Shown here piece by piece: positions 1-64,000 of a stretch of 64,000 nt of DNA; position 1 is the stretch's first letter; each line of letters starts with the position of its first letter. This DNA comes from a virus. The translations under genes were made by a program, and so were the position numbers. Under the pieces are notes generated by a model. That model made no database searches. It was not told the origin of the DNA and saw only the letters and a program-made list of their open reading frames with translations. The DNA is taken from IMG/VR virus record IMGVR_UViG_3300028394_000035, one strand, 5' to 3'.

Positions 1-1
1 G

Positions 2-211
2 ACTAAAGATGATTTGTCGAAAAATGTAACTGCTAGATTTTATGAAGAAAGTTATATTAACAAATTTTATATTCTGAATAAAGGTGATGTAGTCACTCTT
101 GGTCCAGAATTTGCATTTCCAGAATCATTTGAAAGGTTTTGCAATTTTGCTAAGAAAATTGTTCATATATCTAAAGACAATAAACAATATCACGAAAATC
201 CTGAGTGGTAA
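2..211 (+). CDS. 3' fragment of a probable GT6 (ABO-like) glycosyltransferase, truncated by the window start
   Basis: Frame open from base 2. YEESYINKFY...LGPEFAFPE...KIVHISK resembles the GT6 C-terminal (H)DESHxNKY...LSPEY..P motif. Confidence 0.5.
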   Translation, partial: TKDDLSKNVTARFYEESYINKFYILNKGDVVTLGPEFAFPESFERFCNFAKKIVHISKDNKQYHENPEW

Positions 212-213
212 CT

Positions 214-978
214 ATGAATAAAAATTTATCAATTTATTATCACATTTGGAGTCCACCAAATACTGATTTTTGGAAGTTAATGGTCGATGAACAACTTAAA
301 AGAGTTTATCGATCTGGAATTTTAGATCAAGCAAGATTTTACTGTGCAATCAATGGTAAACAAGGACAAAGAATTGCAGAATTTGTTTCTCTTTATGATT
401 GGGTTAGAATACTGGAAGTGTCGAATGATGATGATCAATATGAAGGATTTACTTTAAAACATCTTTATGAAGAGTGTTTGTATAATACAGATTTAAAAGT
501 TCTTTATTTTCACACTAAGGGTATAAGTCATTTTGCTGGAGCAAGAGATCATTATTCTGATAGAAAATTTAGAGCTATCAATAGTTGGAGACACCAAATG
601 GAATGGGGCGTAATTGATCGTTGGAGAGAATCAATAGAAAAACTTGACGAATATCAAGTTTCTGGTGTAAACTATTGTTTAGATCCTTGGCCGCATATGA
701 GTGGCAACTTTTGGTGGTCAAAGTCATCTTATGTGAATACCTTACATCATCCGACCAATTGTTCTTTTTCTCAAGACTCTAAAGATTTTGGACCTATTCA
801 AAGAATGAATTTTGAAAAATGGATTGGATTGAATAATCCAAAATGTTTTAGTTTTTATGATGCTCCATTCAGTTATGACCATAAAGAAATGGTCCCAGAT
901 GTACAACCAACTCCTCCGGGTGAACCGAACTGGTTTTGGTTGTATAGAGACGACATTGAACCTTACTACAGAAAATAA
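214..978 (+). CDS. Hypothetical protein, glycosyltransferase-like
   Basis: 255-aa ORF (ATG at 214) in the GT cluster, with YFHTKGISH and HMSGNFWW motifs typical of viral GT-cluster proteins. Confidence 0.55.
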   Translation: MNKNLSIYYHIWSPPNTDFWKLMVDEQLKRVYRSGILDQARFYCAINGKQGQRIAEFVSLYDWVRILEVSNDDDQYEGFTLKHLYEECLYNTDLKVLYFHTKGISHFAGARDHYSDRKFRAINSWRHQMEWGVIDRWRESIEKLDEYQVSGVNYCLDPWPHMSGNFWWSKSSYVNTLHHPTNCSFSQDSKDFGPIQRMNFEKWIGLNNPKCFSFYDAPFSYDHKEMVPDVQPTPPGEPNWFWLYRDDIEPYYRK

Positions 979-985
979 AATTAAA

Positions 986-1708
986 ATGACTTTCGGATGT
1001 TTTCACACAGTATATAAAAATAAAAAAGCAACAGAATTTGTTCTTCAAGAATTTCGCAAATACTATCCAAATAATCCATATACTATTATTTGTGACGGAG
1101 GTATAGATTATTCAGATTTATGTAAAAAATATGATTGTAATTATGTACATTCTTATATGAGAATTGGTAGAAGAAATTGGGGAGATTCATCTGGAATTTA
1201 TGGATTCACAAAAGATGAAAGTCTTCATTGGTTGCATCATTTTAGAGAAGCAGCAAAGCATGTAAATAAAAATAATGGAACGCATATGATCATGATGGAG
1301 GACGATGTACTTACTCAAGGTGAAGTCAAAATTGATTCATCGTGGGAATGTGCTGGATTTGATGTTCCAGGAAATAAAATTTCTTTAACACTTTTGGAAC
1401 ATATTAAAATAAAATATGGTGCTAATCCGAATGTGGATTGGTATGGTGCTGGTGGTGGAAGTATATTTAATATAAAAACTTTTTTAGATAATTATCATAA
1501 AATATATGATTTTATTGATGATGATTTTGATTTAATACTTAATACTATGGATCATAGATTTGGATGGTTAGATCTTTATATGCAAATTATATATTTTATT
1601 TGCGGTAAAGATTATGTTATTAATACCAATTTAACTGAAACTTGGAAAACACCAGATTTTAAAAATTCTAATTTTTCTTTAGTTCATGCATATAAGGAGC
1701 TTTATTGA
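986..1708 (+). CDS. Glycosyltransferase, GT-A fold (GT2-like)
   Basis: ATG at 986 follows the upstream stop; IICDGG and acidic MEDDV (DxD-like) motifs. The ORF-track extension to 857 overlaps the previous gene. Confidence 0.6.
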   Translation: MTFGCFHTVYKNKKATEFVLQEFRKYYPNNPYTIICDGGIDYSDLCKKYDCNYVHSYMRIGRRNWGDSSGIYGFTKDESLHWLHHFREAAKHVNKNNGTHMIMMEDDVLTQGEVKIDSSWECAGFDVPGNKISLTLLEHIKIKYGANPNVDWYGAGGGSIFNIKTFLDNYHKIYDFIDDDFDLILNTMDHRFGWLDLYMQIIYFICGKDYVINTNLTETWKTPDFKNSNFSLVHAYKELY

Positions 1709-2670
1709 TGAAAATAGCATTAATTGGTCCAGGTCTTATGGAAATTCCAACTAACGGATGGGGCGCTGTTGAAATTTTAATTTGGGAATATGCAAAAGAA
1801 CTAGGTGAATTGGGTCATGATGGTGTAATTATCAATACTCCAGATATTGAAGAAATTATTGATTACTTTCGAGATGAACAATATGACATTATTCATTTGC
1901 ATTATGATATGTTTTATCACGTTTTAAATAAAATTAAAGAACTACAACCCAATGCAAAGATTGCAATTAGTAGTCATCATGCTTATATTGAACGACCAGA
2001 AATACACAATCGATATGGTTATGGTCCAGTCTTTGATTTTTTGGTAAAGAATAAAACGTATTATAACTTTTGCATCTCTCATAAAGATTATAATGCATTT
2101 AAAAATGCAGGTGCCGATGAGAGAAAATTAAGAATTTGTCAAAATGGTGCTAACCATAAAGAAATTTTATTTAAGAATATTTGCATCAAACCAAATAGAT
2201 CTCTTTATCTTGCTAAAATTGAATTAAGGAAAAGACAACATCTTTATCAATCTATTGATACTTTGGATTTTGTTGGTAGATATACAGATACTACATCATT
2301 TGATTCTAGTAAAAATTATCTTGGAGAGTGGGAACATCAATATAAATTGGACCATTTAACTGATTATGCAAATGTAGTTCTTTTATCTGATGGTGAGAAT
2401 GGAACACCTCTTTGTATTAAAGAAGGAATGATGGCAGGATTGGGTGTTGTATCGTCAAAATGGGCTGCACACGAACTTCCAAATGAACCATATATTACCG
2501 TGATTGATGATGACCATTGGAATGATATTGATTACGTATCTAGGGCAATAGACGAAAACAGAAAAATATCTGTTCAAATGAGAAAAGAAATTAGAGAATA
2601 TGCAGTCAATACTTTTTCTTGGGAAAGTCTAGTTAAACTTTACGAAAAAAATATTACAGAGTTGATATGA
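1708..2670 (+). CDS. Glycosyltransferase, GT-B fold (GT4-like)
   Basis: MKIALIGPG...GWGAVE N-terminus, DIIHLH, and ExxxxCIKEGMMAG (EX7E-like) motif. Confidence 0.8.
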   Translation: MKIALIGPGLMEIPTNGWGAVEILIWEYAKELGELGHDGVIINTPDIEEIIDYFRDEQYDIIHLHYDMFYHVLNKIKELQPNAKIAISSHHAYIERPEIHNRYGYGPVFDFLVKNKTYYNFCISHKDYNAFKNAGADERKLRICQNGANHKEILFKNICIKPNRSLYLAKIELRKRQHLYQSIDTLDFVGRYTDTTSFDSSKNYLGEWEHQYKLDHLTDYANVVLLSDGENGTPLCIKEGMMAGLGVVSSKWAAHELPNEPYITVIDDDHWNDIDYVSRAIDENRKISVQMRKEIREYAVNTFSWESLVKLYEKNITELI

Positions 2671-3614
2671 AAATTACATTAGTTGGACCTGGTTTATCTC
2701 CTATTCCACCGACAGGGTGGGGTGCTGTTGAAATTCTTGTGTGGGAGATGAATCTTTCATATCAAAAAATGGGACATGATGTGCAGATTGTTAATAAGAC
2801 AGATCTTAATGATGCACTAAAAGAAATTAATTCATTTAATCCAGATTTTGTGCATATTCAGTATGATGATTATGTTGTTCTTTGTCCTCATTTGAGATTC
2901 CCAACAGCAATCACTACACATTATGGTTACTTGGGTAGACCACAATTGATTGGTGGATATTGGCAAAAACTTGCTTATTTCCCGATGATTCAACCTAATA
3001 TTTTTGCGCTATCTCAAGAAATTGCAACATTTTATTCAAACCTTGGCATTCCAAAAGAAAAGATTTTTGTAACACCCAACGGAGTAAACGCAGAAAACTT
3101 TAAGATAACTGATTATCCAGAACATTCCGACAAAAGTCTTTATCTTGCCAAAATTGTTGATAGAAAAAGGCAACATATGTTTCAGGACATATCCTCACTA
3201 TATTATGCTGGAAATATTGAAGATGGTAGATTTGATACTACCAAAAATTATCTTGGAGAGTGGGATAAGAAAGATTTGTATAACAACTTAACTCATTTTG
3301 CAAATCTTGTTCTTTTGAGTGATGGCGAAGCACACGCTCTTGTGTGCATGGAAGCTTTATCTGCTGGATTAGGATTAGTTATTTCTGAATGGGCATCTGC
3401 GAATTTGGATACTAACAAAGAATTTATTACGGTAATTCCTGAAGATAAAATAAACAATATAAATTTTATAGATAAAAAGATCAAAGAAAATAGAGAAGTA
3501 TCTTTAAAAAACAGAAAAAATATTGTAGAATATTCTAAACAATTTTATTGGGATACCATCCTACAAAAATATCATCTACCGTTTATGGAGAAAATAATTC
3601 GTGGACAAAAATAA
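2667..3614 (+). CDS. Glycosyltransferase, GT-B fold (GT4-like), paralog of the upstream gene
   Basis: MKITLVGPG...GWGAVEILVWE, DFVHIQ, EAHALVCMEALSAG. Confidence 0.8.
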   Translation: MKITLVGPGLSPIPPTGWGAVEILVWEMNLSYQKMGHDVQIVNKTDLNDALKEINSFNPDFVHIQYDDYVVLCPHLRFPTAITTHYGYLGRPQLIGGYWQKLAYFPMIQPNIFALSQEIATFYSNLGIPKEKIFVTPNGVNAENFKITDYPEHSDKSLYLAKIVDRKRQHMFQDISSLYYAGNIEDGRFDTTKNYLGEWDKKDLYNNLTHFANLVLLSDGEAHALVCMEALSAGLGLVISEWASANLDTNKEFITVIPEDKINNINFIDKKIKENREVSLKNRKNIVEYSKQFYWDTILQKYHLPFMEKIIRGQK

Positions 3615-4395
3615 ATCTTTATATAAATTAAAAGGAATTCCTTCAATTTTGTGGTTGAATCTTGATTCTGATACTAAACGCCGCGAATATATGGAAACCC
3701 AATTTAAGTATTGGGAAATAGAAAATCATACACGTATATCTGGTTACGATGGTAGAATTGAAGATGTAGCATTATATTTAAAGGGTTCTTATCCGGAAAA
3801 TATGATACAAAATGAAGTTGGGTGTTGCCTTTCACATTTAAAAGCAATTAAACATTTTTATGAAAATACCACAGAAGATTATATTTTAATTGTAGAAGAT
3901 GATATTGTTTTTGATATTTCTTGTTATTGGAATTTTACCTGGAAGGATTTTTTTTCTAAATTACCTTATGATTGGGACTGTGTGCAATTGACAACTATTT
4001 GTACTGGTAATATCCATATCAAACTTCATAATCATTTTATTAATGATTTCTCTGCTGCTGCATATTTAATCACAAGACATCATGCAGGAAAAATTATTAA
4101 AAATCATATTCGTGGCGAAAAATATAAACTTGACAATAAAGTAAAACCAAGAGCAGTTTCTGAAGATTTGATTTTTGGTTCTGGTAAAACATATACCATA
4201 CCATTATTTTTATATTCTTTGGATTTGAGTTCTTCTATACATCCAGAACATATTGATATATTTCATAAACAAAGTTATGATGCTCTTCTCAATTACTGGA
4301 AACAAAGTGGACCATATTTAAATATTGATGAATTGCTTGATTATGATCCGTACTTAGGAAAAATATCAGAACCAGAACCCCCACCTGAGGGTTGA
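3601..4395 (+). CDS. Glycosyltransferase family 25
   Basis: WLNLDSDTKRR, GCCLSHLKA, ILIVEDD and AAYLIT motifs of GT25; GTG start. Confidence 0.85.
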   Translation: MDKNKSLYKLKGIPSILWLNLDSDTKRREYMETQFKYWEIENHTRISGYDGRIEDVALYLKGSYPENMIQNEVGCCLSHLKAIKHFYENTTEDYILIVEDDIVFDISCYWNFTWKDFFSKLPYDWDCVQLTTICTGNIHIKLHNHFINDFSAAAYLITRHHAGKIIKNHIRGEKYKLDNKVKPRAVSEDLIFGSGKTYTIPLFLYSLDLSSSIHPEHIDIFHKQSYDALLNYWKQSGPYLNIDELLDYDPYLGKISEPEPPPEG

Positions 4396-4425
4396 CAAAA
4401 GTTTTACCCCATGCTACAATAAATA
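4392..4425 (+). promoter_or_regulatory. Sigma70-type promoter with overlapping T4-type late promoter
   Basis: TTGACA (4392-4397), 17 nt spacer, TACAAT (4415-4420); ATAAATA at 4419-4425. Confidence 0.75.
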
Positions 4426-4477
4426 GGTTCTTGAGATTCCTGAAAAATCTCTATTAACATTTCACAATAAAAAATTT

Positions 4478-5359
4478 ATGTTTATTCGTTCTTTAATTGC
4501 TGGTACTGTTGCTCTGACTGCGGTTGCTCCAGCATTTGCTGCTCCTGCCTTATCAGATGTACAACCAACTGACTGGGCATATGGAGCAATCCAAAATCTC
4601 AATGCTCGTTATGGATGTCTTGTTGGTTATCCTAATGGCACTCTGAAGCCTGCTGCTGATGCAACTCGCAGTGAAGTATTTGCTTTGACAAATCATTGTC
4701 TGGATAACATCACTCAATTTTACACACAAGCAGACGCACAACTTGCTGCATCTCTTCGTGCCCAAATTGGTGCCACCAATAAGCGTGTAACCACTCTTGA
4801 AGTTGCTGCTGTAACTGCAACACAACGTCGTCAGTTAGGCGTTGGTAACTATGGTGGTATTGCCTTTGCTGGCAATGCTGCTAACTATCCAGGTGTAACA
4901 CCATTGGGTAATCGTGTATATGAATCAGGTGTGACACTTCAAGGTCGTCTAAGGGCACTTGATTTGGGCAATCAGTATGCTATCTCTGCTCGTCCTTATG
5001 TAACCTTTACTTCCACTCCTAACTATGTAAGTGGTGGTGTATTTGGTGGTGGTCTTGCTACTCTTGATATTCCTCTTTCACGTAGGACTCTTGCCGATGG
5101 AACTAAAGTATCTGCTGCTAACCTCTATGTTGGCGCTGGTGGTCAGGTGGGTGGCAATCAAAGTGCTGGTGTCGGTGTAGTTGGTGCCGAAGTATCAGTA
5201 GCAAAGAACATTGTTCTATTTGCTGATGCCAAGATTCCTTTTGCTGAAACTGGCGCAGAAACCTTTGGTTCTACCAGAGTTGGTCGTGCCACTTATAACT
5301 ATGGCAGTGGTCAAGGTTACAATGTAACTGGAACCGTTGGCGTGGGTATCAAGTTCTAA
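4478..5359 (+). CDS. Secreted SLH-domain protein with a short outer-membrane beta-barrel (cyanobacterial porin-like N-terminus)
   Basis: Signal peptide ending in AFA; SDVQPTDWAYGAIQNL..RYGCLVGYPNGT...TRSE (SLH motif of SomA/B porins); coiled segment; amphipathic strands; C-terminal Phe (GVGIKF). Confidence 0.75.
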   Translation: MFIRSLIAGTVALTAVAPAFAAPALSDVQPTDWAYGAIQNLNARYGCLVGYPNGTLKPAADATRSEVFALTNHCLDNITQFYTQADAQLAASLRAQIGATNKRVTTLEVAAVTATQRRQLGVGNYGGIAFAGNAANYPGVTPLGNRVYESGVTLQGRLRALDLGNQYAISARPYVTFTSTPNYVSGGVFGGGLATLDIPLSRRTLADGTKVSAANLYVGAGGQVGGNQSAGVGVVGAEVSVAKNIVLFADAKIPFAETGAETFGSTRVGRATYNYGSGQGYNVTGTVGVGIKF

Positions 5360-5366
5360 TTTTGGT

Positions 5367-5576
5367 ATGACGATCACAACCGAAGACGGCAATCGTCAAA
5401 ATATGTTTGCTGTCGAACCTAAAATGTACATTACGGAGAAAGACATGGAAGAACACGAACAAGAAACTTATGCTCAAAGGGCTGAGAAACTAAATGGGAG
5501 ATTAGCAATGCTGGGATTTGTAATTGCCGTTGGCACTTATTTGACAACTGGCCAAATACTTCCTGGAGTATTCTGA
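5367..5576 (+). CDS. hli: High-light-inducible protein
   Basis: AEKLNGRLAMLGF chlorophyll-binding motif and TGQILPG C-terminus; ATG at 5367. Confidence 0.95.
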   Translation: MTITTEDGNRQNMFAVEPKMYITEKDMEEHEQETYAQRAEKLNGRLAMLGFVIAVGTYLTTGQILPGVF

Positions 5577-5603
5577 AACCCTAACCTAACTATCCCTATA
5601 CAA

Positions 5604-5645
5604 AAAGACTCTGTTCTATATAAGAATGGAGTCTTTCCTCTTTTT
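5604..5645 (+). terminator. Intrinsic terminator after hli
   Basis: AAAGACTC (5604-5611) pairs with GAGTCTTT (5629-5636), followed by a T-rich tract. Confidence 0.6.
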
Positions 5646-5810
5646 ATGCCAAAAAATCAATTGACCAAAGACGAACTTAAGTGTTGGGTATTAAAATTAA
5701 AGCACAATTTACACGAAGAAAAAATAACCCAATATACAGCAGACCCCAAAACATTAGCAAATTTATATTTGAATAAAGTTCTAGAAAAAATCAACGAATT
5801 CAGATACTAA
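5646..5810 (+). CDS. Small hypothetical protein (54 aa), not in the ORF track
   Basis: MPKNQLTKDELKCWVLKLKHNLHEE...NKVLEKINEFRY; fills the intergenic gap. Confidence 0.65.
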   Translation: MPKNQLTKDELKCWVLKLKHNLHEEKITQYTADPKTLANLYLNKVLEKINEFRY

Positions 5811-5898
5811 ATATGTACTACACAGAAACTTTATTATTTTTTTGTGTGAGTATTTGCCTTATAATTATAAAAATTGGTTACTTTAATGGAGACAAAAA

Positions 5899-6594
5899 AT
5901 GAAAATTGACTTACATAAATTCTTTCAGTATTACGATGAGAAGAATCCAAAACACGTTGCAGCAGTAGAGCAACTTGAATTGGACTTGATTGATTCACCA
6001 TTAAGTGAGGATACCTCAAACTGGGTTAGAATTTTTAGAACAAAAATAGAAAAACCCAAGTCTGATATTCGTTTAGAAGTTCCTTATTATCCACAGACTG
6101 ATAATTATACAAATGCAGAACGAACTTGTAACTCATCTGCCTGTGCGATGTGTCTTGAGTATTTCAAGCCAGGAACTCTTAAAGGAACAAAAGGAGATGA
6201 TGCTTATATTCAAAAAGTATTTGCCATCGGTGATACAACTGACCATTCCGTACAGACAAAAGTTCTCGCAAATTATGGAATTCAGTCAAATTTTAGTTAT
6301 AATCTTTCTTTTGCTGATCTTGATAAAAGTCTTAGTGCTGGCAAACCTGTTGTTATTGGCATCCTACATCGTGGTTCTTTGTCTAATCCTACGGGCGGCC
6401 ACATGGTTGTAGTGATTGGTAAGACCCAGAGTGGTGACTATGTTGTAAATGACCCTTATGGATCTTTGAATGATGGTTATACAGGTGATGTTTATAATGG
6501 CAAAGGTGCTATCTATAAGAAATCAGATCTATCTGCTCGTTGGTGCCCAAATGGTAATGATGGGTGGGGAAGAATCTTTGATGTAAAAAAGTAG
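5899..6594 (+). CDS. Peptidase C39-like (papain-fold) protein with N-terminal extension
   Basis: PYYPQTDN..RTCNSSACAM (Cys), GGHMVVVIG (His), YVVNDPYG (Asp); late-promoter-like CTAAATA at 5807-5813. Confidence 0.85.
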   Translation: MKIDLHKFFQYYDEKNPKHVAAVEQLELDLIDSPLSEDTSNWVRIFRTKIEKPKSDIRLEVPYYPQTDNYTNAERTCNSSACAMCLEYFKPGTLKGTKGDDAYIQKVFAIGDTTDHSVQTKVLANYGIQSNFSYNLSFADLDKSLSAGKPVVIGILHRGSLSNPTGGHMVVVIGKTQSGDYVVNDPYGSLNDGYTGDVYNGKGAIYKKSDLSARWCPNGNDGWGRIFDVKK

Positions 6595-7061
6595 AAAACT
6601 CTATTCCTAATAAAGGAGTAGATCTTATTAAAGAGTTTGAGGGTTGTCATTTACAGGCATATCCAGATCCTCTATCAGGTAATCTTCCGATTACTATTGG
6701 TTGGGGAAGCACCAGAGATTTGAATGGAAAACCATTTAAACTGGGTCAAAAGATATCACAAAAAGTTGCTGATGATCTTTTGATATCTCAGATTGAAAAA
6801 GAATTTCTTCCTACACTTTCAAAAATACCTTATTGGAGTGAGATGTCTGATGGACAACGTGCTGCACTTCTTAGTTTTTCTTATAACCTCGGTGCTGATT
6901 TCTATGGTTCTGCAGATTTTACTACAATATCTGCTAGATTAAAAAATAAAGAATGGGATAAAGTTCCTGATGCTTTGTATCTTTATCGTAATCCTGGGTC
7001 AAATGTAGAAGCAGGATTAGCACGAAGAAGAAAAGCAGAAGGAAAACTTTGGGTTTCTTAA
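6582..7061 (+). CDS. GH24 (phage lysozyme) reading frame lacking its own start codon
   Basis: Frame opens after TGA at 6579-6581: VENSIPNKGVDLIKEFEGCHLQAYPDP...ITIGWG...ALLSFSYNLG...GLARRRKAEGKLW. The catalytic region lies upstream of the track's TTG at 6720. Confidence 0.9.
   Translation, partial: CKKVENSIPNKGVDLIKEFEGCHLQAYPDPLSGNLPITIGWGSTRDLNGKPFKLGQKISQKVADDLLISQIEKEFLPTLSKIPYWSEMSDGQRAALLSFSYNLGADFYGSADFTTISARLKNKEWDKVPDALYLYRNPGSNVEAGLARRRKAEGKLWVS
6585..6622 (+). promoter_or_regulatory. Candidate programmed -1 frameshift signal (A_AAA_AAG plus 3' stem-loop)
   Basis: GTA AAA AAG TAG in the C39 frame; stem TCTATTCCT (6600-6608) / AGGAGTAGA (6614-6622), 8 nt after the slippery heptamer. 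Confidence 0.8.
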
Positions 7062-7064
7062 TAC

Positions 7065-7256
7065 TTACAATCTTTCTTCTTTGTGTATCCAATCCTTAAG
7101 TTCTGAAACGTAGTCTCTTAATATCTGTGCCTTCTCTTCGTGCCACTTATCACCAGTTTCAAGGTATAATTTTGTATGATTATCAACTGCCTTTAGAATT
7201 CTGTGTATAGGTCCATTCCAGGGTTCTCTGGTAGGATTATTCCATTCCCTTGACAT
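7065..7256 (-). CDS. Small hypothetical protein (63 aa)
   Basis: Fits the intergenic gap exactly; minus-strand CTAAATA late-promoter-like motif near 7277-7283. Confidence 0.7.
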   Translation of the reverse strand: MSREWNNPTREPWNGPIHRILKAVDNHTKLYLETGDKWHEEKAQILRDYVSELKDWIHKEERL

Positions 7257-7328
7257 TGATGGGAAGCAATTTTAATTATTTAGATAAACCTGTTATGATA
7301 AATACTTAAAAAAAATAATATTATTTGA

Positions 7329-8408
7329 ATGAGTATTTTTACAAAAGCATTAAAACATTCAAAACCATCACATCAAATTGATGCAAAGATTGATTTATTT
7401 AATTATAAATTAAAAAAAACCAAATTGGGTGAGGCAATTGCAAACACCACTAGTGGTGTTTATAGCATAACTCAAGATATTCCTGAAAAACCTTATGTTC
7501 CACCAACAAATACTGAAGTTCCCGATTCCAGTGGAATTACTGGAAATGGATTTAATCAACCAACAGAGGGTGGAATTTACAATGATCCTAACACATGGGA
7601 TAGTGGATGGAACAATAATGATTATTTAAAAAATCCCAATGAAATTAATGGAGAAACTGATAGACCAATTGTTGCTACTGTTCCTGGTTCTCCTTATGAT
7701 AATGCAGGATATGGTGGAATTGTAACTTATAGTGGATATTTTGGAACAAGCGTTGGATATATTACTGCAGGTAATCAATATAGACAAATTTTAGTTGGAG
7801 GTCTTATTGGAGGAACTGAAGATCCTACTGCTCCAAACGCAAGATCACCAGGGGCTGGTGGTTATTATGGTGGTTTAACTGATGCTCAACATAATTATGC
7901 GATGGAATTTTGGAGAAGATACCAATCGATAGTAAATGTGGCAGGATCAAGATCACTAAGTGTTTGGAACACATACAATAGATTTCATGATTTTCAGAGA
8001 GGTGGTGAGTATGCTACTTGGACTGGTGGTCCAAAAAAAGATGGGATGATATTAACTCAGGTCAACCTTCTTGTTCACCCACAAACTTATGAGTCTGATC
8101 CTGGCTCTCCATATGAACGAGGATATACCACTTTAATATCTAGAAATGGATTGGGAGATTCCAATTATTATTCAGGACCAATTCCAAGTAAAATAGGAGA
8201 GGTATGGAATTTAAGTCCAGAAGCTTATAATCAGATGATTGCTGGTTCATTATCTGGAGCAAGAAATTCTGCTGGTGATAAACCAATAGATGCTAAAGGA
8301 CCACATAGTCCAATTAAAGATTATGGTGGAAATATGCGTTTTGGCCCATCAGGACCATCTAGAGATCCCTGGAGTCCAACGGGTTTATATAAAGCACCAG
8401 GAGCATAA
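7329..8408 (+). CDS. Hypothetical protein, Gly/Pro-rich, probable virion protein
   Basis: 359-aa ORF downstream of ATAAATA at 7298-7304. Confidence 0.7.
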   Translation: MSIFTKALKHSKPSHQIDAKIDLFNYKLKKTKLGEAIANTTSGVYSITQDIPEKPYVPPTNTEVPDSSGITGNGFNQPTEGGIYNDPNTWDSGWNNNDYLKNPNEINGETDRPIVATVPGSPYDNAGYGGIVTYSGYFGTSVGYITAGNQYRQILVGGLIGGTEDPTAPNARSPGAGGYYGGLTDAQHNYAMEFWRRYQSIVNVAGSRSLSVWNTYNRFHDFQRGGEYATWTGGPKKDGMILTQVNLLVHPQTYESDPGSPYERGYTTLISRNGLGDSNYYSGPIPSKIGEVWNLSPEAYNQMIAGSLSGARNSAGDKPIDAKGPHSPIKDYGGNMRFGPSGPSRDPWSPTGLYKAPGA

Positions 8409-8411
8409 AAA

Positions 8412-8948
8412 ATGGAAAACAAATACCCCAAATTATCTCTTCAAGATTTAACAAAAGGAGTCAATTTTTCTGCTAAAGAAATATTGGAATATAAAGAGAT
8501 AATAGATAAATTGAATAAAATTGCCGAAGAAAATCCAGAATATATTGACCATCTAAGAGAAAGATATCCCAAAAATGATCCAAGACTTTCTCAAATTAGA
8601 TATAAATTGGATGGAATGCTTTCAGCATCCGATGAATATATTGATACACATTTTCCAGAAAATGAAAAATTATTTAAAAAACTTCAACAATCTATTAAAA
8701 GAAATATCAAACTTACTGATCCAAAGAATTTTAAAAATACTACAAAAGTAATAACATTTTTTAAATTGAATTCTGTAGAATATGTAACAAAAAATGCTTC
8801 TGAGATTAAAAAGAGAATATATCTTCCAAAAAATAAAAACAAAAGTGTCGCTAGATTTTTTAAAAAAGAAAAACAAAAAAATAAAATTGAAGAAAAACTC
8901 AAAATACTTAATAAAGAATTAAAAAAAACTGGAATGAGTTTAGAATAA
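8412..8948 (+). CDS. Hypothetical Lys-rich protein
   Basis: 178-aa ORF, in frame with the upstream ORF and separated from it by TAA AAA. Confidence 0.65.
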   Translation: MENKYPKLSLQDLTKGVNFSAKEILEYKEIIDKLNKIAEENPEYIDHLRERYPKNDPRLSQIRYKLDGMLSASDEYIDTHFPENEKLFKKLQQSIKRNIKLTDPKNFKNTTKVITFFKLNSVEYVTKNASEIKKRIYLPKNKNKSVARFFKKEKQKNKIEEKLKILNKELKKTGMSLE

Positions 8949-8979
8949 ATATCTTCATAGAAAGTATCTAAGGTAAATA

Positions 8980-9894
8980 GTGTCTGATAATCATATAGAA
9001 TCACAACTTTCTGATTTCTTTTCCTTAATTGGAAGTGAAAAAAGAAAACAAAAAGAAGAAATGGATTCTCTGATTGGAGACTCATTTGAAAAACTTTTCT
9101 GGGAGCAACTTAAACCTCATAAAACCCCAGAGCAATTAGCAAAGAAGCATAAGGTTCCTCTACCTCAAATCAAAAATCAACTCAAAAAAGGAACAAAAGT
9201 AGAGAAAGAACATACAAAAAATATAGAATTAGCAACTACCATAGCATCTCAACATATTGATGAGTTGCCGGATTATTATGACCGTTTATCAAAAGCAGAA
9301 AAGAAACCAATCAAAGAAGAAGTTATTACTGAAGGTCTCTTAAATATTCTACCACAAGAAAAAACATTAGACCCTCTCACACCTCTTAATCAAAACTTTG
9401 CAACACTTGATGACTTACAAAATCATTATAAACTTTTTCTTAATCGTATTCAGCAACAACTTTCTACATTAGGTGGTGGTGGTGAAACTCGTTTAGAATT
9501 TCTTGACGATGTTGATAGAAATACTGCAAAGACCGATAATTATTTTCTCAAATATAATGCGTCTCTGAATAAGTGGGTAGGAGACGCTGCTGATGGTGTT
9601 GGTATTACAAGTATTGTATCCATCACAGGAGTTACTACATACTATCAGGCAACAGATACTGATGATTATATTGGAGTAAATGCAAGTGTTCCTGTAACAA
9701 TAGTTCTTCCAACATCTCCAAGTATAGGTAAAAAAATCATCGTCAAAGACGAGGGAAATAATATATCTACATATAGTATTACAGTTCAAGCAGGTATTGG
9801 TAAAAGTGTTGAGAATGATACTTCGGTGATTATGAATATCAATCACCAATCCCTAACTTATTTTTATAATAATTCTAACTGGTTTTTAATCTAA
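8980..9894 (+). CDS. Probable virion protein with an internal DUF5661-like domain
   Basis: GTKVEKEHT...IASQHIDELPDYYDRL resembles DUF5661; QQQLSTLGGGGETRLEFLDD segment; beta-rich C-terminus. Confidence 0.65.
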   Translation: MSDNHIESQLSDFFSLIGSEKRKQKEEMDSLIGDSFEKLFWEQLKPHKTPEQLAKKHKVPLPQIKNQLKKGTKVEKEHTKNIELATTIASQHIDELPDYYDRLSKAEKKPIKEEVITEGLLNILPQEKTLDPLTPLNQNFATLDDLQNHYKLFLNRIQQQLSTLGGGGETRLEFLDDVDRNTAKTDNYFLKYNASLNKWVGDAADGVGITSIVSITGVTTYYQATDTDDYIGVNASVPVTIVLPTSPSIGKKIIVKDEGNNISTYSITVQAGIGKSVENDTSVIMNINHQSLTYFYNNSNWFLI

Positions 9895-9895
9895 T

Positions 9896-10723
9896 ATGTC
9901 ATATAATCCTCTTCCCCAACCATCACAATCTGTAATTCTTACAGGTGCAGGAAATACATTAGTAAGTTTTGCTAATCCATTTCCAGTATCATTAGGTTCT
10001 TCTAATATTACAATTACTGGTGACGTAAATGTAGGAACAACAGTATCAGTCACAAGTACTCCACAAGACCCAGTACATACTCATATTACAGAAGTTGGTT
10101 CAAGTGGAATTTTACAAAACTTGGGTGTTCCTTATATACCTGTTGGTGTTGGAACAGTAAATCTAAATCTTTCATATCTTCCAGTAGGTATATCAACTTT
10201 TAATAATACTATAATTATTGAAGAACCTGCAGGAAGTTTATATGCCTTTAACAATCACGCAACACATACAAATCGTGGTTGGACTATGGATGATACAATG
10301 AGACCTGTAATGAGTATTAGAGTGAATAGTTCTGGAACTACTACATCAGACTTGGCAGAAATTGTTGATTATCAACTTGGAAATAATAATGCAAATCAAA
10401 GCACTATCATCTATGAGTGGTATGAAGGTAATATTAATATTGCTGGAGCAGCAATTCCTGATTGGACTTCATTAGGAACAAAATTACAATATAGAATATA
10501 TCAAGATAAGTATAGTAGTAATGCGGGAAATACCTTCACACAAAATAGTTCTATTTTAAGACATACTGGAATTGTTATTGGAAAAAATGCTGATAGTGAT
10601 GAGGGCCCGTCAACTTTATATGGAGGAGCAACTCCAAATATGCTCACTCTTTGTATAAGAAGAGTTGATAATGCAACAAAATTGGATATTTGGTTTGCTT
10701 TTACTTGTAAGGAATTATCGTAA
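9896..10723 (+). CDS. Hypothetical, probable virion structural protein
   Basis: 275-aa Thr/Ser/Gly-rich beta-type composition. Confidence 0.65.
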   Translation: MSYNPLPQPSQSVILTGAGNTLVSFANPFPVSLGSSNITITGDVNVGTTVSVTSTPQDPVHTHITEVGSSGILQNLGVPYIPVGVGTVNLNLSYLPVGISTFNNTIIIEEPAGSLYAFNNHATHTNRGWTMDDTMRPVMSIRVNSSGTTTSDLAEIVDYQLGNNNANQSTIIYEWYEGNINIAGAAIPDWTSLGTKLQYRIYQDKYSSNAGNTFTQNSSILRHTGIVIGKNADSDEGPSTLYGGATPNMLTLCIRRVDNATKLDIWFAFTCKELS

Positions 10724-10739
10724 ATATTAATTATTACTT

Positions 10740-10900
10740 ATTGACCTTTTATTACAAAAGATAAGGGAAAAAAGAGAACATCAAGTTTTTTCTCAAGAAA
10801 GTTTGGATAAAAGAAGTGAAAGTATGAAGAAGCACTGCCAGTCTCATACTTGGTCCAGAAAAAATAAAGATGAGTATTTATGCTGATTGACCTTTTATTA
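10740..10900 (+). repeat. 15-bp direct repeat flanking a 131-bp segment
   Basis: ATTGACCTTTTATTA at 10740-10754 and 10886-10900. Confidence 0.85.
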
Positions 10901-10920
10901 AGATTGTATTATACTAAATA
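10887..10920 (+). promoter_or_regulatory. psbA promoter (sigma70 plus late motif)
   Basis: TTGACC (10887-10892), 17 nt, TATACT (10910-10915); CTAAATA at 10914-10920. Confidence 0.75.
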
Positions 10921-11079
10921 AGTTAGGAAATGAAGATAAAACTTTACGATTCCTCACATTCCCGCTAACCAAGACCTATGGGAATTCAAATACGTCTTTT
11001 TACCTACACTGGAGGGTGGTGTAGGAATATCGTCACCAGTTCGTTCCCCCGAACTCATATTTACTACCCTTTTAATTCA
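10921..11079 (+). ncRNA. Structured psbA 5' leader, probably a PhotoRC-II-type cis-regulatory RNA
   Basis: Stems ATTCCC/GGGAAT around CTAACCAAGACC, CCTACAC/GTGTAGG (11003-11025) and AGTTCG/CGAACT; position matches the known PhotoRC-II motif. Confidence 0.6.
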
Positions 11080-12165
11080 ATGACTACTGCTACAATTGCT
11101 ACACGCTCTAATACTACTAATTTATGGAATCATTTCTGTGAGTGGGTAACCTCAACTGACAATCGTTTATATGTTGGTTGGTTTGGTGTATTGTGTATTC
11201 CAACATTACTTGCTGCTACTGTATGTTTCATTATTGCCTTCATCGGTGCTCCTCCTGTGGACATAGATGGTATTCGTGAACCTGTCGCTGGATCTTTACT
11301 CTATGGAAACAACATTATCTCAGGAGCCGTTGTCCCCTCCTCCAATGCAATCGGACTACATTTCTATCCAATTTGGGAAGCTGCTTCCCTTGATGAATGG
11401 CTCTACAATGGGGGTCCGTTCCAACTCGTCGTGTTCCACTTCCTCATTGGCATCTATGCTTACATGGGACGAGAATGGGAACTTAGCTATCGATTAGGTA
11501 TGCGTCCTTGGATCTGTATTGCGTATTCAGCACCAGTTGCTGCTGCCTCTGCTGTATTCCTTGTGTATCCTTTTGGTCAAGGTTCTTTTAGTGATGCGAT
11601 GCCTTTGGGTATCTCAGGCACATTCAACTATATGTTGGTATTCCAGGCAGAACACAACATCCTTATGCACCCTTTTCATATGATGGGAGTTGCTGGTGTC
11701 TTCGGTGGTTCATTATTCTCTGCGATGCATGGTTCACTTGTAACCTCTTCATTGGTTCGTGAAACCACAGAAACCGAAAGTCAGAACTACGGTTATAAGT
11801 TTGGACAAGAAGAAGAGACCTATAATATTGTTGCTGCTCACGGATACTTTGGAAGACTTATTTTCCAATATGCTTCGTTCAACAACTCACGTTCACTTCA
11901 CTTCTTCCTTGCTGCCTGGCCTGTTGTAGGCATCTGGTTCACTGCTCTTGGTGTATCCACGATGGCATTCAACCTTAATGGATTTAATTTTAACCAGTCT
12001 ATCGTTGATAGTCAGGGACGTGTTGTAAACACCTGGGCTGATATTCTTAATCGTGCTGGTCTCGGTTTAGAAGTGATGCATGAAAGAAATGCACATAATT
12101 TTCCTTTGGACCTTGCTGCTGCCGAGTTAACTCCTGTTGCTCTTACTGCACCTGCAATCGGTTGA
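11080..12165 (+). CDS. psbA: Photosystem II D1 protein
   Basis: Full D1 (361 aa) from ATG 11080: [31 protein letters not shown]; no intron. Confidence 0.99.
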
Positions 12166-12186
12166 TCTAAAAACATGTTATAATAA

Positions 12187-12212
12187 AGGGGTCTTATAAG
12201 ACCCCTATTTTT
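12187..12212 (+). terminator. Intrinsic terminator after psbA
   Basis: AGGGGTCTT-AT-AAGACCCCT followed by ATTTTTT. Confidence 0.85.
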
Positions 12213-12266
12213 TCCACTGAATTGTAAAGTTTTATGATAGGCAACTTATCCCCAGAGGATCGTGTA

Positions 12267-12476
12267 ATGACGGGACTACCTGAATTTTTTGAACAAACTT
12301 CAAATGAACCTTATGTGAGACATGACTATAAGTTATGCTATACAACAGGAAAAACAGAAGTTTATAGTGACTACGAAGATCTTAGAAATGCCTGGTGGAA
12401 TATTCCTGATGTTCTGAGATCTCATTGCGAAGTCTTAGATAAAAAAACAAAACAAAAATCAAAAGGATTTAATTAA
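12267..12476 (+). CDS. Small hypothetical protein between psbA and psbD
   Basis: ATG at 12267 with GAGGA RBS (alternative start 12234); the stop abuts the psbD ATG. Confidence 0.7.
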   Translation: MTGLPEFFEQTSNEPYVRHDYKLCYTTGKTEVYSDYEDLRNAWWNIPDVLRSHCEVLDKKTKQKSKGFN

Positions 12477-13538
12477 ATGACATCATCAACACTTTCATTT
12501 CCAAATCAACAACGAGGATGGTTCGATGTACTCGACGACTGGCTTAAACGGGATCGTTTCATATTTGTTGGATGGTCTGGACTCCTTCTTTTTCCCACTG
12601 CTTATCTTGCTCTTGGTGGTTGGTTGACTGGAACTTCGTTTGTTTCATCGTGGTATACGCACGGTATTGCTTCTAGTTATTTGGAAGGTTGCAACTTCTT
12701 AACATCTGCAGTATCGACCCCAGCAGATTCTATGGGTCATTCTCTTATGCTTCTCTGGGGTCCTGAAGCTCAGGGCGATATTGTCAGGTGGTTCCAACTT
12801 GGTGGACTTTGGCCCTTTGTTGCTCTCCACGGTGCCTTCAGTCTGATCGGGTTTATGCTACGTCAGTTTGAAATTTCACGTTTAGTGGGAATCAGACCAT
12901 ATAATGCTATTGCGTTCTCTGGTCCTATTGCTGTATTCGTTTCAGTATTTCTCATCTATCCACTGGGACAATCCAGTTGGTTCTTTGCTCCAAGTTTTGG
13001 AGTGGCAGCAATCTTTAGATTTCTTTTATTCCTTCAAGGTTTCCACAACTGGACGCTTAATCCTTTCCACATGATGGGAGTAGCGGGCATCCTTGGTGGA
13101 GCATTGCTCTGTGCTATTCATGGAGCAACAGTTGAAAACACTTTATTTGAGGATGGAGATGGTGCAAACACTTTCAAGGCTTTTGAACCGACTCAAGAGG
13201 AAGAGACGTACTCTATGGTTACTGCTAACAGATTCTGGAGTCAGATCTTCGGTGTTGCTTTTAGTAATAAACGTTGGTTGCACTTTTTTATGCTTTTCGT
13301 TCCAGTTATGGGTCTCTGGGTTAGTTCTATTGGTATCATCGGTCTTGCACTTAATTTACGTGCATACGACTTTGTTAGTCAGGAGATTAGAGCGGCAGAG
13401 GACCCAGAGTTTGAGACGTTCTACACAAAAAATATCCTCCTTAATGAAGGTCTTAGAGCATGGTTATCAACAGCAGACCAACCTCATGAAAACTTCAACT
13501 TTCCCGAAGAAGTGATGCCAAGAGGGAATGCCTTATAA
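12477..13538 (+). CDS. psbD: Photosystem II D2 protein
   Basis: [28 protein letters not shown]-terminus. Confidence 0.99.
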
Positions 13539-13575
13539 AATACTCAAATTAAAAACGGAAGGTTAAATCCAAAAA

Positions 13576-13603
13576 TGGGGGGAAAAAATCTCCCCAAAAA
13601 TTT
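13576..13603 (+). terminator. G/C hairpin in A/T tracts after psbD (probable terminator)
   Basis: TGGGGGGA-AAAAA-TCTCCCCA, then AAAATTTT. Confidence 0.5.
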
Positions 13604-13653
13604 TACTCCAAAGAGTTTTTCATAATAATAAATAATGACAGATGCTTTCCTAA

Positions 13654-14025
13654 ATGGAACTCTATAATTCTTCTTCGGACTACTTGTTTAATTTACAAGC
13701 AACAAGTTCATCAGATGCAAAGAGAATGTGGAGACAATCAATCAAAGATAAATGGAAACATAAATGTGCTTATTGTGAAAGCACAGAATATCTAACAATA
13801 GACCATATAGTTCCGCAATCAAAAGGTGGAAGTGACTTTATTACAAATGTATTATGTTGTTGTAGAAGGTGTAATAACTCTAAGTCTCATATCAATTGGG
13901 AAGAGTGGTATGCCGAACAAGATTTCTTTACAGAAGAACGATATGATGTTATAATGAAATGGATGAAACCACAAACGAATTCTAATCTATATAAGTACAA
14001 ACCAAGAATGAATACGTCAACTTAA
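13654..14025 (+). CDS. HNH endonuclease
   Basis: CAYC...TIDHIVPQSKGG...NVLCCCRRCNNSKS; ATAAATA at 13628-13634. Confidence 0.9.
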   Translation: MELYNSSSDYLFNLQATSSSDAKRMWRQSIKDKWKHKCAYCESTEYLTIDHIVPQSKGGSDFITNVLCCCRRCNNSKSHINWEEWYAEQDFFTEERYDVIMKWMKPQTNSNLYKYKPRMNTST

Positions 14026-14117
14026 TGGAATCTGAAAGTTTTATGCCCTTATTACACGTAAGGGCATTTATTATCTCAAATCTAGCAATTATTATCCCTA
14101 TTCTTTTTATCTTATGA
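14025..14117 (+). CDS. Possible 30-aa hydrophobic peptide
   Basis: MESESFMPLLHVRAFIISNLAIIIPILFIL; TAATG overlap at the start and ATGA overlap at the end. Confidence 0.4.
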   Translation: MESESFMPLLHVRAFIISNLAIIIPILFIL

Positions 14118-14362
14118 CTTTTGTAGTTTATTCGAAAAGGCTTTGTCCTTATTGTGATAAAATTAAACAAATTTTAGAACACGTATCAGTAGAGAAAGGA
14201 CATTCGGTAGTCATTTATGATTTGAATACTCATTTTAATAAAGATGAGTTTTATGCTGAATTTGGAGAAGGTTCAACCTTTCCCCAAGTAGTTTGTGATG
14301 AAAAACATCTTGGCGGATGTTCAGATACAATTAAGCATCTACAAGAACATAATATGCTATAA
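14114..14362 (+). CDS. Glutaredoxin
   Basis: CPYC active site, TFPQV, and LGGCSD motifs. Confidence 0.93.
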   Translation: MTFVVYSKRLCPYCDKIKQILEHVSVEKGHSVVIYDLNTHFNKDEFYAEFGEGSTFPQVVCDEKHLGGCSDTIKHLQEHNML

Positions 14363-14547
14363 TGTCTTCTATAAATAAGAATGTAGACCACGATGTAAAT
14401 CGTGGCGTAGAACTAATGCTTCGCAGGAGGGAGAAAACGGTTCCAGAAGAACTTCCACTACAAAGGTTCAATTTTGGCAAAGTTTTTTCTCTTTTTCAAA
14501 GGGAAATACGATTTAATTTTGAACTTTCTGTAATTCGTAAAACGTAA
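14362..14547 (+). CDS. Small hypothetical cyanophage protein
   Basis: 61-aa ORF coupled by TAATG; NRGVELMLRRR motif. Confidence 0.65.
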   Translation: MSSINKNVDHDVNRGVELMLRRREKTVPEELPLQRFNFGKVFSLFQREIRFNFELSVIRKT

Positions 14548-14565
14548 ATCTCTCGGAGAAATAAA

Positions 14566-14805
14566 ATGACCGCACCAGAACTCACCTTATTTTGTTTAGT
14601 TAGTTTTTTATTTTTATGTGTTGGTGGAGTTATCGGTTGGTTAGCAAAAAATCATTCCTTCGAAACGGAACCAAGAAATAGTGGTTGGTTACATCCTGAA
14701 TTTTTTGATTCTGATGGAAATGTAATTCCCGATGAAGTAATTTCAGTCAAATTTCAAGAAGGATATTTTGATAATGATGAAGATGACGAAGATGATGACG
14801 AATAG
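14566..14805 (+). CDS. Single-TM hypothetical protein with acidic tail
   Basis: N-terminal hydrophobic helix, HPEFFDSDGNVIPDE, poly-D/E end; GGAG RBS. Confidence 0.75.
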   Translation: MTAPELTLFCLVSFLFLCVGGVIGWLAKNHSFETEPRNSGWLHPEFFDSDGNVIPDEVISVKFQEGYFDNDEDDEDDDE

Positions 14806-14842
14806 ATAGATACTATATAAAATATATTGAATTTATAAAAAA

Positions 14843-15439
14843 ATGACAATGACAACAGTAACAAAAAAAGTCACAATACCAAAAACCAAGGAAGTTTTAC
14901 TTGATCTTCCTTCAAATCCATTTGTATTTGAGATTTTTGATCTTGTGAATAAAATGAAAACAGAACAAAAGAAAGTAGAAGTTCTGCAAAAGTATGAGCA
15001 TCCTTCGTTGAAGGCACTTTTTATATGGAACTTCGATGAAAGCGTAATTACAATTCTTCCTCCTGGACAGGTTCCATATTCAAATTTAAAATCTGAACAA
15101 AGATTCAGAGGAACTTTGAGTGATAAAGTTGATAATTTGATAGGCACGATGGATTATAATGAAACTACATCTCTTGGAAATGCTTCTGATTTGACCGAAG
15201 GGCATACTTCAATTCGTAAAGAATTTAAGAGATTTTATAATTTTATTAAAGGTGGGAATGATTCTCTTCCTGCTCTTCGTAAAGAAACGATGTTTATTCA
15301 AATGTTGGAGGGTCTTCATCCACTTGAAGCAGAAATTGTTTGTTTGGTAAAAGATAAAAATCTCCAATCCAAATATAAAATTACAAAAGAAATTGTTTCC
15401 AAGACTTATCCTGATATTGTTTGGGGTGGTCGTAGTTAA
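14843..15439 (+). CDS. Conserved T4-like cyanophage hypothetical protein
   Basis: 198 aa with IWNFDESV and ETMFIQMLEGLHPLEAE motifs. Confidence 0.8.
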   Translation: MTMTTVTKKVTIPKTKEVLLDLPSNPFVFEIFDLVNKMKTEQKKVEVLQKYEHPSLKALFIWNFDESVITILPPGQVPYSNLKSEQRFRGTLSDKVDNLIGTMDYNETTSLGNASDLTEGHTSIRKEFKRFYNFIKGGNDSLPALRKETMFIQMLEGLHPLEAEIVCLVKDKNLQSKYKITKEIVSKTYPDIVWGGRS

Positions 15440-15455
15440 AATAAAGGAGATTAAT

Positions 15456-15704
15456 GTGAAAATTCTACATCAAGATTGTGAAAAATCTCTTTCTAAAAAT
15501 AAAAGCCTACCAATTGATTCATACCTTGTGGCTTATATTTTAGAAGAAGAAACAAAATATGATATAGTCCAATCTGTTTCTCAAGCAGATATCTTTGATT
15601 ATTATTATGACTTATATAAAAATATAATTTCAATTGAATGGACTGATGGTAAAATTAGTCCAAGGCTTTATGGACAAACTAAACCAGAAAAGAAAAAACG
15701 ATAA
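15456..15704 (+). CDS. Hypothetical protein
   Basis: GTG at 15456 preceded by AAGGAG; the track's longer start overlaps the upstream gene. Confidence 0.7.
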   Translation: MKILHQDCEKSLSKNKSLPIDSYLVAYILEEETKYDIVQSVSQADIFDYYYDLYKNIISIEWTDGKISPRLYGQTKPEKKKR

Positions 15705-16414
15705 TGTACGATACTGTCTTCATCTCAGATGTTCACCTCGGAACCGACCGATGTAATATTGATAAGTTTATCAAGTTTCTAAATCAACTTGATACAAAAA
15801 AACTTGTAATGGTCGGAGATATTATAGACATATATTGTATGGAAAAATATAATACTCTATGGAAAACTCAACATACAAAAGCAGTTGAAAAAATTCTAGA
15901 ATTGTCTAGAAAAGGAACAGAAGTTGTTTATATTCTTGGTAATCACGATGCAGTCGCAAGAAAATATGTAAATACCAGTTCTTCTTATTTACATCAAAAT
16001 CTTATCATCTGTGATTCTTATATTCATCACAGCACAAAAAATAGAAAGTTTTTATGTATTCATGGTGATTTTTATTCCGAGTTCTCATCTGGTTCCTGGA
16101 AGCAATATTTTATGAACTGGGGATATGAAACAATCACACCTCTGAATATTTTTCTAAACAAGACTTTTGGTTTTTCTTTGATTAATTTTCTCAAATCAAT
16201 TCCAAGAGGTAAAAAGTTTATTGATAAGTATGAAATGGATTTGATACATCACGTAAGAAAAATTGGAGAATATGATGGTGTGATTGCCGGACATATTCAT
16301 CACGCAAATATTCGTGAGTATCAAGGAACGACTTATATGTGTGCTGGAGATTGGACAGATACTTGTTCTGCACTTGTAGAAAAAGATGGTGTCTTTGAAA
16401 TTATCAAATATTAA
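15704..16414 (+). CDS. Calcineurin-like metallophosphoesterase, UDP-2,3-diacylglucosamine hydrolase (LpxH/YbbF)-like
   Basis: FISDVHLG, VGDIID, GNHD, IHGD and GHIH motifs in the order seen in the LpxH-like family. Confidence 0.85.
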   Translation: MYDTVFISDVHLGTDRCNIDKFIKFLNQLDTKKLVMVGDIIDIYCMEKYNTLWKTQHTKAVEKILELSRKGTEVVYILGNHDAVARKYVNTSSSYLHQNLIICDSYIHHSTKNRKFLCIHGDFYSEFSSGSWKQYFMNWGYETITPLNIFLNKTFGFSLINFLKSIPRGKKFIDKYEMDLIHHVRKIGEYDGVIAGHIHHANIREYQGTTYMCAGDWTDTCSALVEKDGVFEIIKY

Positions 16415-16481
16415 ACTTTTGTGTTGATATCCTAACAAATCATATAAATAAAAATGTGATATAGATTTTTAGGAGGATTTT

Positions 16482-16640
16482 ATGAACAATCTAATTTCTT
16501 ATAATCAGTTAAATGGATGGAAACACATAACTGAACCCAGTGAGCAAAATGATTTGATAGATGATTATTTTAGTTGTTTAATTGAGTGTGATGACGATAC
16601 GCAGTCGTGTAAACGAATATGTAAAGATATTTTAGTTTAA
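16482..16640 (+). CDS. 52-aa protein with twin Cx3C motifs, not in the ORF track
   Basis: MNNLISYNQLNGW...YFSCLIECDDDTQSCKRICKDILV; TATAAATA at 16443-16450 and AGGAGG at 16471-16476. Confidence 0.8.
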   Translation: MNNLISYNQLNGWKHITEPSEQNDLIDDYFSCLIECDDDTQSCKRICKDILV

Positions 16641-16649
16641 TAGAAGATG

Positions 16650-16685
16650 AGAGGGGTTGATGCCCCTCTTTTTTTGTGCTATAAT
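16650..16685 (+). terminator. Intrinsic terminator overlapping a sigma70 promoter
   Basis: AGAGGGG-TTGATG-CCCCTCT followed by a T-tract; TTGATG (16657), 17 nt, TATAAT (16680) with extended -10 TG. Confidence 0.75.
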
Positions 16686-16707
16686 TAAAAAGAAATAATC
16701 AAAGCCT

Positions 16708-16875
16708 ATGAATAGAGACAAACTCAAACTCATCATTAAAAACCTTGAACTTTTAACAGAAACACTCAAAGCAGAAGTGTATTCTGATCCGGGAGCTTAT
16801 GATTACAGTAATGCTTCATCACGCATTGGTGATGTAGAGGACTATGATGAAGTTTTTGAAGATGAGGAAGACTAA
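16708..16875 (+). CDS. Small acidic hypothetical protein (55 aa)
   Basis: MNRDKLKLIIKNLELLTETLKAEVYSD...DYDEVFEDEED. Confidence 0.75.
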   Translation: MNRDKLKLIIKNLELLTETLKAEVYSDPGAYDYSNASSRIGDVEDYDEVFEDEED

Positions 16876-17054
16876 TGAGATATAAAGAAACTATTCGTCT
16901 GGTAAAAAAAGCATTGGATAATCCAAGTCTTTATAGTGCAGAGGAGATTATCTATATGAAAAAAGCACTTGATAATGCGATACTTTTACTTGCCCGTAAA
17001 AAATATAACAAAAAGAAAAAAGGATTTGGTAATTATGAAAACCCCGACAGTTAG
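16875..17054 (+). CDS. Small basic hypothetical protein (59 aa)
   Basis: TAATG coupling; MRYKETIRLVKKALDNPSLYSAEE...KGFG. Confidence 0.7.
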   Translation: MRYKETIRLVKKALDNPSLYSAEEIIYMKKALDNAILLLARKKYNKKKKGFGNYENPDS

Positions 17055-17706
17055 ACTGATTAGAGTCACACCAGAAGCAGAACAACATATTGCTTATTGT
17101 GCTCGTGTAAGTAATCCAAAAAATCAAAGTAATCAGGGTTTTGAAGGATTACTAAAGTATTGTATCAAAAATCAACATTGGAGTATTTTTGAACACGCAT
17201 TTGTAACACTAGAAATCAATACTTCACTTGCGATTGCGACACAAATTCTTCGTCATCGTAGTTTCACTTTTCAGCAGTTCTCACAGAGATATGCCGACAG
17301 CACAGAACTACAATTAGAACTTCCAGTTCCAGAATTGCGAAGGCAGGATACTAAAAATCGTCAGAACTCAACCGATGATTTACCGGAAGATTTGAGTGCT
17401 TATTTTCAGACCCGAATTGAAGACCATTTCAAGGAAGCAATTTTACTTTATCAGGGAATGTTGGATGCCGGTGTCGCAAAGGAATGTGCTCGCTTCGTGC
17501 TTCCACAGGCAACCCAGACACGTCTTTATATGAGTGGGAGTATAAGGTCCTGGATACATTACATAGACCTTCGTAGTGCTCACGGAACCCAGGCAGAGCA
17601 CAAGGAAATTGCAGAGAAATGTAAGTGTATTTTTGTGGATGAATTTCCAACTATTGCATCAGCACTTGATTGGGCTTGTAAAGAACCACCTTCACTGTTA
17701 TTCTAA
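17035..17706 (+). CDS. thyX: FAD-dependent thymidylate synthase
   Basis: HWSIFEH, RHRSFTFQQFSQRY (RHRX7SXR) and ARFVLP; ATG at 17035. Confidence 0.97.
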   Translation: MKTPTVRLIRVTPEAEQHIAYCARVSNPKNQSNQGFEGLLKYCIKNQHWSIFEHAFVTLEINTSLAIATQILRHRSFTFQQFSQRYADSTELQLELPVPELRRQDTKNRQNSTDDLPEDLSAYFQTRIEDHFKEAILLYQGMLDAGVAKECARFVLPQATQTRLYMSGSIRSWIHYIDLRSAHGTQAEHKEIAEKCKCIFVDEFPTIASALDWACKEPPSLLF

Positions 17707-17731
17707 ATACTTTCGTATATTATTTTATAAA

Positions 17732-17974
17732 ATGCCAACATATCCCGTTAAACACAAAGAAACTGGTGAAACAAAAGAACTTTCTATGACTATGCTTGAG
17801 TATGGTCAGTGGAGAGATGAGAATAAAGATTGGGATAAGGATTGGTCTGCTGGTGTTGCCGGTGTTGGAGAAGTAGGAGATTGGCAAAGTAAATTAAAGA
17901 AGTCACATCCAGGATGGAACGATGTATTGCATCGTGCAAAAAAAATGCCAGGCTCAAATATTAAAACTCTATAA
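17732..17974 (+). CDS. Conserved cyanophage hypothetical protein (FmdB-like N-terminus)
   Basis: MPTYPVKHKETGE...GWNDVL..AKKMPGS. Confidence 0.75.
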   Translation: MPTYPVKHKETGETKELSMTMLEYGQWRDENKDWDKDWSAGVAGVGEVGDWQSKLKKSHPGWNDVLHRAKKMPGSNIKTL

Positions 17975-17980
17975 AAATTT

Positions 17981-18739
17981 ATGGCTAGAAAAAGAAGAGG
18001 CAACGACAATCAACCTATCGGGGTTGGTATGACCGCAAAACAAGCAAAAAGAAGAAAACCAATTGGTTCGGAATTACTTTTAGATATTGAACCATTAACT
18101 GAAAATCAAAAAAGATTATTTACATCTTATGCAGAAGGTAAACATTTGGTTGCTTATGGTACTGCTGGAACTGGAAAAACATTTTGTGTATTGTACAATG
18201 CTTTACGTGATGTACTTTCAGAGGTTACACCTTTTGAAAAAATATATCTTGTAAGGTCTCTTGTACCTACTCGTGAAATTGGATTTCTTCCTGGAAGTCA
18301 CGAAGATAAATCATCACTATATCAAATACCATACAAAAATATGGTAAAATATATGTTTCAGATGCCTTCTGATGTTGATTTTGAAATGCTTTATGGTAAT
18401 TTAAAAGCACAAGAAACAATTAGTTTTTGGAGCACTTCTTTTATTCGTGGAACAACTCTTGATAATTGTATTATCATTGTAGATGAATTTTCAAATCTCT
18501 CATTTCACGAAATGGACTCTATTATTACAAGAGTTGGAGAAAATACAAAGATTATGTTCTGTGGTGATGCATCACAAAGTGATTTATTAAAAACAAATGA
18601 ACGAAATGGTATTATTGATTTTATGAATATTTTGAAAAAAATGTCTTCCTTTGATATTGTTGAGTTTGGAGTTGATGATATTGTTCGCTCAGGAATTGTT
18701 AAAGAGTACATACTCGCAAAATTGGAAGTAGGAATGTGA
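17981..18739 (+). CDS. phoH: PhoH-family ATPase
   Basis: GTAGTGKT, GFLPG, RGTTLDN, IIVDE and FCGDASQSD. Confidence 0.97.
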   Translation: MARKRRGNDNQPIGVGMTAKQAKRRKPIGSELLLDIEPLTENQKRLFTSYAEGKHLVAYGTAGTGKTFCVLYNALRDVLSEVTPFEKIYLVRSLVPTREIGFLPGSHEDKSSLYQIPYKNMVKYMFQMPSDVDFEMLYGNLKAQETISFWSTSFIRGTTLDNCIIIVDEFSNLSFHEMDSIITRVGENTKIMFCGDASQSDLLKTNERNGIIDFMNILKKMSSFDIVEFGVDDIVRSGIVKEYILAKLEVGM

Positions 18740-19416
18740 ATTTTAATCATCTTGATATAAAACTTCCCGAATTAGAAAGGGAAACGATTGATAGTGTAAG
18801 ATATTATAAAGTACCAGAAGATGATGTTTTGCATCGTCTTGTTTCTATTACCTCTGTTACTAGTTATATTAATCGTCAGATTTTTATTAATTGGAGAAAG
18901 AAAATTGGCGAAGCAGCAGCAGATAAGATTACCAAAGCAGCAACCAGTCGTGGAACTGATATGCATACATTGGTAGAAAATTATCTGCATAATATTTCAG
19001 AACTTCCAGAAGTTCAACCTTTATCGCAATTTTTATTTAAGATTGCTAAACCAGAATTAAATAATATAAATAATATTCATGCTCTTGAAAAATCATTATA
19101 CAGTAAAGTTCTTGGAATTGCCGGAACAGTTGATTGTATAGCAGAATATAATGGCGAATTGGCTGTTATTGACTTTAAGACTTCTGCAAAACCAAAACCA
19201 AAAGAATGGATTGAGCATTATTTCGTGCAGTGTGTAGCATATAGTTGCATGTTATATGAACTTACTGGTATAATGGTAAAGAAGTTAGTCATTATTATGG
19301 CTTGTGAAAATGGAGAATGTGTTGTTTATGAAGAATACGACAAAGAAAAGTATATCAAATTACTCATCAAATATATTAGAGAATTTGTTAGAGATAAACT
19401 TCAAACCTATGAATGA
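18736..19416 (+). CDS. PD-(D/E)XK exonuclease
   Basis: SITSV, ATSRGTDMH, AGTVDC, VIDFKTS and Q.VAY motifs. Confidence 0.9.
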   Translation: MNFNHLDIKLPELERETIDSVRYYKVPEDDVLHRLVSITSVTSYINRQIFINWRKKIGEAAADKITKAATSRGTDMHTLVENYLHNISELPEVQPLSQFLFKIAKPELNNINNIHALEKSLYSKVLGIAGTVDCIAEYNGELAVIDFKTSAKPKPKEWIEHYFVQCVAYSCMLYELTGIMVKKLVIIMACENGECVVYEEYDKEKYIKLLIKYIREFVRDKLQTYE

Positions 19417-19663
19417 AGAAATTAAAGAAGAATTAAATGCTAAATTTTTGTGTCCGCAAAAGTTCGCACAAGAAATTGAAGATATTGTAAAAAACACACA
19501 GGTCAATTATATTGATGCAATTGTAACATATTGCGAAGTTCAAAATATTGAACTTGATACAATATCAAAACTTGTTTCAAAACCACTTAAAGAAAAAATT
19601 AAGTGCGATGCTATTGAACTTAATTTTTTAAAGAAAACTACAAAAGCAAAACTGCCTCTGTGA
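19409..19663 (+). CDS. 33: Late-transcription coactivator gp33
   Basis: FAQEIE..NYIDAIVTYCE...SKPLKEKIKCDA.ELNFLK; lies before gp59 as in T4-like phages. Confidence 0.9.
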   Translation: MNEEIKEELNAKFLCPQKFAQEIEDIVKNTQVNYIDAIVTYCEVQNIELDTISKLVSKPLKEKIKCDAIELNFLKKTTKAKLPL

Positions 19664-20250
19664 CTGATTTTGAAGTATATAAAACTTACTTAGCATTTAA
19701 AAATCACTTTACAAAAAAAACCTACGATTATCATAAGTATTGTGGAAGAAGTCGTGCATCAAAAGAAAGTTTTTATAAAAGAAAAGATCGATATTTTTTC
19801 GAAAGAATTTCGAGGCAAAAAAAAGACGAAGAAATCAAAGCATATTTTGTAGCAAATTTTGTAGACTGTAATGACCCAGAACGACTTTGGATAGGAGATA
19901 TTATTCGTGAAGGTGAAGATGTGTATAAGGAATGGTTAAAGAAGACACAAAGCTTGTCTTATTTGTTTAAATCTGAAACTGAAAGTTTTATGAATAAAAA
20001 AAACTTTGAATCTTTATTTGATTGTAAAACTGGAAATCACCCAGAAATACTGAAAAAATATTTACAAAAAAGTATTACCATAGAAACAATTACAATATTA
20101 GATATATTATTAAATTTTGTTAAAGATTTTGATAAAAAACTTACTGATCCAATTTGGAATTATGTAAGTTTGAGAATTTTTAAATACAAACCTTTTCTAA
20201 ATATTGATGCATCAAAGTATAAAACTATACTTAAAGAGGTTATATTATGA
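19660..20250 (+). CDS. 59: Helicase loader gp59
   Basis: YLAFKNHFT..YDYHKY.G...FYKRKDRYFFE. Confidence 0.9.
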   Translation: MTDFEVYKTYLAFKNHFTKKTYDYHKYCGRSRASKESFYKRKDRYFFERISRQKKDEEIKAYFVANFVDCNDPERLWIGDIIREGEDVYKEWLKKTQSLSYLFKSETESFMNKKNFESLFDCKTGNHPEILKKYLQKSITIETITILDILLNFVKDFDKKLTDPIWNYVSLRIFKYKPFLNIDASKYKTILKEVIL

Positions 20251-20579
20251 GTAAGTTTTTTGACTCGGATTTAGTTAGAAACGATATGAAAGAACTTGAA
20301 AATATGCAGAAAAAACTTTATCAAGAAATGATGTACGTTCCTTTTTATGATAATGAACAAAAAAGAGGACATTTAATTTTGATGAAAGACTTTTTAGAAA
20401 AACAAAAACTTTTTATTTTTAGACTTTCACTTTCAGATGACCCAGAAGCAATAGAAATGAAAGAAAATATGCTCGATTCTGTTGAGTTTCTTGGATTTGA
20501 TAAAAAGAAAGGATTTGATTCTTTTTTTAAAATGATGGAAAGAACTATTAATGGACTTGAAAAAACACTTGACGATTGA
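20247..20579 (+). CDS. Conserved hypothetical protein (DUF1825-like)
   Basis: FFDSDLVR...LEKQKLFIFRLSLSDDPEA. Confidence 0.7.
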   Translation: MSKFFDSDLVRNDMKELENMQKKLYQEMMYVPFYDNEQKRGHLILMKDFLEKQKLFIFRLSLSDDPEAIEMKENMLDSVEFLGFDKKKGFDSFFKMMERTINGLEKTLDD

Positions 20580-20602
20580 AGGTATATCTGCTATAATAAA
20601 TA
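20569..20602 (+). promoter_or_regulatory. Dual early/late promoter of gene 32
   Basis: TTGACG (20569), 17 nt, TATAAT (20592) with extended -10 TG; ATAAATA at 20596-20602. Confidence 0.8.
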
Positions 20603-20640
20603 GGTCCAATATATCCCAATACAATTAATACGGAGAATAT

Positions 20641-21528
20641 ATGAGTTTTCAAGATCTTAAAAAGCAATCAAAGATGGGTTCTTTAACCGAGAAACTTATC
20701 AAACAAGTTGAAAAACTAAATGAAACTGGTTCTAAAGATGATAATCGTTTTTGGAAACCTGCGATGGATAAAGGTGGTACTGGTTCTGCTGTAATTCGTT
20801 TTCTTCCTGCTCCTTCTGGTTGTGAATTACCTTGGGCACAGGTTTGGTCTCACGCATTTCAAGGACCTGGTGGTTGGTTGATTGATAATTGTTTAACTAC
20901 TAATAAAGGGCAATGTCCGGTTTGTGAAGCAAATCGTGAATTATGGAATACTGGAAGTAAAGATAATCAAAATATCGTTCGTGATCGTAAACGTAAACTT
21001 TCTTATTACGCAAACATATATGTCGTAAAAGACCCTGTTGCACCTGAAAATGAAGGTAAGGTATTTCTTTATAAGTTTGGTAAGAAAGTATTTGATAAAA
21101 TTATGGCTGCGATGAAGCCAGAGTTTGATGACGAGAAACCTATTAATGCATTTGATTTTTGGGAAGGTGCAAACTTCAAACTGAAACTTCGTAAAGTGGA
21201 AGGTTATTGGAACTATGATAAGTCGGAGTTTGCTGAACCCTGCCCACTTTTAGATAATGATGATGAACTAGAAACCATCTATAAATCACTTAATGATCTA
21301 AATGAATTTACAGATGAGAAAAACTTTAAGCCTTATTTGGATTTAAAGAAGCGTTTGGATTCTGTTCTTGGAACTAAAACTGCAACAAAACGTCAAGACC
21401 CAGAAACTATTGATGAAGAAGAAGAGTTTGAACCCACAGTAAAAACTACTTCGTCCTCAAAATCTAGTCCTGTCGATGAAGATGAAGATGATACCTTATC
21501 ATACTTTCAAAAATTAGCTGAAAGTTGA
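20641..21528 (+). CDS. 32: Single-stranded DNA-binding protein gp32
   Basis: DNRFWKP, AVIRFLP, HAFQGPGGW, CPVC, YKFGKK; acidic C-terminal tail. Confidence 0.97.
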   Translation: MSFQDLKKQSKMGSLTEKLIKQVEKLNETGSKDDNRFWKPAMDKGGTGSAVIRFLPAPSGCELPWAQVWSHAFQGPGGWLIDNCLTTNKGQCPVCEANRELWNTGSKDNQNIVRDRKRKLSYYANIYVVKDPVAPENEGKVFLYKFGKKVFDKIMAAMKPEFDDEKPINAFDFWEGANFKLKLRKVEGYWNYDKSEFAEPCPLLDNDDELETIYKSLNDLNEFTDEKNFKPYLDLKKRLDSVLGTKTATKRQDPETIDEEEEFEPTVKTTSSSKSSPVDEDEDDTLSYFQKLAES

Positions 21529-21555
21529 TTTCGAAAATTAACTTTTAATTACCTT

Positions 21556-21588
21556 ATCCCCCGAGAAAAATTTTGGGGGATTTTTTTG
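21556..21588. terminator. Terminator between convergent gp32 and gp53
   Basis: ATCCCCC (21556-21562) pairs with GGGGGAT (21576-21582), followed by T6. Confidence 0.7.
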
Positions 21589-21600
21589 TTTGTAAGGTTT

Positions 21601-22260
21601 TTATACTCCAGTTAATCTTGGATTATATGTTGATTTTGATGATTGACTAAGGTAATTAGAAGAACGATCATATTTCATAATATTTTTCAAATCGCTTACC
21701 ATTACTGATATATACTCGGGTCTTATTAATCTAATTTGTCTTTTTTCTTCATTTATTTTTACTTCATATTCATAATTTGTGATTGGTTGTGTGGGATTTG
21801 TAGTTATTAAACTATAATCAGTTTTTGCGTATGTAACTTGAAAATTTGAATCAACTTTTAATCCTGCGGGAACTATAAGTCTTTTGAAATCATCTAAAAT
21901 TTGAATAGTTTCATAATGATGAATATTTGCTATATTTCCATCAGATCCATATTTGTCTAACATATAATTATATAAATCTTGATTACTTAATGGCCATTGC
22001 TCTCTTACGTTTGTGATATTATTTGTGTGTAAAACTATCCAATCTAGTTCTGGATTTTCATAAACTTTACTTGCGACTTGTTCTGGTCTTTCGTTATCTG
22101 TAATTTGATAATAAACAAAAGCAGTAATAACATTTATGATATCACTTCTAATTGCTGCTCTTTTGAAAATATTTTTAACAGTAATATAATTCTCATTTGA
22201 ATTTGAATTCGTCAAACGAGAAAGATATTGTAAATTTGGTAGTTCTTTGAAGTATCCCAT
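21601..22260 (-). CDS. 53: Baseplate wedge protein gp53
   Basis: YFKELPN...ERPEQVA..VY....LDWIVL..N.I......WP...NIHHYET. Confidence 0.9.
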   Translation of the reverse strand: MGYFKELPNLQYLSRLTNSNSNENYITVKNIFKRAAIRSDIINVITAFVYYQITDNERPEQVASKVYENPELDWIVLHTNNITNVREQWPLSNQDLYNYMLDKYGSDGNIANIHHYETIQILDDFKRLIVPAGLKVDSNFQVTYAKTDYSLITTNPTQPITNYEYEVKINEEKRQIRLIRPEYISVMVSDLKNIMKYDRSSNYLSQSSKSTYNPRLTGV

Positions 22261-22261
22261 T

Positions 22262-23773
22262 TTAATAACCTACATCGTCGTCTTGTACTGAATCCAAATC
22301 ACTAGTTCTTGTGCTGAATATATCTGTTTTATAGTCAGTATTATAAATTGGTTCAAGTTCTGAAAATTGCATCGCCATAGTTAAAGTGACTGGTTGTCCT
22401 TCATCATAAGCAGCCCAATTTCCTTCTGGTGCATAATTTACAGAAAATCCAGTCAAGGCACAAACTTTAAATTTATTTAATCCTGAAATGGGTTTATCTT
22501 TTCCTGTTTTGTATCTAAGTTTAAATACATTTGGTGTTCCAAGAAAAAATGATGCTTGACCTGCTTGACCGGTTTGTTTTCTTGGAGCCATACCTTGCTT
22601 GAAAAAACGAATAATTCTTTTTACATTTCTTGCTTCTTCTTTACTTCTTGGGCTCATACGATAAGAAAATGAAAATTGACGAAGTTCTGGACTATTAAAT
22701 AAAAGTTCCAAGTTTGAGTTTGGTATAATACCAAAGCCTCTTGCTAAAATGCTTTCTGGTGATACTTCAAATTGCGCCATTTTAAGAACTTGTGATGCAA
22801 ATGCAGATGCTGCTGTACCTTTTGCAGCAGCACTCTTAACTGCTTCACTTAATAAATCTCCATATAAATTTGCAGACATTCCTCCTTTGACTGCATCTAA
22901 AACGCCAAGTGGACTTTGACCCTTTGTTAATACTTTTAATGCAGCAGCAAGACTACCAACACCACCACCAGTAGCTGCATAAGTACCCATCTTTGTTAAT
23001 GCTAATCCAGTTGCACCTGCGGTTAATGAATTCATTTGGTCTGCTCCCCAAGAAACATTATTACCATCAGACACGCCATTTGGAATTGGTAAAACGCTCA
23101 TCCCAATAAAATCAGACAATGCACTATTTCTTTGTATATTTTCTTGAATCACTTTTGCTGGGTTATTAAATATACTTTCTGCTCCTGTTGGTTTATATCT
23201 AAATTGTGAAATTTCCAATCTATCTTGTTGTGATGTAATCATATCAATTGGATATATGAGAAGTTTTTTATCACCAAATAATCTTTTTTCATTTGCATCA
23301 CCGAAAGCAGTTCCAGAAACATCAAAGGGTGTTAATGCACCGATTGGGTCTGTAACAATTTCTATAATAGCTTTTCCAATATTACCAATTTGTTGAAGTG
23401 TACTTGGTGCAGTTGGTGATATTACTCCTCCTATCCCAGTATCTTGTGAACCTGCTTTATTTACTATAAACCCAGGAAGAATACCAGTTCCACTTATATT
23501 TTTTGCATTTGTAATTGAATTAATTACTTTATCGTGTACTGTTATTCTTTGTTTTGAGTCTGATATTACACCAATTCCAGTAATACTCCATACTCCATTT
23601 GTATAAATCTCGGTTTTTCCTGTTACTGCACCATTAAAATAAACTATTTTATAAAGCTTTGTATTTCCATTAGTTGGGTCATAAGTAAGCTGTATTTTTT
23701 CTTCTTGCCCCGGAAGTGAGAAGACTGGTGGTGGTATTGGGTGAAAGTCATTACTTACTGCTTTTTCAGCCAT
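22262..23773 (-). CDS. 48: Baseplate tail-tube cap gp48
   Basis: NSNLELLFNSPELRQFSFSYRMSPRS..EA...PNVFKL...CAL....VNYAP...QFSELEP. Confidence 0.85.
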   Translation of the reverse strand: MAEKAVSNDFHPIPPPVFSLPGQEEKIQLTYDPTNGNTKLYKIVYFNGAVTGKTEIYTNGVWSITGIGVISDSKQRITVHDKVINSITNAKNISGTGILPGFIVNKAGSQDTGIGGVISPTAPSTLQQIGNIGKAIIEIVTDPIGALTPFDVSGTAFGDANEKRLFGDKKLLIYPIDMITSQQDRLEISQFRYKPTGAESIFNNPAKVIQENIQRNSALSDFIGMSVLPIPNGVSDGNNVSWGADQMNSLTAGATGLALTKMGTYAATGGGVGSLAAALKVLTKGQSPLGVLDAVKGGMSANLYGDLLSEAVKSAAAKGTAASAFASQVLKMAQFEVSPESILARGFGIIPNSNLELLFNSPELRQFSFSYRMSPRSKEEARNVKRIIRFFKQGMAPRKQTGQAGQASFFLGTPNVFKLRYKTGKDKPISGLNKFKVCALTGFSVNYAPEGNWAAYDEGQPVTLTMAMQFSELEPIYNTDYKTDIFSTRTSDLDSVQDDDVGY

Positions 23774-24286
23774 TTATGGTGCCGATTGGTTATCTGGATA
23801 ATCCCAAACTCTGGATTTGAATACTGGTTGTCCTCTTTTATCAACAAATCTTTCGGTTGGAAGTAAAGATACTTCTCTCCACTCACTTTCAGGGACCTTG
23901 AAAAAATTACTACTCACACCAGAAAAAAGATAATTATGTAATGTTTTTCTTGGTGCATTCACGTTTCCTGCTTTATTTATGTATGAAGCAGCAACACCTC
24001 CACGATATTGTGGATTTAGATAATGAAGATTGGAACCAAAAAATAATCCTTGTCTTGGATTTACATTTATAATATAAGTTAATGGTTGTCTATCCCAGAA
24101 TAGATATTTTTGTGGATATTTTGCAGAATACATAAAAAACACCAAATCACCAGGAATAATAAAATCAGTATCAATTTGATTTATATCTTTTTCTTGATTT
24201 GATAGTTCATTCATCAAGGCATTCGTATACCAAGATGCAGAACGAAATTTTTTACCTGCTTCTTTAAGTATTTTATCGGCAATCAT
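23774..24286 (-). CDS. 2: DNA end protector gp2
   Basis: FFMYSAK...WDRQPL...G.NLHYL; adjacent to gp4. Confidence 0.8.
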   Translation of the reverse strand: MIADKILKEAGKKFRSASWYTNALMNELSNQEKDINQIDTDFIIPGDLVFFMYSAKYPQKYLFWDRQPLTYIINVNPRQGLFFGSNLHYLNPQYRGGVAASYINKAGNVNAPRKTLHNYLFSGVSSNFFKVPESEWREVSLLPTERFVDKRGQPVFKSRVWDYPDNQSAP

Positions 24287-24741
24287 ATTTGAATGCCCAA
24301 ATCACGTTCGGTAAAAATACGAAATTCCCAGTTTCTATCTTTACAATATTCACGACAAGCTTCCCATTTTGCTTGATTTACTACCCAAGTTTTAACTGCA
24401 TATGCCCAAGATTTTGTTCGGTTTGGTGGATTTGTGGGTGGTTCTTTTAAATCTTTAGCTGGTTTAATTTCTACAACTACTATTCTTATATTTCCGTCTT
24501 TATCTTTATATTTCAGTTTCATATCTGGAAAATATCTATGTACTTTTTTGTCTACTGGTGATACATAAGGAACCCAAAATTCTTCACTTTGATATGAAAT
24601 TATATTTTCAGTCAAATCACAATAATGAAACATTTTGAGTTCATAAGAACTACGGTATATAATATTTGTTGGGTCTCCATTATATTTTTCTGGATGCTTT
24701 GGTTTGAACTTTCCCTGTTTGTAATTTTTATTTGCAGACAT
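24283..24741 (-). CDS. 4: Head completion nuclease gp4
   Basis: QGKFKPKHPEKYNGD..NIIYRSSYE, HRYFPD, VEIKP, NQAKWEA; CTAAATA on minus at 24769-24775. Confidence 0.93.
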   Translation of the reverse strand: MSANKNYKQGKFKPKHPEKYNGDPTNIIYRSSYELKMFHYCDLTENIISYQSEEFWVPYVSPVDKKVHRYFPDMKLKYKDKDGNIRIVVVEIKPAKDLKEPPTNPPNRTKSWAYAVKTWVVNQAKWEACREYCKDRNWEFRIFTERDLGIQI

Positions 24742-24775
24742 ACATATAATATAACAATTCCATCAACATATTTAG

Positions 24776-25525
24776 ATGGCTACTGCTCCAAAAAAAGGAA
24801 AACCAGATATAGGTCCATTATACATTAGAATGACTACCCCATCACCGGATGGGTCACTTCCAGGTGCAAGGGATATATTTGGAAAACTTTCAGTTACAAG
24901 TCAATTTAAAGTATCTCTTCATCTTACTAATTATGATAGGGATTTGATGGGTTGGTTATCGACTTGTGGATTAACTAATGATGTAAGAACCGCAAATACA
25001 TTTGATTTTTTTTGTAGCGAAACTGCACTTCCTGGTGCAACATTTGATATGGCTGAAGAAAGTGGAAGCCGTCAAGGAATTATAGAAAGATTTCCAACAA
25101 GAAGAATATATCCAGATTTTACGATGACTTTTTATGTTGATTATGATTATAAAATAATTCGTTTATTTGAAGAATGGATGAATTATATTAATCCAATTTA
25201 TAATTCATCTGGTATTGTTTCTGCAGATGCAACCGGACAAGGAAATGCAAAAGATAGTCAAGATTTTTTTAGATTTAAATATCCAGATACTTATAAAAGA
25301 ATTATTTCTGTAACTAAATTTGAAAGGGACTTTTTGGAAAATCCAAATGAACCAGGTGGTCCAACAATTACACAACCCACAATAACTTATAGAATGATCG
25401 ACTCATTTCCTACAAATATTACAGCACTTCCATTATCTTATGAAGGAAGTACGATTACAAAAACGACAGTTTCTTTTAGTTATGCAAGATACCTAATTGA
25501 AAAAAATAATGGTTCTAGGAAATAA
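24776..25525 (+). CDS. Baseplate tail-tube initiator (gp54/gp19-like)
   Basis: CSETALPG, FTMTFYVD, FEEWMNYI and FPTNI...LSY...TVSFSY tube-fold motifs. Confidence 0.8.
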   Translation: MATAPKKGKPDIGPLYIRMTTPSPDGSLPGARDIFGKLSVTSQFKVSLHLTNYDRDLMGWLSTCGLTNDVRTANTFDFFCSETALPGATFDMAEESGSRQGIIERFPTRRIYPDFTMTFYVDYDYKIIRLFEEWMNYINPIYNSSGIVSADATGQGNAKDSQDFFRFKYPDTYKRIISVTKFERDFLENPNEPGGPTITQPTITYRMIDSFPTNITALPLSYEGSTITKTTVSFSYARYLIEKNNGSRK

Positions 25526-25552
25526 TAAATAACATTACTGAAGATATATAAA

Positions 25553-26281
25553 ATGACCCTGCCTAAGATTTCAACACCACAATATGAATTGATTTTACCA
25601 TCAACAGGAAAATCAGTTAAATATCGTCCATTTCTCGTAAAAGAAGAAAAAATATTACTTTTAGCACTTGAAAGTCAAGATACAAAACAGATTACAAATG
25701 CAATTAAGCAAGTATTAAAGGATTGTATTTTAACTAGATTAATTAAAGTAGAAGAACTACCTACTTTTGATATTGAATATATTTTCTTGAATATTCGTGG
25801 TAAATCTGTTGGAGAAAGTGTTGATTTGATTATTACTTGTAGTGATGATGGAGTAACCGAAGTTCCTGTAAAAATTTATATTGATGAAATACAAGTTCAA
25901 AGAAATGAAAAGCACACAACCGATATTCGTCTTGATGATAAATTGACGTTAAGAATGAAATATCCTTCATTAGAACAATTTATTAAGTCTAACTTTGATT
26001 TTAGTGAAGAAAAAACAATTTCAAATATTGATAAATCTTTTGATATTATTTCATCTTGTATTGATGTAGTGTTTTCGCAAGAAGATAGTTGGGCAGCAGC
26101 AGATTGCACATCAAAAGAATTAAAGGATTGGATTGAAACTTTAACGGCACAGCAATTCAAAGAAATTGAAACATTCTTTGAAACAATGCCGAAACTTGCA
26201 CATACTATCAAAGTAACTAATCCAAATACAAAAGTAGAAAGCGAAGTTACGTTGGAGGGATTAACCAGTTTTTTCGGCTGA
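25553..26281 (+). CDS. 26: Baseplate hub assembly protein gp26
   Basis: MTLPKI.TP.YEL.LPSTG..VKYRPFLVKEEKILL, FDIEYIFLNIRGKSVGE. Confidence 0.92.
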   Translation: MTLPKISTPQYELILPSTGKSVKYRPFLVKEEKILLLALESQDTKQITNAIKQVLKDCILTRLIKVEELPTFDIEYIFLNIRGKSVGESVDLIITCSDDGVTEVPVKIYIDEIQVQRNEKHTTDIRLDDKLTLRMKYPSLEQFIKSNFDFSEEKTISNIDKSFDIISSCIDVVFSQEDSWAAADCTSKELKDWIETLTAQQFKEIETFFETMPKLAHTIKVTNPNTKVESEVTLEGLTSFFG

Positions 26282-26283
26282 TT

Positions 26284-26463
26284 ATGGCTCATATGGAATT
26301 GGAGTCATATTTTAGGCTTAACTTTGCTTTGATGCAGTATCATAAATATTCTTTGACGGAAATAGAAAATCTAATTCCTTGGGAGAGAGACATTTATGTT
26401 ACATTATTGCAACAACATATAGAAGAAGAAAATCTCAAACAACAACAATCAAATGGCTCTTAG
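26284..26463 (+). CDS. 51: Baseplate assembly catalyst gp51 (59 aa), not in the ORF track
   Basis: YFRLNFALMQYHKYSLTEIENLIPWERDIYV.LL. Confidence 0.9.
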   Translation: MAHMELESYFRLNFALMQYHKYSLTEIENLIPWERDIYVTLLQQHIEEENLKQQQSNGS

Positions 26464-28240
26464 TTCTGTTATTAATCCCGAAGTTATTACAGGAAAAAAG
26501 AAGCCTAATCTTTTAAGAGCGCAGAATTTTATTTCTGGTGGTTCTTCTGTAGGTGCAGGTGTACTTGGATCAGCAGCAAATAAGATTGTTAATTTTCAAA
26601 GAGCAGGAGTTCAACCATCACCAGTAGACGTTAGTAGTATTGTAAAGTCAATATCTACTGGAGTAGTTAGTAATTTCAATAATCAAGCACAGACAATCAA
26701 TAATTCAGTTACAAATGTTATTAGTAAATCTATTAGTAATTTTTCAAAAGATTATCAAGACCGAATTAAAAAAGTAGATGAAGCAAAACCAACAGGCATA
26801 CTTCAAAAGATTTTAGGTCTTTATAGAGATGTAATAGGATTTATTCAATTTTTTGGAAAAAGAAAATTTGTAGAAGGTTTAAGAGATAATTTAAAAGCAC
26901 TTCAAAAATCATTTACCGACAGTTTTGAAGTTGCAAAACTTATTCGTCAAGTAATTATTAAAATTGTAAAACAATTATCAAATCTTCCAAAAGCAAGTCC
27001 ATCTGGTGGCGGGGGCATCAATCTTGATGTTGATGTTCCTGGTGGTGGATTGAAAAAAACAGCGCCAAGAGGACTTAACAGAAGAATGAGAGGAGGCAAA
27101 ATGCTTGCTCTTGGCGCTGGTGCTCTTGGATTGGGTGCTGCTGGTGCTGCTGCAACAAACGCTCTTTCGGGAAGTGATGCAGTTCAACCTGGAAGTCCTG
27201 CTCCAGAAATACCTGGAAATTTACTTGATGGATTGACTGCTGTTATTGATAGATTTTCAAAAGCAATTGATAGTTTAGTTAAAGGTAGTTCTGGTAAGAA
27301 AACGTCTGGGTCTTCTGGGGGTGGTGGCGGAAGTACTGGAAAAATAGAAAAACCAAAGGCAACTCCTGGTGCTACTCCTGGTGCTCCTGATAGTAATATC
27401 CAAGCTTCTCCTGGTGGAACAAAAACAGCAGAAGAAATGGCATTAGTGCAAACTGTAATGCAACAAGAGGGAGCTGATTACACTACTGTATACGGAGGGA
27501 AAAAAGTTCCAAAATTGACTGAAATGACATTGGGGGAAGTGTATGATGCATCAAAATTGGGAGGTAGTGATCGTATTCCTAATAGATTGGGTGGTGGAGT
27601 TATTCCTTATGCAAAGGACAAATATAATTCTAGTGCAACCGGTGCTCCACAACTAATGCCAGATACACTCAAAGGATTACTTGACTCTAGAAAATTCAAT
27701 AGAGATCAAAAATTTAGTCCAGAAGTTCAAAATGAAATAATTCTTACACTTGCAAGAGGAAGAGGGATTGACCCAACAAAACCTTTAAGTAAAAAAGATA
27801 TTGATCTTCTTGGTCAAGAATGGGCGAGTTTTACTCAATTTCATGGTCAATCAAAAAATACAGCTGGATCTACACTTCAGGTGTATCAAAAAAATCTAGA
27901 AAAAATTAAAAAGGAAGGATTCGTAGCACAACCAGCAGTACAGGCATCATCAGCACCACCAGCACAAGCACAAGCAGCACCATCAGCACAAGCACAAGTA
28001 GCACAAAGAGTATCAACTGTCTCTCAACCAGCACAACAAAAACCTCAAGTGAACTATCTTCCTATTGATATGAGTGGTGGTGGTGAGCAACAGGCACAAC
28101 AATCACCAGGCGGTGGGGATATTTCTGCTCCATCTCCAACACCACAATCTGGTCCTAGTGTTCCATTTCTGTCTGCTACAAATACTGATAATTTTTTAGT
28201 TCTTTATTCAAGAATGGTTTATAATATTGTGGACGGATAA
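26453..28240 (+). CDS. Tape-measure/hub-like protein with a lysozyme-like domain
   Basis: Helical N-terminus, Gly/Ala hydrophobic stretch, QEGADY.TVYGG...ATGAPQLMPDTL...FSPEVQ lysozyme-like module. Confidence 0.65.
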   Translation: MALSSVINPEVITGKKKPNLLRAQNFISGGSSVGAGVLGSAANKIVNFQRAGVQPSPVDVSSIVKSISTGVVSNFNNQAQTINNSVTNVISKSISNFSKDYQDRIKKVDEAKPTGILQKILGLYRDVIGFIQFFGKRKFVEGLRDNLKALQKSFTDSFEVAKLIRQVIIKIVKQLSNLPKASPSGGGGINLDVDVPGGGLKKTAPRGLNRRMRGGKMLALGAGALGLGAAGAAATNALSGSDAVQPGSPAPEIPGNLLDGLTAVIDRFSKAIDSLVKGSSGKKTSGSSGGGGGSTGKIEKPKATPGATPGAPDSNIQASPGGTKTAEEMALVQTVMQQEGADYTTVYGGKKVPKLTEMTLGEVYDASKLGGSDRIPNRLGGGVIPYAKDKYNSSATGAPQLMPDTLKGLLDSRKFNRDQKFSPEVQNEIILTLARGRGIDPTKPLSKKDIDLLGQEWASFTQFHGQSKNTAGSTLQVYQKNLEKIKKEGFVAQPAVQASSAPPAQAQAAPSAQAQVAQRVSTVSQPAQQKPQVNYLPIDMSGGGEQQAQQSPGGGDISAPSPTPQSGPSVPFLSATNTDNFLVLYSRMVYNIVDG

Positions 28241-30096
28241 TGGCTAAATTACTTTCTTCGCCACTTGTTTCTGCTTCTAATAATATTGTTCTTTTTGCAA
28301 AAGGAACAAAAACTTTACCTAAGGTACAAAAAGAATTAGTTCAGTTTAATCAATTTTTGCAATTCAAAACTGTCGAACTTGAAAAACTTAAACTTCCAGA
28401 AAAGAAAAAAATAAAAGAACTTGCAAATTTAAATATTGCATCATCATTTGGAGCACCTGGTGGATTATTAAGATCACTTGCAAGTGGAGCACTTGATGTT
28501 GCTGGTTTCTTGGGAAATATGTTTCCATCAAAAGGAAAAACAGGAAAACCAGGAAAAGTACCAAAAAAAATAAAAGTACCAAAACCAGTAGTGAGAGGTT
28601 CAAAATTAAAACTTGGTGGAATAAGAGCAGTAGGAGTTGTAAATGCTTTATTCGCTGGACTTGATTTTGCGACTGGATTGCAAGAAGGGGAAAGTGTAGG
28701 AAAAGCAGCAGCAGGTGCTGGCGGTTCTCTTGCTGGAAGTTTACTTGGTGGTGTAATAGGTCAGACACTTATTCCAATACCTGGAGTTGGATTTGTACTT
28801 GGAAGTATGGCTGGTGGATTTTTAGGTGGTTATGCTGCTGATAGAGTATATGAAGGCGGAAGTTCTATAAAGAAAAAATTAGACGAAAGACTAAAAAAAC
28901 AAGAAACAAAACAAAAAGGAGCAGCAGCTAATAGTGGTAATTTTGGTGATATGGTAAGCAAATTTAGTTCTGCTGTAAGTAAATTTGAACAAGGTATTTC
29001 TTCTGGTTTATTTGGAACTGTAGAACAGAGTGGAAATCAACCAATGGAAGATGTTATTGGTTCTGTTGAAACTTCTTATGATACGCAACAGAAAGACCAA
29101 CAACAAATCGAAGCAGAAGAAACATATTCTGCGGAAGGTGGAGATAAACCATCATCAAATTTTACTTCAGCTTTTGGTTGGAGATGGAAAAGAATGCATA
29201 GTGGAGTAGATTTTGCAAGTCCATCTGCATCTGCTCCTGTATCAGTCATACAACCAGGAATTATTGATACTGGTTATGAAGGTGGATATGGAAATTGGGT
29301 TGCTGTTAAACACGATAATGGAGCAGAAACTTTTTACGGTCATTTGAGTAAAGTGGAGGTGAAAAAAGGACAAAGAATAGAAGCAGGAACAGTCATTGGA
29401 AATCAGGGAAACACAGGACGTTCTAAGGGAGCTCACGTTCACTTTGAATATAGACCAGGTGGACCAGGAACAAAAGCAGTAGATGGTCGTGGAGTTGCTG
29501 ATAGTTATTTTAGATTTGGAGGACAAGTTAAAGTAAAGAAAAGTCAAGAGAAAAAAACAAAAACAGATGCAGATAAAAAACTAGGGGAAGTTTCTACTGA
29601 TTATCAACAAAAACCAAAAACAGGACAACAATTTTTTGCAGAACAAAAACAAATTACAGGAATTAAACCAGAACTTCAACCATCGGAACTTTATAAAGAC
29701 ACCAAAATACAAGAAATGGTAAAAAGTCCAGAAAAATACAAAGAAGGGATTGATAATATTCAAGGTGATAAAAAAATGGTGGTTGGGAAAATGTATAATG
29801 ATTATCAAAAATATATAAAACAACAAAAAATAATACCACCGCAAGTAGTTCCTACACCACAACAATCAATACAGCAATATCCAACATACAATCAACAACA
29901 ATCAAGTGTAACCATAATGCCTATAATGATGGGAGGAGGTCAAGGTGGTGGAGGTGGACAACAACAAAAACCAGTATTTATTCCTGTTGGTGGTGGCGGA
30001 GGAGGCGGAACTGTAATTCTTCCTGGACCAAGTGAAGGTCAGGTGGTAAATAGTTTAGTCAAAACATTATTACTTACTACTCTTTCTGGATCATAA
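28240..30096 (+). CDS. Tape-measure-like protein with an M23 peptidase domain
   Basis: RMHSGVDFA, GYGNWV.VKH, YGHL, GNTGRS.GAHVHFE; Gly-rich hydrophobic segments. Confidence 0.85.
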   Translation: MAKLLSSPLVSASNNIVLFAKGTKTLPKVQKELVQFNQFLQFKTVELEKLKLPEKKKIKELANLNIASSFGAPGGLLRSLASGALDVAGFLGNMFPSKGKTGKPGKVPKKIKVPKPVVRGSKLKLGGIRAVGVVNALFAGLDFATGLQEGESVGKAAAGAGGSLAGSLLGGVIGQTLIPIPGVGFVLGSMAGGFLGGYAADRVYEGGSSIKKKLDERLKKQETKQKGAAANSGNFGDMVSKFSSAVSKFEQGISSGLFGTVEQSGNQPMEDVIGSVETSYDTQQKDQQQIEAEETYSAEGGDKPSSNFTSAFGWRWKRMHSGVDFASPSASAPVSVIQPGIIDTGYEGGYGNWVAVKHDNGAETFYGHLSKVEVKKGQRIEAGTVIGNQGNTGRSKGAHVHFEYRPGGPGTKAVDGRGVADSYFRFGGQVKVKKSQEKKTKTDADKKLGEVSTDYQQKPKTGQQFFAEQKQITGIKPELQPSELYKDTKIQEMVKSPEKYKEGIDNIQGDKKMVVGKMYNDYQKYIKQQKIIPPQVVPTPQQSIQQYPTYNQQQSSVTIMPIMMGGGQGGGGGQQQKPVFIPVGGGGGGGTVILPGPSEGQVVNSLVKTLLLTTLSGS

Positions 30097-31412
30097 TGTC
30101 TATCGCAGTCGGCGCATTTAGACCAAATTATTTTGGTATACAATCATTAGATGGTAAAAATAAAGTTGATATAACTAACTCACTATTGTTTTTTGATTAT
30201 TTTGAAGATTTGTTATCTCCTTGTATAACTGCAATCGCACAAATAACAAATTCTTCTTCGTTGTTTAATATTCTTCCAATCCGTGGTGGTGAAAAAGTTG
30301 CAATTAGTGTCGATACTGCATTTGGGGAATTTTTATTAGATGGCGATAATGCATTATATGTAACTAAAGTAACTGGTTTAGACGCACAAACACAAAATGA
30401 AACTTTCACTTTACATATGGTTTCACTTGAAGCACTTTCAAATGAAACATCAAGATGCGAAAAAAAATATAATGATGCAACAATTGATATACACGTAAAA
30501 GATATACTAAAAAATGTTTTAAATACAAAAAAATTTGATAATAAAAATATAGAAGTAACATCAAATAGTTATTCTTTTATTTCAAATAACAAAAAACCAT
30601 TTCACATTTTAACTTGGTTGGGACCAAAATCCGTACCTACAACATCAGGTGGAGGTGGAACATCTGGTGAAGGAGAATATGCAGATGCAAAGGGAACTGC
30701 TGGATTTTTATTTTATGAAAACAAAGATGGATTTAATTATAGAAGTATTGATAGTTTAGTTTCAAATACTCAAATACAAAATCAAAGTGCAGATAAAGAA
30801 AAAATAATAACTTATACTTATACACAAGTTATAGAAAATAATACTCAAGCAAACGAATTTAAAATCTTAAATTATGGATTTGAAAAAAATCAAGATTTGA
30901 TGAAAGCATTACGAGTTGGTATGTATGCAAACAAAAGTTATTTTTATGACTTATATTCAAACAGTTTGGATATATACAAATATGTACTAAAGGATGAAAT
31001 TGGAAATAAATTAGGAAATAATAATATTGCAGTTTCTGATGAATTTGGTGATAGTATTAGCCGCATTATGGTTCGTGTTTCAGATCGAGGTGCATTAAAT
31101 AGTAATGGTTCAATTTCTAATAAATTAAGAAGTGGTGCCGATATGGCTAAGTCATATTCAAGATATAATATTTTGTTTACACAAGCACTAAATATGGTTG
31201 TACCTTGTAATGTTTCTTTGAAAATTGGAACTATTATTAATGTAATGTTACCAAGAATAGATAGCACAGATAATAAAGAAAATGACGACGAACAAAGTGG
31301 AAATTATTTAATTAAAGGATTAAGACATCATTTTGAAGGAGGACAAATGATTACTAGTTTAAGATTAATTCGTGATAGTTATGGTCTATATGGATCTAAT
31401 AATATATTTTAA
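30096..31412 (+). CDS. Baseplate hub protein (gp27/tail-protein-like)
   Basis: FDYFEDLLSP, PIRGGE, FYENKDGFNYRSID, SGNYLI..LRH; directly upstream of gp5. Confidence 0.7.
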   Translation: MSIAVGAFRPNYFGIQSLDGKNKVDITNSLLFFDYFEDLLSPCITAIAQITNSSSLFNILPIRGGEKVAISVDTAFGEFLLDGDNALYVTKVTGLDAQTQNETFTLHMVSLEALSNETSRCEKKYNDATIDIHVKDILKNVLNTKKFDNKNIEVTSNSYSFISNNKKPFHILTWLGPKSVPTTSGGGGTSGEGEYADAKGTAGFLFYENKDGFNYRSIDSLVSNTQIQNQSADKEKIITYTYTQVIENNTQANEFKILNYGFEKNQDLMKALRVGMYANKSYFYDLYSNSLDIYKYVLKDEIGNKLGNNNIAVSDEFGDSISRIMVRVSDRGALNSNGSISNKLRSGADMAKSYSRYNILFTQALNMVVPCNVSLKIGTIINVMLPRIDSTDNKENDDEQSGNYLIKGLRHHFEGGQMITSLRLIRDSYGLYGSNNIF

Positions 31413-31418
31413 ATAAAA

Positions 31419-34289
31419 ATGATTGAAGAGGCACTTTTAAAATCTAATTATATTGGAAAAGATGGTTTTACTTGGTGGATTGGTCAAGTAGCACATACAT
31501 CTGTTTGGGCGGAAAAATCTGAAATATCTATTGAAGGAACTTGGGGAGCAAGATGTAAAGTTAGAATTATTGGATATCATTCTTTTGATGGAAATATTCT
31601 TCCTGATGAAGATTTACCTTGGGCACAAATACTATTAGATCCTTCTTTTGGAAGTTCGCAGGGAGGAATAGGAGGAACTATACATTTAAGAGGTGGTGAA
31701 ACTTGTTTTGGATTTTTCTTGGATGGAGATGACGGACAACAACCAGTAATTTTTGGATTGCTTTATCGTAGTGAAGGAACTAAAAATTTACAAACAGAAG
31801 ATGCTATAGCAAAAGAAAAAAGTTCAAGATTTAAACCCTTCACCGGTCATCCTGGTAATTTAGTTAAACCATCACAAAGAGATAGTAGAAATTCAAAAAA
31901 TTTAGGAGATGTAGAAACTTCTCCTCTTTCGCAAAAAGATATAACAAATATTGCTTTTAATTCTGATTTTGGATTTTCAAGTTCATTTACTACAAATGTT
32001 TCAGCAACACCACAATATGGTGATAAGATCGCAGGTATTAAACCGGGAATACCTGCTGCATCTACTTTGGCGGTAGAAAAAAAAGCAGACATTACTTTAA
32101 CTAGACCAAATGGATGCGAAAATAATTTAATCGGTCAAATTACACAAATAATACAAGATTTTGTTTCAGTTACAAACGGTCTTGATAGATATCTACACGC
32201 TTTTATTGATCCAGTATTAAATGAAGTCGTAAATGTTAAAAATTTAATTAAAAAAACTGCAAGTCAAGTTCTTGGAATTGTAAAATTAATTATTAATAAT
32301 TTAAGAGGAACTATTTTTAAATGTATTACTAAATTATTTACTAAACTGGTTGGATTGATAGTTCCAATACCACAACAAGTATATATTTTGGAGGCGATGA
32401 AGAAAATTTTAGATATAATTTTTTGTATTCTAGAAAAACTTCCTGCTAGTCTTCTTAATTTTCTTGAAGATATTTTTAATGATTTAGTTAATCCAATTAA
32501 TGCACCTGCGTGTGCAATTGAGCAATTGACTGCTGGTATTCTTTCAAGATTGATGAATGATATTGAAAATGCACTTTCCGGTATTATGTCTGGAATTAGT
32601 TGGCTTACTGGTGGTCTTTCTTCAATTTCTAATATTCTAAATCAAGCAAGTTCTTTAGCATCACAAATTTTAAGTTTTCTTGAGTGTACTGGACTTGCTT
32701 GTAAAACGCCAAGTGTTTGGGCTGCTAAATTTGGACCAAACGAAAAGGATGCTGATGATTGGCAAAAAATGGTTTCAAATGTAAATATATTGAATGGAAT
32801 TAGTGATGGTTTAGGTTCTATTGAAGCAGCAATTGGAGAAACGCCACTTTATGGTGGTATTAATGGAAGATTTAATTCATTATATAATAACTGCAATCAA
32901 AAAGTATCAAATCCAACATCTCAAAATGATATTATTCCATTACCTCCTGGAGTGAGATATCCAAATTGTATTCCGCCAATTGTAAGAATTGTTGGTGATG
33001 GTATTGGTGCAAATGCAGTTCCTGTTGTTGGTTCAAATGGTTCAATTTTTTCAGTTGAAGTATCTAATGGTGGATTTGGATATACAGTAGAACCAACTGT
33101 AATGATTGTAGATAATAGTGGATATGGAAATGGCGCAACAGCAAATGCAATTATCGAAAATGGAAAAGTTTCTTCAATTTATGTAACCAATTATGGTTTT
33201 GGTTATTGTCCTGGAAATTATACTGGTATTGGTACTACTGGCCCTGATGGTACTAGTCCAGGAATTGGTACTACTGGTGGTGGTACTGGTATTGGTACTA
33301 CTGGTGATGGCGCTAATACCCCCAAATCATTTATATCTTTGAGATTAATTTCTTCTAAAAATGTAGTTACGGAAGGAGATGATTTTGTGATCTCTTTAAT
33401 TACTGATAATGCAACGGACGGAACTAAAATTAATTATACGATTAGTGGTGTTCGTAGAGAAGAAATTGATAAAGATTTGACTGGATCATTTATTATAAAC
33501 AATAAAACATCTACATTACCAATTAAAACCAAAGATAATCTTTTATATAATCGAGAGTTATTTACATTAAAATTAAATGATTATAGTAAGTTTGTTGATG
33601 TTTTAATTAAAAAGAAAGAAACGATTACCAGATCATCTCAATATTCTTTAAGTTCTTCTCGTGATTTTGTTACTGCAGGAGAAGCATTTGCAATTAAATT
33701 AGATACAAAAGAAATACCAGATAATACTTTGGTTTCATATTCAATTACTGGAATTGATGGAAATCTTTTATCAAATTCTCCATTAAAAGGATCTTTTAAG
33801 GTTATACAACAAAAATCACAAATATTAATTCAAACAAATAAAGATATAATTACTAGTAATGCAATATTTACTTTAACACTTGATAATAAAAAGGCATATG
33901 TCTCGGTTCTTATTAAGGCCGTATCTACACCTCCTATTACACCAGGTATAAGAACTGATGTAACTGGTTGTATTGAAAAAATAATAGTCATATCACCTGG
34001 TTATGGATATACAACTGGTGATAAAATTACTGATGGTAAAAATACTTATACTCCTATTGTTTCACCAAATAGCGGAGCAATTATAGATGTAACGCCATTA
34101 AATAATCCAATTTGTGGATTTGAAGAACCACCAGATCTTACTATAAATACAAACACAGGTATTGGTGCGGCATTTGTTCCACTTATGAAATATTATCCTA
34201 CTTATATTTCAATCAATAAACCTTATGATTTAATAGATCAGAAAAGAATATCAACAGTAGGAATTAAAACAGTAATAGATTGCGTATGA
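31419..34289 (+). CDS. 5: Baseplate central spike gp5, N-terminal part, with Ig/Calx-beta-like insertions
   Basis: GKDGFTWWIGQV, RCKVRIIGYH, DLPWA, GFFLDG...QQPVI (gp5 OB-fold); no lysozyme motif seen. Confidence 0.85.
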   Translation: MIEEALLKSNYIGKDGFTWWIGQVAHTSVWAEKSEISIEGTWGARCKVRIIGYHSFDGNILPDEDLPWAQILLDPSFGSSQGGIGGTIHLRGGETCFGFFLDGDDGQQPVIFGLLYRSEGTKNLQTEDAIAKEKSSRFKPFTGHPGNLVKPSQRDSRNSKNLGDVETSPLSQKDITNIAFNSDFGFSSSFTTNVSATPQYGDKIAGIKPGIPAASTLAVEKKADITLTRPNGCENNLIGQITQIIQDFVSVTNGLDRYLHAFIDPVLNEVVNVKNLIKKTASQVLGIVKLIINNLRGTIFKCITKLFTKLVGLIVPIPQQVYILEAMKKILDIIFCILEKLPASLLNFLEDIFNDLVNPINAPACAIEQLTAGILSRLMNDIENALSGIMSGISWLTGGLSSISNILNQASSLASQILSFLECTGLACKTPSVWAAKFGPNEKDADDWQKMVSNVNILNGISDGLGSIEAAIGETPLYGGINGRFNSLYNNCNQKVSNPTSQNDIIPLPPGVRYPNCIPPIVRIVGDGIGANAVPVVGSNGSIFSVEVSNGGFGYTVEPTVMIVDNSGYGNGATANAIIENGKVSSIYVTNYGFGYCPGNYTGIGTTGPDGTSPGIGTTGGGTGIGTTGDGANTPKSFISLRLISSKNVVTEGDDFVISLITDNATDGTKINYTISGVRREEIDKDLTGSFIINNKTSTLPIKTKDNLLYNRELFTLKLNDYSKFVDVLIKKKETITRSSQYSLSSSRDFVTAGEAFAIKLDTKEIPDNTLVSYSITGIDGNLLSNSPLKGSFKVIQQKSQILIQTNKDIITSNAIFTLTLDNKKAYVSVLIKAVSTPPITPGIRTDVTGCIEKIIVISPGYGYTTGDKITDGKNTYTPIVSPNSGAIIDVTPLNNPICGFEEPPDLTINTNTGIGAAFVPLMKYYPTYISINKPYDLIDQKRISTVGIKTVIDCV

Positions 34290-34846
34290 GAAACCCATTT
34301 GCTAGACAACTTCCAGGATTTAGAATTGAAGCAGGGACAGATAGTGCTAAAAATGGAAAAATAGATATTGCTTGTACTACTGATAAGGGACAAGGACTTA
34401 TCATTTACGAGAATGGAAATTCTAATTTTGTTGTAAATAAAACTTCAAGTGAAGTTGTAGGGCATAAAATCGCAGACGATAAAACACCAGCAAAAGTAAT
34501 TGATGCGGTAAATGGTGATATTCATTTGAGAGCACTTAATGGAACTATTATTCTTGAAGCAAAGAATATTCGCATTATTGGTGTTGATGGATCAGAAGGA
34601 GAAGTAACAATTCAAGGTTCTAAAATTGTAAAAATAAGTGGTCCAAATGTAGAAGTCCAATCGAGTGGCGCTGCAACAATCGCAGCGGCACAAGGAGTTA
34701 ATATTGCTGGCGCTTATACTGATATTTCTGCAAGTACTCAAACTACAATTTCAAGTGGTGTAGATGCGGCATCTTCTTCACTCTTGGGACAAGTATTAGC
34801 AGCAATTAAAAAATTCAAAGATTTCTTCAAATCTATATGTAACTAA
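34286..34846 (+). CDS. gp5 C-terminal-type beta-helix spike segment
   Basis: ATGA overlap; short beta repeats (GDIHLRALNGTIILEAKNIRI). Confidence 0.65.
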   Translation: MRNPFARQLPGFRIEAGTDSAKNGKIDIACTTDKGQGLIIYENGNSNFVVNKTSSEVVGHKIADDKTPAKVIDAVNGDIHLRALNGTIILEAKNIRIIGVDGSEGEVTIQGSKIVKISGPNVEVQSSGAATIAAAQGVNIAGAYTDISASTQTTISSGVDAASSSLLGQVLAAIKKFKDFFKSICN

Positions 34847-35637
34847 TGGCTGATTTAACAATTGCGAATGTTGGCGAAAAACTAGTTGTTGGGCAAGTTG
34901 ATACTTCATTTTTGGCTGCTAGTTCTAGATTACTTCCAGGAACTGCTGTTTTGAATGGTCCTGTTTATATTGGAATGCCCGCTCAAATAGGAGTAGCAAG
35001 AGCGGCTTGTATGATTGGACCACCGATTTCAATTGCACTTCCAGTATCTTTGGAAGTTACAGGTATTACAAATCTTTTAGGCAACTTAAATGTTTTTGGT
35101 CTTTCTACCTTTAATGGTGCTTCTATTTTTAATGGTGTTTCGACTAAAAATGGAGCAGATATATCAAATGGTGTAAAACTTAATAATGGTTCTCATATTA
35201 CAAATGCTGCAAAAATGATTAATGGTACATTACTTGTAACTGGTACTTGTACTATACTTGGATTGTTTACTGCTGCGGGTGGAGTTGCGGCACCATTTAA
35301 GTTATTTGATATTCCACATCCAACAAAGGAAAAATATAGATTAAGGCACGGTTGTTTAGAAGGACCAGAAAATGCAGTTTATACTCGCGGTAGATTGATA
35401 AATTCGAATATAATCAATTTGCCTGATTATTGGACTGGATTGGTTGATGAAAAATCAATCACAGTTCATTTGACTTCTTATATTTTACATCAAGAACTTT
35501 ATGTTCAAAAGATAGAAAATAATAAAATAAAAATATTAAACAACTCCGGTGGAAAAATAGATTGTAGTTATATTGTATATGCAACAAGAAAAGATATTTC
35601 GCCCCTAATTATTGAGTACGAAGGAGAAGAAGTATGA
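34846..35637 (+). CDS. Beta-helix spike/fibre protein with chaperone-like C-terminus
   Basis: NG-repeat beta-helix followed by KLFDIPHP...RLRHGCLEGPENAVYTRG. Confidence 0.6.
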   Translation: MADLTIANVGEKLVVGQVDTSFLAASSRLLPGTAVLNGPVYIGMPAQIGVARAACMIGPPISIALPVSLEVTGITNLLGNLNVFGLSTFNGASIFNGVSTKNGADISNGVKLNNGSHITNAAKMINGTLLVTGTCTILGLFTAAGGVAAPFKLFDIPHPTKEKYRLRHGCLEGPENAVYTRGRLINSNIINLPDYWTGLVDEKSITVHLTSYILHQELYVQKIENNKIKILNNSGGKIDCSYIVYATRKDISPLIIEYEGEEV

Positions 35638-36665
35638 CTAGACAATCATTAAATCAAAAATATGACGAAGAACTGAATTCAATACAAAATCAAATTGTAT
35701 CACTTGGTGAAATTAAATTACCAGTTCAATCTTCACTTAGTGAACTTATAACACCATTATCACAATTAGATGAAAGAATTGCAGAACTTACCGTAGATAT
35801 TAATAAAAAAATATATGATATTTCAATCGTATCTGGTATTGCTACTGCTTGTGGTTGTGGTACAGTTTTTACTGCTATGGATGAAAATGAAAATCAAATA
35901 CAGATAAGTGTTGGTACTACTTATTATTACGAACAAGCAAAGGCACATCGTATAAATGCAGAAAACACATCTTATTCTGGATTTGATCCATTTGCAAAAC
36001 TTGATGGAACTGATGGTTCTACTTCTTTTACTTCTGGAATTGGTTCTACTACTTTTGTAGTAGGTGCAGATCAAAATTCTATTCTAGAATTAGTTATAGG
36101 TAATGTTGGTTCTGGTATTGGTGCAACTAATATTACATCTTATTTTGGAAGATCCTTATTAGGTGGTAGTGGTAGTGGAGCAAAAGCAGATGTAATAGTT
36201 ACTGTTGGTGGAACTGTTGCAAATGTAATTGTAAATAATGGTGGATCTGGTTATGCGGTAAATGATAGTTTAAATATTCCTTTTTTCCCTGGTGCATCTT
36301 TTATAGTTAATGATGTTGGTTCACCTATTCTTGGAATTGGTATTGATACTTATATTGTTGCAAGTTCTGGAATTGGAAGTGAATTTATACCAGATATTGA
36401 TACTACACAAACAAGTACTTGCCCAACATCTTGTGCTGCTTATGGAGCACAAGTTGATGCTCTAAAAGCAGATATAGTTACACTTAGAAGTCAAAGGGAT
36501 GCAATTATGGTGGGATCAAATTCGATTAAAGTTGAAACAAAAAAATCTTATGTTCAACGATATTCTTATAATTTTGCAGAAGCAGAATTAAATAAAAGAA
36601 AAACCGAAATTGATGCAGTTAGATTTGTTTTAAATAATCCTACTTATAATCAATACTTCTCATGA
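35634..36665 (+). CDS. Hypothetical structural protein
   Basis: Coiled-coil ends flanking a Gly-rich beta region (IVNNGGSGY). Confidence 0.65.
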   Translation: MTRQSLNQKYDEELNSIQNQIVSLGEIKLPVQSSLSELITPLSQLDERIAELTVDINKKIYDISIVSGIATACGCGTVFTAMDENENQIQISVGTTYYYEQAKAHRINAENTSYSGFDPFAKLDGTDGSTSFTSGIGSTTFVVGADQNSILELVIGNVGSGIGATNITSYFGRSLLGGSGSGAKADVIVTVGGTVANVIVNNGGSGYAVNDSLNIPFFPGASFIVNDVGSPILGIGIDTYIVASSGIGSEFIPDIDTTQTSTCPTSCAAYGAQVDALKADIVTLRSQRDAIMVGSNSIKVETKKSYVQRYSYNFAEAELNKRKTEIDAVRFVLNNPTYNQYFS

Positions 36666-39600
36666 GTATACTTCTTAGAAATAGAATTACTGGTATTACT
36701 ACATCAACTGATTTGTTCGGTGAGGACCTTGCTTTATTTTTAAGAGAATATCCAGATTTAGTTAAAGTTGGTATTGGAACCACTACAAATCAACCATATT
36801 ATATTTTATTAAATGAAACAACAGAAGAATTTAGATCACCTTATGTAAATGGTAATTTTGTTTATAATCCAGGATTGAATAGGTTGGGTATTGGATCTAA
36901 TAATCCTCAAGCAACTCTGGATGTAAATGGTGATATTAAATTTAATGGTAGTTTTACCAATACTGGTATTAGTACATTTCAAGGACCTGTTTTCTTTACT
37001 AATAATGTAACTTTTGATCGTTTTGTAGTTGGTGTTGCAACAATTACAAAAAAACTTGATATTGGTATTGGCGGAACCGTACTTACTGCAATAGCATCTA
37101 CTAATCCAAGTATTGTTGGAGCAGCATCAACTTATTATGGGAATATTGGAATTGGGTCTACCATTCCACAGCAAAAGTTAGATATTGCTGGAAGCATTAA
37201 GATTAATAAGAATATATTTGATTCGGTTAATGTTGCAGGAACCACAGGATATTATCTCTCAAGAGATGTTGATGGAATTCGATGGGTACAAGTTAATCCT
37301 TTAGATTCGCAAGGAATTCTTGTTTATAATGACTTGACTCTAATTGGAGCTGGGCAATCATTTTTTGGAGTCAATCTAAAGACTGGAGATGGGTTGGGAA
37401 TTACTACAGATACTATACAAGCATTTGTAAATCCATCAAATCCAAATATTGCAGATGTTTATGTTTATGATTATTGGAGTCCAATTCTTGGTGGAAATAT
37501 CTATAGGAATTCAAATGTAGGTATTAACAATAATAATCCTACATTTGCTTTAGATGTAACTGGAACCACAAATATCACACAAGATTTATATGTTGCTGGT
37601 ATTGTATCTTTTACTGCAAATACACCATCTATCAATAAAGATACTGGTGCTCTTGTAATTGCTCAAGGTGGTCTCGGTGTAGAAGGTAATGTTAATATTG
37701 GTGGTGCAACATCTATTGCACAATCAACATTTATAGGTGGAAATTTAAATGTTGTTGGTGTGGGTACAGTCAATACAACATTTAATGTTGGAATTGCCGG
37801 AACAGTCATTACAACCACCGGAATTGGTTCGGTTGGTATTGGAACCAATCTTCCATCTAAAGGTTTGGATATTGCAAAGCAAGTATTAATACAGAAAGCA
37901 GTATATGACTCAAATCGAAATGTAGGATATAAAACAGAATTTTATAAAACTCCAAGAACAGTATTGGGCCAAGTTGGAGTTAATACTGCCGGTGAAGTTA
38001 TTAGTGATAGATTTTTTGATGCCGCAAATTTAATAAGACTCAATCTTGACTTTATTGCAGCAGAAGCAGTTGGATTTATTACAAGCACCGATTATTTGAG
38101 TGGAACATTTTCGGTTCCTGGAGTTAGTTCTTGTAGAGATGATATTAAAAAAATATTAAAATCAATCACTCTCGACATTACAAAGGGTGGAAACTCACAA
38201 TCTGTAGGTGCCGGTCTTTCTTATTATAATGGTGGGTCACTTATCCATATTACATCTGGTGCTCAACAAACAGCAACTGTCGTTGCAATTACAACTGCCG
38301 CACAAATTTCACAAAAAGTAATTAATAACGTTTTACTAACAAAATCATACCAAAGTGGTGTGAGTAGTATTCGTCAAATTAGAGATTTAACAATACAAGA
38401 TGATGCTTCTGTTAATTCTAATGCAAATAATGGTGGATGTTCAAATGTAGTCTCTGCAATTTATACTTGTGCCGGTATTGTAACTACAATTATTGGAGGT
38501 GGATCTGGTTCTGCTCCTGCTATTACTCAACCAGATGGTAAAGTAGTATGGGTTCCACCCGGAACTGATGTAAGAAATCTAGTTTGGGTGAATAAGTATG
38601 GTAATGATGATAATGGTGGAAAAACAGAAGGAGATGCAAAATTAACGATTGCAGCAGCTGCAGCAGTTGCTCAACCCGGTGATACGATTATGGTTCGTTC
38701 CGGTGTTTATTATGAGAATAATCCAATTGGTTTGAGAACTGATGTTTCTGTTACTGGTCAGGATTTGAGATTAGTAACAGTAGTTCCTCAAAATAGTGGT
38801 AAGGATGTATTTCACGTCAGAAGAGGATGTTTGGTTGAGAATATGAACTTTGCCTGTGATACTGGAAAATCTAATCCAGGTGGCGGTGCAGTTGCATTCC
38901 CACCAACAGATACATCTAAAATATCAGTATCTGGTTATATCGCTCCTGGGCCTGCAAATGAAGGTCCAAGTGGAAGATGGAGAAGTCCTTATATTAGGAA
39001 CTGTACCAATTTTATGCCCTTAAGTATTGGTATGAAGATTGATGGAAATCATGCAACCGCATCTACAATAGGTGCTGATTTAAAATCTATGGTCTGTGAC
39101 TCATTTACACAATATAATGAGGCAGGTATTGGAGTTTCAATTACAAATAATGGATATGCCCAGTTAGTTTCTATTTTTACAATTAACTGTGATATTGCAA
39201 TTTATTGTGATACTGGTGGTCAGTGTGACCTTACTAACTCTAACTCCTCATTTGGTAATTATGGACTATATGCAGTTGGTCTGGGTGCAACTGAATTTAC
39301 ATCTCAAGTGAATACTACAACCGATGCTGAAGCAGATAGAGTTGTATTTAAGAATGTAACTGATAATGTTGGGATTTCATCAAGACGACCATATGATGGT
39401 CAGGCACTATGGTTTAAAATAAATCTTTCAAATTATAATACTGGCCAAGTTGGAATTATTACTGCACCTTTAAAAAGATTAAAATCTATTACTGTCGTAA
39501 ATGGTGGTTCTGGTTATAGTGAGGCATCTCCTCCTGATATTACTATTTTTGATACTGCAACAAATGATGTTCTCCCATTAGGACCTGAAGGTATTATTGC

Positions 39601-40153
39601 CGAAGTGTCTCCAACAATTAGTGGTTTGGGTTCAATTACTTCTGTTGATATTATAGATAGCGGAAGAAATTATCTTCCTAGTCAAAATATAGGAGTTCGA
39701 ATTAATGGCACTTCAACAAATGATTTGACAGCTCAGATGGAACCAATTTATTTTACAGTAAGTGAATCCTCCCTTCCAACATTTACGGTTGGTATTGGAA
39801 CTACAACGACAATTGTTTTGAATGAATTTATTCCTTATATTGTATATGCAAATGATGCTGTTGAAATGCGTAGAATTAGTCGTATTCTAACAAGTGGACA
39901 TTCATTTGAATATATTGGTTCTGGTACTGATATAAATATCTCAACACCTTTAAAGGGTGCCGTATCAATTAAAGCAAATGAGGTTGTTGCAATTGATGGT
40001 GGACAAGTACCATTTACAAGCACCGACCAAAAAGGTAATTTTAATATTGGTGAAGGTATTCAAATCAATCAGGCTACGGCAACAATTACTGGAAGAGATT
40101 TTAGTAAAGCAATTCAAGCAGAAGTTACACCTTTAATACTTGCACTGAGATAA
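36662..40153 (+). CDS. Tail fibre/spike-like protein with a pectate-lyase-like beta-helix
   Basis: GIG.....LDV.G fibre repeats; WVNKYGNDDN.G...AKLTIAAA, SPYIRNCTNF and SGHSFEYIGSG. Confidence 0.75.
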   Translation: MSILLRNRITGITTSTDLFGEDLALFLREYPDLVKVGIGTTTNQPYYILLNETTEEFRSPYVNGNFVYNPGLNRLGIGSNNPQATLDVNGDIKFNGSFTNTGISTFQGPVFFTNNVTFDRFVVGVATITKKLDIGIGGTVLTAIASTNPSIVGAASTYYGNIGIGSTIPQQKLDIAGSIKINKNIFDSVNVAGTTGYYLSRDVDGIRWVQVNPLDSQGILVYNDLTLIGAGQSFFGVNLKTGDGLGITTDTIQAFVNPSNPNIADVYVYDYWSPILGGNIYRNSNVGINNNNPTFALDVTGTTNITQDLYVAGIVSFTANTPSINKDTGALVIAQGGLGVEGNVNIGGATSIAQSTFIGGNLNVVGVGTVNTTFNVGIAGTVITTTGIGSVGIGTNLPSKGLDIAKQVLIQKAVYDSNRNVGYKTEFYKTPRTVLGQVGVNTAGEVISDRFFDAANLIRLNLDFIAAEAVGFITSTDYLSGTFSVPGVSSCRDDIKKILKSITLDITKGGNSQSVGAGLSYYNGGSLIHITSGAQQTATVVAITTAAQISQKVINNVLLTKSYQSGVSSIRQIRDLTIQDDASVNSNANNGGCSNVVSAIYTCAGIVTTIIGGGSGSAPAITQPDGKVVWVPPGTDVRNLVWVNKYGNDDNGGKTEGDAKLTIAAAAAVAQPGDTIMVRSGVYYENNPIGLRTDVSVTGQDLRLVTVVPQNSGKDVFHVRRGCLVENMNFACDTGKSNPGGGAVAFPPTDTSKISVSGYIAPGPANEGPSGRWRSPYIRNCTNFMPLSIGMKIDGNHATASTIGADLKSMVCDSFTQYNEAGIGVSITNNGYAQLVSIFTINCDIAIYCDTGGQCDLTNSNSSFGNYGLYAVGLGATEFTSQVNTTTDAEADRVVFKNVTDNVGISSRRPYDGQALWFKINLSNYNTGQVGIITAPLKRLKSITVVNGGSGYSEASPPDITIFDTATNDVLPLGPEGIIAEVSPTISGLGSITSVDIIDSGRNYLPSQNIGVRINGTSTNDLTAQMEPIYFTVSESSLPTFTVGIGTTTTIVLNEFIPYIVYANDAVEMRRISRILTSGHSFEYIGSGTDINISTPLKGAVSIKANEVVAIDGGQVPFTSTDQKGNFNIGEGIQINQATATITGRDFSKAIQAEVTPLILALR

Positions 40154-40157
40154 AAAA

Positions 40158-40811
40158 ATGGCGATTGCACCAGTCAATAAATTTATTACAATTGCAGTTC
40201 CGGTTGCTCCTGGAGAACAAGTAATATATGCAACTCCAACCGGAAGGTCGTCAATCATTCTTTATGCGCAAGTATCAAATGTTGCGGCAGCATCTACTTT
40301 TCCAAAAGTTTCATTTACACATCGAAGAAAAACAAATAAGACTGGATATATTAGAAATAATCGAATTATCAAAGAAGCAAAAGTACTTCCAAATGATAGT
40401 TTAATTATTATTGATGGAAGATTAGTTTTGGAAAGAAATGCTGTAATTTCAGATTCCGTTGTAATTGTAGGAGTTCAGTCTGGTATTACTAGCATTACGA
40501 ACTGTTTATATGATTTTAATACTGGTATTACTACTATTACTACACTAACCAATCATAATTTTTCAGTTGGTAGTGAAATCACGATGAGTGGTCTTGCCTT
40601 TACTTGCTCTCCCGGAAGTAGTGGAATTACAACAACTATTTTTCCATCTCCGCAATCTGCATTTACTGTGTCTAGTGTTACTAGTTCTACTATTTTTGTT
40701 ACAAATACTGGACCAATTGGATTCGCTCATACTTATGTAAGTGGTGGATTAGTTGGACCACTTCAAATGGAATTTATTTGTAGTATTTTAGAAAATAATA
40801 TTGCCGCATAA
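40158..40811 (+). CDS. Small virion protein, partner of the upstream beta-helix protein
   Basis: Paralog of 57584..57925, with an extra inserted beta domain. Confidence 0.7.
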   Translation: MAIAPVNKFITIAVPVAPGEQVIYATPTGRSSIILYAQVSNVAAASTFPKVSFTHRRKTNKTGYIRNNRIIKEAKVLPNDSLIIIDGRLVLERNAVISDSVVIVGVQSGITSITNCLYDFNTGITTITTLTNHNFSVGSEITMSGLAFTCSPGSSGITTTIFPSPQSAFTVSSVTSSTIFVTNTGPIGFAHTYVSGGLVGPLQMEFICSILENNIAA

Positions 40812-40813
40812 TT

Positions 40814-43800
40814 ATGTCTAAAAAATATTTAAGCGGAAGAGTTGAAAGAACACCTCAATCAGATATAACATCTGATAGATATGAATTTCTTGGTTTAGAA
40901 CAGGCAGAACCAAATCTTGGAGATCCTTTGGTTGGACCGTCTTCTATTGGAGCAAAACCTGTCCCTCCGGGTCAACAATATATGATTGTTACGACTGGAA
41001 TTGCTGGAGAACGTTATTGGATTCCAAATCAAGGTGGTATTATACCAGGAAGCATTACTGTTTATAATGAAAATATTGGATCGGGATTGGTTGGTGGGCT
41101 TAGTAGCACAACACAATTAGTTTTTATTGGAAATGCAATTGATGTAACGGCACCATATGCCGGACCACCATATCCACCAAATGTTAATATAACAATATCA
41201 CCTCCGGGAAATAATGGAGAAGTATTATTTAAAGATCTTGGAGATTTTGCAACATCAACAAAATTAGTTTTTAATAGTTCTGTTGGAATACTAACGATTG
41301 GAAATGGACTAAATGTTGGAAGTGGTGGAACAATATTTACCATTAAACCAACTGGATTGGTTGGTATAGGAACATCTTCTCCAACACAAGAACTGGATGT
41401 AAATGGTGATATAAGAATAAGAGGAACGATATATGATTATAATAATCAACCAGGAGTAAATCAGCAAGTTTTAGTTAAAAATAATTTTGGTGGATTAGAA
41501 TGGAACAATCAAAGCTCTATTCGTGCTGGTGCTGGTGGAACTTATACTCAAGTGCAATATCATAATACATCTGGTTTAGTTGATGGTGCAACTGGTTTTG
41601 TTTATGACCCAAGTACCAATAGAGTTGGTATTGGAAGTACATTACCCAGAGATATTCTAGATGTTATTGGAACTGTTAATATAAGCGGATTAGCCACAAT
41701 CACAAATCTTTATGTTTCTGGTATAAGCACTTTAGGTGTTACATCAGCAACTAATCTTACTTCACAAACACTAAGAGTTTCTGGTATAAGCACTTTAGGT
41801 GTTACATCAGCAACTAATCTTACTTCACAAACTCTTGTTGTAAGTGGTATAAGCACTTTAGGTGTTACTAGTATAACTAATCTTACTTCACAAACTTTAA
41901 ATGTAAGTGGTATAAGCACTTTAGGTGTTACTAGTACAACTAATCTTACTTCACAAACACTAAGAGTTTCTGGTATAAGCACTTTAGGTGTTACTAGTAT
42001 AACTAATCTTACTTCACAAACTTTAAATGTAAGTGGTATAAGCACTTTAGGTGTTACTAGTATAACTAATCTTACTTCACAAACTTTAAATGTAAGTGGT
42101 ATAAGCACTTTAGGTGTTACTAGTACAACTAATCTTACTTCACAAACACTAAGAGTTTCTGGTATAAGCACTTTAGGTATTACATCAGCAACTAATCTTA
42201 CTTCACAAACTTTAAATGTAAGTGGTATAAGCACTTTAGGTGTTACTAGTACAACTAATCTTACTTCACAAAGCCTTGTTGTAAGTGGTATTAGTACATT
42301 TTATGGAGATATACTTCCTGGTAGTAGTGGTTTTTATGATATTGGAAATGTTTTGTATAAATTTAATGAAGTTTATGCAGATACATTTGTGGGTCAAATT
42401 ATTGGTAATGCTGATACTGCTACTGTTGCTACAAATGTAAATGGAGGAACTGGAAATTTAACAGCATTAAATGTAAGTGGTATAAGCACTTTAGGTGTTA
42501 CATCAGCAACTAATCTTACTTCACAAAGCCTTATTGTGAGTGGTAGTGGAACTATAACAAATCTAACTGGAACCGCAGTTACTTATACGAATGGAACTAT
42601 AACCAACTTAACTGGTACTGCTGGAACTATAACAACTCTTAATAGTACTAATGGAACTATAACAAATCTTACTGGTACTGCTGGAACTATAACAACTCTT
42701 AATAGTACTAATGGAACTATAACCAACTTAACTGGTACTGCTGGAACCATAACAACTCTTAATAGTACTAATGGAACTATAACAAACCTAACTGGTACTG
42801 CTGGAACTATAACAACTCTTAATAGTACTAATGGAACTATAACAAACCTAACTGGTACTGGTGTTACTTATACGAATGGAACTTTTACAAACTTAAGTGC
42901 TGGTTCTATCACTTATACAAATTCAAATTCAACTAATCTTTATGTAACTAATGGATATATTAATGTTGGAATTGTAACAACTATAAGTGGTACTAATCTT
43001 AATTATACGAATGGAACTATAACAAACCTAACTGGTACTGCTGGAACTATAACAAACCTAACTGGTACTGGTGTTACTTATACGAATGGAACCATAACAA
43101 ACTTAACTGGTACTAACTTAAATATTACTGGGATTTCGACATTTCAAGGTAATGTAACTTTAGGTGATGCTAATACTGATAAAGTTTCTTTTGGTGCAAC
43201 TGTTGATAGTAATATTATTCCAAGTGGAAGTAGGAATTTGGGTAGTGTTGCAAATCCCTGGTCTAATGTTTATGCTACTACTATTACTGGTACTATTGCT
43301 GGTAATGCAGATACTGCAACTAAACTAACTACAGCAAGAACTATAGCAATTACAGGTGATTTAAGTTATACAAGTCCAGCATTTGATGGTACAGGAAATG
43401 TAACAGGAACAGGTACTTTAGCAACTGTAAATTCAAATGTTGGTACTTTTGGTTCTAGTACTTTTGTTCCACAGATTACTGTAAATGCTAAAGGTTTGGT
43501 GACTGGTATTACAACTACTGGAGTTAACTTTAGTGCTGCTACTGTTGCTCAAGCAGATAAGCTAACTACAGCAAGAACTATAGCAATTACAGGTGATTTA
43601 AGTTATACAAGTCCAGCATTTGATGGTACAGGAAATGTAACAGGAACAGGTACTTTAGCAACTACTGCAGTTACTGCAGGTTCTTATGGTTCTGGTTCTC
43701 AAGTTGCTACTTTTACTGTAGATTCTAAAGGAAGATTAACAGCAGCATCTAATACAAGCATTACAGGTATTAATGCTTCTTCTGTTGCTGCTGCTGGTGC

Positions 43801-45409
43801 AGATACTCAAGTTCAGTTTAACGATGGTGGGGCATTTGCAGGAGATGCTGATTTTACTTTTGCTAAAACAACAAATACTGTTACTACAAGATTTTTAGCA
43901 TTAAATGGTAATGGTTCAACGACTTCTGCTCAATTAACATTTAATGGTGGAACAAATAATTGGATTACTTTTGGTACAACTGGTGTTGCTGCTCCTGCAT
44001 TTACAACAAGAAGTGTTGGAACTAAAATTGTTTTATATGATGGTATTGGTGCAAGTTCTGCAGATTATGGTTTTGGTATTGAAAGTAGCACTTTATGGTC
44101 TAGTGTTCCTACTACTTCTCAACAATTCAAATGGTATGCAGGAACCACAAATATCGCATCACTCTTTGGAACTGGAGAACTTGTAGTAGGAACCACAACA
44201 AAAACAGGAACAGCATCGCAAACATTTCAGGTTACTGGTGGTTCTTATGTTTCTGGTAACCTTGGAATTGGAACAACAAATCCAACATCAAAACTTCACG
44301 TTGTTGGTGATGTAATAGTTACTGGTGTAGTGACTGCTACTACATTTGTTGGAGCATTAACTGGTACAGCATCTAATGTAACCACTAATGCAAACTTAAC
44401 AGGACACGTAACATCTGTTGGTAATGCAGCAGTATTGGGTTCTTTTACATCAGCACAATTAGCAACAGCATTAACCGATGAGACTGGTACTGGTGCTGCT
44501 GTATTTGCAACAAGTCCAACACTTGTAACTCCAGCATTAGGAACACCTTCATCAGGAAACCTTGCGAACTGTACCTTCCCAACTTTAAATCAAAATACTA
44601 CTGGTTCCTCTGCTTCTTGCACAGGTAATGCTGCAACTGCAACAGTACTACAAACCGCAAGAACCATTAATGGAGTATCATTTAATGGTAGTGCTAATAT
44701 TACTATAAGTGCATCTGAATTTTCTTCTGGTACTACTATAGTATTCTATCAGGCATCAGCACCAACTGGTTGGACGAAATCTACATCTCACGATAATAAA
44801 GCATTACGAGTTGTTTCTGGAACTGGTGGAGGTTCTGGTGGTTCTTCCTCATTTACTTCTGTATTTGCAAGTAGAGGTGTTCCACTACCAGAACACAATC
44901 ACTCTGCAAGTTCTGATACTCACGGTGGTCACCAACACTCAGGACCTACAAATAATCAAAACGCAAATCATACTCATACTTTTACGACTGGCAATCAAAA
45001 CGCAGATCATAGTCACTCATTCATCACTAATAGTGGTGGTTCTCATACCCATCTACTGAATGAAGTTCCCAACATCGAAGTACCGCAATCTTCCGCACCA
45101 GGAATGGTAGTTCAAGCTAACATAGAGCAAGCTGGAGGTGGTAGAACTCATACGATTATTCAAGGTGGTTCTCAAATTGTAGATACTCATAATGGCCACT
45201 CACATGATGGAGGAACTGGTGGACAGAGTGCAAACCACCAACACGGTGGAACTACTGCTGGAATGTCTAATGATCACTATCACGATTTTACAACTCAGTC
45301 TGGAGGTTCCCACAGTCACACCATTACGGTCAACAATAATGGTACTGCTGGTGCATCTATGGACTTTGCAGTTCAGTATATTGATGTTATAATATGCAGC
45401 AAGAATTAA
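40814..45409 (+). CDS. Long tail fibre with tandem repeats and a His-rich tip
   Basis: MSKKYLSGR N-terminus, 21-aa and 20-aa tandem repeats, FYQASAPTGW collar-like motif, multiple HxH motifs, FAVQYIDVIICSK end. Confidence 0.85.
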   Translation: MSKKYLSGRVERTPQSDITSDRYEFLGLEQAEPNLGDPLVGPSSIGAKPVPPGQQYMIVTTGIAGERYWIPNQGGIIPGSITVYNENIGSGLVGGLSSTTQLVFIGNAIDVTAPYAGPPYPPNVNITISPPGNNGEVLFKDLGDFATSTKLVFNSSVGILTIGNGLNVGSGGTIFTIKPTGLVGIGTSSPTQELDVNGDIRIRGTIYDYNNQPGVNQQVLVKNNFGGLEWNNQSSIRAGAGGTYTQVQYHNTSGLVDGATGFVYDPSTNRVGIGSTLPRDILDVIGTVNISGLATITNLYVSGISTLGVTSATNLTSQTLRVSGISTLGVTSATNLTSQTLVVSGISTLGVTSITNLTSQTLNVSGISTLGVTSTTNLTSQTLRVSGISTLGVTSITNLTSQTLNVSGISTLGVTSITNLTSQTLNVSGISTLGVTSTTNLTSQTLRVSGISTLGITSATNLTSQTLNVSGISTLGVTSTTNLTSQSLVVSGISTFYGDILPGSSGFYDIGNVLYKFNEVYADTFVGQIIGNADTATVATNVNGGTGNLTALNVSGISTLGVTSATNLTSQSLIVSGSGTITNLTGTAVTYTNGTITNLTGTAGTITTLNSTNGTITNLTGTAGTITTLNSTNGTITNLTGTAGTITTLNSTNGTITNLTGTAGTITTLNSTNGTITNLTGTGVTYTNGTFTNLSAGSITYTNSNSTNLYVTNGYINVGIVTTISGTNLNYTNGTITNLTGTAGTITNLTGTGVTYTNGTITNLTGTNLNITGISTFQGNVTLGDANTDKVSFGATVDSNIIPSGSRNLGSVANPWSNVYATTITGTIAGNADTATKLTTARTIAITGDLSYTSPAFDGTGNVTGTGTLATVNSNVGTFGSSTFVPQITVNAKGLVTGITTTGVNFSAATVAQADKLTTARTIAITGDLSYTSPAFDGTGNVTGTGTLATTAVTAGSYGSGSQVATFTVDSKGRLTAASNTSITGINASSVAAAGADTQVQFNDGGAFAGDADFTFAKTTNTVTTRFLALNGNGSTTSAQLTFNGGTNNWITFGTTGVAAPAFTTRSVGTKIVLYDGIGASSADYGFGIESSTLWSSVPTTSQQFKWYAGTTNIASLFGTGELVVGTTTKTGTASQTFQVTGGSYVSGNLGIGTTNPTSKLHVVGDVIVTGVVTATTFVGALTGTASNVTTNANLTGHVTSVGNAAVLGSFTSAQLATALTDETGTGAAVFATSPTLVTPALGTPSSGNLANCTFPTLNQNTTGSSASCTGNAATATVLQTARTINGVSFNGSANITISASEFSSGTTIVFYQASAPTGWTKSTSHDNKALRVVSGTGGGSGGSSSFTSVFASRGVPLPEHNHSASSDTHGGHQHSGPTNNQNANHTHTFTTGNQNADHSHSFITNSGGSHTHLLNEVPNIEVPQSSAPGMVVQANIEQAGGGRTHTIIQGGSQIVDTHNGHSHDGGTGGQSANHQHGGTTAGMSNDHYHDFTTQSGGSHSHTITVNNNGTAGASMDFAVQYIDVIICSKN
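41714..42280 (+). repeat. 63-bp coding tandem repeat, 9 copies (VSGISTLGVTSxTNLTSQTLx)
   Basis: GGTATAAGCACTTTAGGT recurs every 63 nt from 41720 to 42224; partial copy at 42287, displaced copy near 42479. Confidence 0.95.
42590..42860 (+). repeat. 60-bp coding tandem repeat, 4 copies plus a partial (NGTITNLTGTAGTITTLNST)
   Basis: AATGGAAC-led unit at 42590, 42650, 42710, 42770 and 42830. Confidence 0.95.
43325..43663 (+). repeat. 102-bp exact direct repeat
   Basis: 43325-43426 equals 43562-43663 (LTTARTIAITGDLSYTSPAFDGTGNVTGTGTLAT). Confidence 0.9.
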
Positions 45410-45416
45410 TTAATTT

Positions 45417-45755
45417 ATGAAACTCGAACAAGGAAAATATTGCCCACTAATTAAAAAAGATTGTATAGGTATTCAGTGCTCTTGGTTTACTCAAATTCGT
45501 GGTATGAACCCAAATACAGGCGAACCAGTAGATGAGTGGGGATGTGCGATTACTTGGATGCCTACTTTATTAATTGAAAATTCACAACAACAAAGGTCAA
45601 CAGGTGCTGCTGTTGAAAGTTTTCGTAATGAGGTAGTAAAAGGAAATCAAGAAAATCAACAACTTTATATTCAATCAATTCAACCAGGAATGATTGCGAA
45701 TAATATACTTTCTGAAAATATTCAAAATGTACTAAAATCTGGAGATGTAGAATGA
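45417..45755 (+). CDS. Cys-rich tail-fibre-associated hypothetical protein
   Basis: CPLIKKDCIGIQCSWF...EWGCAITW...AAVESFRNE. Confidence 0.75.
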   Translation: MKLEQGKYCPLIKKDCIGIQCSWFTQIRGMNPNTGEPVDEWGCAITWMPTLLIENSQQQRSTGAAVESFRNEVVKGNQENQQLYIQSIQPGMIANNILSENIQNVLKSGDVE

Positions 45756-46213
45756 AATTAATCTTTATCGTATCGGAAAAATTTATTAGATTGGATGATG
45801 AAAGTTTTTTGAATATCAAGGAAGACCTATCTTGGGTTCCTTCTAATGTTCATGCAGTCATTTGGAATGATGATGCGGGTTATATTGAATATAAGAATGC
45901 ACCCAAAGAAACAATTGAAGAACTTGGAATTTACGAACAAGCACTTGAAATTTTTGATGCAGAAAAGCAAAGAAGACTGAGAGAGCAATTAGCAGAAGAA
46001 GAATTGAGGGAGGCATCCAGAGATTATTGGAAAGAATTGAGAAATAAAAGAGATTTTCTACTTTCGCAATCGGATTGGACGCAAGGAAATGATAGTCCAC
46101 TAAATTTACAACAAAAAGAAGAATGGAAAATATATCGTCAGGCATTACGAGATGCACCTTCAAATACGATAGACCCAAAGAGTCCAGTCTGGCCACTGTC
46201 CCCTTCTCCTTGA
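45752..46213 (+). CDS. Tail fibre assembly chaperone-like protein
   Basis: LRNKRDFLLSQSDWTQ..DSPL...WKIYRQALRDAP...PVWP. Confidence 0.85.
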   Translation: MKLIFIVSEKFIRLDDESFLNIKEDLSWVPSNVHAVIWNDDAGYIEYKNAPKETIEELGIYEQALEIFDAEKQRRLREQLAEEELREASRDYWKELRNKRDFLLSQSDWTQGNDSPLNLQQKEEWKIYRQALRDAPSNTIDPKSPVWPLSPSP

Positions 46214-46238
46214 CACCACACCCAGTCCGTGCTATGAT
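46210..46238 (+). promoter_or_regulatory. Sigma70-type (early) promoter
   Basis: TTGACA (46210), 17 nt, TATGAT (46233) with extended -10 TG. Confidence 0.8.
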
Positions 46239-46268
46239 GGATGGGTAAGACGACCCTTCCAAACCATT

Positions 46269-46433
46269 ATGATGATTACCCGAGACGTTTTGGCCGAACT
46301 TCAAGAACTGCAAGAAGATGTAGCAGAACATTTTGCAGATGAGAATATTGTAAGTGGTGAACTTTATTGGACTTGTGTGGAGTCACTTGCAACTGCAAAA
46401 CTTGCTGAACTTCGTGGTGAACTTGTAAGATAA
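46269..46433 (+). CDS. Small acidic hypothetical protein (54 aa), not in the ORF track
   Basis: MMITRDVLAELQELQEDVAEHFADENIVSGELYWTCVESLATAKLAELRGELVR. Confidence 0.75.
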   Translation: MMITRDVLAELQELQEDVAEHFADENIVSGELYWTCVESLATAKLAELRGELVR

Positions 46434-46490
46434 TATAAAAAAATATATAGTGTCTAAATAAGACAGAAGAAATATCTGTGTTTATAAACG

Positions 46491-49400
46491 ATGCCGTTAT
46501 CAAGATTAGAAAACTTCCTAAAGAATGCTGAAGGAAATATTCTTTATGTAAATCCATCAGATTTTGATGCAACTGATAGTTATGAGAATAAAGGCAATTC
46601 GTTAACGAGACCTTTCAAATCTATTCAAAGAGCATTAATTGAGTCTGCAAGATTTTCTTATCAATCAGGAAGAAATAATGATAAGATTGATAAGACTACA
46701 ATTCTTGTATATCCAGGCACACATTATATTGATAATCGTCCTGGATATGTTTTAAATTCAAGTGCGGTTCTTTATCAAAGAACTGGTTCGGGTTCTGGTG
46801 CAACTTGGACTACGAGTGGTGCATCAATTACTGAACTGGGATCTTCATTCAATACAGATATTTTTAGTGCTTCAAATGACCTTTATAAGGCAAATTCTTC
46901 TTCTGGTGGTATCATTATATCTCGTGGCACCTCAATTATTGGATTAGATTTAAGAAAAACAAAAATCCGTCCACTTTTTATTCCAGATCCATTAGATGAT
47001 TATATTGATAATTCTTCTATTTTTAATGTAACTGGTACTTGTTATTTTAGTACATTTACATTTTTTGATGGTGATGTAAACCGAAGTGTTTATAAAAATT
47101 ATAATAATACATCATTTGTTCCTACTTTTTCACATCATAAGTTAACAGCATTTGCATATGCTGATGGTGTAAACGAAGTCAAAATAGGATCTACTGGAAC
47201 GGGTCTAACTGACCTTCAAATGTATTATTATAAATTGGCTTTGATGTATGGAACTGCATCAGGAAGACCACTTGCGGATTATCCAACTGGTAATGATTTT
47301 GAACCATCAGTAGACGAATATCGTATTGTTGGTAACTTAAATGCAAATGCGATTGGTATTACAAGTATTCGTGCTGGTGATGGAAATACCTCATCGCAAA
47401 TAATTACGGTAGATACATCTACAGAACACGGTTTATATGCTGATACTCCATTTTTGGTAAGTGGTGTTGGAATAGATACTGGTGTTTATAATGGATCTTT
47501 TACGGTAAAAGATGTTGTTGGACTTACAACATTTACATATAATGCAACAAGTTCTCCGGTAGTTCCTTTACCAGATCCAAATACACAATTACAAAATTCT
47601 CAAATTATTGTAGAAGTTGATAGTGTATCTTCTGCATCTCCTTATATTTTTAACTGCTCTTTAAGATCAGTTTATGGAATGTGTGGAATGTGGGCGGATG
47701 GTAGCAAAGCTACTGGATTTAAATCTATGGTTGTTGCTCAATATACTGGTATATCATTACAGAAAGATGATAATGCATATATTGAATATGATTATAGTAG
47801 CAAGTCATTTAAAAATAATGATGAATCGGAGTATTCACCATTACATACTCATTCTTATTCAATATATAAACCATCATTCGAAAACTATCATATCAGGGCA
47901 TCAAATGGTGCAATTATACAGGTAGTTTCTGTATTTGCAATTGGATTTGCAAGACATTTTGTTGCCGAAAGTGGTGGCGATATGTCTATCACAAACTCAA
48001 ATTCCAACTTTGGCGCAATATCATTAGAGTCGGTTGGATTTCGTGTTGATTCTTTTGATAGGGACAATAAAGGTTATATTACACACATTATTCCACCAAG
48101 GGAAGTCACTACAGCAGAAACCGAAAGCACTTGGTTATCATTAGATGTAGAACAAACAATATCAGTTGCAAATCCTTCTCGTTTATATTTGTTTGGATAT
48201 AAAAACCGAGAAATTGCTCCACCTCATCAAATTGATAGTTATCGTGTTGGCGCAAAGCAAGGAGATATGCTGAATTTACCTGTAACTGTGGGTACTTCAC
48301 TTTCGGCATATTCTGCTCCAATTTTAATGCAATCACCTGATGGAACTACATTTAGTTCTAAAAAAGTTTTTGTTGTTGGAAGAAATGCAGGAATTAATAG
48401 CATTTCAAATAATATTTTTACATTAACTAGTAATCATAAATTTTATAATGGAGAAAAGATTAGAGTTTTTAGTGATAATGCAGAAGCACCAAATAATATT
48501 GAATTAAATAAAGTTTATTATGTAAGTACAACTGGATCAGCAAATGGAATTAAAATTTCTCCAACATATAATGATGCAATTGCTGCAACACCAAGAACAA
48601 TTAGTGGAATTAATAATCTTGGCGGAAATTTAAGAATAGTTAGTTCGGCAACAGATAAACAACCAGGAGAAGTTGGATATCCAATTCAATATGATACGGC
48701 AGTATCATCTTGGTATATTAATAGTTCTTCTACACAAGATAATACAATTTATTCTATAATTGTAGGTCTTGGTACAACTGGTCTTGGATTAGAAAGTGGT
48801 TCTACATTTATCAAAAGAAAATTAGATAATCGTTCTCTTTCGGATCGTGTTTATAAGATGCGGTATGTGATACCAAAAGAAGCAACAAATGCTCGTCCTC
48901 CTGTTGCTGGATATATTATTCAAGAAACCAGTACAACTGGAATTGGAAGTGCAAGTATTTTAACTGGTGGTCTTTCTAGTCCTTTGGATTTAAGAAATCC
49001 AAAGATTATTACGAATGCTTCATATTCTTCAAATACAATCACCATTACAACCGAACTTCCACATAATTTTAAAACTGGTGATATTGTAAAAATACAAAAC
49101 ATCAAAAGTAGCAATAATCCAGTTGGAACTGCTTCTTCTGTTTATAATGGTTCATTTAAGATTTCGTCAATTCCAGGTTCAAAAACTTTTGCAATTGCTG
49201 GAATTTCTACAAATCCTGGATCATTTACAAATATTACAAATCAAAGAACAACAAATCAACAAGTTGCTGCACTTCCAAGAGTTTATCGTGAAAGATACGA
49301 AAATACATTCTTCGTTTACCGAATAGACGAAATCAAAAAGCATATTCCTGGTTCTTCTATTTCCGGTCAGGATGGAATTTATCATTTAACTGTGATGAGC

Positions 49401-52400
49401 TCGGATGTTTCGCCATCACTTGCAAATGTTGGATATGGTATTAGTCTTAAAAATTTCAATCAGGATGTAAGAAATCTTTATCCTCAAATGGATCGTGATA
49501 ATTATAACTCTGATCCAAATGAAACATCTTCTTATGGAAATGTTAAACCTCTTGGTACTGTAAATGTTGATGATAAAAGAAATTCAGTTACAAAAGAAGC
49601 AATTAATACATTTTTAAAAGAAAATACTGTTGGATATGCAATTACAGGAGCAATTGCAAGTGGAACTGCGGTTACGTTCTTTACAGATAGAGAACACAAT
49701 CTAAATTCAATTAAAACTATATCATTAACTAGTGGTGGTTCTGGTTATGGATCTACTACTCTTTATTCTGCCGAACTTGTAAATGTTTCAATTGTAGGAA
49801 AAAATGGTTCGGTAAAAGCAACTTTAGGTGGTGGTGGTGGAATTTCAGCAGTTGAAATTGTAGATGGTGGTGCTGCTTATGGTGTTGGAAATACGATGAC
49901 GGTATCAGGAGGAACATCTCTTGCTGTTGTAGATGTAACTTCCATAAACAATAATGTAAATGATGCATTACAAGTTGTAGGATTTGCAAGTGAAGGATAT
50001 AATGGTGTGTTTAGAATTACTGCGGTTCCTAATGCAAAATCAATTACTGTTTATAATCCAAATAATGTAACAGCATTTGTATCTAGAACAGACGGAAAAT
50101 CACCTTTTGTATCTGTTGTAGGTAAAGGTTCTTCAATATCGAATTTAATTTTTTCTGATATTAGAACTGGTATTACAACTGTTACTACAACAAGTTCTCA
50201 CGGTCTTATTGTTGGAAATAAGTTTTCAATTGTTGGTACTGGAAAAACTATTTTTGATAGTTCATTTACAGTTAAAGAAGTTGTAGGAATTAATACATTT
50301 ACATTTAATGTTGGTAATTTAACATCAACAGAAGTATATAATGGTAATGGATATGTACTAAGACAAGGAATTGCAGCAAATGCTCTTTCTGTTGGTGAAG
50401 GAGAAATTAATCTTGCAGGACGTATATCTTACATTTATGCAGGTATCAGCACTACAATTTCTGTCGCATTAAGTGCTTCTGATACATCCATTACTCTTGC
50501 ATCTATTGGTGGATTTTCGAAAGGAGATTATTTGCAAATTAATGCAGAAGTTTTGCGTATACAAAATGATGCTTGTACTAATGTACTTCGTGGTCAGTTT
50601 GGTACAATTGCTGCTGCATATGATAACGGAACACTTGCAAAGAAAATAAGAGTAATTCCAATTCAATTTCATCGTCCGTCTTATCTTCGTGCATCAGGTC
50701 ATACATTTGAGTATCTTGGATTTGGTCCAGGTAACTATTCAACTGGTATGCCTCAAAAGCAAGATAGAATATTAAGTGGAGATGAAGTTATTGCTTCGCA
50801 AGCTAGAGAACAAGATGGCGGAACAATTGTTTATACTGGAATGAATGATAATGGTGAATTTTATTCTGGTGCAAAAAAACTTATTTCTGTAACTGGCGAA
50901 GAAGAAATATTTGATGCACCTGTATTTACATATACTGGCGATGATGCAAATACAGATAGCACAAAAAGATTAAGTGGTATATATGATGATTTGGTGGTAA
51001 GAGATCGTATTACGGTAGAGGGTGGAGAAAATAATAATCAAACTTCACAATTTTATGGTCCAGTTAATTTTACACAAAAAGTTACAAGTACTGCTGCTGC
51101 TGGTGTTGAAGTTAAAAACTTATACATTAAGGGAAATACGGCACAATCAAAATTAATTACTGTTGGTATTTCTACACCAACTACTGCTGATATTCCTGGT
51201 GCTCGTACTGGTGATATTTCATTATCTGGAACACCACAACTAGGTGGTTATCTTGGTCACATTTATATTAATGGAGATTGGAGAAGATTTGGAGTAATCA
51301 GTTCTCAAAAGGATTTGGGTTACTATAGAATGGATAAATTGGGAATTGGTGAAACAACATCAGTTTTTAATGGTACTCAACTTTTTGAAGTGAATGGGCA
51401 AGCATTAGTTAAAGATCTTTATGTGACTGGAAATGTAACATTTGCAGCACAACAAACTTTTTCAAGTCTTGCATTTGAAGGTATTACAATTTATAATGGA
51501 GCTACTTTTCCTGGAACAAATGCAAGTGGTGGAATTACAACTGCTTATACGCAAAGACACGTACAGGGCATTTCACAACTTTATAATTTAGAAGTTACTG
51601 GTACTGCGGCAACATTTACAAATGCAAAACTGACAGTTCAAAGTTCATTTAATTCTACATTTACTGGACTTTCTACTTTTGCCGGTCAATTAAATATTGG
51701 TATTTCGTCAATTGGAAATCTAAATGTTGTTGGTATGACTACTACCAGCAATTTAAATGTAACTGGTATTACATCAGCAACATTTGGAGGAACTATCGGT
51801 GCTGGATTTACTGGTTCTACATCTGGAATTACAACATTAAGAGCATCTGCTGTTGCTTCTGGTATTCTTACATTACCTGCTACAACTGATACATTAGTTG
51901 CAAAAAATACAACAGATATTTTAACAAATAAATCAATTGCTGCTGGTTCAAATACTATCACAGGTCTCACGAATACTAATCTTTCTGGGTCTGCTGGTAT
52001 TACAAATGCAAATCTAGCAACTCCTACGATTTCTGGTATTTCACTTGGAAGTAATCTTGCAACATTAACATTTGGGACATATTTGTCTGGAACTTCTTAT
52101 AATGGTTCTACTGCGGTTACGATTGCAACAAATGCTACAAGTTCTAATACTGGAAGTACATTAGTTGCTCGTGATGCTTCTGGTGACTTTACAGCAAATA
52201 GAATTACTTCATCCATTAAAGCGAATGGATTGACTGAAGGTGTAACTATAAGTGCTTCTGCTCTTACTGGTTCTAATAATATTGATTTAATTGCAAATAA
52301 TGTTTATCTTTATACTGCAAATACATCAGGAAACTTTACATTTAATTTCCGTGCAAATTCTTCTACTTCGTTAAATACATTCCTTTCAGTAGGAGAGTCA

Positions 52401-52613
52401 ATTACTGTTGCAATCTTAACTACACAAGGGTCAACTGCATATTATAATACAGCAATTACAATAGATGGAAATGCAGTCACGCCAAAATGGTATGGTGAAG
52501 TCACACCAACATCTGGAAATGTAAATGGTATTGATGTTTATACCTATGTGATTATAAAAACTGCTAGTGCTACATTTACTGTAATTGCATCACAATCACA
52601 ATATAAGGCTTGA
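46491..52613 (+). CDS. Very large virion structural/fibre protein (2040 aa)
   Basis: MPLSRLENFLKN, beta-helix motifs (SPYIFNCS, TNSNSNFG, ASGHTFEY), fibre-like C-terminus; CTAAATA at 46454-46460. Confidence 0.8.
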   Translation: MPLSRLENFLKNAEGNILYVNPSDFDATDSYENKGNSLTRPFKSIQRALIESARFSYQSGRNNDKIDKTTILVYPGTHYIDNRPGYVLNSSAVLYQRTGSGSGATWTTSGASITELGSSFNTDIFSASNDLYKANSSSGGIIISRGTSIIGLDLRKTKIRPLFIPDPLDDYIDNSSIFNVTGTCYFSTFTFFDGDVNRSVYKNYNNTSFVPTFSHHKLTAFAYADGVNEVKIGSTGTGLTDLQMYYYKLALMYGTASGRPLADYPTGNDFEPSVDEYRIVGNLNANAIGITSIRAGDGNTSSQIITVDTSTEHGLYADTPFLVSGVGIDTGVYNGSFTVKDVVGLTTFTYNATSSPVVPLPDPNTQLQNSQIIVEVDSVSSASPYIFNCSLRSVYGMCGMWADGSKATGFKSMVVAQYTGISLQKDDNAYIEYDYSSKSFKNNDESEYSPLHTHSYSIYKPSFENYHIRASNGAIIQVVSVFAIGFARHFVAESGGDMSITNSNSNFGAISLESVGFRVDSFDRDNKGYITHIIPPREVTTAETESTWLSLDVEQTISVANPSRLYLFGYKNREIAPPHQIDSYRVGAKQGDMLNLPVTVGTSLSAYSAPILMQSPDGTTFSSKKVFVVGRNAGINSISNNIFTLTSNHKFYNGEKIRVFSDNAEAPNNIELNKVYYVSTTGSANGIKISPTYNDAIAATPRTISGINNLGGNLRIVSSATDKQPGEVGYPIQYDTAVSSWYINSSSTQDNTIYSIIVGLGTTGLGLESGSTFIKRKLDNRSLSDRVYKMRYVIPKEATNARPPVAGYIIQETSTTGIGSASILTGGLSSPLDLRNPKIITNASYSSNTITITTELPHNFKTGDIVKIQNIKSSNNPVGTASSVYNGSFKISSIPGSKTFAIAGISTNPGSFTNITNQRTTNQQVAALPRVYRERYENTFFVYRIDEIKKHIPGSSISGQDGIYHLTVMSSDVSPSLANVGYGISLKNFNQDVRNLYPQMDRDNYNSDPNETSSYGNVKPLGTVNVDDKRNSVTKEAINTFLKENTVGYAITGAIASGTAVTFFTDREHNLNSIKTISLTSGGSGYGSTTLYSAELVNVSIVGKNGSVKATLGGGGGISAVEIVDGGAAYGVGNTMTVSGGTSLAVVDVTSINNNVNDALQVVGFASEGYNGVFRITAVPNAKSITVYNPNNVTAFVSRTDGKSPFVSVVGKGSSISNLIFSDIRTGITTVTTTSSHGLIVGNKFSIVGTGKTIFDSSFTVKEVVGINTFTFNVGNLTSTEVYNGNGYVLRQGIAANALSVGEGEINLAGRISYIYAGISTTISVALSASDTSITLASIGGFSKGDYLQINAEVLRIQNDACTNVLRGQFGTIAAAYDNGTLAKKIRVIPIQFHRPSYLRASGHTFEYLGFGPGNYSTGMPQKQDRILSGDEVIASQAREQDGGTIVYTGMNDNGEFYSGAKKLISVTGEEEIFDAPVFTYTGDDANTDSTKRLSGIYDDLVVRDRITVEGGENNNQTSQFYGPVNFTQKVTSTAAAGVEVKNLYIKGNTAQSKLITVGISTPTTADIPGARTGDISLSGTPQLGGYLGHIYINGDWRRFGVISSQKDLGYYRMDKLGIGETTSVFNGTQLFEVNGQALVKDLYVTGNVTFAAQQTFSSLAFEGITIYNGATFPGTNASGGITTAYTQRHVQGISQLYNLEVTGTAATFTNAKLTVQSSFNSTFTGLSTFAGQLNIGISSIGNLNVVGMTTTSNLNVTGITSATFGGTIGAGFTGSTSGITTLRASAVASGILTLPATTDTLVAKNTTDILTNKSIAAGSNTITGLTNTNLSGSAGITNANLATPTISGISLGSNLATLTFGTYLSGTSYNGSTAVTIATNATSSNTGSTLVARDASGDFTANRITSSIKANGLTEGVTISASALTGSNNIDLIANNVYLYTANTSGNFTFNFRANSSTSLNTFLSVGESITVAILTTQGSTAYYNTAITIDGNAVTPKWYGEVTPTSGNVNGIDVYTYVIIKTASATFTVIASQSQYKA

Positions 52614-52619
52614 TACTAA

Positions 52620-55112
52620 ATGTCTCCACTTTTAGGTTCTACTGGTTTAGTTTCTTATTATTCTTATAGAGGAAATATTGATACACTTCCTGATGTGTTT
52701 TCAATTGGTGCAGATGTTACAGATGTAGAAATAGATGCAGAAATCACAAGAACAACTACAATTACTGGTATTAACTATAAAGCAAAAGTAACACCAAGTT
52801 CTGGTGCTACAATATCTGTAAATGGAAGTGCATATACTTCTACACCACAATATGTAAAAAACAATCAATCAATATCAATTAAATTTACACCAACTGACTA
52901 TGAAACAACTTATACTGTATCATTAACTGTTGGAAAACGAAGTGATGCTTATACTATTCTTACAAGAAATCGCCCAGAAGATGGAATACCTAATGCATTT
53001 AGTTTTACCGATCAAACAGATGTAGATCCACCATTTAGAACTAATGTAGAAAGTAATGTAATAACTTTAAGTGGAATGTCTAATGTTCCTTCTGGGCAAA
53101 CACCAAGAACAAATGATATTGGAACTGCAAGTATTAGTGGAAATAGCGCTCAATTTAAAGTTACAAGAGGCGGAACGGTAGTAAGAGATTATGGAACTGG
53201 AAATTTTTCAGTTATAAATGGAGACCAGATACAGTTGCGTATGAATGCAGGAGGAAATGCACAAACAGTTTCTACTACATTTAGTGTAACTGGAACTGAT
53301 ACTACAAATTTAGCAAGTCCTGTTACATCAACTGTAAGTGATACTTGGAGTATTACATCTAGAACTTATACTGCAACTATTACTTTAAGTGCAAGTCCAG
53401 GTACGGTGGATTATAATACAGCATCAACGATTAGTTGGACTTCACAAAATATTAGTGGTCCAATTAATATTACTAATATTGGAAATGTTAATGATGCAAG
53501 TGGTAGTAGATCTACTGGAAATTTAAATGGAGGTGCTAGTGGTGGTTCTAGATCATTTACAGCAACTGCAAATACATTATATTCACCACCAGCAACAGTC
53601 ACATCAAATACGGTAACAGTAAATATAAATCCACCACCAGCACCAAGTGTATCATTAAGTTCTGGTAGTAATAGTATTGCTTATAATAGTTCAACAACAT
53701 TATCTTGGAGTTCTAGTAATGCTACAAGTGTGAATAGTTCTACTGATAATTTTGCTGGAAGTAATCTAAGCGGAAGTAATGTTAGTACTGGTAATCTTAC
53801 ACAGTCAAAAACTTATACGATTAGAGTAAATGGCGTAGAAGGACAAGTATCATCACCATCAAGTGTGACGATAAATGTAGCTGCACCACCAGTACCAACA
53901 GTATCATTAACTGCTGATAGTACAAATATTTCATATAATGGTTCAACGACTTTGAGGTGGAGTTCTAGTAATGCTACAAGTGTGAATAGTTCTACTGATA
54001 ATTTTGCTGGTTCTAGCACAAGCGGAAGTGTTAGTACTGGTAATCTTACACAGTCAAAAACTTATACGATTGTACTTAATGGTCTTGAAGGTCAAACTGC
54101 AACTTCTAGTGTAACTATAACAGTACCAGAAGAACCAGAAATCGTAAAATATATTACTTCAAATACAACAAATGCAGATGCTCAAAGTTATTTTGGGTCA
54201 ACTGATTGGACAAGAAGTGTAAGAAAGAGATTAGTAATTAATGGTGGTGTTGTGGTTGGTTCAACCAATCCTAGTGCTGCAGCACTTAGCATTACGGCTG
54301 GAGTTGTTGGTGCTTTTGTATTAGAAAATAATGGTTCCATTCAAGGTGCTGGTGGTCTTGGTGGAATAGCAAATGGCGGAAATGGCGGAAAGGGCGGAAA
54401 TGCTATTATTATTAATAATAAAGGAACTGGTGGTACGGTAAGTATTACAAATAATGGAAGCATTTATGCTGGCGGCGGTGGCGGCGGTGCTGGAACCAAA
54501 GGTGGTACTGGCGGTCAAGGTGGTTCTGGTAGTAATACTTATTTGGTTAGTCAATCTTTTCCAAATGCAGGAACATGCACTAGTAATTTTAATTTGTGCT
54601 TTTTTGGCGCTCCAAGTCCTGGAAGAACGGCAGCTTGTCAAATTTACAACGCACAATGTTGTGGTAGTCAGCAAGGTTGCCCAAATAATGAATATGCTAC
54701 AGTAGATACAACAGGAGGAAACGGAGGAGAAGGCGGAAATGGTGGAAATGGTGGTGTAGGACAAGGATACGCCCAAAATGCTGCGGGTGGTGCTGCTGGT
54801 GCTGCTGGTGCTGCTGGTGCTGCTGGAGGTACAAATGCTGGTAGTGGTGGAAATGGGGGAACCGGTGGGACTGGTGGAACTGGCGGAGGTCTTGGTGCCG
54901 ATGGTTCTAATGGGTCACAAGGAAATACTGGTGATACTGGAGCATCCGGAAATGTAGGTAGTGGTTCTGGCGGACTTGCCGGAGAACTTCCAGTTGGAAT
55001 AAGAGGACTTGTTGGATATTATATTAACGGAATTGATAATTTAAATGGAGGTGTTGGTGGAACAGTAGGCGGAAGAACAAAAAATATAGGAGATCCAGCA
55101 ACAACTAACTGA
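52620..55112 (+). CDS. Tail-fibre-like protein with Ig-like repeats and a Gly-rich tip
   Basis: PNAFSFTDQ cadherin/Ig-like modules, duplicated LSWSSSNATS module, LVINGGVVVGS and GGGGGAG glycine-rich adhesin-like region. Confidence 0.75.
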   Translation: MSPLLGSTGLVSYYSYRGNIDTLPDVFSIGADVTDVEIDAEITRTTTITGINYKAKVTPSSGATISVNGSAYTSTPQYVKNNQSISIKFTPTDYETTYTVSLTVGKRSDAYTILTRNRPEDGIPNAFSFTDQTDVDPPFRTNVESNVITLSGMSNVPSGQTPRTNDIGTASISGNSAQFKVTRGGTVVRDYGTGNFSVINGDQIQLRMNAGGNAQTVSTTFSVTGTDTTNLASPVTSTVSDTWSITSRTYTATITLSASPGTVDYNTASTISWTSQNISGPINITNIGNVNDASGSRSTGNLNGGASGGSRSFTATANTLYSPPATVTSNTVTVNINPPPAPSVSLSSGSNSIAYNSSTTLSWSSSNATSVNSSTDNFAGSNLSGSNVSTGNLTQSKTYTIRVNGVEGQVSSPSSVTINVAAPPVPTVSLTADSTNISYNGSTTLRWSSSNATSVNSSTDNFAGSSTSGSVSTGNLTQSKTYTIVLNGLEGQTATSSVTITVPEEPEIVKYITSNTTNADAQSYFGSTDWTRSVRKRLVINGGVVVGSTNPSAAALSITAGVVGAFVLENNGSIQGAGGLGGIANGGNGGKGGNAIIINNKGTGGTVSITNNGSIYAGGGGGGAGTKGGTGGQGGSGSNTYLVSQSFPNAGTCTSNFNLCFFGAPSPGRTAACQIYNAQCCGSQQGCPNNEYATVDTTGGNGGEGGNGGNGGVGQGYAQNAAGGAAGAAGAAGAAGGTNAGSGGNGGTGGTGGTGGGLGADGSNGSQGNTGDTGASGNVGSGSGGLAGELPVGIRGLVGYYINGIDNLNGGVGGTVGGRTKNIGDPATTN

Positions 55113-55143
55113 TAATAAATAAAACGAACTTTAAAATGTTATA

Positions 55144-55467
55144 ATGACTGAAAATCAATATCCTTCTTTACCAGAACAAGGAAAAAACTTAGCTAAGTTT
55201 AGTTTTGATTTGATTAAAAATGCACTTCAAGGTGGAGGACTTATAGTTTCTGCCGAAGTACAAGCACAAAGATTAGAAACTTGTAAAACTTGTGAATGGT
55301 ATGATGATACTCAAACTAAATGTAAACATTGCGGATGTTTTCTTCCTGCTAAAGTTTCCTTTGCATTAGATAGTTGTCCTGTAGGAAAATGGAAAGAAAA
55401 TGAAGAAACGTGGATGAATGAAAAGTTTGATGAGATTATGAAAAAGACCCAAGACCAACAATCCTAA
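55144..55467 (+). CDS. Cys-rich zinc-finger-like protein
   Basis: RLETCKTC...KCKHCGCFLPAK...SCPVGKW; ATAAATA at 55115. Confidence 0.75.
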   Translation: MTENQYPSLPEQGKNLAKFSFDLIKNALQGGGLIVSAEVQAQRLETCKTCEWYDDTQTKCKHCGCFLPAKVSFALDSCPVGKWKENEETWMNEKFDEIMKKTQDQQS

Positions 55468-55494
55468 ATAAAATCATAGTTATTTTATATACAT

Positions 55495-55659
55495 ATGAAA
55501 CCACAAGAAATGCTTGATACTTTGATTGAAAAGTCATCAAAACTGCAACAAGAACTTTTGGATCTTGAAAGAGATTTTAATATTAAAAAAGAACAGTTTA
55601 TTCGTCATCAAGGAGCTATTGAAGCACTTCAAATTGTTATTCAAGAAGAAGATTTATAA
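55495..55659 (+). CDS. Small coiled-coil protein (54 aa), not in the ORF track
   Basis: MKPQEMLDTLIEK...QGAIEALQ; CTAAATA at 55464. Confidence 0.7.
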   Translation: MKPQEMLDTLIEKSSKLQQELLDLERDFNIKKEQFIRHQGAIEALQIVIQEEDL

Positions 55660-55719
55660 ATAAACAAAAGGACTTATATAAGTTCTGTTTTTAATGGTAT
55701 ATACCGAGAATGAATATCA

Positions 55720-57579
55720 ATGGCAACTCCTTTTAGAATTAAAAGGTCTGCGATACCGGGCAAGAAACCGGTAGTTGCAGATTTACAGTTAGGCGAATTA
55801 GCACTTAATACTTATGATGCAGAACTTTATACTACAAGAGAAAGAAGTGGTATAGGTACTGATGTTGTAAGACTTGGTGCCGGTACAACAGTTACAAATA
55901 TTCTTTATGTTACGAAAGATGGAAGTGATACAAACACAGGAAGAAAACTTGGAGACGCAAAAGCAACAATCGCAGGAGCAATCGCAGCAGCAGGAACAGG
56001 AACTGTTATTAAAGTTAGTGCTGGATCTTATGTAGAAAATAACCCAGTTATTATTCCAGAACAAGTCTCAATTATTGGTGATAGTTTAAGAGAAGTATCA
56101 GTATCACCACAGAATGCAAATCAAGATTTGTTTTATGTTGCAAATGGTGATTATATTGCAGAAATGTCCTTTACTGGGTCATTAAATTCTGGTAAGGCAA
56201 TCTTTGCATTTAATCCAAGTCAAGTTGGATATTTTAATCAGTCTCCTTATGTTCAGAACTGCACTAACTTTATTCCAAATAGTATTGGAATGAAGATTGA
56301 TGGTTCCAAGGCAATAGGACCATTAAAGTCGATGGTTGTGGACTCTTATACTCAATATAATCAAGGTGGTATTGGAGTTTCAATTACAAATGAAGGATAT
56401 GCCCAGTTAGTTTCTATTTTTACTATTTGTGATGATATTGCTATTTTCTGTGGTTCTGGTTCTGCTTGTGATTTAACGAACTCTAACTCATCATTTGGTA
56501 ATTATGGATTAGTTGCCGATGGTGTTGGTCCAAAGAAATATACCGGTATCATTACAACTGCCGCAGCAGCCGATAGTGATACTTTTGTTTTGAATTTAAA
56601 TGTTCCAACACTTGGAATACAGACTGCTGTCTATAATAATACTGTTGGAATTATCACAATTACCACGACCACAAATCACAACTTTAATGTTGGAATGGGT
56701 GTTTCAATTGCCGGACTTGGATTTACCTGTCCTTCTGGACCTGGAATTTCTACTTTTCCTTCTGGAAACTTTGGATATATCTTTGAGGTTGCTGCTATTG
56801 GTGCCGCAAATAGTTTCTCCGCTTATGTTGGAGTTTCTACACTTTCGCATACCTATAATTCTGGTGGAACTGTTAAAATAAATACCACAAGACCTTATGA
56901 TGGTCAGGTAGTGTATTTTGATAAACTTTATTATACTGTTGGAAGTGTGACTATTGGTTCTGGTGGAACTGGTTATACTCAAAATGTAGACATTACTTTT
57001 AGTGACCCAAGTGAACCTTGGGGAGTTTCTGCAACTGCCGTAGGTGAAGTTACAAATGGTTCTGTGACTTCTGTGGAAATGGTTTCTAATGGAAGAGGAT
57101 ATACAGGAATACCAACAGTAACTTTTGCATCACCAAACTCTGGAATTAATACTGCAACAGGAACTGCAAATCTAATTCCAACTTATTATTCTATATTAAG
57201 GTCAACACCAATATCTGGTGGTATTTGCACGATTACGGTGAATGATAATGTTCCTTATGCAGTTGGTCTTGGTTCAACTGTTCCTTTCTTTAAGCAAAGT
57301 CGAGTATTAGCATCGGGTCATTCTTTGGAATACATTGGTTCTGGAACTAATATTAATGGTGCTCTTCCTAATCAAGGTGGAGTTACAATTCAAGAAAATG
57401 AAATTGATATGAAAAATGGTGGTCTGGTTGTATTCACATCAACAGACCAATCAGGTAATTTTCGTATTGGTGATGGTGTTGTGATTAATCAACAAACCGG
57501 AACTATTTCTGGTAGTTTTTATTCAAAGAGTTTATTTTCTGCAATGACTCCATTTATTTTAGCACTCGGAGGAGAATAA
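55720..57579 (+). CDS. Virion protein with an Mtd-N-like N-terminus and beta-helix; paralog of the C-terminal half of 36662..40153
   Basis: FRIKRSAIPGKKP..LQLGELALNTYD; SPYVQNCTNF; SGHSLEYIGSG; TATAAATA at 55655. Confidence 0.8.
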   Translation: MATPFRIKRSAIPGKKPVVADLQLGELALNTYDAELYTTRERSGIGTDVVRLGAGTTVTNILYVTKDGSDTNTGRKLGDAKATIAGAIAAAGTGTVIKVSAGSYVENNPVIIPEQVSIIGDSLREVSVSPQNANQDLFYVANGDYIAEMSFTGSLNSGKAIFAFNPSQVGYFNQSPYVQNCTNFIPNSIGMKIDGSKAIGPLKSMVVDSYTQYNQGGIGVSITNEGYAQLVSIFTICDDIAIFCGSGSACDLTNSNSSFGNYGLVADGVGPKKYTGIITTAAAADSDTFVLNLNVPTLGIQTAVYNNTVGIITITTTTNHNFNVGMGVSIAGLGFTCPSGPGISTFPSGNFGYIFEVAAIGAANSFSAYVGVSTLSHTYNSGGTVKINTTRPYDGQVVYFDKLYYTVGSVTIGSGGTGYTQNVDITFSDPSEPWGVSATAVGEVTNGSVTSVEMVSNGRGYTGIPTVTFASPNSGINTATGTANLIPTYYSILRSTPISGGICTITVNDNVPYAVGLGSTVPFFKQSRVLASGHSLEYIGSGTNINGALPNQGGVTIQENEIDMKNGGLVVFTSTDQSGNFRIGDGVVINQQTGTISGSFYSKSLFSAMTPFILALGGE

Positions 57580-57583
57580 CCAA

Positions 57584-57925
57584 ATGGCTCTAGTACTTAA
57601 TGTATTTAAAACAGTTGTTGGGATTGTATCAACAAGTCCAACAACAGTATATACCGCACCTATTGGTTATACTGGTGTTGTTCTTTTAGCTCAAGTCGCA
57701 AATATTGGGGCATCTTCGTATGATGTTTCATTATCACATCAAAGAAGTGTAGTTGGAGTAGCAGTTACTACAGAAATGTTAAAACAATATCCAATCTCGG
57801 CAAATGATACTGCAAATCTTCTTACCGGAAAGTTAGTCTTGGAAAGTGGAGATAAGTTAGTCTTATCTGGTAGTAATGCATCCAATTTGAAATTCATTGG
57901 TAGTATTTTAGAAACTCTTAACTAA
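57584..57925 (+). CDS. Small virion protein, paralog of 40158..40811
   Basis: VYTAP.G...VLLAQVANI, KLVLESGD and SILE motifs. Confidence 0.75.
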   Translation: MALVLNVFKTVVGIVSTSPTTVYTAPIGYTGVVLLAQVANIGASSYDVSLSHQRSVVGVAVTTEMLKQYPISANDTANLLTGKLVLESGDKLVLSGSNASNLKFIGSILETLN

Positions 57926-57934
57926 TACACATAA

Positions 57935-60900
57935 ATGGCTAAGTTTCTCAGCGGAAGACAATCTAATTTCAATATCGGTATAAAATCTTATACCGAGAGT
58001 AAAACAGTTTTACAAACAATCGGTAAGGTTGGTATTGGGACTACAAATGCTGGAAACTATTCACTTTATGTGGTTGGTGATGCAAATGTTAGTGGTATTG
58101 TAAGTGCTTCTGCATTTTATGGTAATATATTTGCTGGTGTAGCAACTATAACATCCCTAACTAGTACTAATCTCAACGTATTGGGAGTTTCCACACTCAC
58201 CACTCTTTCTGTTGGTGGAACTACTGGTACTAGCGGTCAATATTTAAAATCAACTGGAACGGGACTTGTTTGGTCTAATTTTACTTCATTAAGAAGTGTT
58301 TATAGTTATATTTCAACTGAAGGACAAAAACAATTTGTTGCTTCTGGAATTAATACTGGTTATGTAGATGTATTCCTAAATGGTATTCGTTTAGATGATA
58401 TAAATTATTCTATTATTGGAACTGGAGTTAGTTTAGGCGTTGGTGCTTTTAATCAAGATGAAATCACAATAATAGGATTTAATACTGTAAATGCTGGTAG
58501 TGGCGGGAGTGGGTCAAGTTCTCAAACACTAGACCAAACATTAGCACTTGGAAATTCTTCTGCTCTTGGAATGTCGGTTGGTGTCATAACTGCAACTAAT
58601 TTTGTAGGAAATGGTTCTGGACTTACTGGAATTATTGCAGCAGGAACTGGAATTGTTATTAAAGATGATGGAGTTCTGGTTGGTACTGCATCTACGATAG
58701 ATTTTGGTGCTAATCTATCAGTATCTCCAATATCTGCTGGTGTTGTTACTGTAACTGCATCTGGTGGAAGTTCTGGTATTGCTACTTATGCTACTAATGC
58801 AGGTATTGCAACTTATGCTTCTAGTGCCGGAATAGCAACTTATGCGACATCAGCAGGTATAGCAACTTATGCAACGTCAGCAGGAATTACCACCTCTGGA
58901 GATTATGCTCAAAGCGGTGCTACCAGTGCTTATGCAACTAAACGAGTTTTACAATATAACGAAACAACCAAAGCTGTCACATATAGCAATACTCTAGATG
59001 CCGTAAGAGCATACATTACCGGATATGGTCCAGAAATCCACGTTAGTCCTGTTGCTTTTGATGATACTGGTAACGGAACTATTGGTGACCCTGTTAAGAC
59101 TATCGCCCGAGCGCAAGTATTAGCAACCTTGGCATTTGAAACAACTGGTGTCGGTGAAAGAAAAACAATTATTTTGCATCCTGGAGATTATGCAGAAAAT
59201 GTAACTATTGACACTCAGTTCACTGTTTTAACCACTCACGAGTTGGTGGGTAAAAATACCACACTATCTGGTACTTTGACTATTACCAAAGGGTGTACCA
59301 TTAATGGTCTGAAGATGAACAATCTTGTCATCTCAGCAACTTCAGCAACTGGTTCAGTTGATATTATTGGTTGTACGGTAACAACAGCAACAACAAAAAC
59401 ATCATCAGCATACACAGTTTTTAGAGGATGTGATTTATCTTCATCTTCATTAAGCATTACCGGTACTGGCACAGTTATACTGGTTGGTGGTAATTATTTT
59501 ACTGTTACTGTAAATAATGCTGCTGCCGCAGTTTTGTCTAAAGCAGTTGTTAGTATGGGTCCAGTAACCCTAACAGCAGGAACACTGCAACTTTCTGATA
59601 CACTTGTGTATTCCGCCACTAATACATCTAATGCCATAACGCAAAGTGCAGGGTCGGTATTAACATTAAACAACAGTCAAACATTAATACCAACTTTAAC
59701 AAATGTAGCAAGAAATAGTTTTGGTGGATTTTATTCTATTTTACACTCTGTTTATGATAAACCTAACTCTACATTTGGTGGCACATCATTAAACTCCATT
59801 TCGTACAGTCAATACATAAATGTTGATAGAATTGGTATAGGAACTACTAATGCAACTTCAAGTTTATATGTCGTTGGTGATGAATATGTAACTGGTGTTG
59901 TAACTGCCACAACATTCTATGGGACCTTTAGTGGCAATGCTGCAACTGCTACCTTTGCAACTTCAAGTGGAATAGCAACCTTTGCTACTAATGCTGGTAT
60001 TGCAACTTATGCGACATCAGCAGGAATTGCAACTTATGCGACTAATGCAGGTATTGCTACTTATGCTACTACTGCTGGTATTGCTACTTATACATCAGAA
60101 TGGATTTTAGGTGCTGTTGGAAGTTCAGATTACACCTTCACCGGACCAGGATTTACTGGTGCCGAAAATGATCCAGTATTGTATCTGGCAAGAGGTCAAC
60201 AATATAAATTTACGAATACGATGGGAATGCACCCATTTAGAATACAAAGCACCGTAAATGGATCTACTGGAACTCAATATAATGATGGGATTGCTAATAA
60301 TGATGTCTCCAACGGAACTCTAACTTGGAATGTTCAGTTTGATACACCAAGTCTTTTATATTACCAGTGTACTGCTCATTCAGGTATGGGTGGTAAGATT
60401 TATATTATTGATGCTGGAATTGGAACAGATGTAAGCATTAATACTACAGGCATCATAAGTGCTACAACATTTTATGGAAATCTTGTTGGTTCAATCACAA
60501 ATGCAACAAATCTCACAGGTGGTTATGCAAATGCATCACAATTAAATGTATCTGGAGTTGCAACAATTTCTCAAGGTAGAATACAGGTAGATGCATCGTC
60601 TAACTTAAGATTTGGTAATATTGCAGCAGGTTCGGGAAGTGGTAGAAATATTGCGATTGGAGATCAGGTTCTTTATTCATTAAGTAGTGGTCAAGGTAGA
60701 AATATTGGTATTGGTGAATTATCATACTATGATACTACAAGTGGGCAATACAATATTGGACTTGGTATTCAGGCAGGTCAAAAGATTACTACTGGTAATT
60801 ATAATGTTATTCTTGGTGGATATGATGGTCAGACTGGATTAGATATTCGCACCTCATCAAATAATGTGGTGATTGCCGACGGTCAAGGAAATATAAGACA

Positions 60901-62011
60901 ATATATTAATTCTTCTGGTAATGTTGGCATCAAAACTACTGTTATTACAGAAGCACTTACAGTTGCTGGTATTGTGTCAGCAACAAGTTTCTATGGAACA
61001 CTCAATGCTGGGCAACTGACTGGATCACTTCCTGCGATTAATGGTAGTGCCCTGATAGGAGTTGTTGGCAGTGGTAGTGGTATAATCATCCAAGGGAATG
61101 GAACACCCGTAGGGACCGCAGGAACCATCAACTTTGCATCTAATCTTAATGTCACCTTTGCTTCTGGTATTGCGACTGTTTCTGGAACTGGATTAGCAAC
61201 TTATGCAAATGTTGCTGGAATATCAACTTATGCAACAAGTTCTGGAGTATCTACAACATCAGGAACTGCTAATTATGCAACAAGTTCTGGTGTGTCTACA
61301 ACATCTGTAACTGCTGGTTATGCGACAACCGCAGGAATATCAAGTGCAGTTTCGGCATCTATTAATATTAATACCACAGGCATTATCACAGCAACATCAT
61401 TCTCTGGATCTGGATCTGGTCTTACAAATCTTCCAGCAGCACAACTCACAGGAACATTACCTGCGATTGATGGTTCTGCACTTCTTAACGTAACAGCAGC
61501 AGGAACTGGTATTGCTATTCGTGATGATAACTCAAATATTGGATCTGCAACTACTGTTAATTTTGGAACTGGACTTGATGTTACATTTAGTGCTGGTATT
61601 GCAACAATCACGGCATCTGGTGGTTCTCTACAATCAAGAACCACAGTATCTGGTGTTACTACATCTATTGCAAATAATGGAATTGGCAATACAAATATTA
61701 CTGGATTTAAATCTTATGGTCTTATGAAAGTTGGTCTTTCTACTGCAGGTTGGTTAAGACTATATACTGATAGCACATCAAGAACAAATGATATCTCAAG
61801 AAGTGTTGGAGAAGATCCTGCACCAGGAAGTGGAGTGATTGCTGAAGTTGTAACTACTGGTATTACAACTACTCAAATCATATCTCCTTTTGTAATGGGT
61901 GGAAATTTGGATAATTCTCCAACAACTACAATATACGCGGCAATTAAAAATCTTTCTGGTTCTACTCAAGCAATTACTGCTAACCTAACCATTCTCCAAT
62001 TAGAGGCATAA
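57935..62011 (+). CDS. Tail fibre protein
   Basis: MAKFLSGR N-terminus, AGIATYAT 9-aa repeats, cupredoxin-like LYLARGQQYKF...LYYQCTAHSGMGG module. Confidence 0.8.
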   Translation: MAKFLSGRQSNFNIGIKSYTESKTVLQTIGKVGIGTTNAGNYSLYVVGDANVSGIVSASAFYGNIFAGVATITSLTSTNLNVLGVSTLTTLSVGGTTGTSGQYLKSTGTGLVWSNFTSLRSVYSYISTEGQKQFVASGINTGYVDVFLNGIRLDDINYSIIGTGVSLGVGAFNQDEITIIGFNTVNAGSGGSGSSSQTLDQTLALGNSSALGMSVGVITATNFVGNGSGLTGIIAAGTGIVIKDDGVLVGTASTIDFGANLSVSPISAGVVTVTASGGSSGIATYATNAGIATYASSAGIATYATSAGIATYATSAGITTSGDYAQSGATSAYATKRVLQYNETTKAVTYSNTLDAVRAYITGYGPEIHVSPVAFDDTGNGTIGDPVKTIARAQVLATLAFETTGVGERKTIILHPGDYAENVTIDTQFTVLTTHELVGKNTTLSGTLTITKGCTINGLKMNNLVISATSATGSVDIIGCTVTTATTKTSSAYTVFRGCDLSSSSLSITGTGTVILVGGNYFTVTVNNAAAAVLSKAVVSMGPVTLTAGTLQLSDTLVYSATNTSNAITQSAGSVLTLNNSQTLIPTLTNVARNSFGGFYSILHSVYDKPNSTFGGTSLNSISYSQYINVDRIGIGTTNATSSLYVVGDEYVTGVVTATTFYGTFSGNAATATFATSSGIATFATNAGIATYATSAGIATYATNAGIATYATTAGIATYTSEWILGAVGSSDYTFTGPGFTGAENDPVLYLARGQQYKFTNTMGMHPFRIQSTVNGSTGTQYNDGIANNDVSNGTLTWNVQFDTPSLLYYQCTAHSGMGGKIYIIDAGIGTDVSINTTGIISATTFYGNLVGSITNATNLTGGYANASQLNVSGVATISQGRIQVDASSNLRFGNIAAGSGSGRNIAIGDQVLYSLSSGQGRNIGIGELSYYDTTSGQYNIGLGIQAGQKITTGNYNVILGGYDGQTGLDIRTSSNNVVIADGQGNIRQYINSSGNVGIKTTVITEALTVAGIVSATSFYGTLNAGQLTGSLPAINGSALIGVVGSGSGIIIQGNGTPVGTAGTINFASNLNVTFASGIATVSGTGLATYANVAGISTYATSSGVSTTSGTANYATSSGVSTTSVTAGYATTAGISSAVSASININTTGIITATSFSGSGSGLTNLPAAQLTGTLPAIDGSALLNVTAAGTGIAIRDDNSNIGSATTVNFGTGLDVTFSAGIATITASGGSLQSRTTVSGVTTSIANNGIGNTNITGFKSYGLMKVGLSTAGWLRLYTDSTSRTNDISRSVGEDPAPGSGVIAEVVTTGITTTQIISPFVMGGNLDNSPTTTIYAAIKNLSGSTQAITANLTILQLEA

Positions 62012-62017
62012 AAACAA

Positions 62018-63958
62018 ATGGCAATTACTACTAGCACTTTTACAGTTAATGCCGGATGGGCAAAATCCAGTATCATTACACAGATGGAATCTGCCATGAC
62101 ATCTTTAGGATGGAATGATGGAACTCAAACTGGTCAAATAATTGGATTAGGAACTTTTTTTGGAGGTGGAAACAAATCGGATGCCGAAACTTATTATGAC
62201 ATAAGACAAAAATCAACGAGTGGTGTCGGAACAGATGCGAGTTTTTATGTTTATAGAGATACACTTAATGTTAGATATGTTCTTATAAATCGTCCTGGAT
62301 ATGGATATACTGGAGGAGAACTTGTTGTTCTTGATGGAGATAGTATTGGTGGAATTTCAAGTGGAGCTGCTGATTTATCATTCAAAGTTTGTGTAAATGA
62401 AACTCTAACCGGTGGTACTACTGGTACGGCAAGCACCATAAAGATAACAGATATAGCGTATGTTAATAGTATATACAAATACGTCTTTAGTGGAAATGAT
62501 AGGAATGGTGCTATTGGTGCCGGTCAGACAATTATGGTCGTAAATGAGGGTGATGTTGTAAGTATTGCTAATAGTAACACTGGTAGTGGTAATTCTTATC
62601 CCCCTGCTCTTGCACTCGCATTTCCTGTCGGTAATACTGGTTATGCTGCCGCCGCAACTGGGCAGATTGCTGGTATTGCTCCGACTATTTCACTAGGCAC
62701 AACTAGTATTTTTAGACCTAAAATTGGACAGGCAGGAACATATGTTTTTAAAAGTGCCAGTAACAATCTTGGTGGGGTTGGTCATACTTTAGGTCAATTG
62801 ATTATTCAACCTTGGGATGGTAGTGGTACTCGAACTCCTGTTGGTATTGGAAGTACAAGTACATTTTTGGATAAAAACTTAAGTGGAACATATCCTTGGG
62901 GAGTACAAAAACACCAAATTCAGGCAGGTAAAAGATATGGATCTACATATCGTGGTTTTGTAGAATATGCTGCTGGGTATCTTGATATTGTAACTTTTAA
63001 TGGATATAGTTCTTATTCTGGTGGAGAATACTATGGTAATACTGATACTCTAAATCAAGCTAATTATGATCGACACGGTGGAACAGCAGATAAAAGAAGA
63101 ATGGCAGGAGCACCTAACTTAGATTTTCCAGGTCAATCGGCTAGTATTCTTAATACTGCAATTTCTTTTGAAACTGCAGGCATTACAGATAATTATGCTC
63201 GTCTTGCCCGAATAAATCACGGAACAAATACTGGATATATTTTAGATTTGAATTTATTTAAATCTGGACTTGATCCCAGATTTGTTGTTTTTTCTTATAA
63301 ATCTCCAAACCTATCATCCACTCATCTCACGACTAATACCTTTGATACTTGGTTTTTCCATAATTTTACTACAAATATTTGGGATCTTAACCATGTATTC
63401 CTTGGTGGATTGACTCAAATTATACCAGAAACTGGTAATACAGAATATCCAAGGATTACATTTAGAACATATTTGACAACTAAAGATAATAGCGGGTATT
63501 CCAGTATTAAACGAAGTGCCGAATTCCCATATTCAGAATACCGTGGATATACTACCCCAGGTGAAGAAAATTATGTTGATTGGACTGTCGAAAGTAATAC
63601 ATATCCTCAAAACGGGTCACCTTATAACGCAAGAATGTACTATCGATCTAATGACAATCCTCTTGGATTTACTGGATATCAAGATATTGATATAACTCCA
63701 CAAGGTAGAATATCATCAGAGGCAAACTTTAATGCTGCTATAAAAGGATTACCACTCAACGGTCAATTGCTTCCAGTTCCTTATTATATGCCAGATGATT
63801 TTGTTCTAATTCAGTTTCATTATAATACAGCATCTGCAAATATTCAACAGGGAGATACAATTACGATTAGTGGTAGTGAAGTTTATACTGTGATTACTGG
63901 TTCTTATAATCAAACCACAACTACTCGTGGTATTCTCTTCTGTGCGAGAACAGTATAA
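62018..63958 (+). CDS. Hypothetical virion structural protein
   Basis: 646-aa ORF with Gly/Thr-rich beta composition in the tail gene block. Confidence 0.7.
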   Translation: MAITTSTFTVNAGWAKSSIITQMESAMTSLGWNDGTQTGQIIGLGTFFGGGNKSDAETYYDIRQKSTSGVGTDASFYVYRDTLNVRYVLINRPGYGYTGGELVVLDGDSIGGISSGAADLSFKVCVNETLTGGTTGTASTIKITDIAYVNSIYKYVFSGNDRNGAIGAGQTIMVVNEGDVVSIANSNTGSGNSYPPALALAFPVGNTGYAAAATGQIAGIAPTISLGTTSIFRPKIGQAGTYVFKSASNNLGGVGHTLGQLIIQPWDGSGTRTPVGIGSTSTFLDKNLSGTYPWGVQKHQIQAGKRYGSTYRGFVEYAAGYLDIVTFNGYSSYSGGEYYGNTDTLNQANYDRHGGTADKRRMAGAPNLDFPGQSASILNTAISFETAGITDNYARLARINHGTNTGYILDLNLFKSGLDPRFVVFSYKSPNLSSTHLTTNTFDTWFFHNFTTNIWDLNHVFLGGLTQIIPETGNTEYPRITFRTYLTTKDNSGYSSIKRSAEFPYSEYRGYTTPGEENYVDWTVESNTYPQNGSPYNARMYYRSNDNPLGFTGYQDIDITPQGRISSEANFNAAIKGLPLNGQLLPVPYYMPDDFVLIQFHYNTASANIQQGDTITISGSEVYTVITGSYNQTTTTRGILFCARTV

Positions 63959-64000
63959 TGGCAGATTATAGTTTCTTATCATTAACTACTGCAATTGTTG
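63958..64000 (+). CDS. Start of the next ORF, truncated by the window end
   Basis: TAATG overlap; MADYSFLSLTTAIV. Confidence 0.5.
   Translation, partial: MADYSFLSLTTAIV

Follow-up and report, generated by a model that had tools for sequence, protein, structure and literature searches.

A probable -1 frameshift site joining a C39-type peptidase to a start-less GH24 lysozyme in T4-like cyanophages

Organization of the peptidase-lysozyme locus

The DNA analyzed here, referred to as the window, is a stretch of 64,000 nt from a T4-like cyanophage (IMG/VR record IMGVR_UViG_3300028394_000035), and the locus under study occupies positions 5899-7061 on its plus strand. The same type of locus is also present in the phages S-PM2 and S-CAM7 and in dozens of uncultured relatives. 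It comprises the following features:

5899..6594, plus strand: zero-frame ORF of 231 aa (the short product), with an N-terminal helical module of ~55 aa and a Peptidase_C39_2 domain, ending ...FDVKK-TAG
5899..6063, plus strand: the N-terminal module of ~55 aa (IDLHxFFxYYDEKNPxHV...), delimited from the translations of L004 and L005 and from model helices
6562..6570, plus strand: G-rich stretch GGGTGGGGA ('SD-like'), which encodes a conserved G-W-G, as seen in the sequence and in the codons of relatives
6585..6591, plus strand: slippery heptamer A_AAA_AAG in phase with the peptidase frame, seen in the sequence and in 55 of 55 junctions of its class
6592..6594, plus strand: zero-frame stop TAG, directly 3' of the heptamer in the sequence
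6600..6622, plus strand: hairpin of 9 bp, the proposed 3' stimulator, based on folding and on equivalent stems in relatives
6591..7061, plus strand: continuation in the -1 frame, 156 codons (GTA 6591 to TAA 7059-7061), comprising a linker and a GH24 Phage_lysozyme domain (PF00959 match)
6614..6629, plus strand: rival internal start read from the sequence, AGGAG (6614-6618) with an in-frame ATT (6627-6629)

According to the window sequence and the list of ORFs, the peptidase ORF ends GAT GTA AAA AAG TAG. The -1 frame is shut upstream by a TGA at 6579-6581 and is open from 6582 through the TAA at 7059-7061. Its translation in the window is VENSIPNKGVDLIKEFEG, and no ATG, GTG or TTG is found there before the FEG motif. 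Adding the 156 residues of the -1 frame to the 231 of the peptidase predicts a fusion of 387 aa, the C-terminal part of which is the -1 frame product. We could confirm this anatomy (ORF end, heptamer, late-opening -1 frame, start-less lysozyme, stem and 387-aa length), as given in a preliminary description of the locus, in both the sequence and the ORF list, while two positions had to be corrected. The ATT proposed there as a possible lysozyme start does exist in frame, at 6627-6629 instead of 6626, and the G-rich stretch, placed about 15-22 nt upstream of the heptamer, is GGGTGGGGA (6562-6570), with its end 14 nt from the heptamer. The AGGAG at 6614-6618 doubles as the 3' arm of the hairpin.

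The zero-frame product scored 56.3 bits with Peptidase_C39_2 (PF13529) in a Pfam profile search, the cut-off being 24. Three residues, C82, H168 and D185, do not vary among 29 peptidase sequences and probably form the catalytic triad. The AF2 model of the peptidase (pLDDT 74) gave matches with a papain-like fold, among them the C39 domains of PCAT1 and ComA, a CdiA-CT toxin, staphopain, PeiR and 3erv (Foldseek, E ~1e-4). These matches are generic for papain-like proteins (TM ~0.4), and therefore the substrate of the peptidase cannot be read from them; a search by sequence returned no close solved relative (best E 0.75). The N-terminal module has helices at residues 5-8, 17-29 and 41-48 in the AF2 model and gave no Pfam match. 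Among relatives, the peptidase domain is joined to lysozyme in three differing arrangements, and PHROG 10051 'endolysin' takes in a fusion of reverse order. The peptidase may cut peptidoglycan or otherwise act on the cell wall. The preliminary description had spoken of two cell-wall enzymes; for the peptidase this is more than the evidence carries, which consists of a papain-like fold and invariant Cys, His and Asp residues and does not extend to a substrate.

In the Pfam profile search, the -1 frame product matched Phage_lysozyme (PF00959) over profile positions 1-125 and reached 76.7 bits (cut-off 22.3). Its catalytic-Glu motif, EFEG, is present and is conserved in all junctions. The lysozyme ORF was intact in 56 of 56 homologs analyzed, and the median dN/dS of 0.16 over 239 pairs of these homologs indicates purifying selection on this frame. 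For the question of a second lysozyme, S-PM2 and S-CAM7, whose genomes are complete, stood in for the window phage. Each of the two has one PF00959 match, which is the start-less lysozyme, and in their annotation it is either called as a fragment of 72-90 aa from an internal ATG, or the pair appears as 'hypothetical protein'. No Phage_lysozyme match was found in G001, the record nearest to the window, which is a 32-kb fragment.

Conservation of the heptamer and the hairpin

The comparison covered 75 distinct peptidase-to-lysozyme junctions, to which IMG/VR contributed 185 loci and cultured-phage records another 10. The junctions share phylogeny, and therefore all counts given below overstate their independence. 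Of the 75 junctions, 59 place the lysozyme in the -1 frame and have a slippery heptamer in phase; among those that are split with the lysozyme in the -1 frame, this is 59 of 64. The heptamer is A_AAA_AAG in 55 cases, A_AAA_AAA in one and U_UUU_UUU in three (the S-CAM7 group). The run in S-CAM7 is T8, and two S-CAM7 isolates show the same layout with this different run.

The preliminary description had proposed conservation as a test, and the heptamer is indeed conserved in homologs; in the A_AAA_AAG class this conservation lies at synonymous sites in all 55 junctions. The Lys pair is always spelled AAA AAG (55/55), compared to 6 of 39 KK pairs elsewhere in the same genes (15%), and the codon preceding it always ends in A (55/55, against a background of 33%). 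The zero-frame stop follows the heptamer directly in 46 of these junctions and one codon later in the other 9. Peptidase genes without a lysozyme behind them end GRIFS/T-stop and have neither the KK tail nor the heptamer. AAAAAAG is not enriched in the A-rich window (37 found, 40 expected), which is why the heptamer of a single genome is not significant alone; its evidential weight rests on its position and on its conservation across junctions.

Start codons follow the same division. ATG, GTG and TTG are wholly absent before the catalytic motif in 26 of the 59 heptamer junctions, and a further 17 have TTG only. Nine have an ATG or GTG of their own, which overlaps the stop in seven and is a different ATG in two; at these nine junctions, initiation and frameshifting may coexist. 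Split junctions lacking the heptamer carry their own ATG or GTG in five of five cases (Fisher p = 2.6e-4, phylogeny ignored).

The stem in the window (6600-6608/6614-6622, loop AATAA) starts 8 nt past the heptamer and has nine pairs, of which one is G-U and three are G-C. With a dG of -10.7 and a z of -2.85 relative to shuffles, it is a modest stem. A terminator scanner read this hairpin as terminator-like. In relatives, stems begin 2-8 nt past the heptamer and have z values between -3 and -7 for the majority of heptamer junctions; in-frame fusions without the heptamer (L092-L100) have values of about 0 (-1.2 to +1.8). At least four unrelated stem sequences are found at the same position (CTCTACTCC/GGAGTAGAG, CAACACCACA/TGTGGTGTTG, CCAACTAAC/GTTAGTTGG and CCCCTC/GGGGGG), and a fifth lies behind U_UUU_UUU in S-CAM7. 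Within the stem families, 91-98% of cells are paired, compared to 10-55% when the partner is slid, and in each family 3-4 pairs are altered on both sides, i.e., by compensatory change. The stem, the conservation of which the preliminary description had made a test of its reading, is kept in homologs at the same distance and with covariation. Some family stems reach to 2 nt from the heptamer, nearer than the usual spacing of 5-9 nt unless their weak basal pairs have melted beforehand, which is a point against the proposed stimulator.

The G-rich stretch had been described as SD-like, and in the dnaX subtype an SD-like stimulator lies about 10 nt upstream of the heptamer; for the stretch in the window, a stimulatory role is at most putative. 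The codons of GGGTGGGGA encode a conserved DGWGR motif and are equally common in peptidase-only loci. Since coding constraint explains the stretch, also in peptidase genes without a lysozyme, it provides no independent evidence for frameshifting.

Additionally, natural variants of the junction occur. A direct layout, with the peptidase encoded in the zero frame and the fusion reached via the -1 frame, is seen in the window, S-PM2 and S-CAM7. ACG-2014f and natural A7 variants (L009-L012, L077) have an inverse layout instead, in which the zero frame encodes the fusion and the -1 frame ends immediately or 11 codons later. These A7 variants are in-frame fusions with the junction exactly as predicted for the window. 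A third layout (DSL-LC02, DSL-LC03) consists of two genes with the N-terminal module on each, so that it also stands at the head of a separate lysozyme gene. In S-CREM1, both domains are fused in reverse order.

Expression of the lysozyme

We propose that the locus is, with high probability, a site of -1 programmed ribosomal frameshifting of the dnaX/IS3 type. On the grounds of the sequences compared, the lysozyme of the window phage, S-PM2, S-CAM7 and dozens of uncultured relatives is most likely made only through a one-base backward slip at the end of the peptidase gene. By analogy to the known systems, translating ribosomes would encounter A_AAA_AAG with the zero-frame stop next to it and with the base of the hairpin at the mRNA entrance, 5-8 nt further on. 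The majority would terminate and release the 231-aa peptidase. In a minority, tRNA-Lys(UUU) would re-pair from AAG to AAA, and the shifted ribosomes would cross the short linker into the GH24 lysozyme, yielding a 387-aa fusion of N-terminal module, peptidase and lysozyme (...FDVKK|VENSIP...). As the lysozyme of the window phage lacks a separate initiation signal, the fusion would be its sole expressed form. We infer that slippage actually takes place; both products may be needed, and the set ratio between them that the preliminary description had assumed would be a further supposition.

Two genomes were used as stand-ins, neither being a known host: Synechococcus sp. MIT S9451 (complete genome) and Cyanobium sp. 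N.Huapi 1H5 have one tRNA-Lys(UUU) each, and tRNA-Lys(CUU) is absent from both. ARAGORN detected no tRNA genes in the window, and therefore no phage tRNA-Lys is present there. In E. coli, tRNA-Lys(UUU) as the only lysine tRNA is the reason for the high shift-proneness of A_AAA_AAG (PMC5009743).

The lysozyme could instead be translated separately, with no fusion being formed, either by reinitiation after the TAG or from a non-canonical start (ATT 6603, or ATT 6627 behind the AGGAG at 6614-6618). In the window, the AGGAG does sit 8 nt ahead of the in-frame ATT, and relatives with overlapped ATGA or GTGA starts (L002, L036, L043, L062, L037) indicate that coupling is used at this junction elsewhere. 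However, the ATT start, which the preliminary description had itself set against its reading, is not conserved: codon and SD-like sequence occur jointly in only 9 of the 59 junctions, the others having ATC, ATA, GTT or TTA at this codon and no SD-like sequence, and we rejected it as a general mechanism for this reason. With a start at 6627, moreover, the catalytic Glu would be preceded by just four residues; in relatives that have a true ATG, translation begins 13 residues before FEG. Further, separate translation leaves the synonymous-site heptamer, the covarying stems and the natural in-frame fusions unexplained, and we consider it unlikely. An error of assembly or sequencing in a plain fused gene, with a true run of A7, was another explanation that had been raised. 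Although the A7 contigs mentioned above show that such an in-frame fusion can exist, A6 followed by the stop recurs in 55 distinct junctions, which come from numerous metagenomes assembled independently, and is read in the original S-PM2 record as well as in that of a re-sequenced deletion mutant, while the two S-CAM7 isolates reach the same layout with a different run. This makes an error implausible in the extreme.

Slippage could also occur in transcription, with RNA polymerase adding one A to some transcripts at the A6 run and ordinary translation of these yielding the fusion. The shift site is indeed a homopolymer run, which is T8 in S-CAM7, and A7 variants occur at the DNA level. However, efficient slippage of bacterial RNA polymerase has been reported for runs of 9 A or T (PMC5009743), compared to which the A6 of the window is too short and the T8 of S-CAM7 borderline. 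The features that are conserved (phase, G at position 7, adjacent stop and a hairpin 5-8 nt downstream) are those of a ribosomal process. Known cases of stem-stimulated transcriptional slippage use a stem upstream of the run, a further point against this explanation, and we regard it as very improbable. Finally, the lysozyme frame could be a decaying, unexpressed remnant left after loss of its start, or the hairpin a transcription attenuator unrelated to recoding. The short fragment called by the annotators of S-PM2 and S-CAM7 and the terminator-like reading of the window hairpin would fit these ideas, yet the ORFs are intact and under purifying selection, the frame holds the sole Phage_lysozyme match of both genomes, and any T tracts behind the stems of other families are no more than coding sequence. 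Hence, we give this explanation hardly any credence. Each of the tests named in the preliminary description as able to refute frameshifting, as far as it could be run in silico, came out in favor of frameshifting.

Implications and comparison with known systems

If frameshifting is correct, the annotation of the whole clade of T4-like cyanophages (Kyanoviridae), in which the frameshift is currently missed, would be corrected. The sole Phage_lysozyme match of the S-PM2 and S-CAM7 genomes would be frameshift-dependent, and a candidate would be identified for the lysis enzyme of T4-like cyanophages, which has long been unclear. The locus would also represent a well-conserved case of recoding, in which two slippery sites and numerous natural variants of the stem occur. 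S-PM2 on Synechococcus WH7803 is a cultured system that carries the locus and makes direct testing possible.

A more speculative reading, which we put forward tentatively and hold to be rather doubtful, is that the locus is a cell-wall hydrolase with two products which evolution can tune; both forms would be needed, and lineages would switch among the three layouts. The shared N-terminal module would then hold the short form and the long one together in a hetero-oligomeric lysin, the stoichiometry of which would be set by the efficiency of frameshifting, and the locus would be the first recoding-controlled endolysin. As the genomes of S-PM2 and S-CAM7 have no other Phage_lysozyme match, it would in that case rank as the principal lysis enzyme in a group of aquatic phages that is very abundant. 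In the accessible literature, we found no published description of a frameshift at a peptidase-lysozyme locus and no record of recoding in cell-wall hydrolase genes.

E. coli dnaX, which encodes tau and gamma, uses the identical heptamer A_AAA_AAG with a 3' stem-loop a few nucleotides downstream and likewise has a G-rich stretch upstream, and its slippage depends on the sole tRNA-Lys(UUU) (PMC5009743). There, as proposed for the window, two products with a common N-terminus arise from one gene. The genes are unrelated, however, and the G-rich stretch in the window is accounted for by coding constraint. Further, the dnaX shift truncates the protein, whereas the shift in the window would extend it. 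ACG-2014f has the dnaX layout, with the long form in the zero frame and a -1 frame that ends after one codon. In the IS3 family, a -1 shift, often on A_AAA_AAG shortly before the upstream ORF ends and with a 3' structure, adds a catalytic domain that has no start of its own, and the product of the upstream ORF is likewise functional by itself (OrfA/OrfAB, e.g., IS911; PMC5009743). The domains concerned are DNA-binding and transposase domains there and hydrolases here, and the overlap here is only ~10 nt.

Tailed phages likewise have conserved -1 shifts from which a short protein and a version of it with a longer C-terminus result, in lambda gpG/gpGT (PMC5009743) and other tail chaperones. These differ from the window in that the products are structural or assembly proteins and the slippery sites are others (G_GGA_AAG in lambda). 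T7 gene 10A/10B is a comparable -1 frameshift, again with a short product and a C-terminally extended one encoded at a single locus. To our knowledge, there is no cell-wall hydrolase among the tail-chaperone and T7 10A/10B frameshift products. Conversely, Lys170 and CTP1L/CD27L are endolysins of which a long and a short form are made from one gene via an internal start, and the two can form hetero-oligomers. In these enzymes, the forms arise by alternative initiation and have the C-terminal binding domain in common, whereas for the window we propose recoding, with the N-terminal module and the peptidase common to both forms.

The peptidase-lysozyme locus

The features of the locus, read from the sequence and the ORF list on the strand presented, are:

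5899-6594: C39-like peptidase ORF of 231 codons (Pfam Peptidase_C39_2), ending GAT GTA AAA AAG TAG
6562-6570: G-rich stretch, ending 14 nt before the heptamer
6579-6581: TGA closing the -1 frame
6582 to the TAA at 7059-7061: open -1 frame, KK-VENSIPNKGVDLIKEFEG..., with a Pfam Phage_lysozyme match spanning the whole profile
6585-6591: slippery heptamer A_AAA_AAG, in phase with the peptidase
6600-6608/6614-6622: stem of 9 pairs (one G-U) with loop AATAA, 8 nt past the heptamer
6627-6629: ATT in frame with the lysozyme

Both reading frames, the heptamer, the stem and the length of the predicted fusion (387 aa) agree with the preliminary description, as does the lack of any ATG, GTG or TTG upstream of the catalytic xEG motif. 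The G-rich stretch and the ATT also exist, each at a slightly different position from the one first reported (about 15-22 nt upstream of the heptamer and 6626, respectively). On its own this single window proves little, since AAAAAAG occurs 37 times in it where shuffles predict 40. ARAGORN detected no tRNA genes anywhere in the window (1-64000), so this stretch supplies no phage tRNA-Lys that could change how the slippery site is decoded.

Elsewhere in the window, an ORF at 4478-5576 encodes an SLH domain (PF00395, 32 bits), and its C-terminal part is rich in Gly with Phe as the last residue; it overlaps by 23 nt a 79-aa ORF (5337-5576) that, read by eye, resembles a high-light-inducible protein. 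A psbA-like ORF at 10978-12165 is listed at 395 aa, and because its alignment to cellular D1 proteins begins only at residues 31-37, its listed ATG probably lies upstream of the real start, or the protein has an N-terminal extension.

Junctions among relatives

We compared loci from cultured cyanomyoviruses (S-PM2 in three records, S-SRM01, S-CREM1, DSL-LC02, DSL-LC03, ACG-2014f and two S-CAM7 isolates) with 185 loci from IMG/VR. Removal of identical junctions left 75 distinct peptidase-to-lysozyme junctions.

Table. Classes of distinct junctions
Lysozyme in -1 frame behind an in-phase slippery heptamer: 59/75
 with A_AAA_AAG: 55 of the 59
 with A_AAA_AAA: 1 of the 59
 with U_UUU_UUU (S-CAM7 group): 3 of the 59
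Lysozyme in -1 frame without heptamer: 5/75
In-frame peptidase-lysozyme fusion: 10/75
Lysozyme in +1 frame, fully separate gene (DSL-LC02): 1/75

No canonical start of any kind precedes the catalytic motif in 26/59 heptamer junctions, and in a further 17 TTG is the only candidate; in the stem family with GTTAGTTGG/GTTGGTTGG the sole TTG sits inside the 3' arm of the stem. Each of the five heptamer-less -1 junctions has an ATG or GTG of its own, and in four this start overlaps the stop (ATGA or GTGA); the Fisher test gives p = 2.6e-4, uncorrected for shared ancestry. Peptidase genes that lack a lysozyme terminate at GRIFS or GRIFT, with neither the Lys-Lys tail nor the heptamer; the heptamer therefore tracks the start-less lysozyme, not the peptidase. 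In two further loci (L020 and L021) the peptidase ORF ends ...FDVK-TAA, half of the Lys-Lys tail, and no lysozyme was detected downstream of it; this end may be what is left of a frameshift cassette that has since been lost.

The heptamer is also conserved where the protein would allow change. Every one of the 55 A_AAA_AAG junctions has A as the third base of the codon just ahead of the two Lys codons (GCA 28, GTA 25, GAA 1, ACA 1), compared with 33% A at third positions of Val, Ala and Thr codons elsewhere in the same genes. Likewise, Lys-Lys is encoded by AAA AAG in 55/55 of these junctions versus 6/39 Lys-Lys pairs elsewhere in these genes, and a Lys-Lys/Arg site within the same peptidase varies freely. 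In S-CAM7 (L087:1292-1338 and L088) a T8 run, read as U_UUU_UUU, occupies the same junction and is followed after 6 nt by a bulged 12-bp hairpin, a fifth stem type. There too the lysozyme is start-less and in the -1 frame, and annotators call just a 72-90 aa "lysin" fragment.

Most heptamer-class junctions have a single hairpin between the heptamer and the LIKEFEG codons, starting 2-8 nt past the heptamer; those that also have an overlapped start, plus a few others, fall outside this rule. Relative to dinucleotide shuffles, most of these junctions give z = -3 to -7. The same segment scores from -1.2 to +1.8 in the heptamer-less in-frame fusions (L092-L100), and folding of the five -1 junctions without heptamer revealed no comparable hairpin at the junction. 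Rather than one conserved stem sequence, at least four unrelated arm pairs fill this position.

Table. Arms of the downstream stem (5' arm / 3' arm)
Window and S-PM2: CTCTAC(T)CC / GGAGTAGAG
Second family: CAACACCACA / TGTGGTGTTG
Third family: CCAACTAAC / GTTAGTTGG
Fourth family: CCCCTC / GGGGGG

Loops range from 5 to about 40 nt across relatives, and the distance from heptamer to 5' arm is fixed despite an encoded linker that differs in length and sequence. In the three larger stem families 97.5%, 90.9% and 93.8% of cells are base-paired, compared with 10-55% after a shift of the 3' partner by 1-3 columns. These families contain 4, 4 and 3 doubly changed pairs, and 0, 5 and 0 of 500 shuffles match the observed covariation score. 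Compensatory changes include C-G to U-A (L132 and L170) and A-U to U-A (L063); in all three loci an altered amino acid at the lysozyme N-terminus goes with a matching linker change.

The predicted fusion product and competing explanations

The fusion is also encoded in a form that needs no frameshift. Seven A instead of six produce single ORFs in L009-L012 (four contigs, each from a different sample) and in L077; their junctions, ...FDVKK-VENS... or ...FDIKK-VESP..., are exactly those predicted for the frameshift, and the hairpin is retained. Further in-frame fusions occur in ACG-2014f and in the L092-L100 group. S-CREM1 carries these two domains fused in reversed order, and PHROGs has a family for either order (phrog_3617 and phrog_10051). 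S-PM2 and S-CAM7, whose genomes are complete, have no Phage_lysozyme match other than the start-less lysozyme.

ACG-2014f (NC_026927 gp211, L086:1314-1345) shows an inverse layout. Its 0-frame product is the fusion, the linker contains an in-phase A_AAA_AAG followed after 5 nt by an 8-bp stem-loop (core GGAGGG/CCCTCC), and a ribosome in the -1 frame would read a single codon before meeting a stop (GTC TGA). The arrangement is that of dnaX, and a frameshift here would yield the peptidase alone; in the A7 variants a -1 slip would meet a stop 11 codons on. Judged from these sequences, both layouts would keep both products, which we regard as a lead only. The inverse layout is limited to one lineage plus the A7 contigs, and the nearest in-frame relatives of ACG-2014f (L092-L100) have neither heptamer nor stem.

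We consider it highly probable, from comparative sequence evidence, that a -1 frameshift at the heptamer makes the peptidase-lysozyme fusion; the remaining probability is shared among non-canonical initiation, transcriptional slippage, error and a pseudogene. A pseudogene is excluded by selection on the lysozyme frame, as 56/56 complete start-less ORFs are intact with a median dN/dS of 0.16. The preliminary description had pointed to an assembly error in a plain fused gene as a possible source of the A6 run. Such an error is very unlikely: 55 distinct sequences and both S-PM2 records have A6 followed by a stop, and S-CAM7 arrives at the same layout via a different run. Initiation at the ATT at 6627 behind AGGAG, also raised there, is not conserved, since ATT and the SD-like motif occur together in 9/59 junctions and the others have ATC, ATA, GTT or TTA. 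A start at the ATT would put four residues in front of the catalytic Glu, compared with 13 ahead of FEG in relatives that begin at a true ATG.

Transcriptional slippage could add a base on the A run and may play a part at the S-CAM7 T8 run. However, six A is a short run, efficient bacterial slippage being reported at nine (PMC5009743), and the conserved phase, G at position 7, adjacent stop and downstream stem are features of a ribosomal site. A consensus scanner scores 6600-6632 as terminator-like (9 pairs, then TCTTATTAAA), which would favour an attenuator; this score probably just reflects coding sequence that is rich in A+T, and an attenuator, unlikely here, would not supply the lysozyme with a start codon anyway.

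Because E. coli reads AAA and AAG with one tRNA-Lys, A_AAA_AAG is exceptionally prone to shifting there, and about half of bacteria share this situation (PMC5009743). We used ARAGORN to type all short-type tRNA matches in two picocyanobacterial genomes. Synechococcus sp. MIT S9451 (complete) and Cyanobium sp. N.Huapi 1H5 (draft), stand-ins rather than proven hosts, each have one tRNA-Lys(UUU) and no tRNA-Lys(CUU), which fits the strict G at heptamer position 7.

The two enzymes and known recoding systems

The lysozyme is an ordinary GH24 domain. In the peptidase, Cys82, His168 and Asp185 are invariant, and its AlphaFold model (pLDDT 74) gave only generic papain-like matches (E ~1e-4, TM ~0.4): the C39 domains of PCAT1 and ComA, a CdiA-CT toxin, staphopain, the pseudomurein endoisopeptidase PeiR and the B. 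anthracis C39-like protein 3erv. Only its repeated fusion to a lysozyme suggests that the peptidase may cut peptidoglycan. The first ~55 residues are a small helical module that matches no Pfam family. In DSL-LC02 (L004:2339-3010) and DSL-LC03 (L005:2082-2750) peptidase and lysozyme are separate genes, with a further ORF between them in DSL-LC02, and each opens with the same ~50-aa module (IDLHNFFKFYDE.NPNH...). The window lysozyme can only gain this module through the fusion; because the separate lysozymes bear their own copy, this hints that the module matters to both enzymes, perhaps, speculatively, in targeting or assembly.

Public annotations miss the proposed frameshift fusion, and we found no description of a peptidase-lysozyme frameshift in the accessible literature; the recoding review PMC5009743 mentions neither lysozyme, endolysin nor cyanophage. 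The proposed mechanism itself is of a textbook type: as in dnaX, a heptamer and a stem are present, and as in IS3 elements, a catalytic domain without a start of its own would be added to the upstream product.
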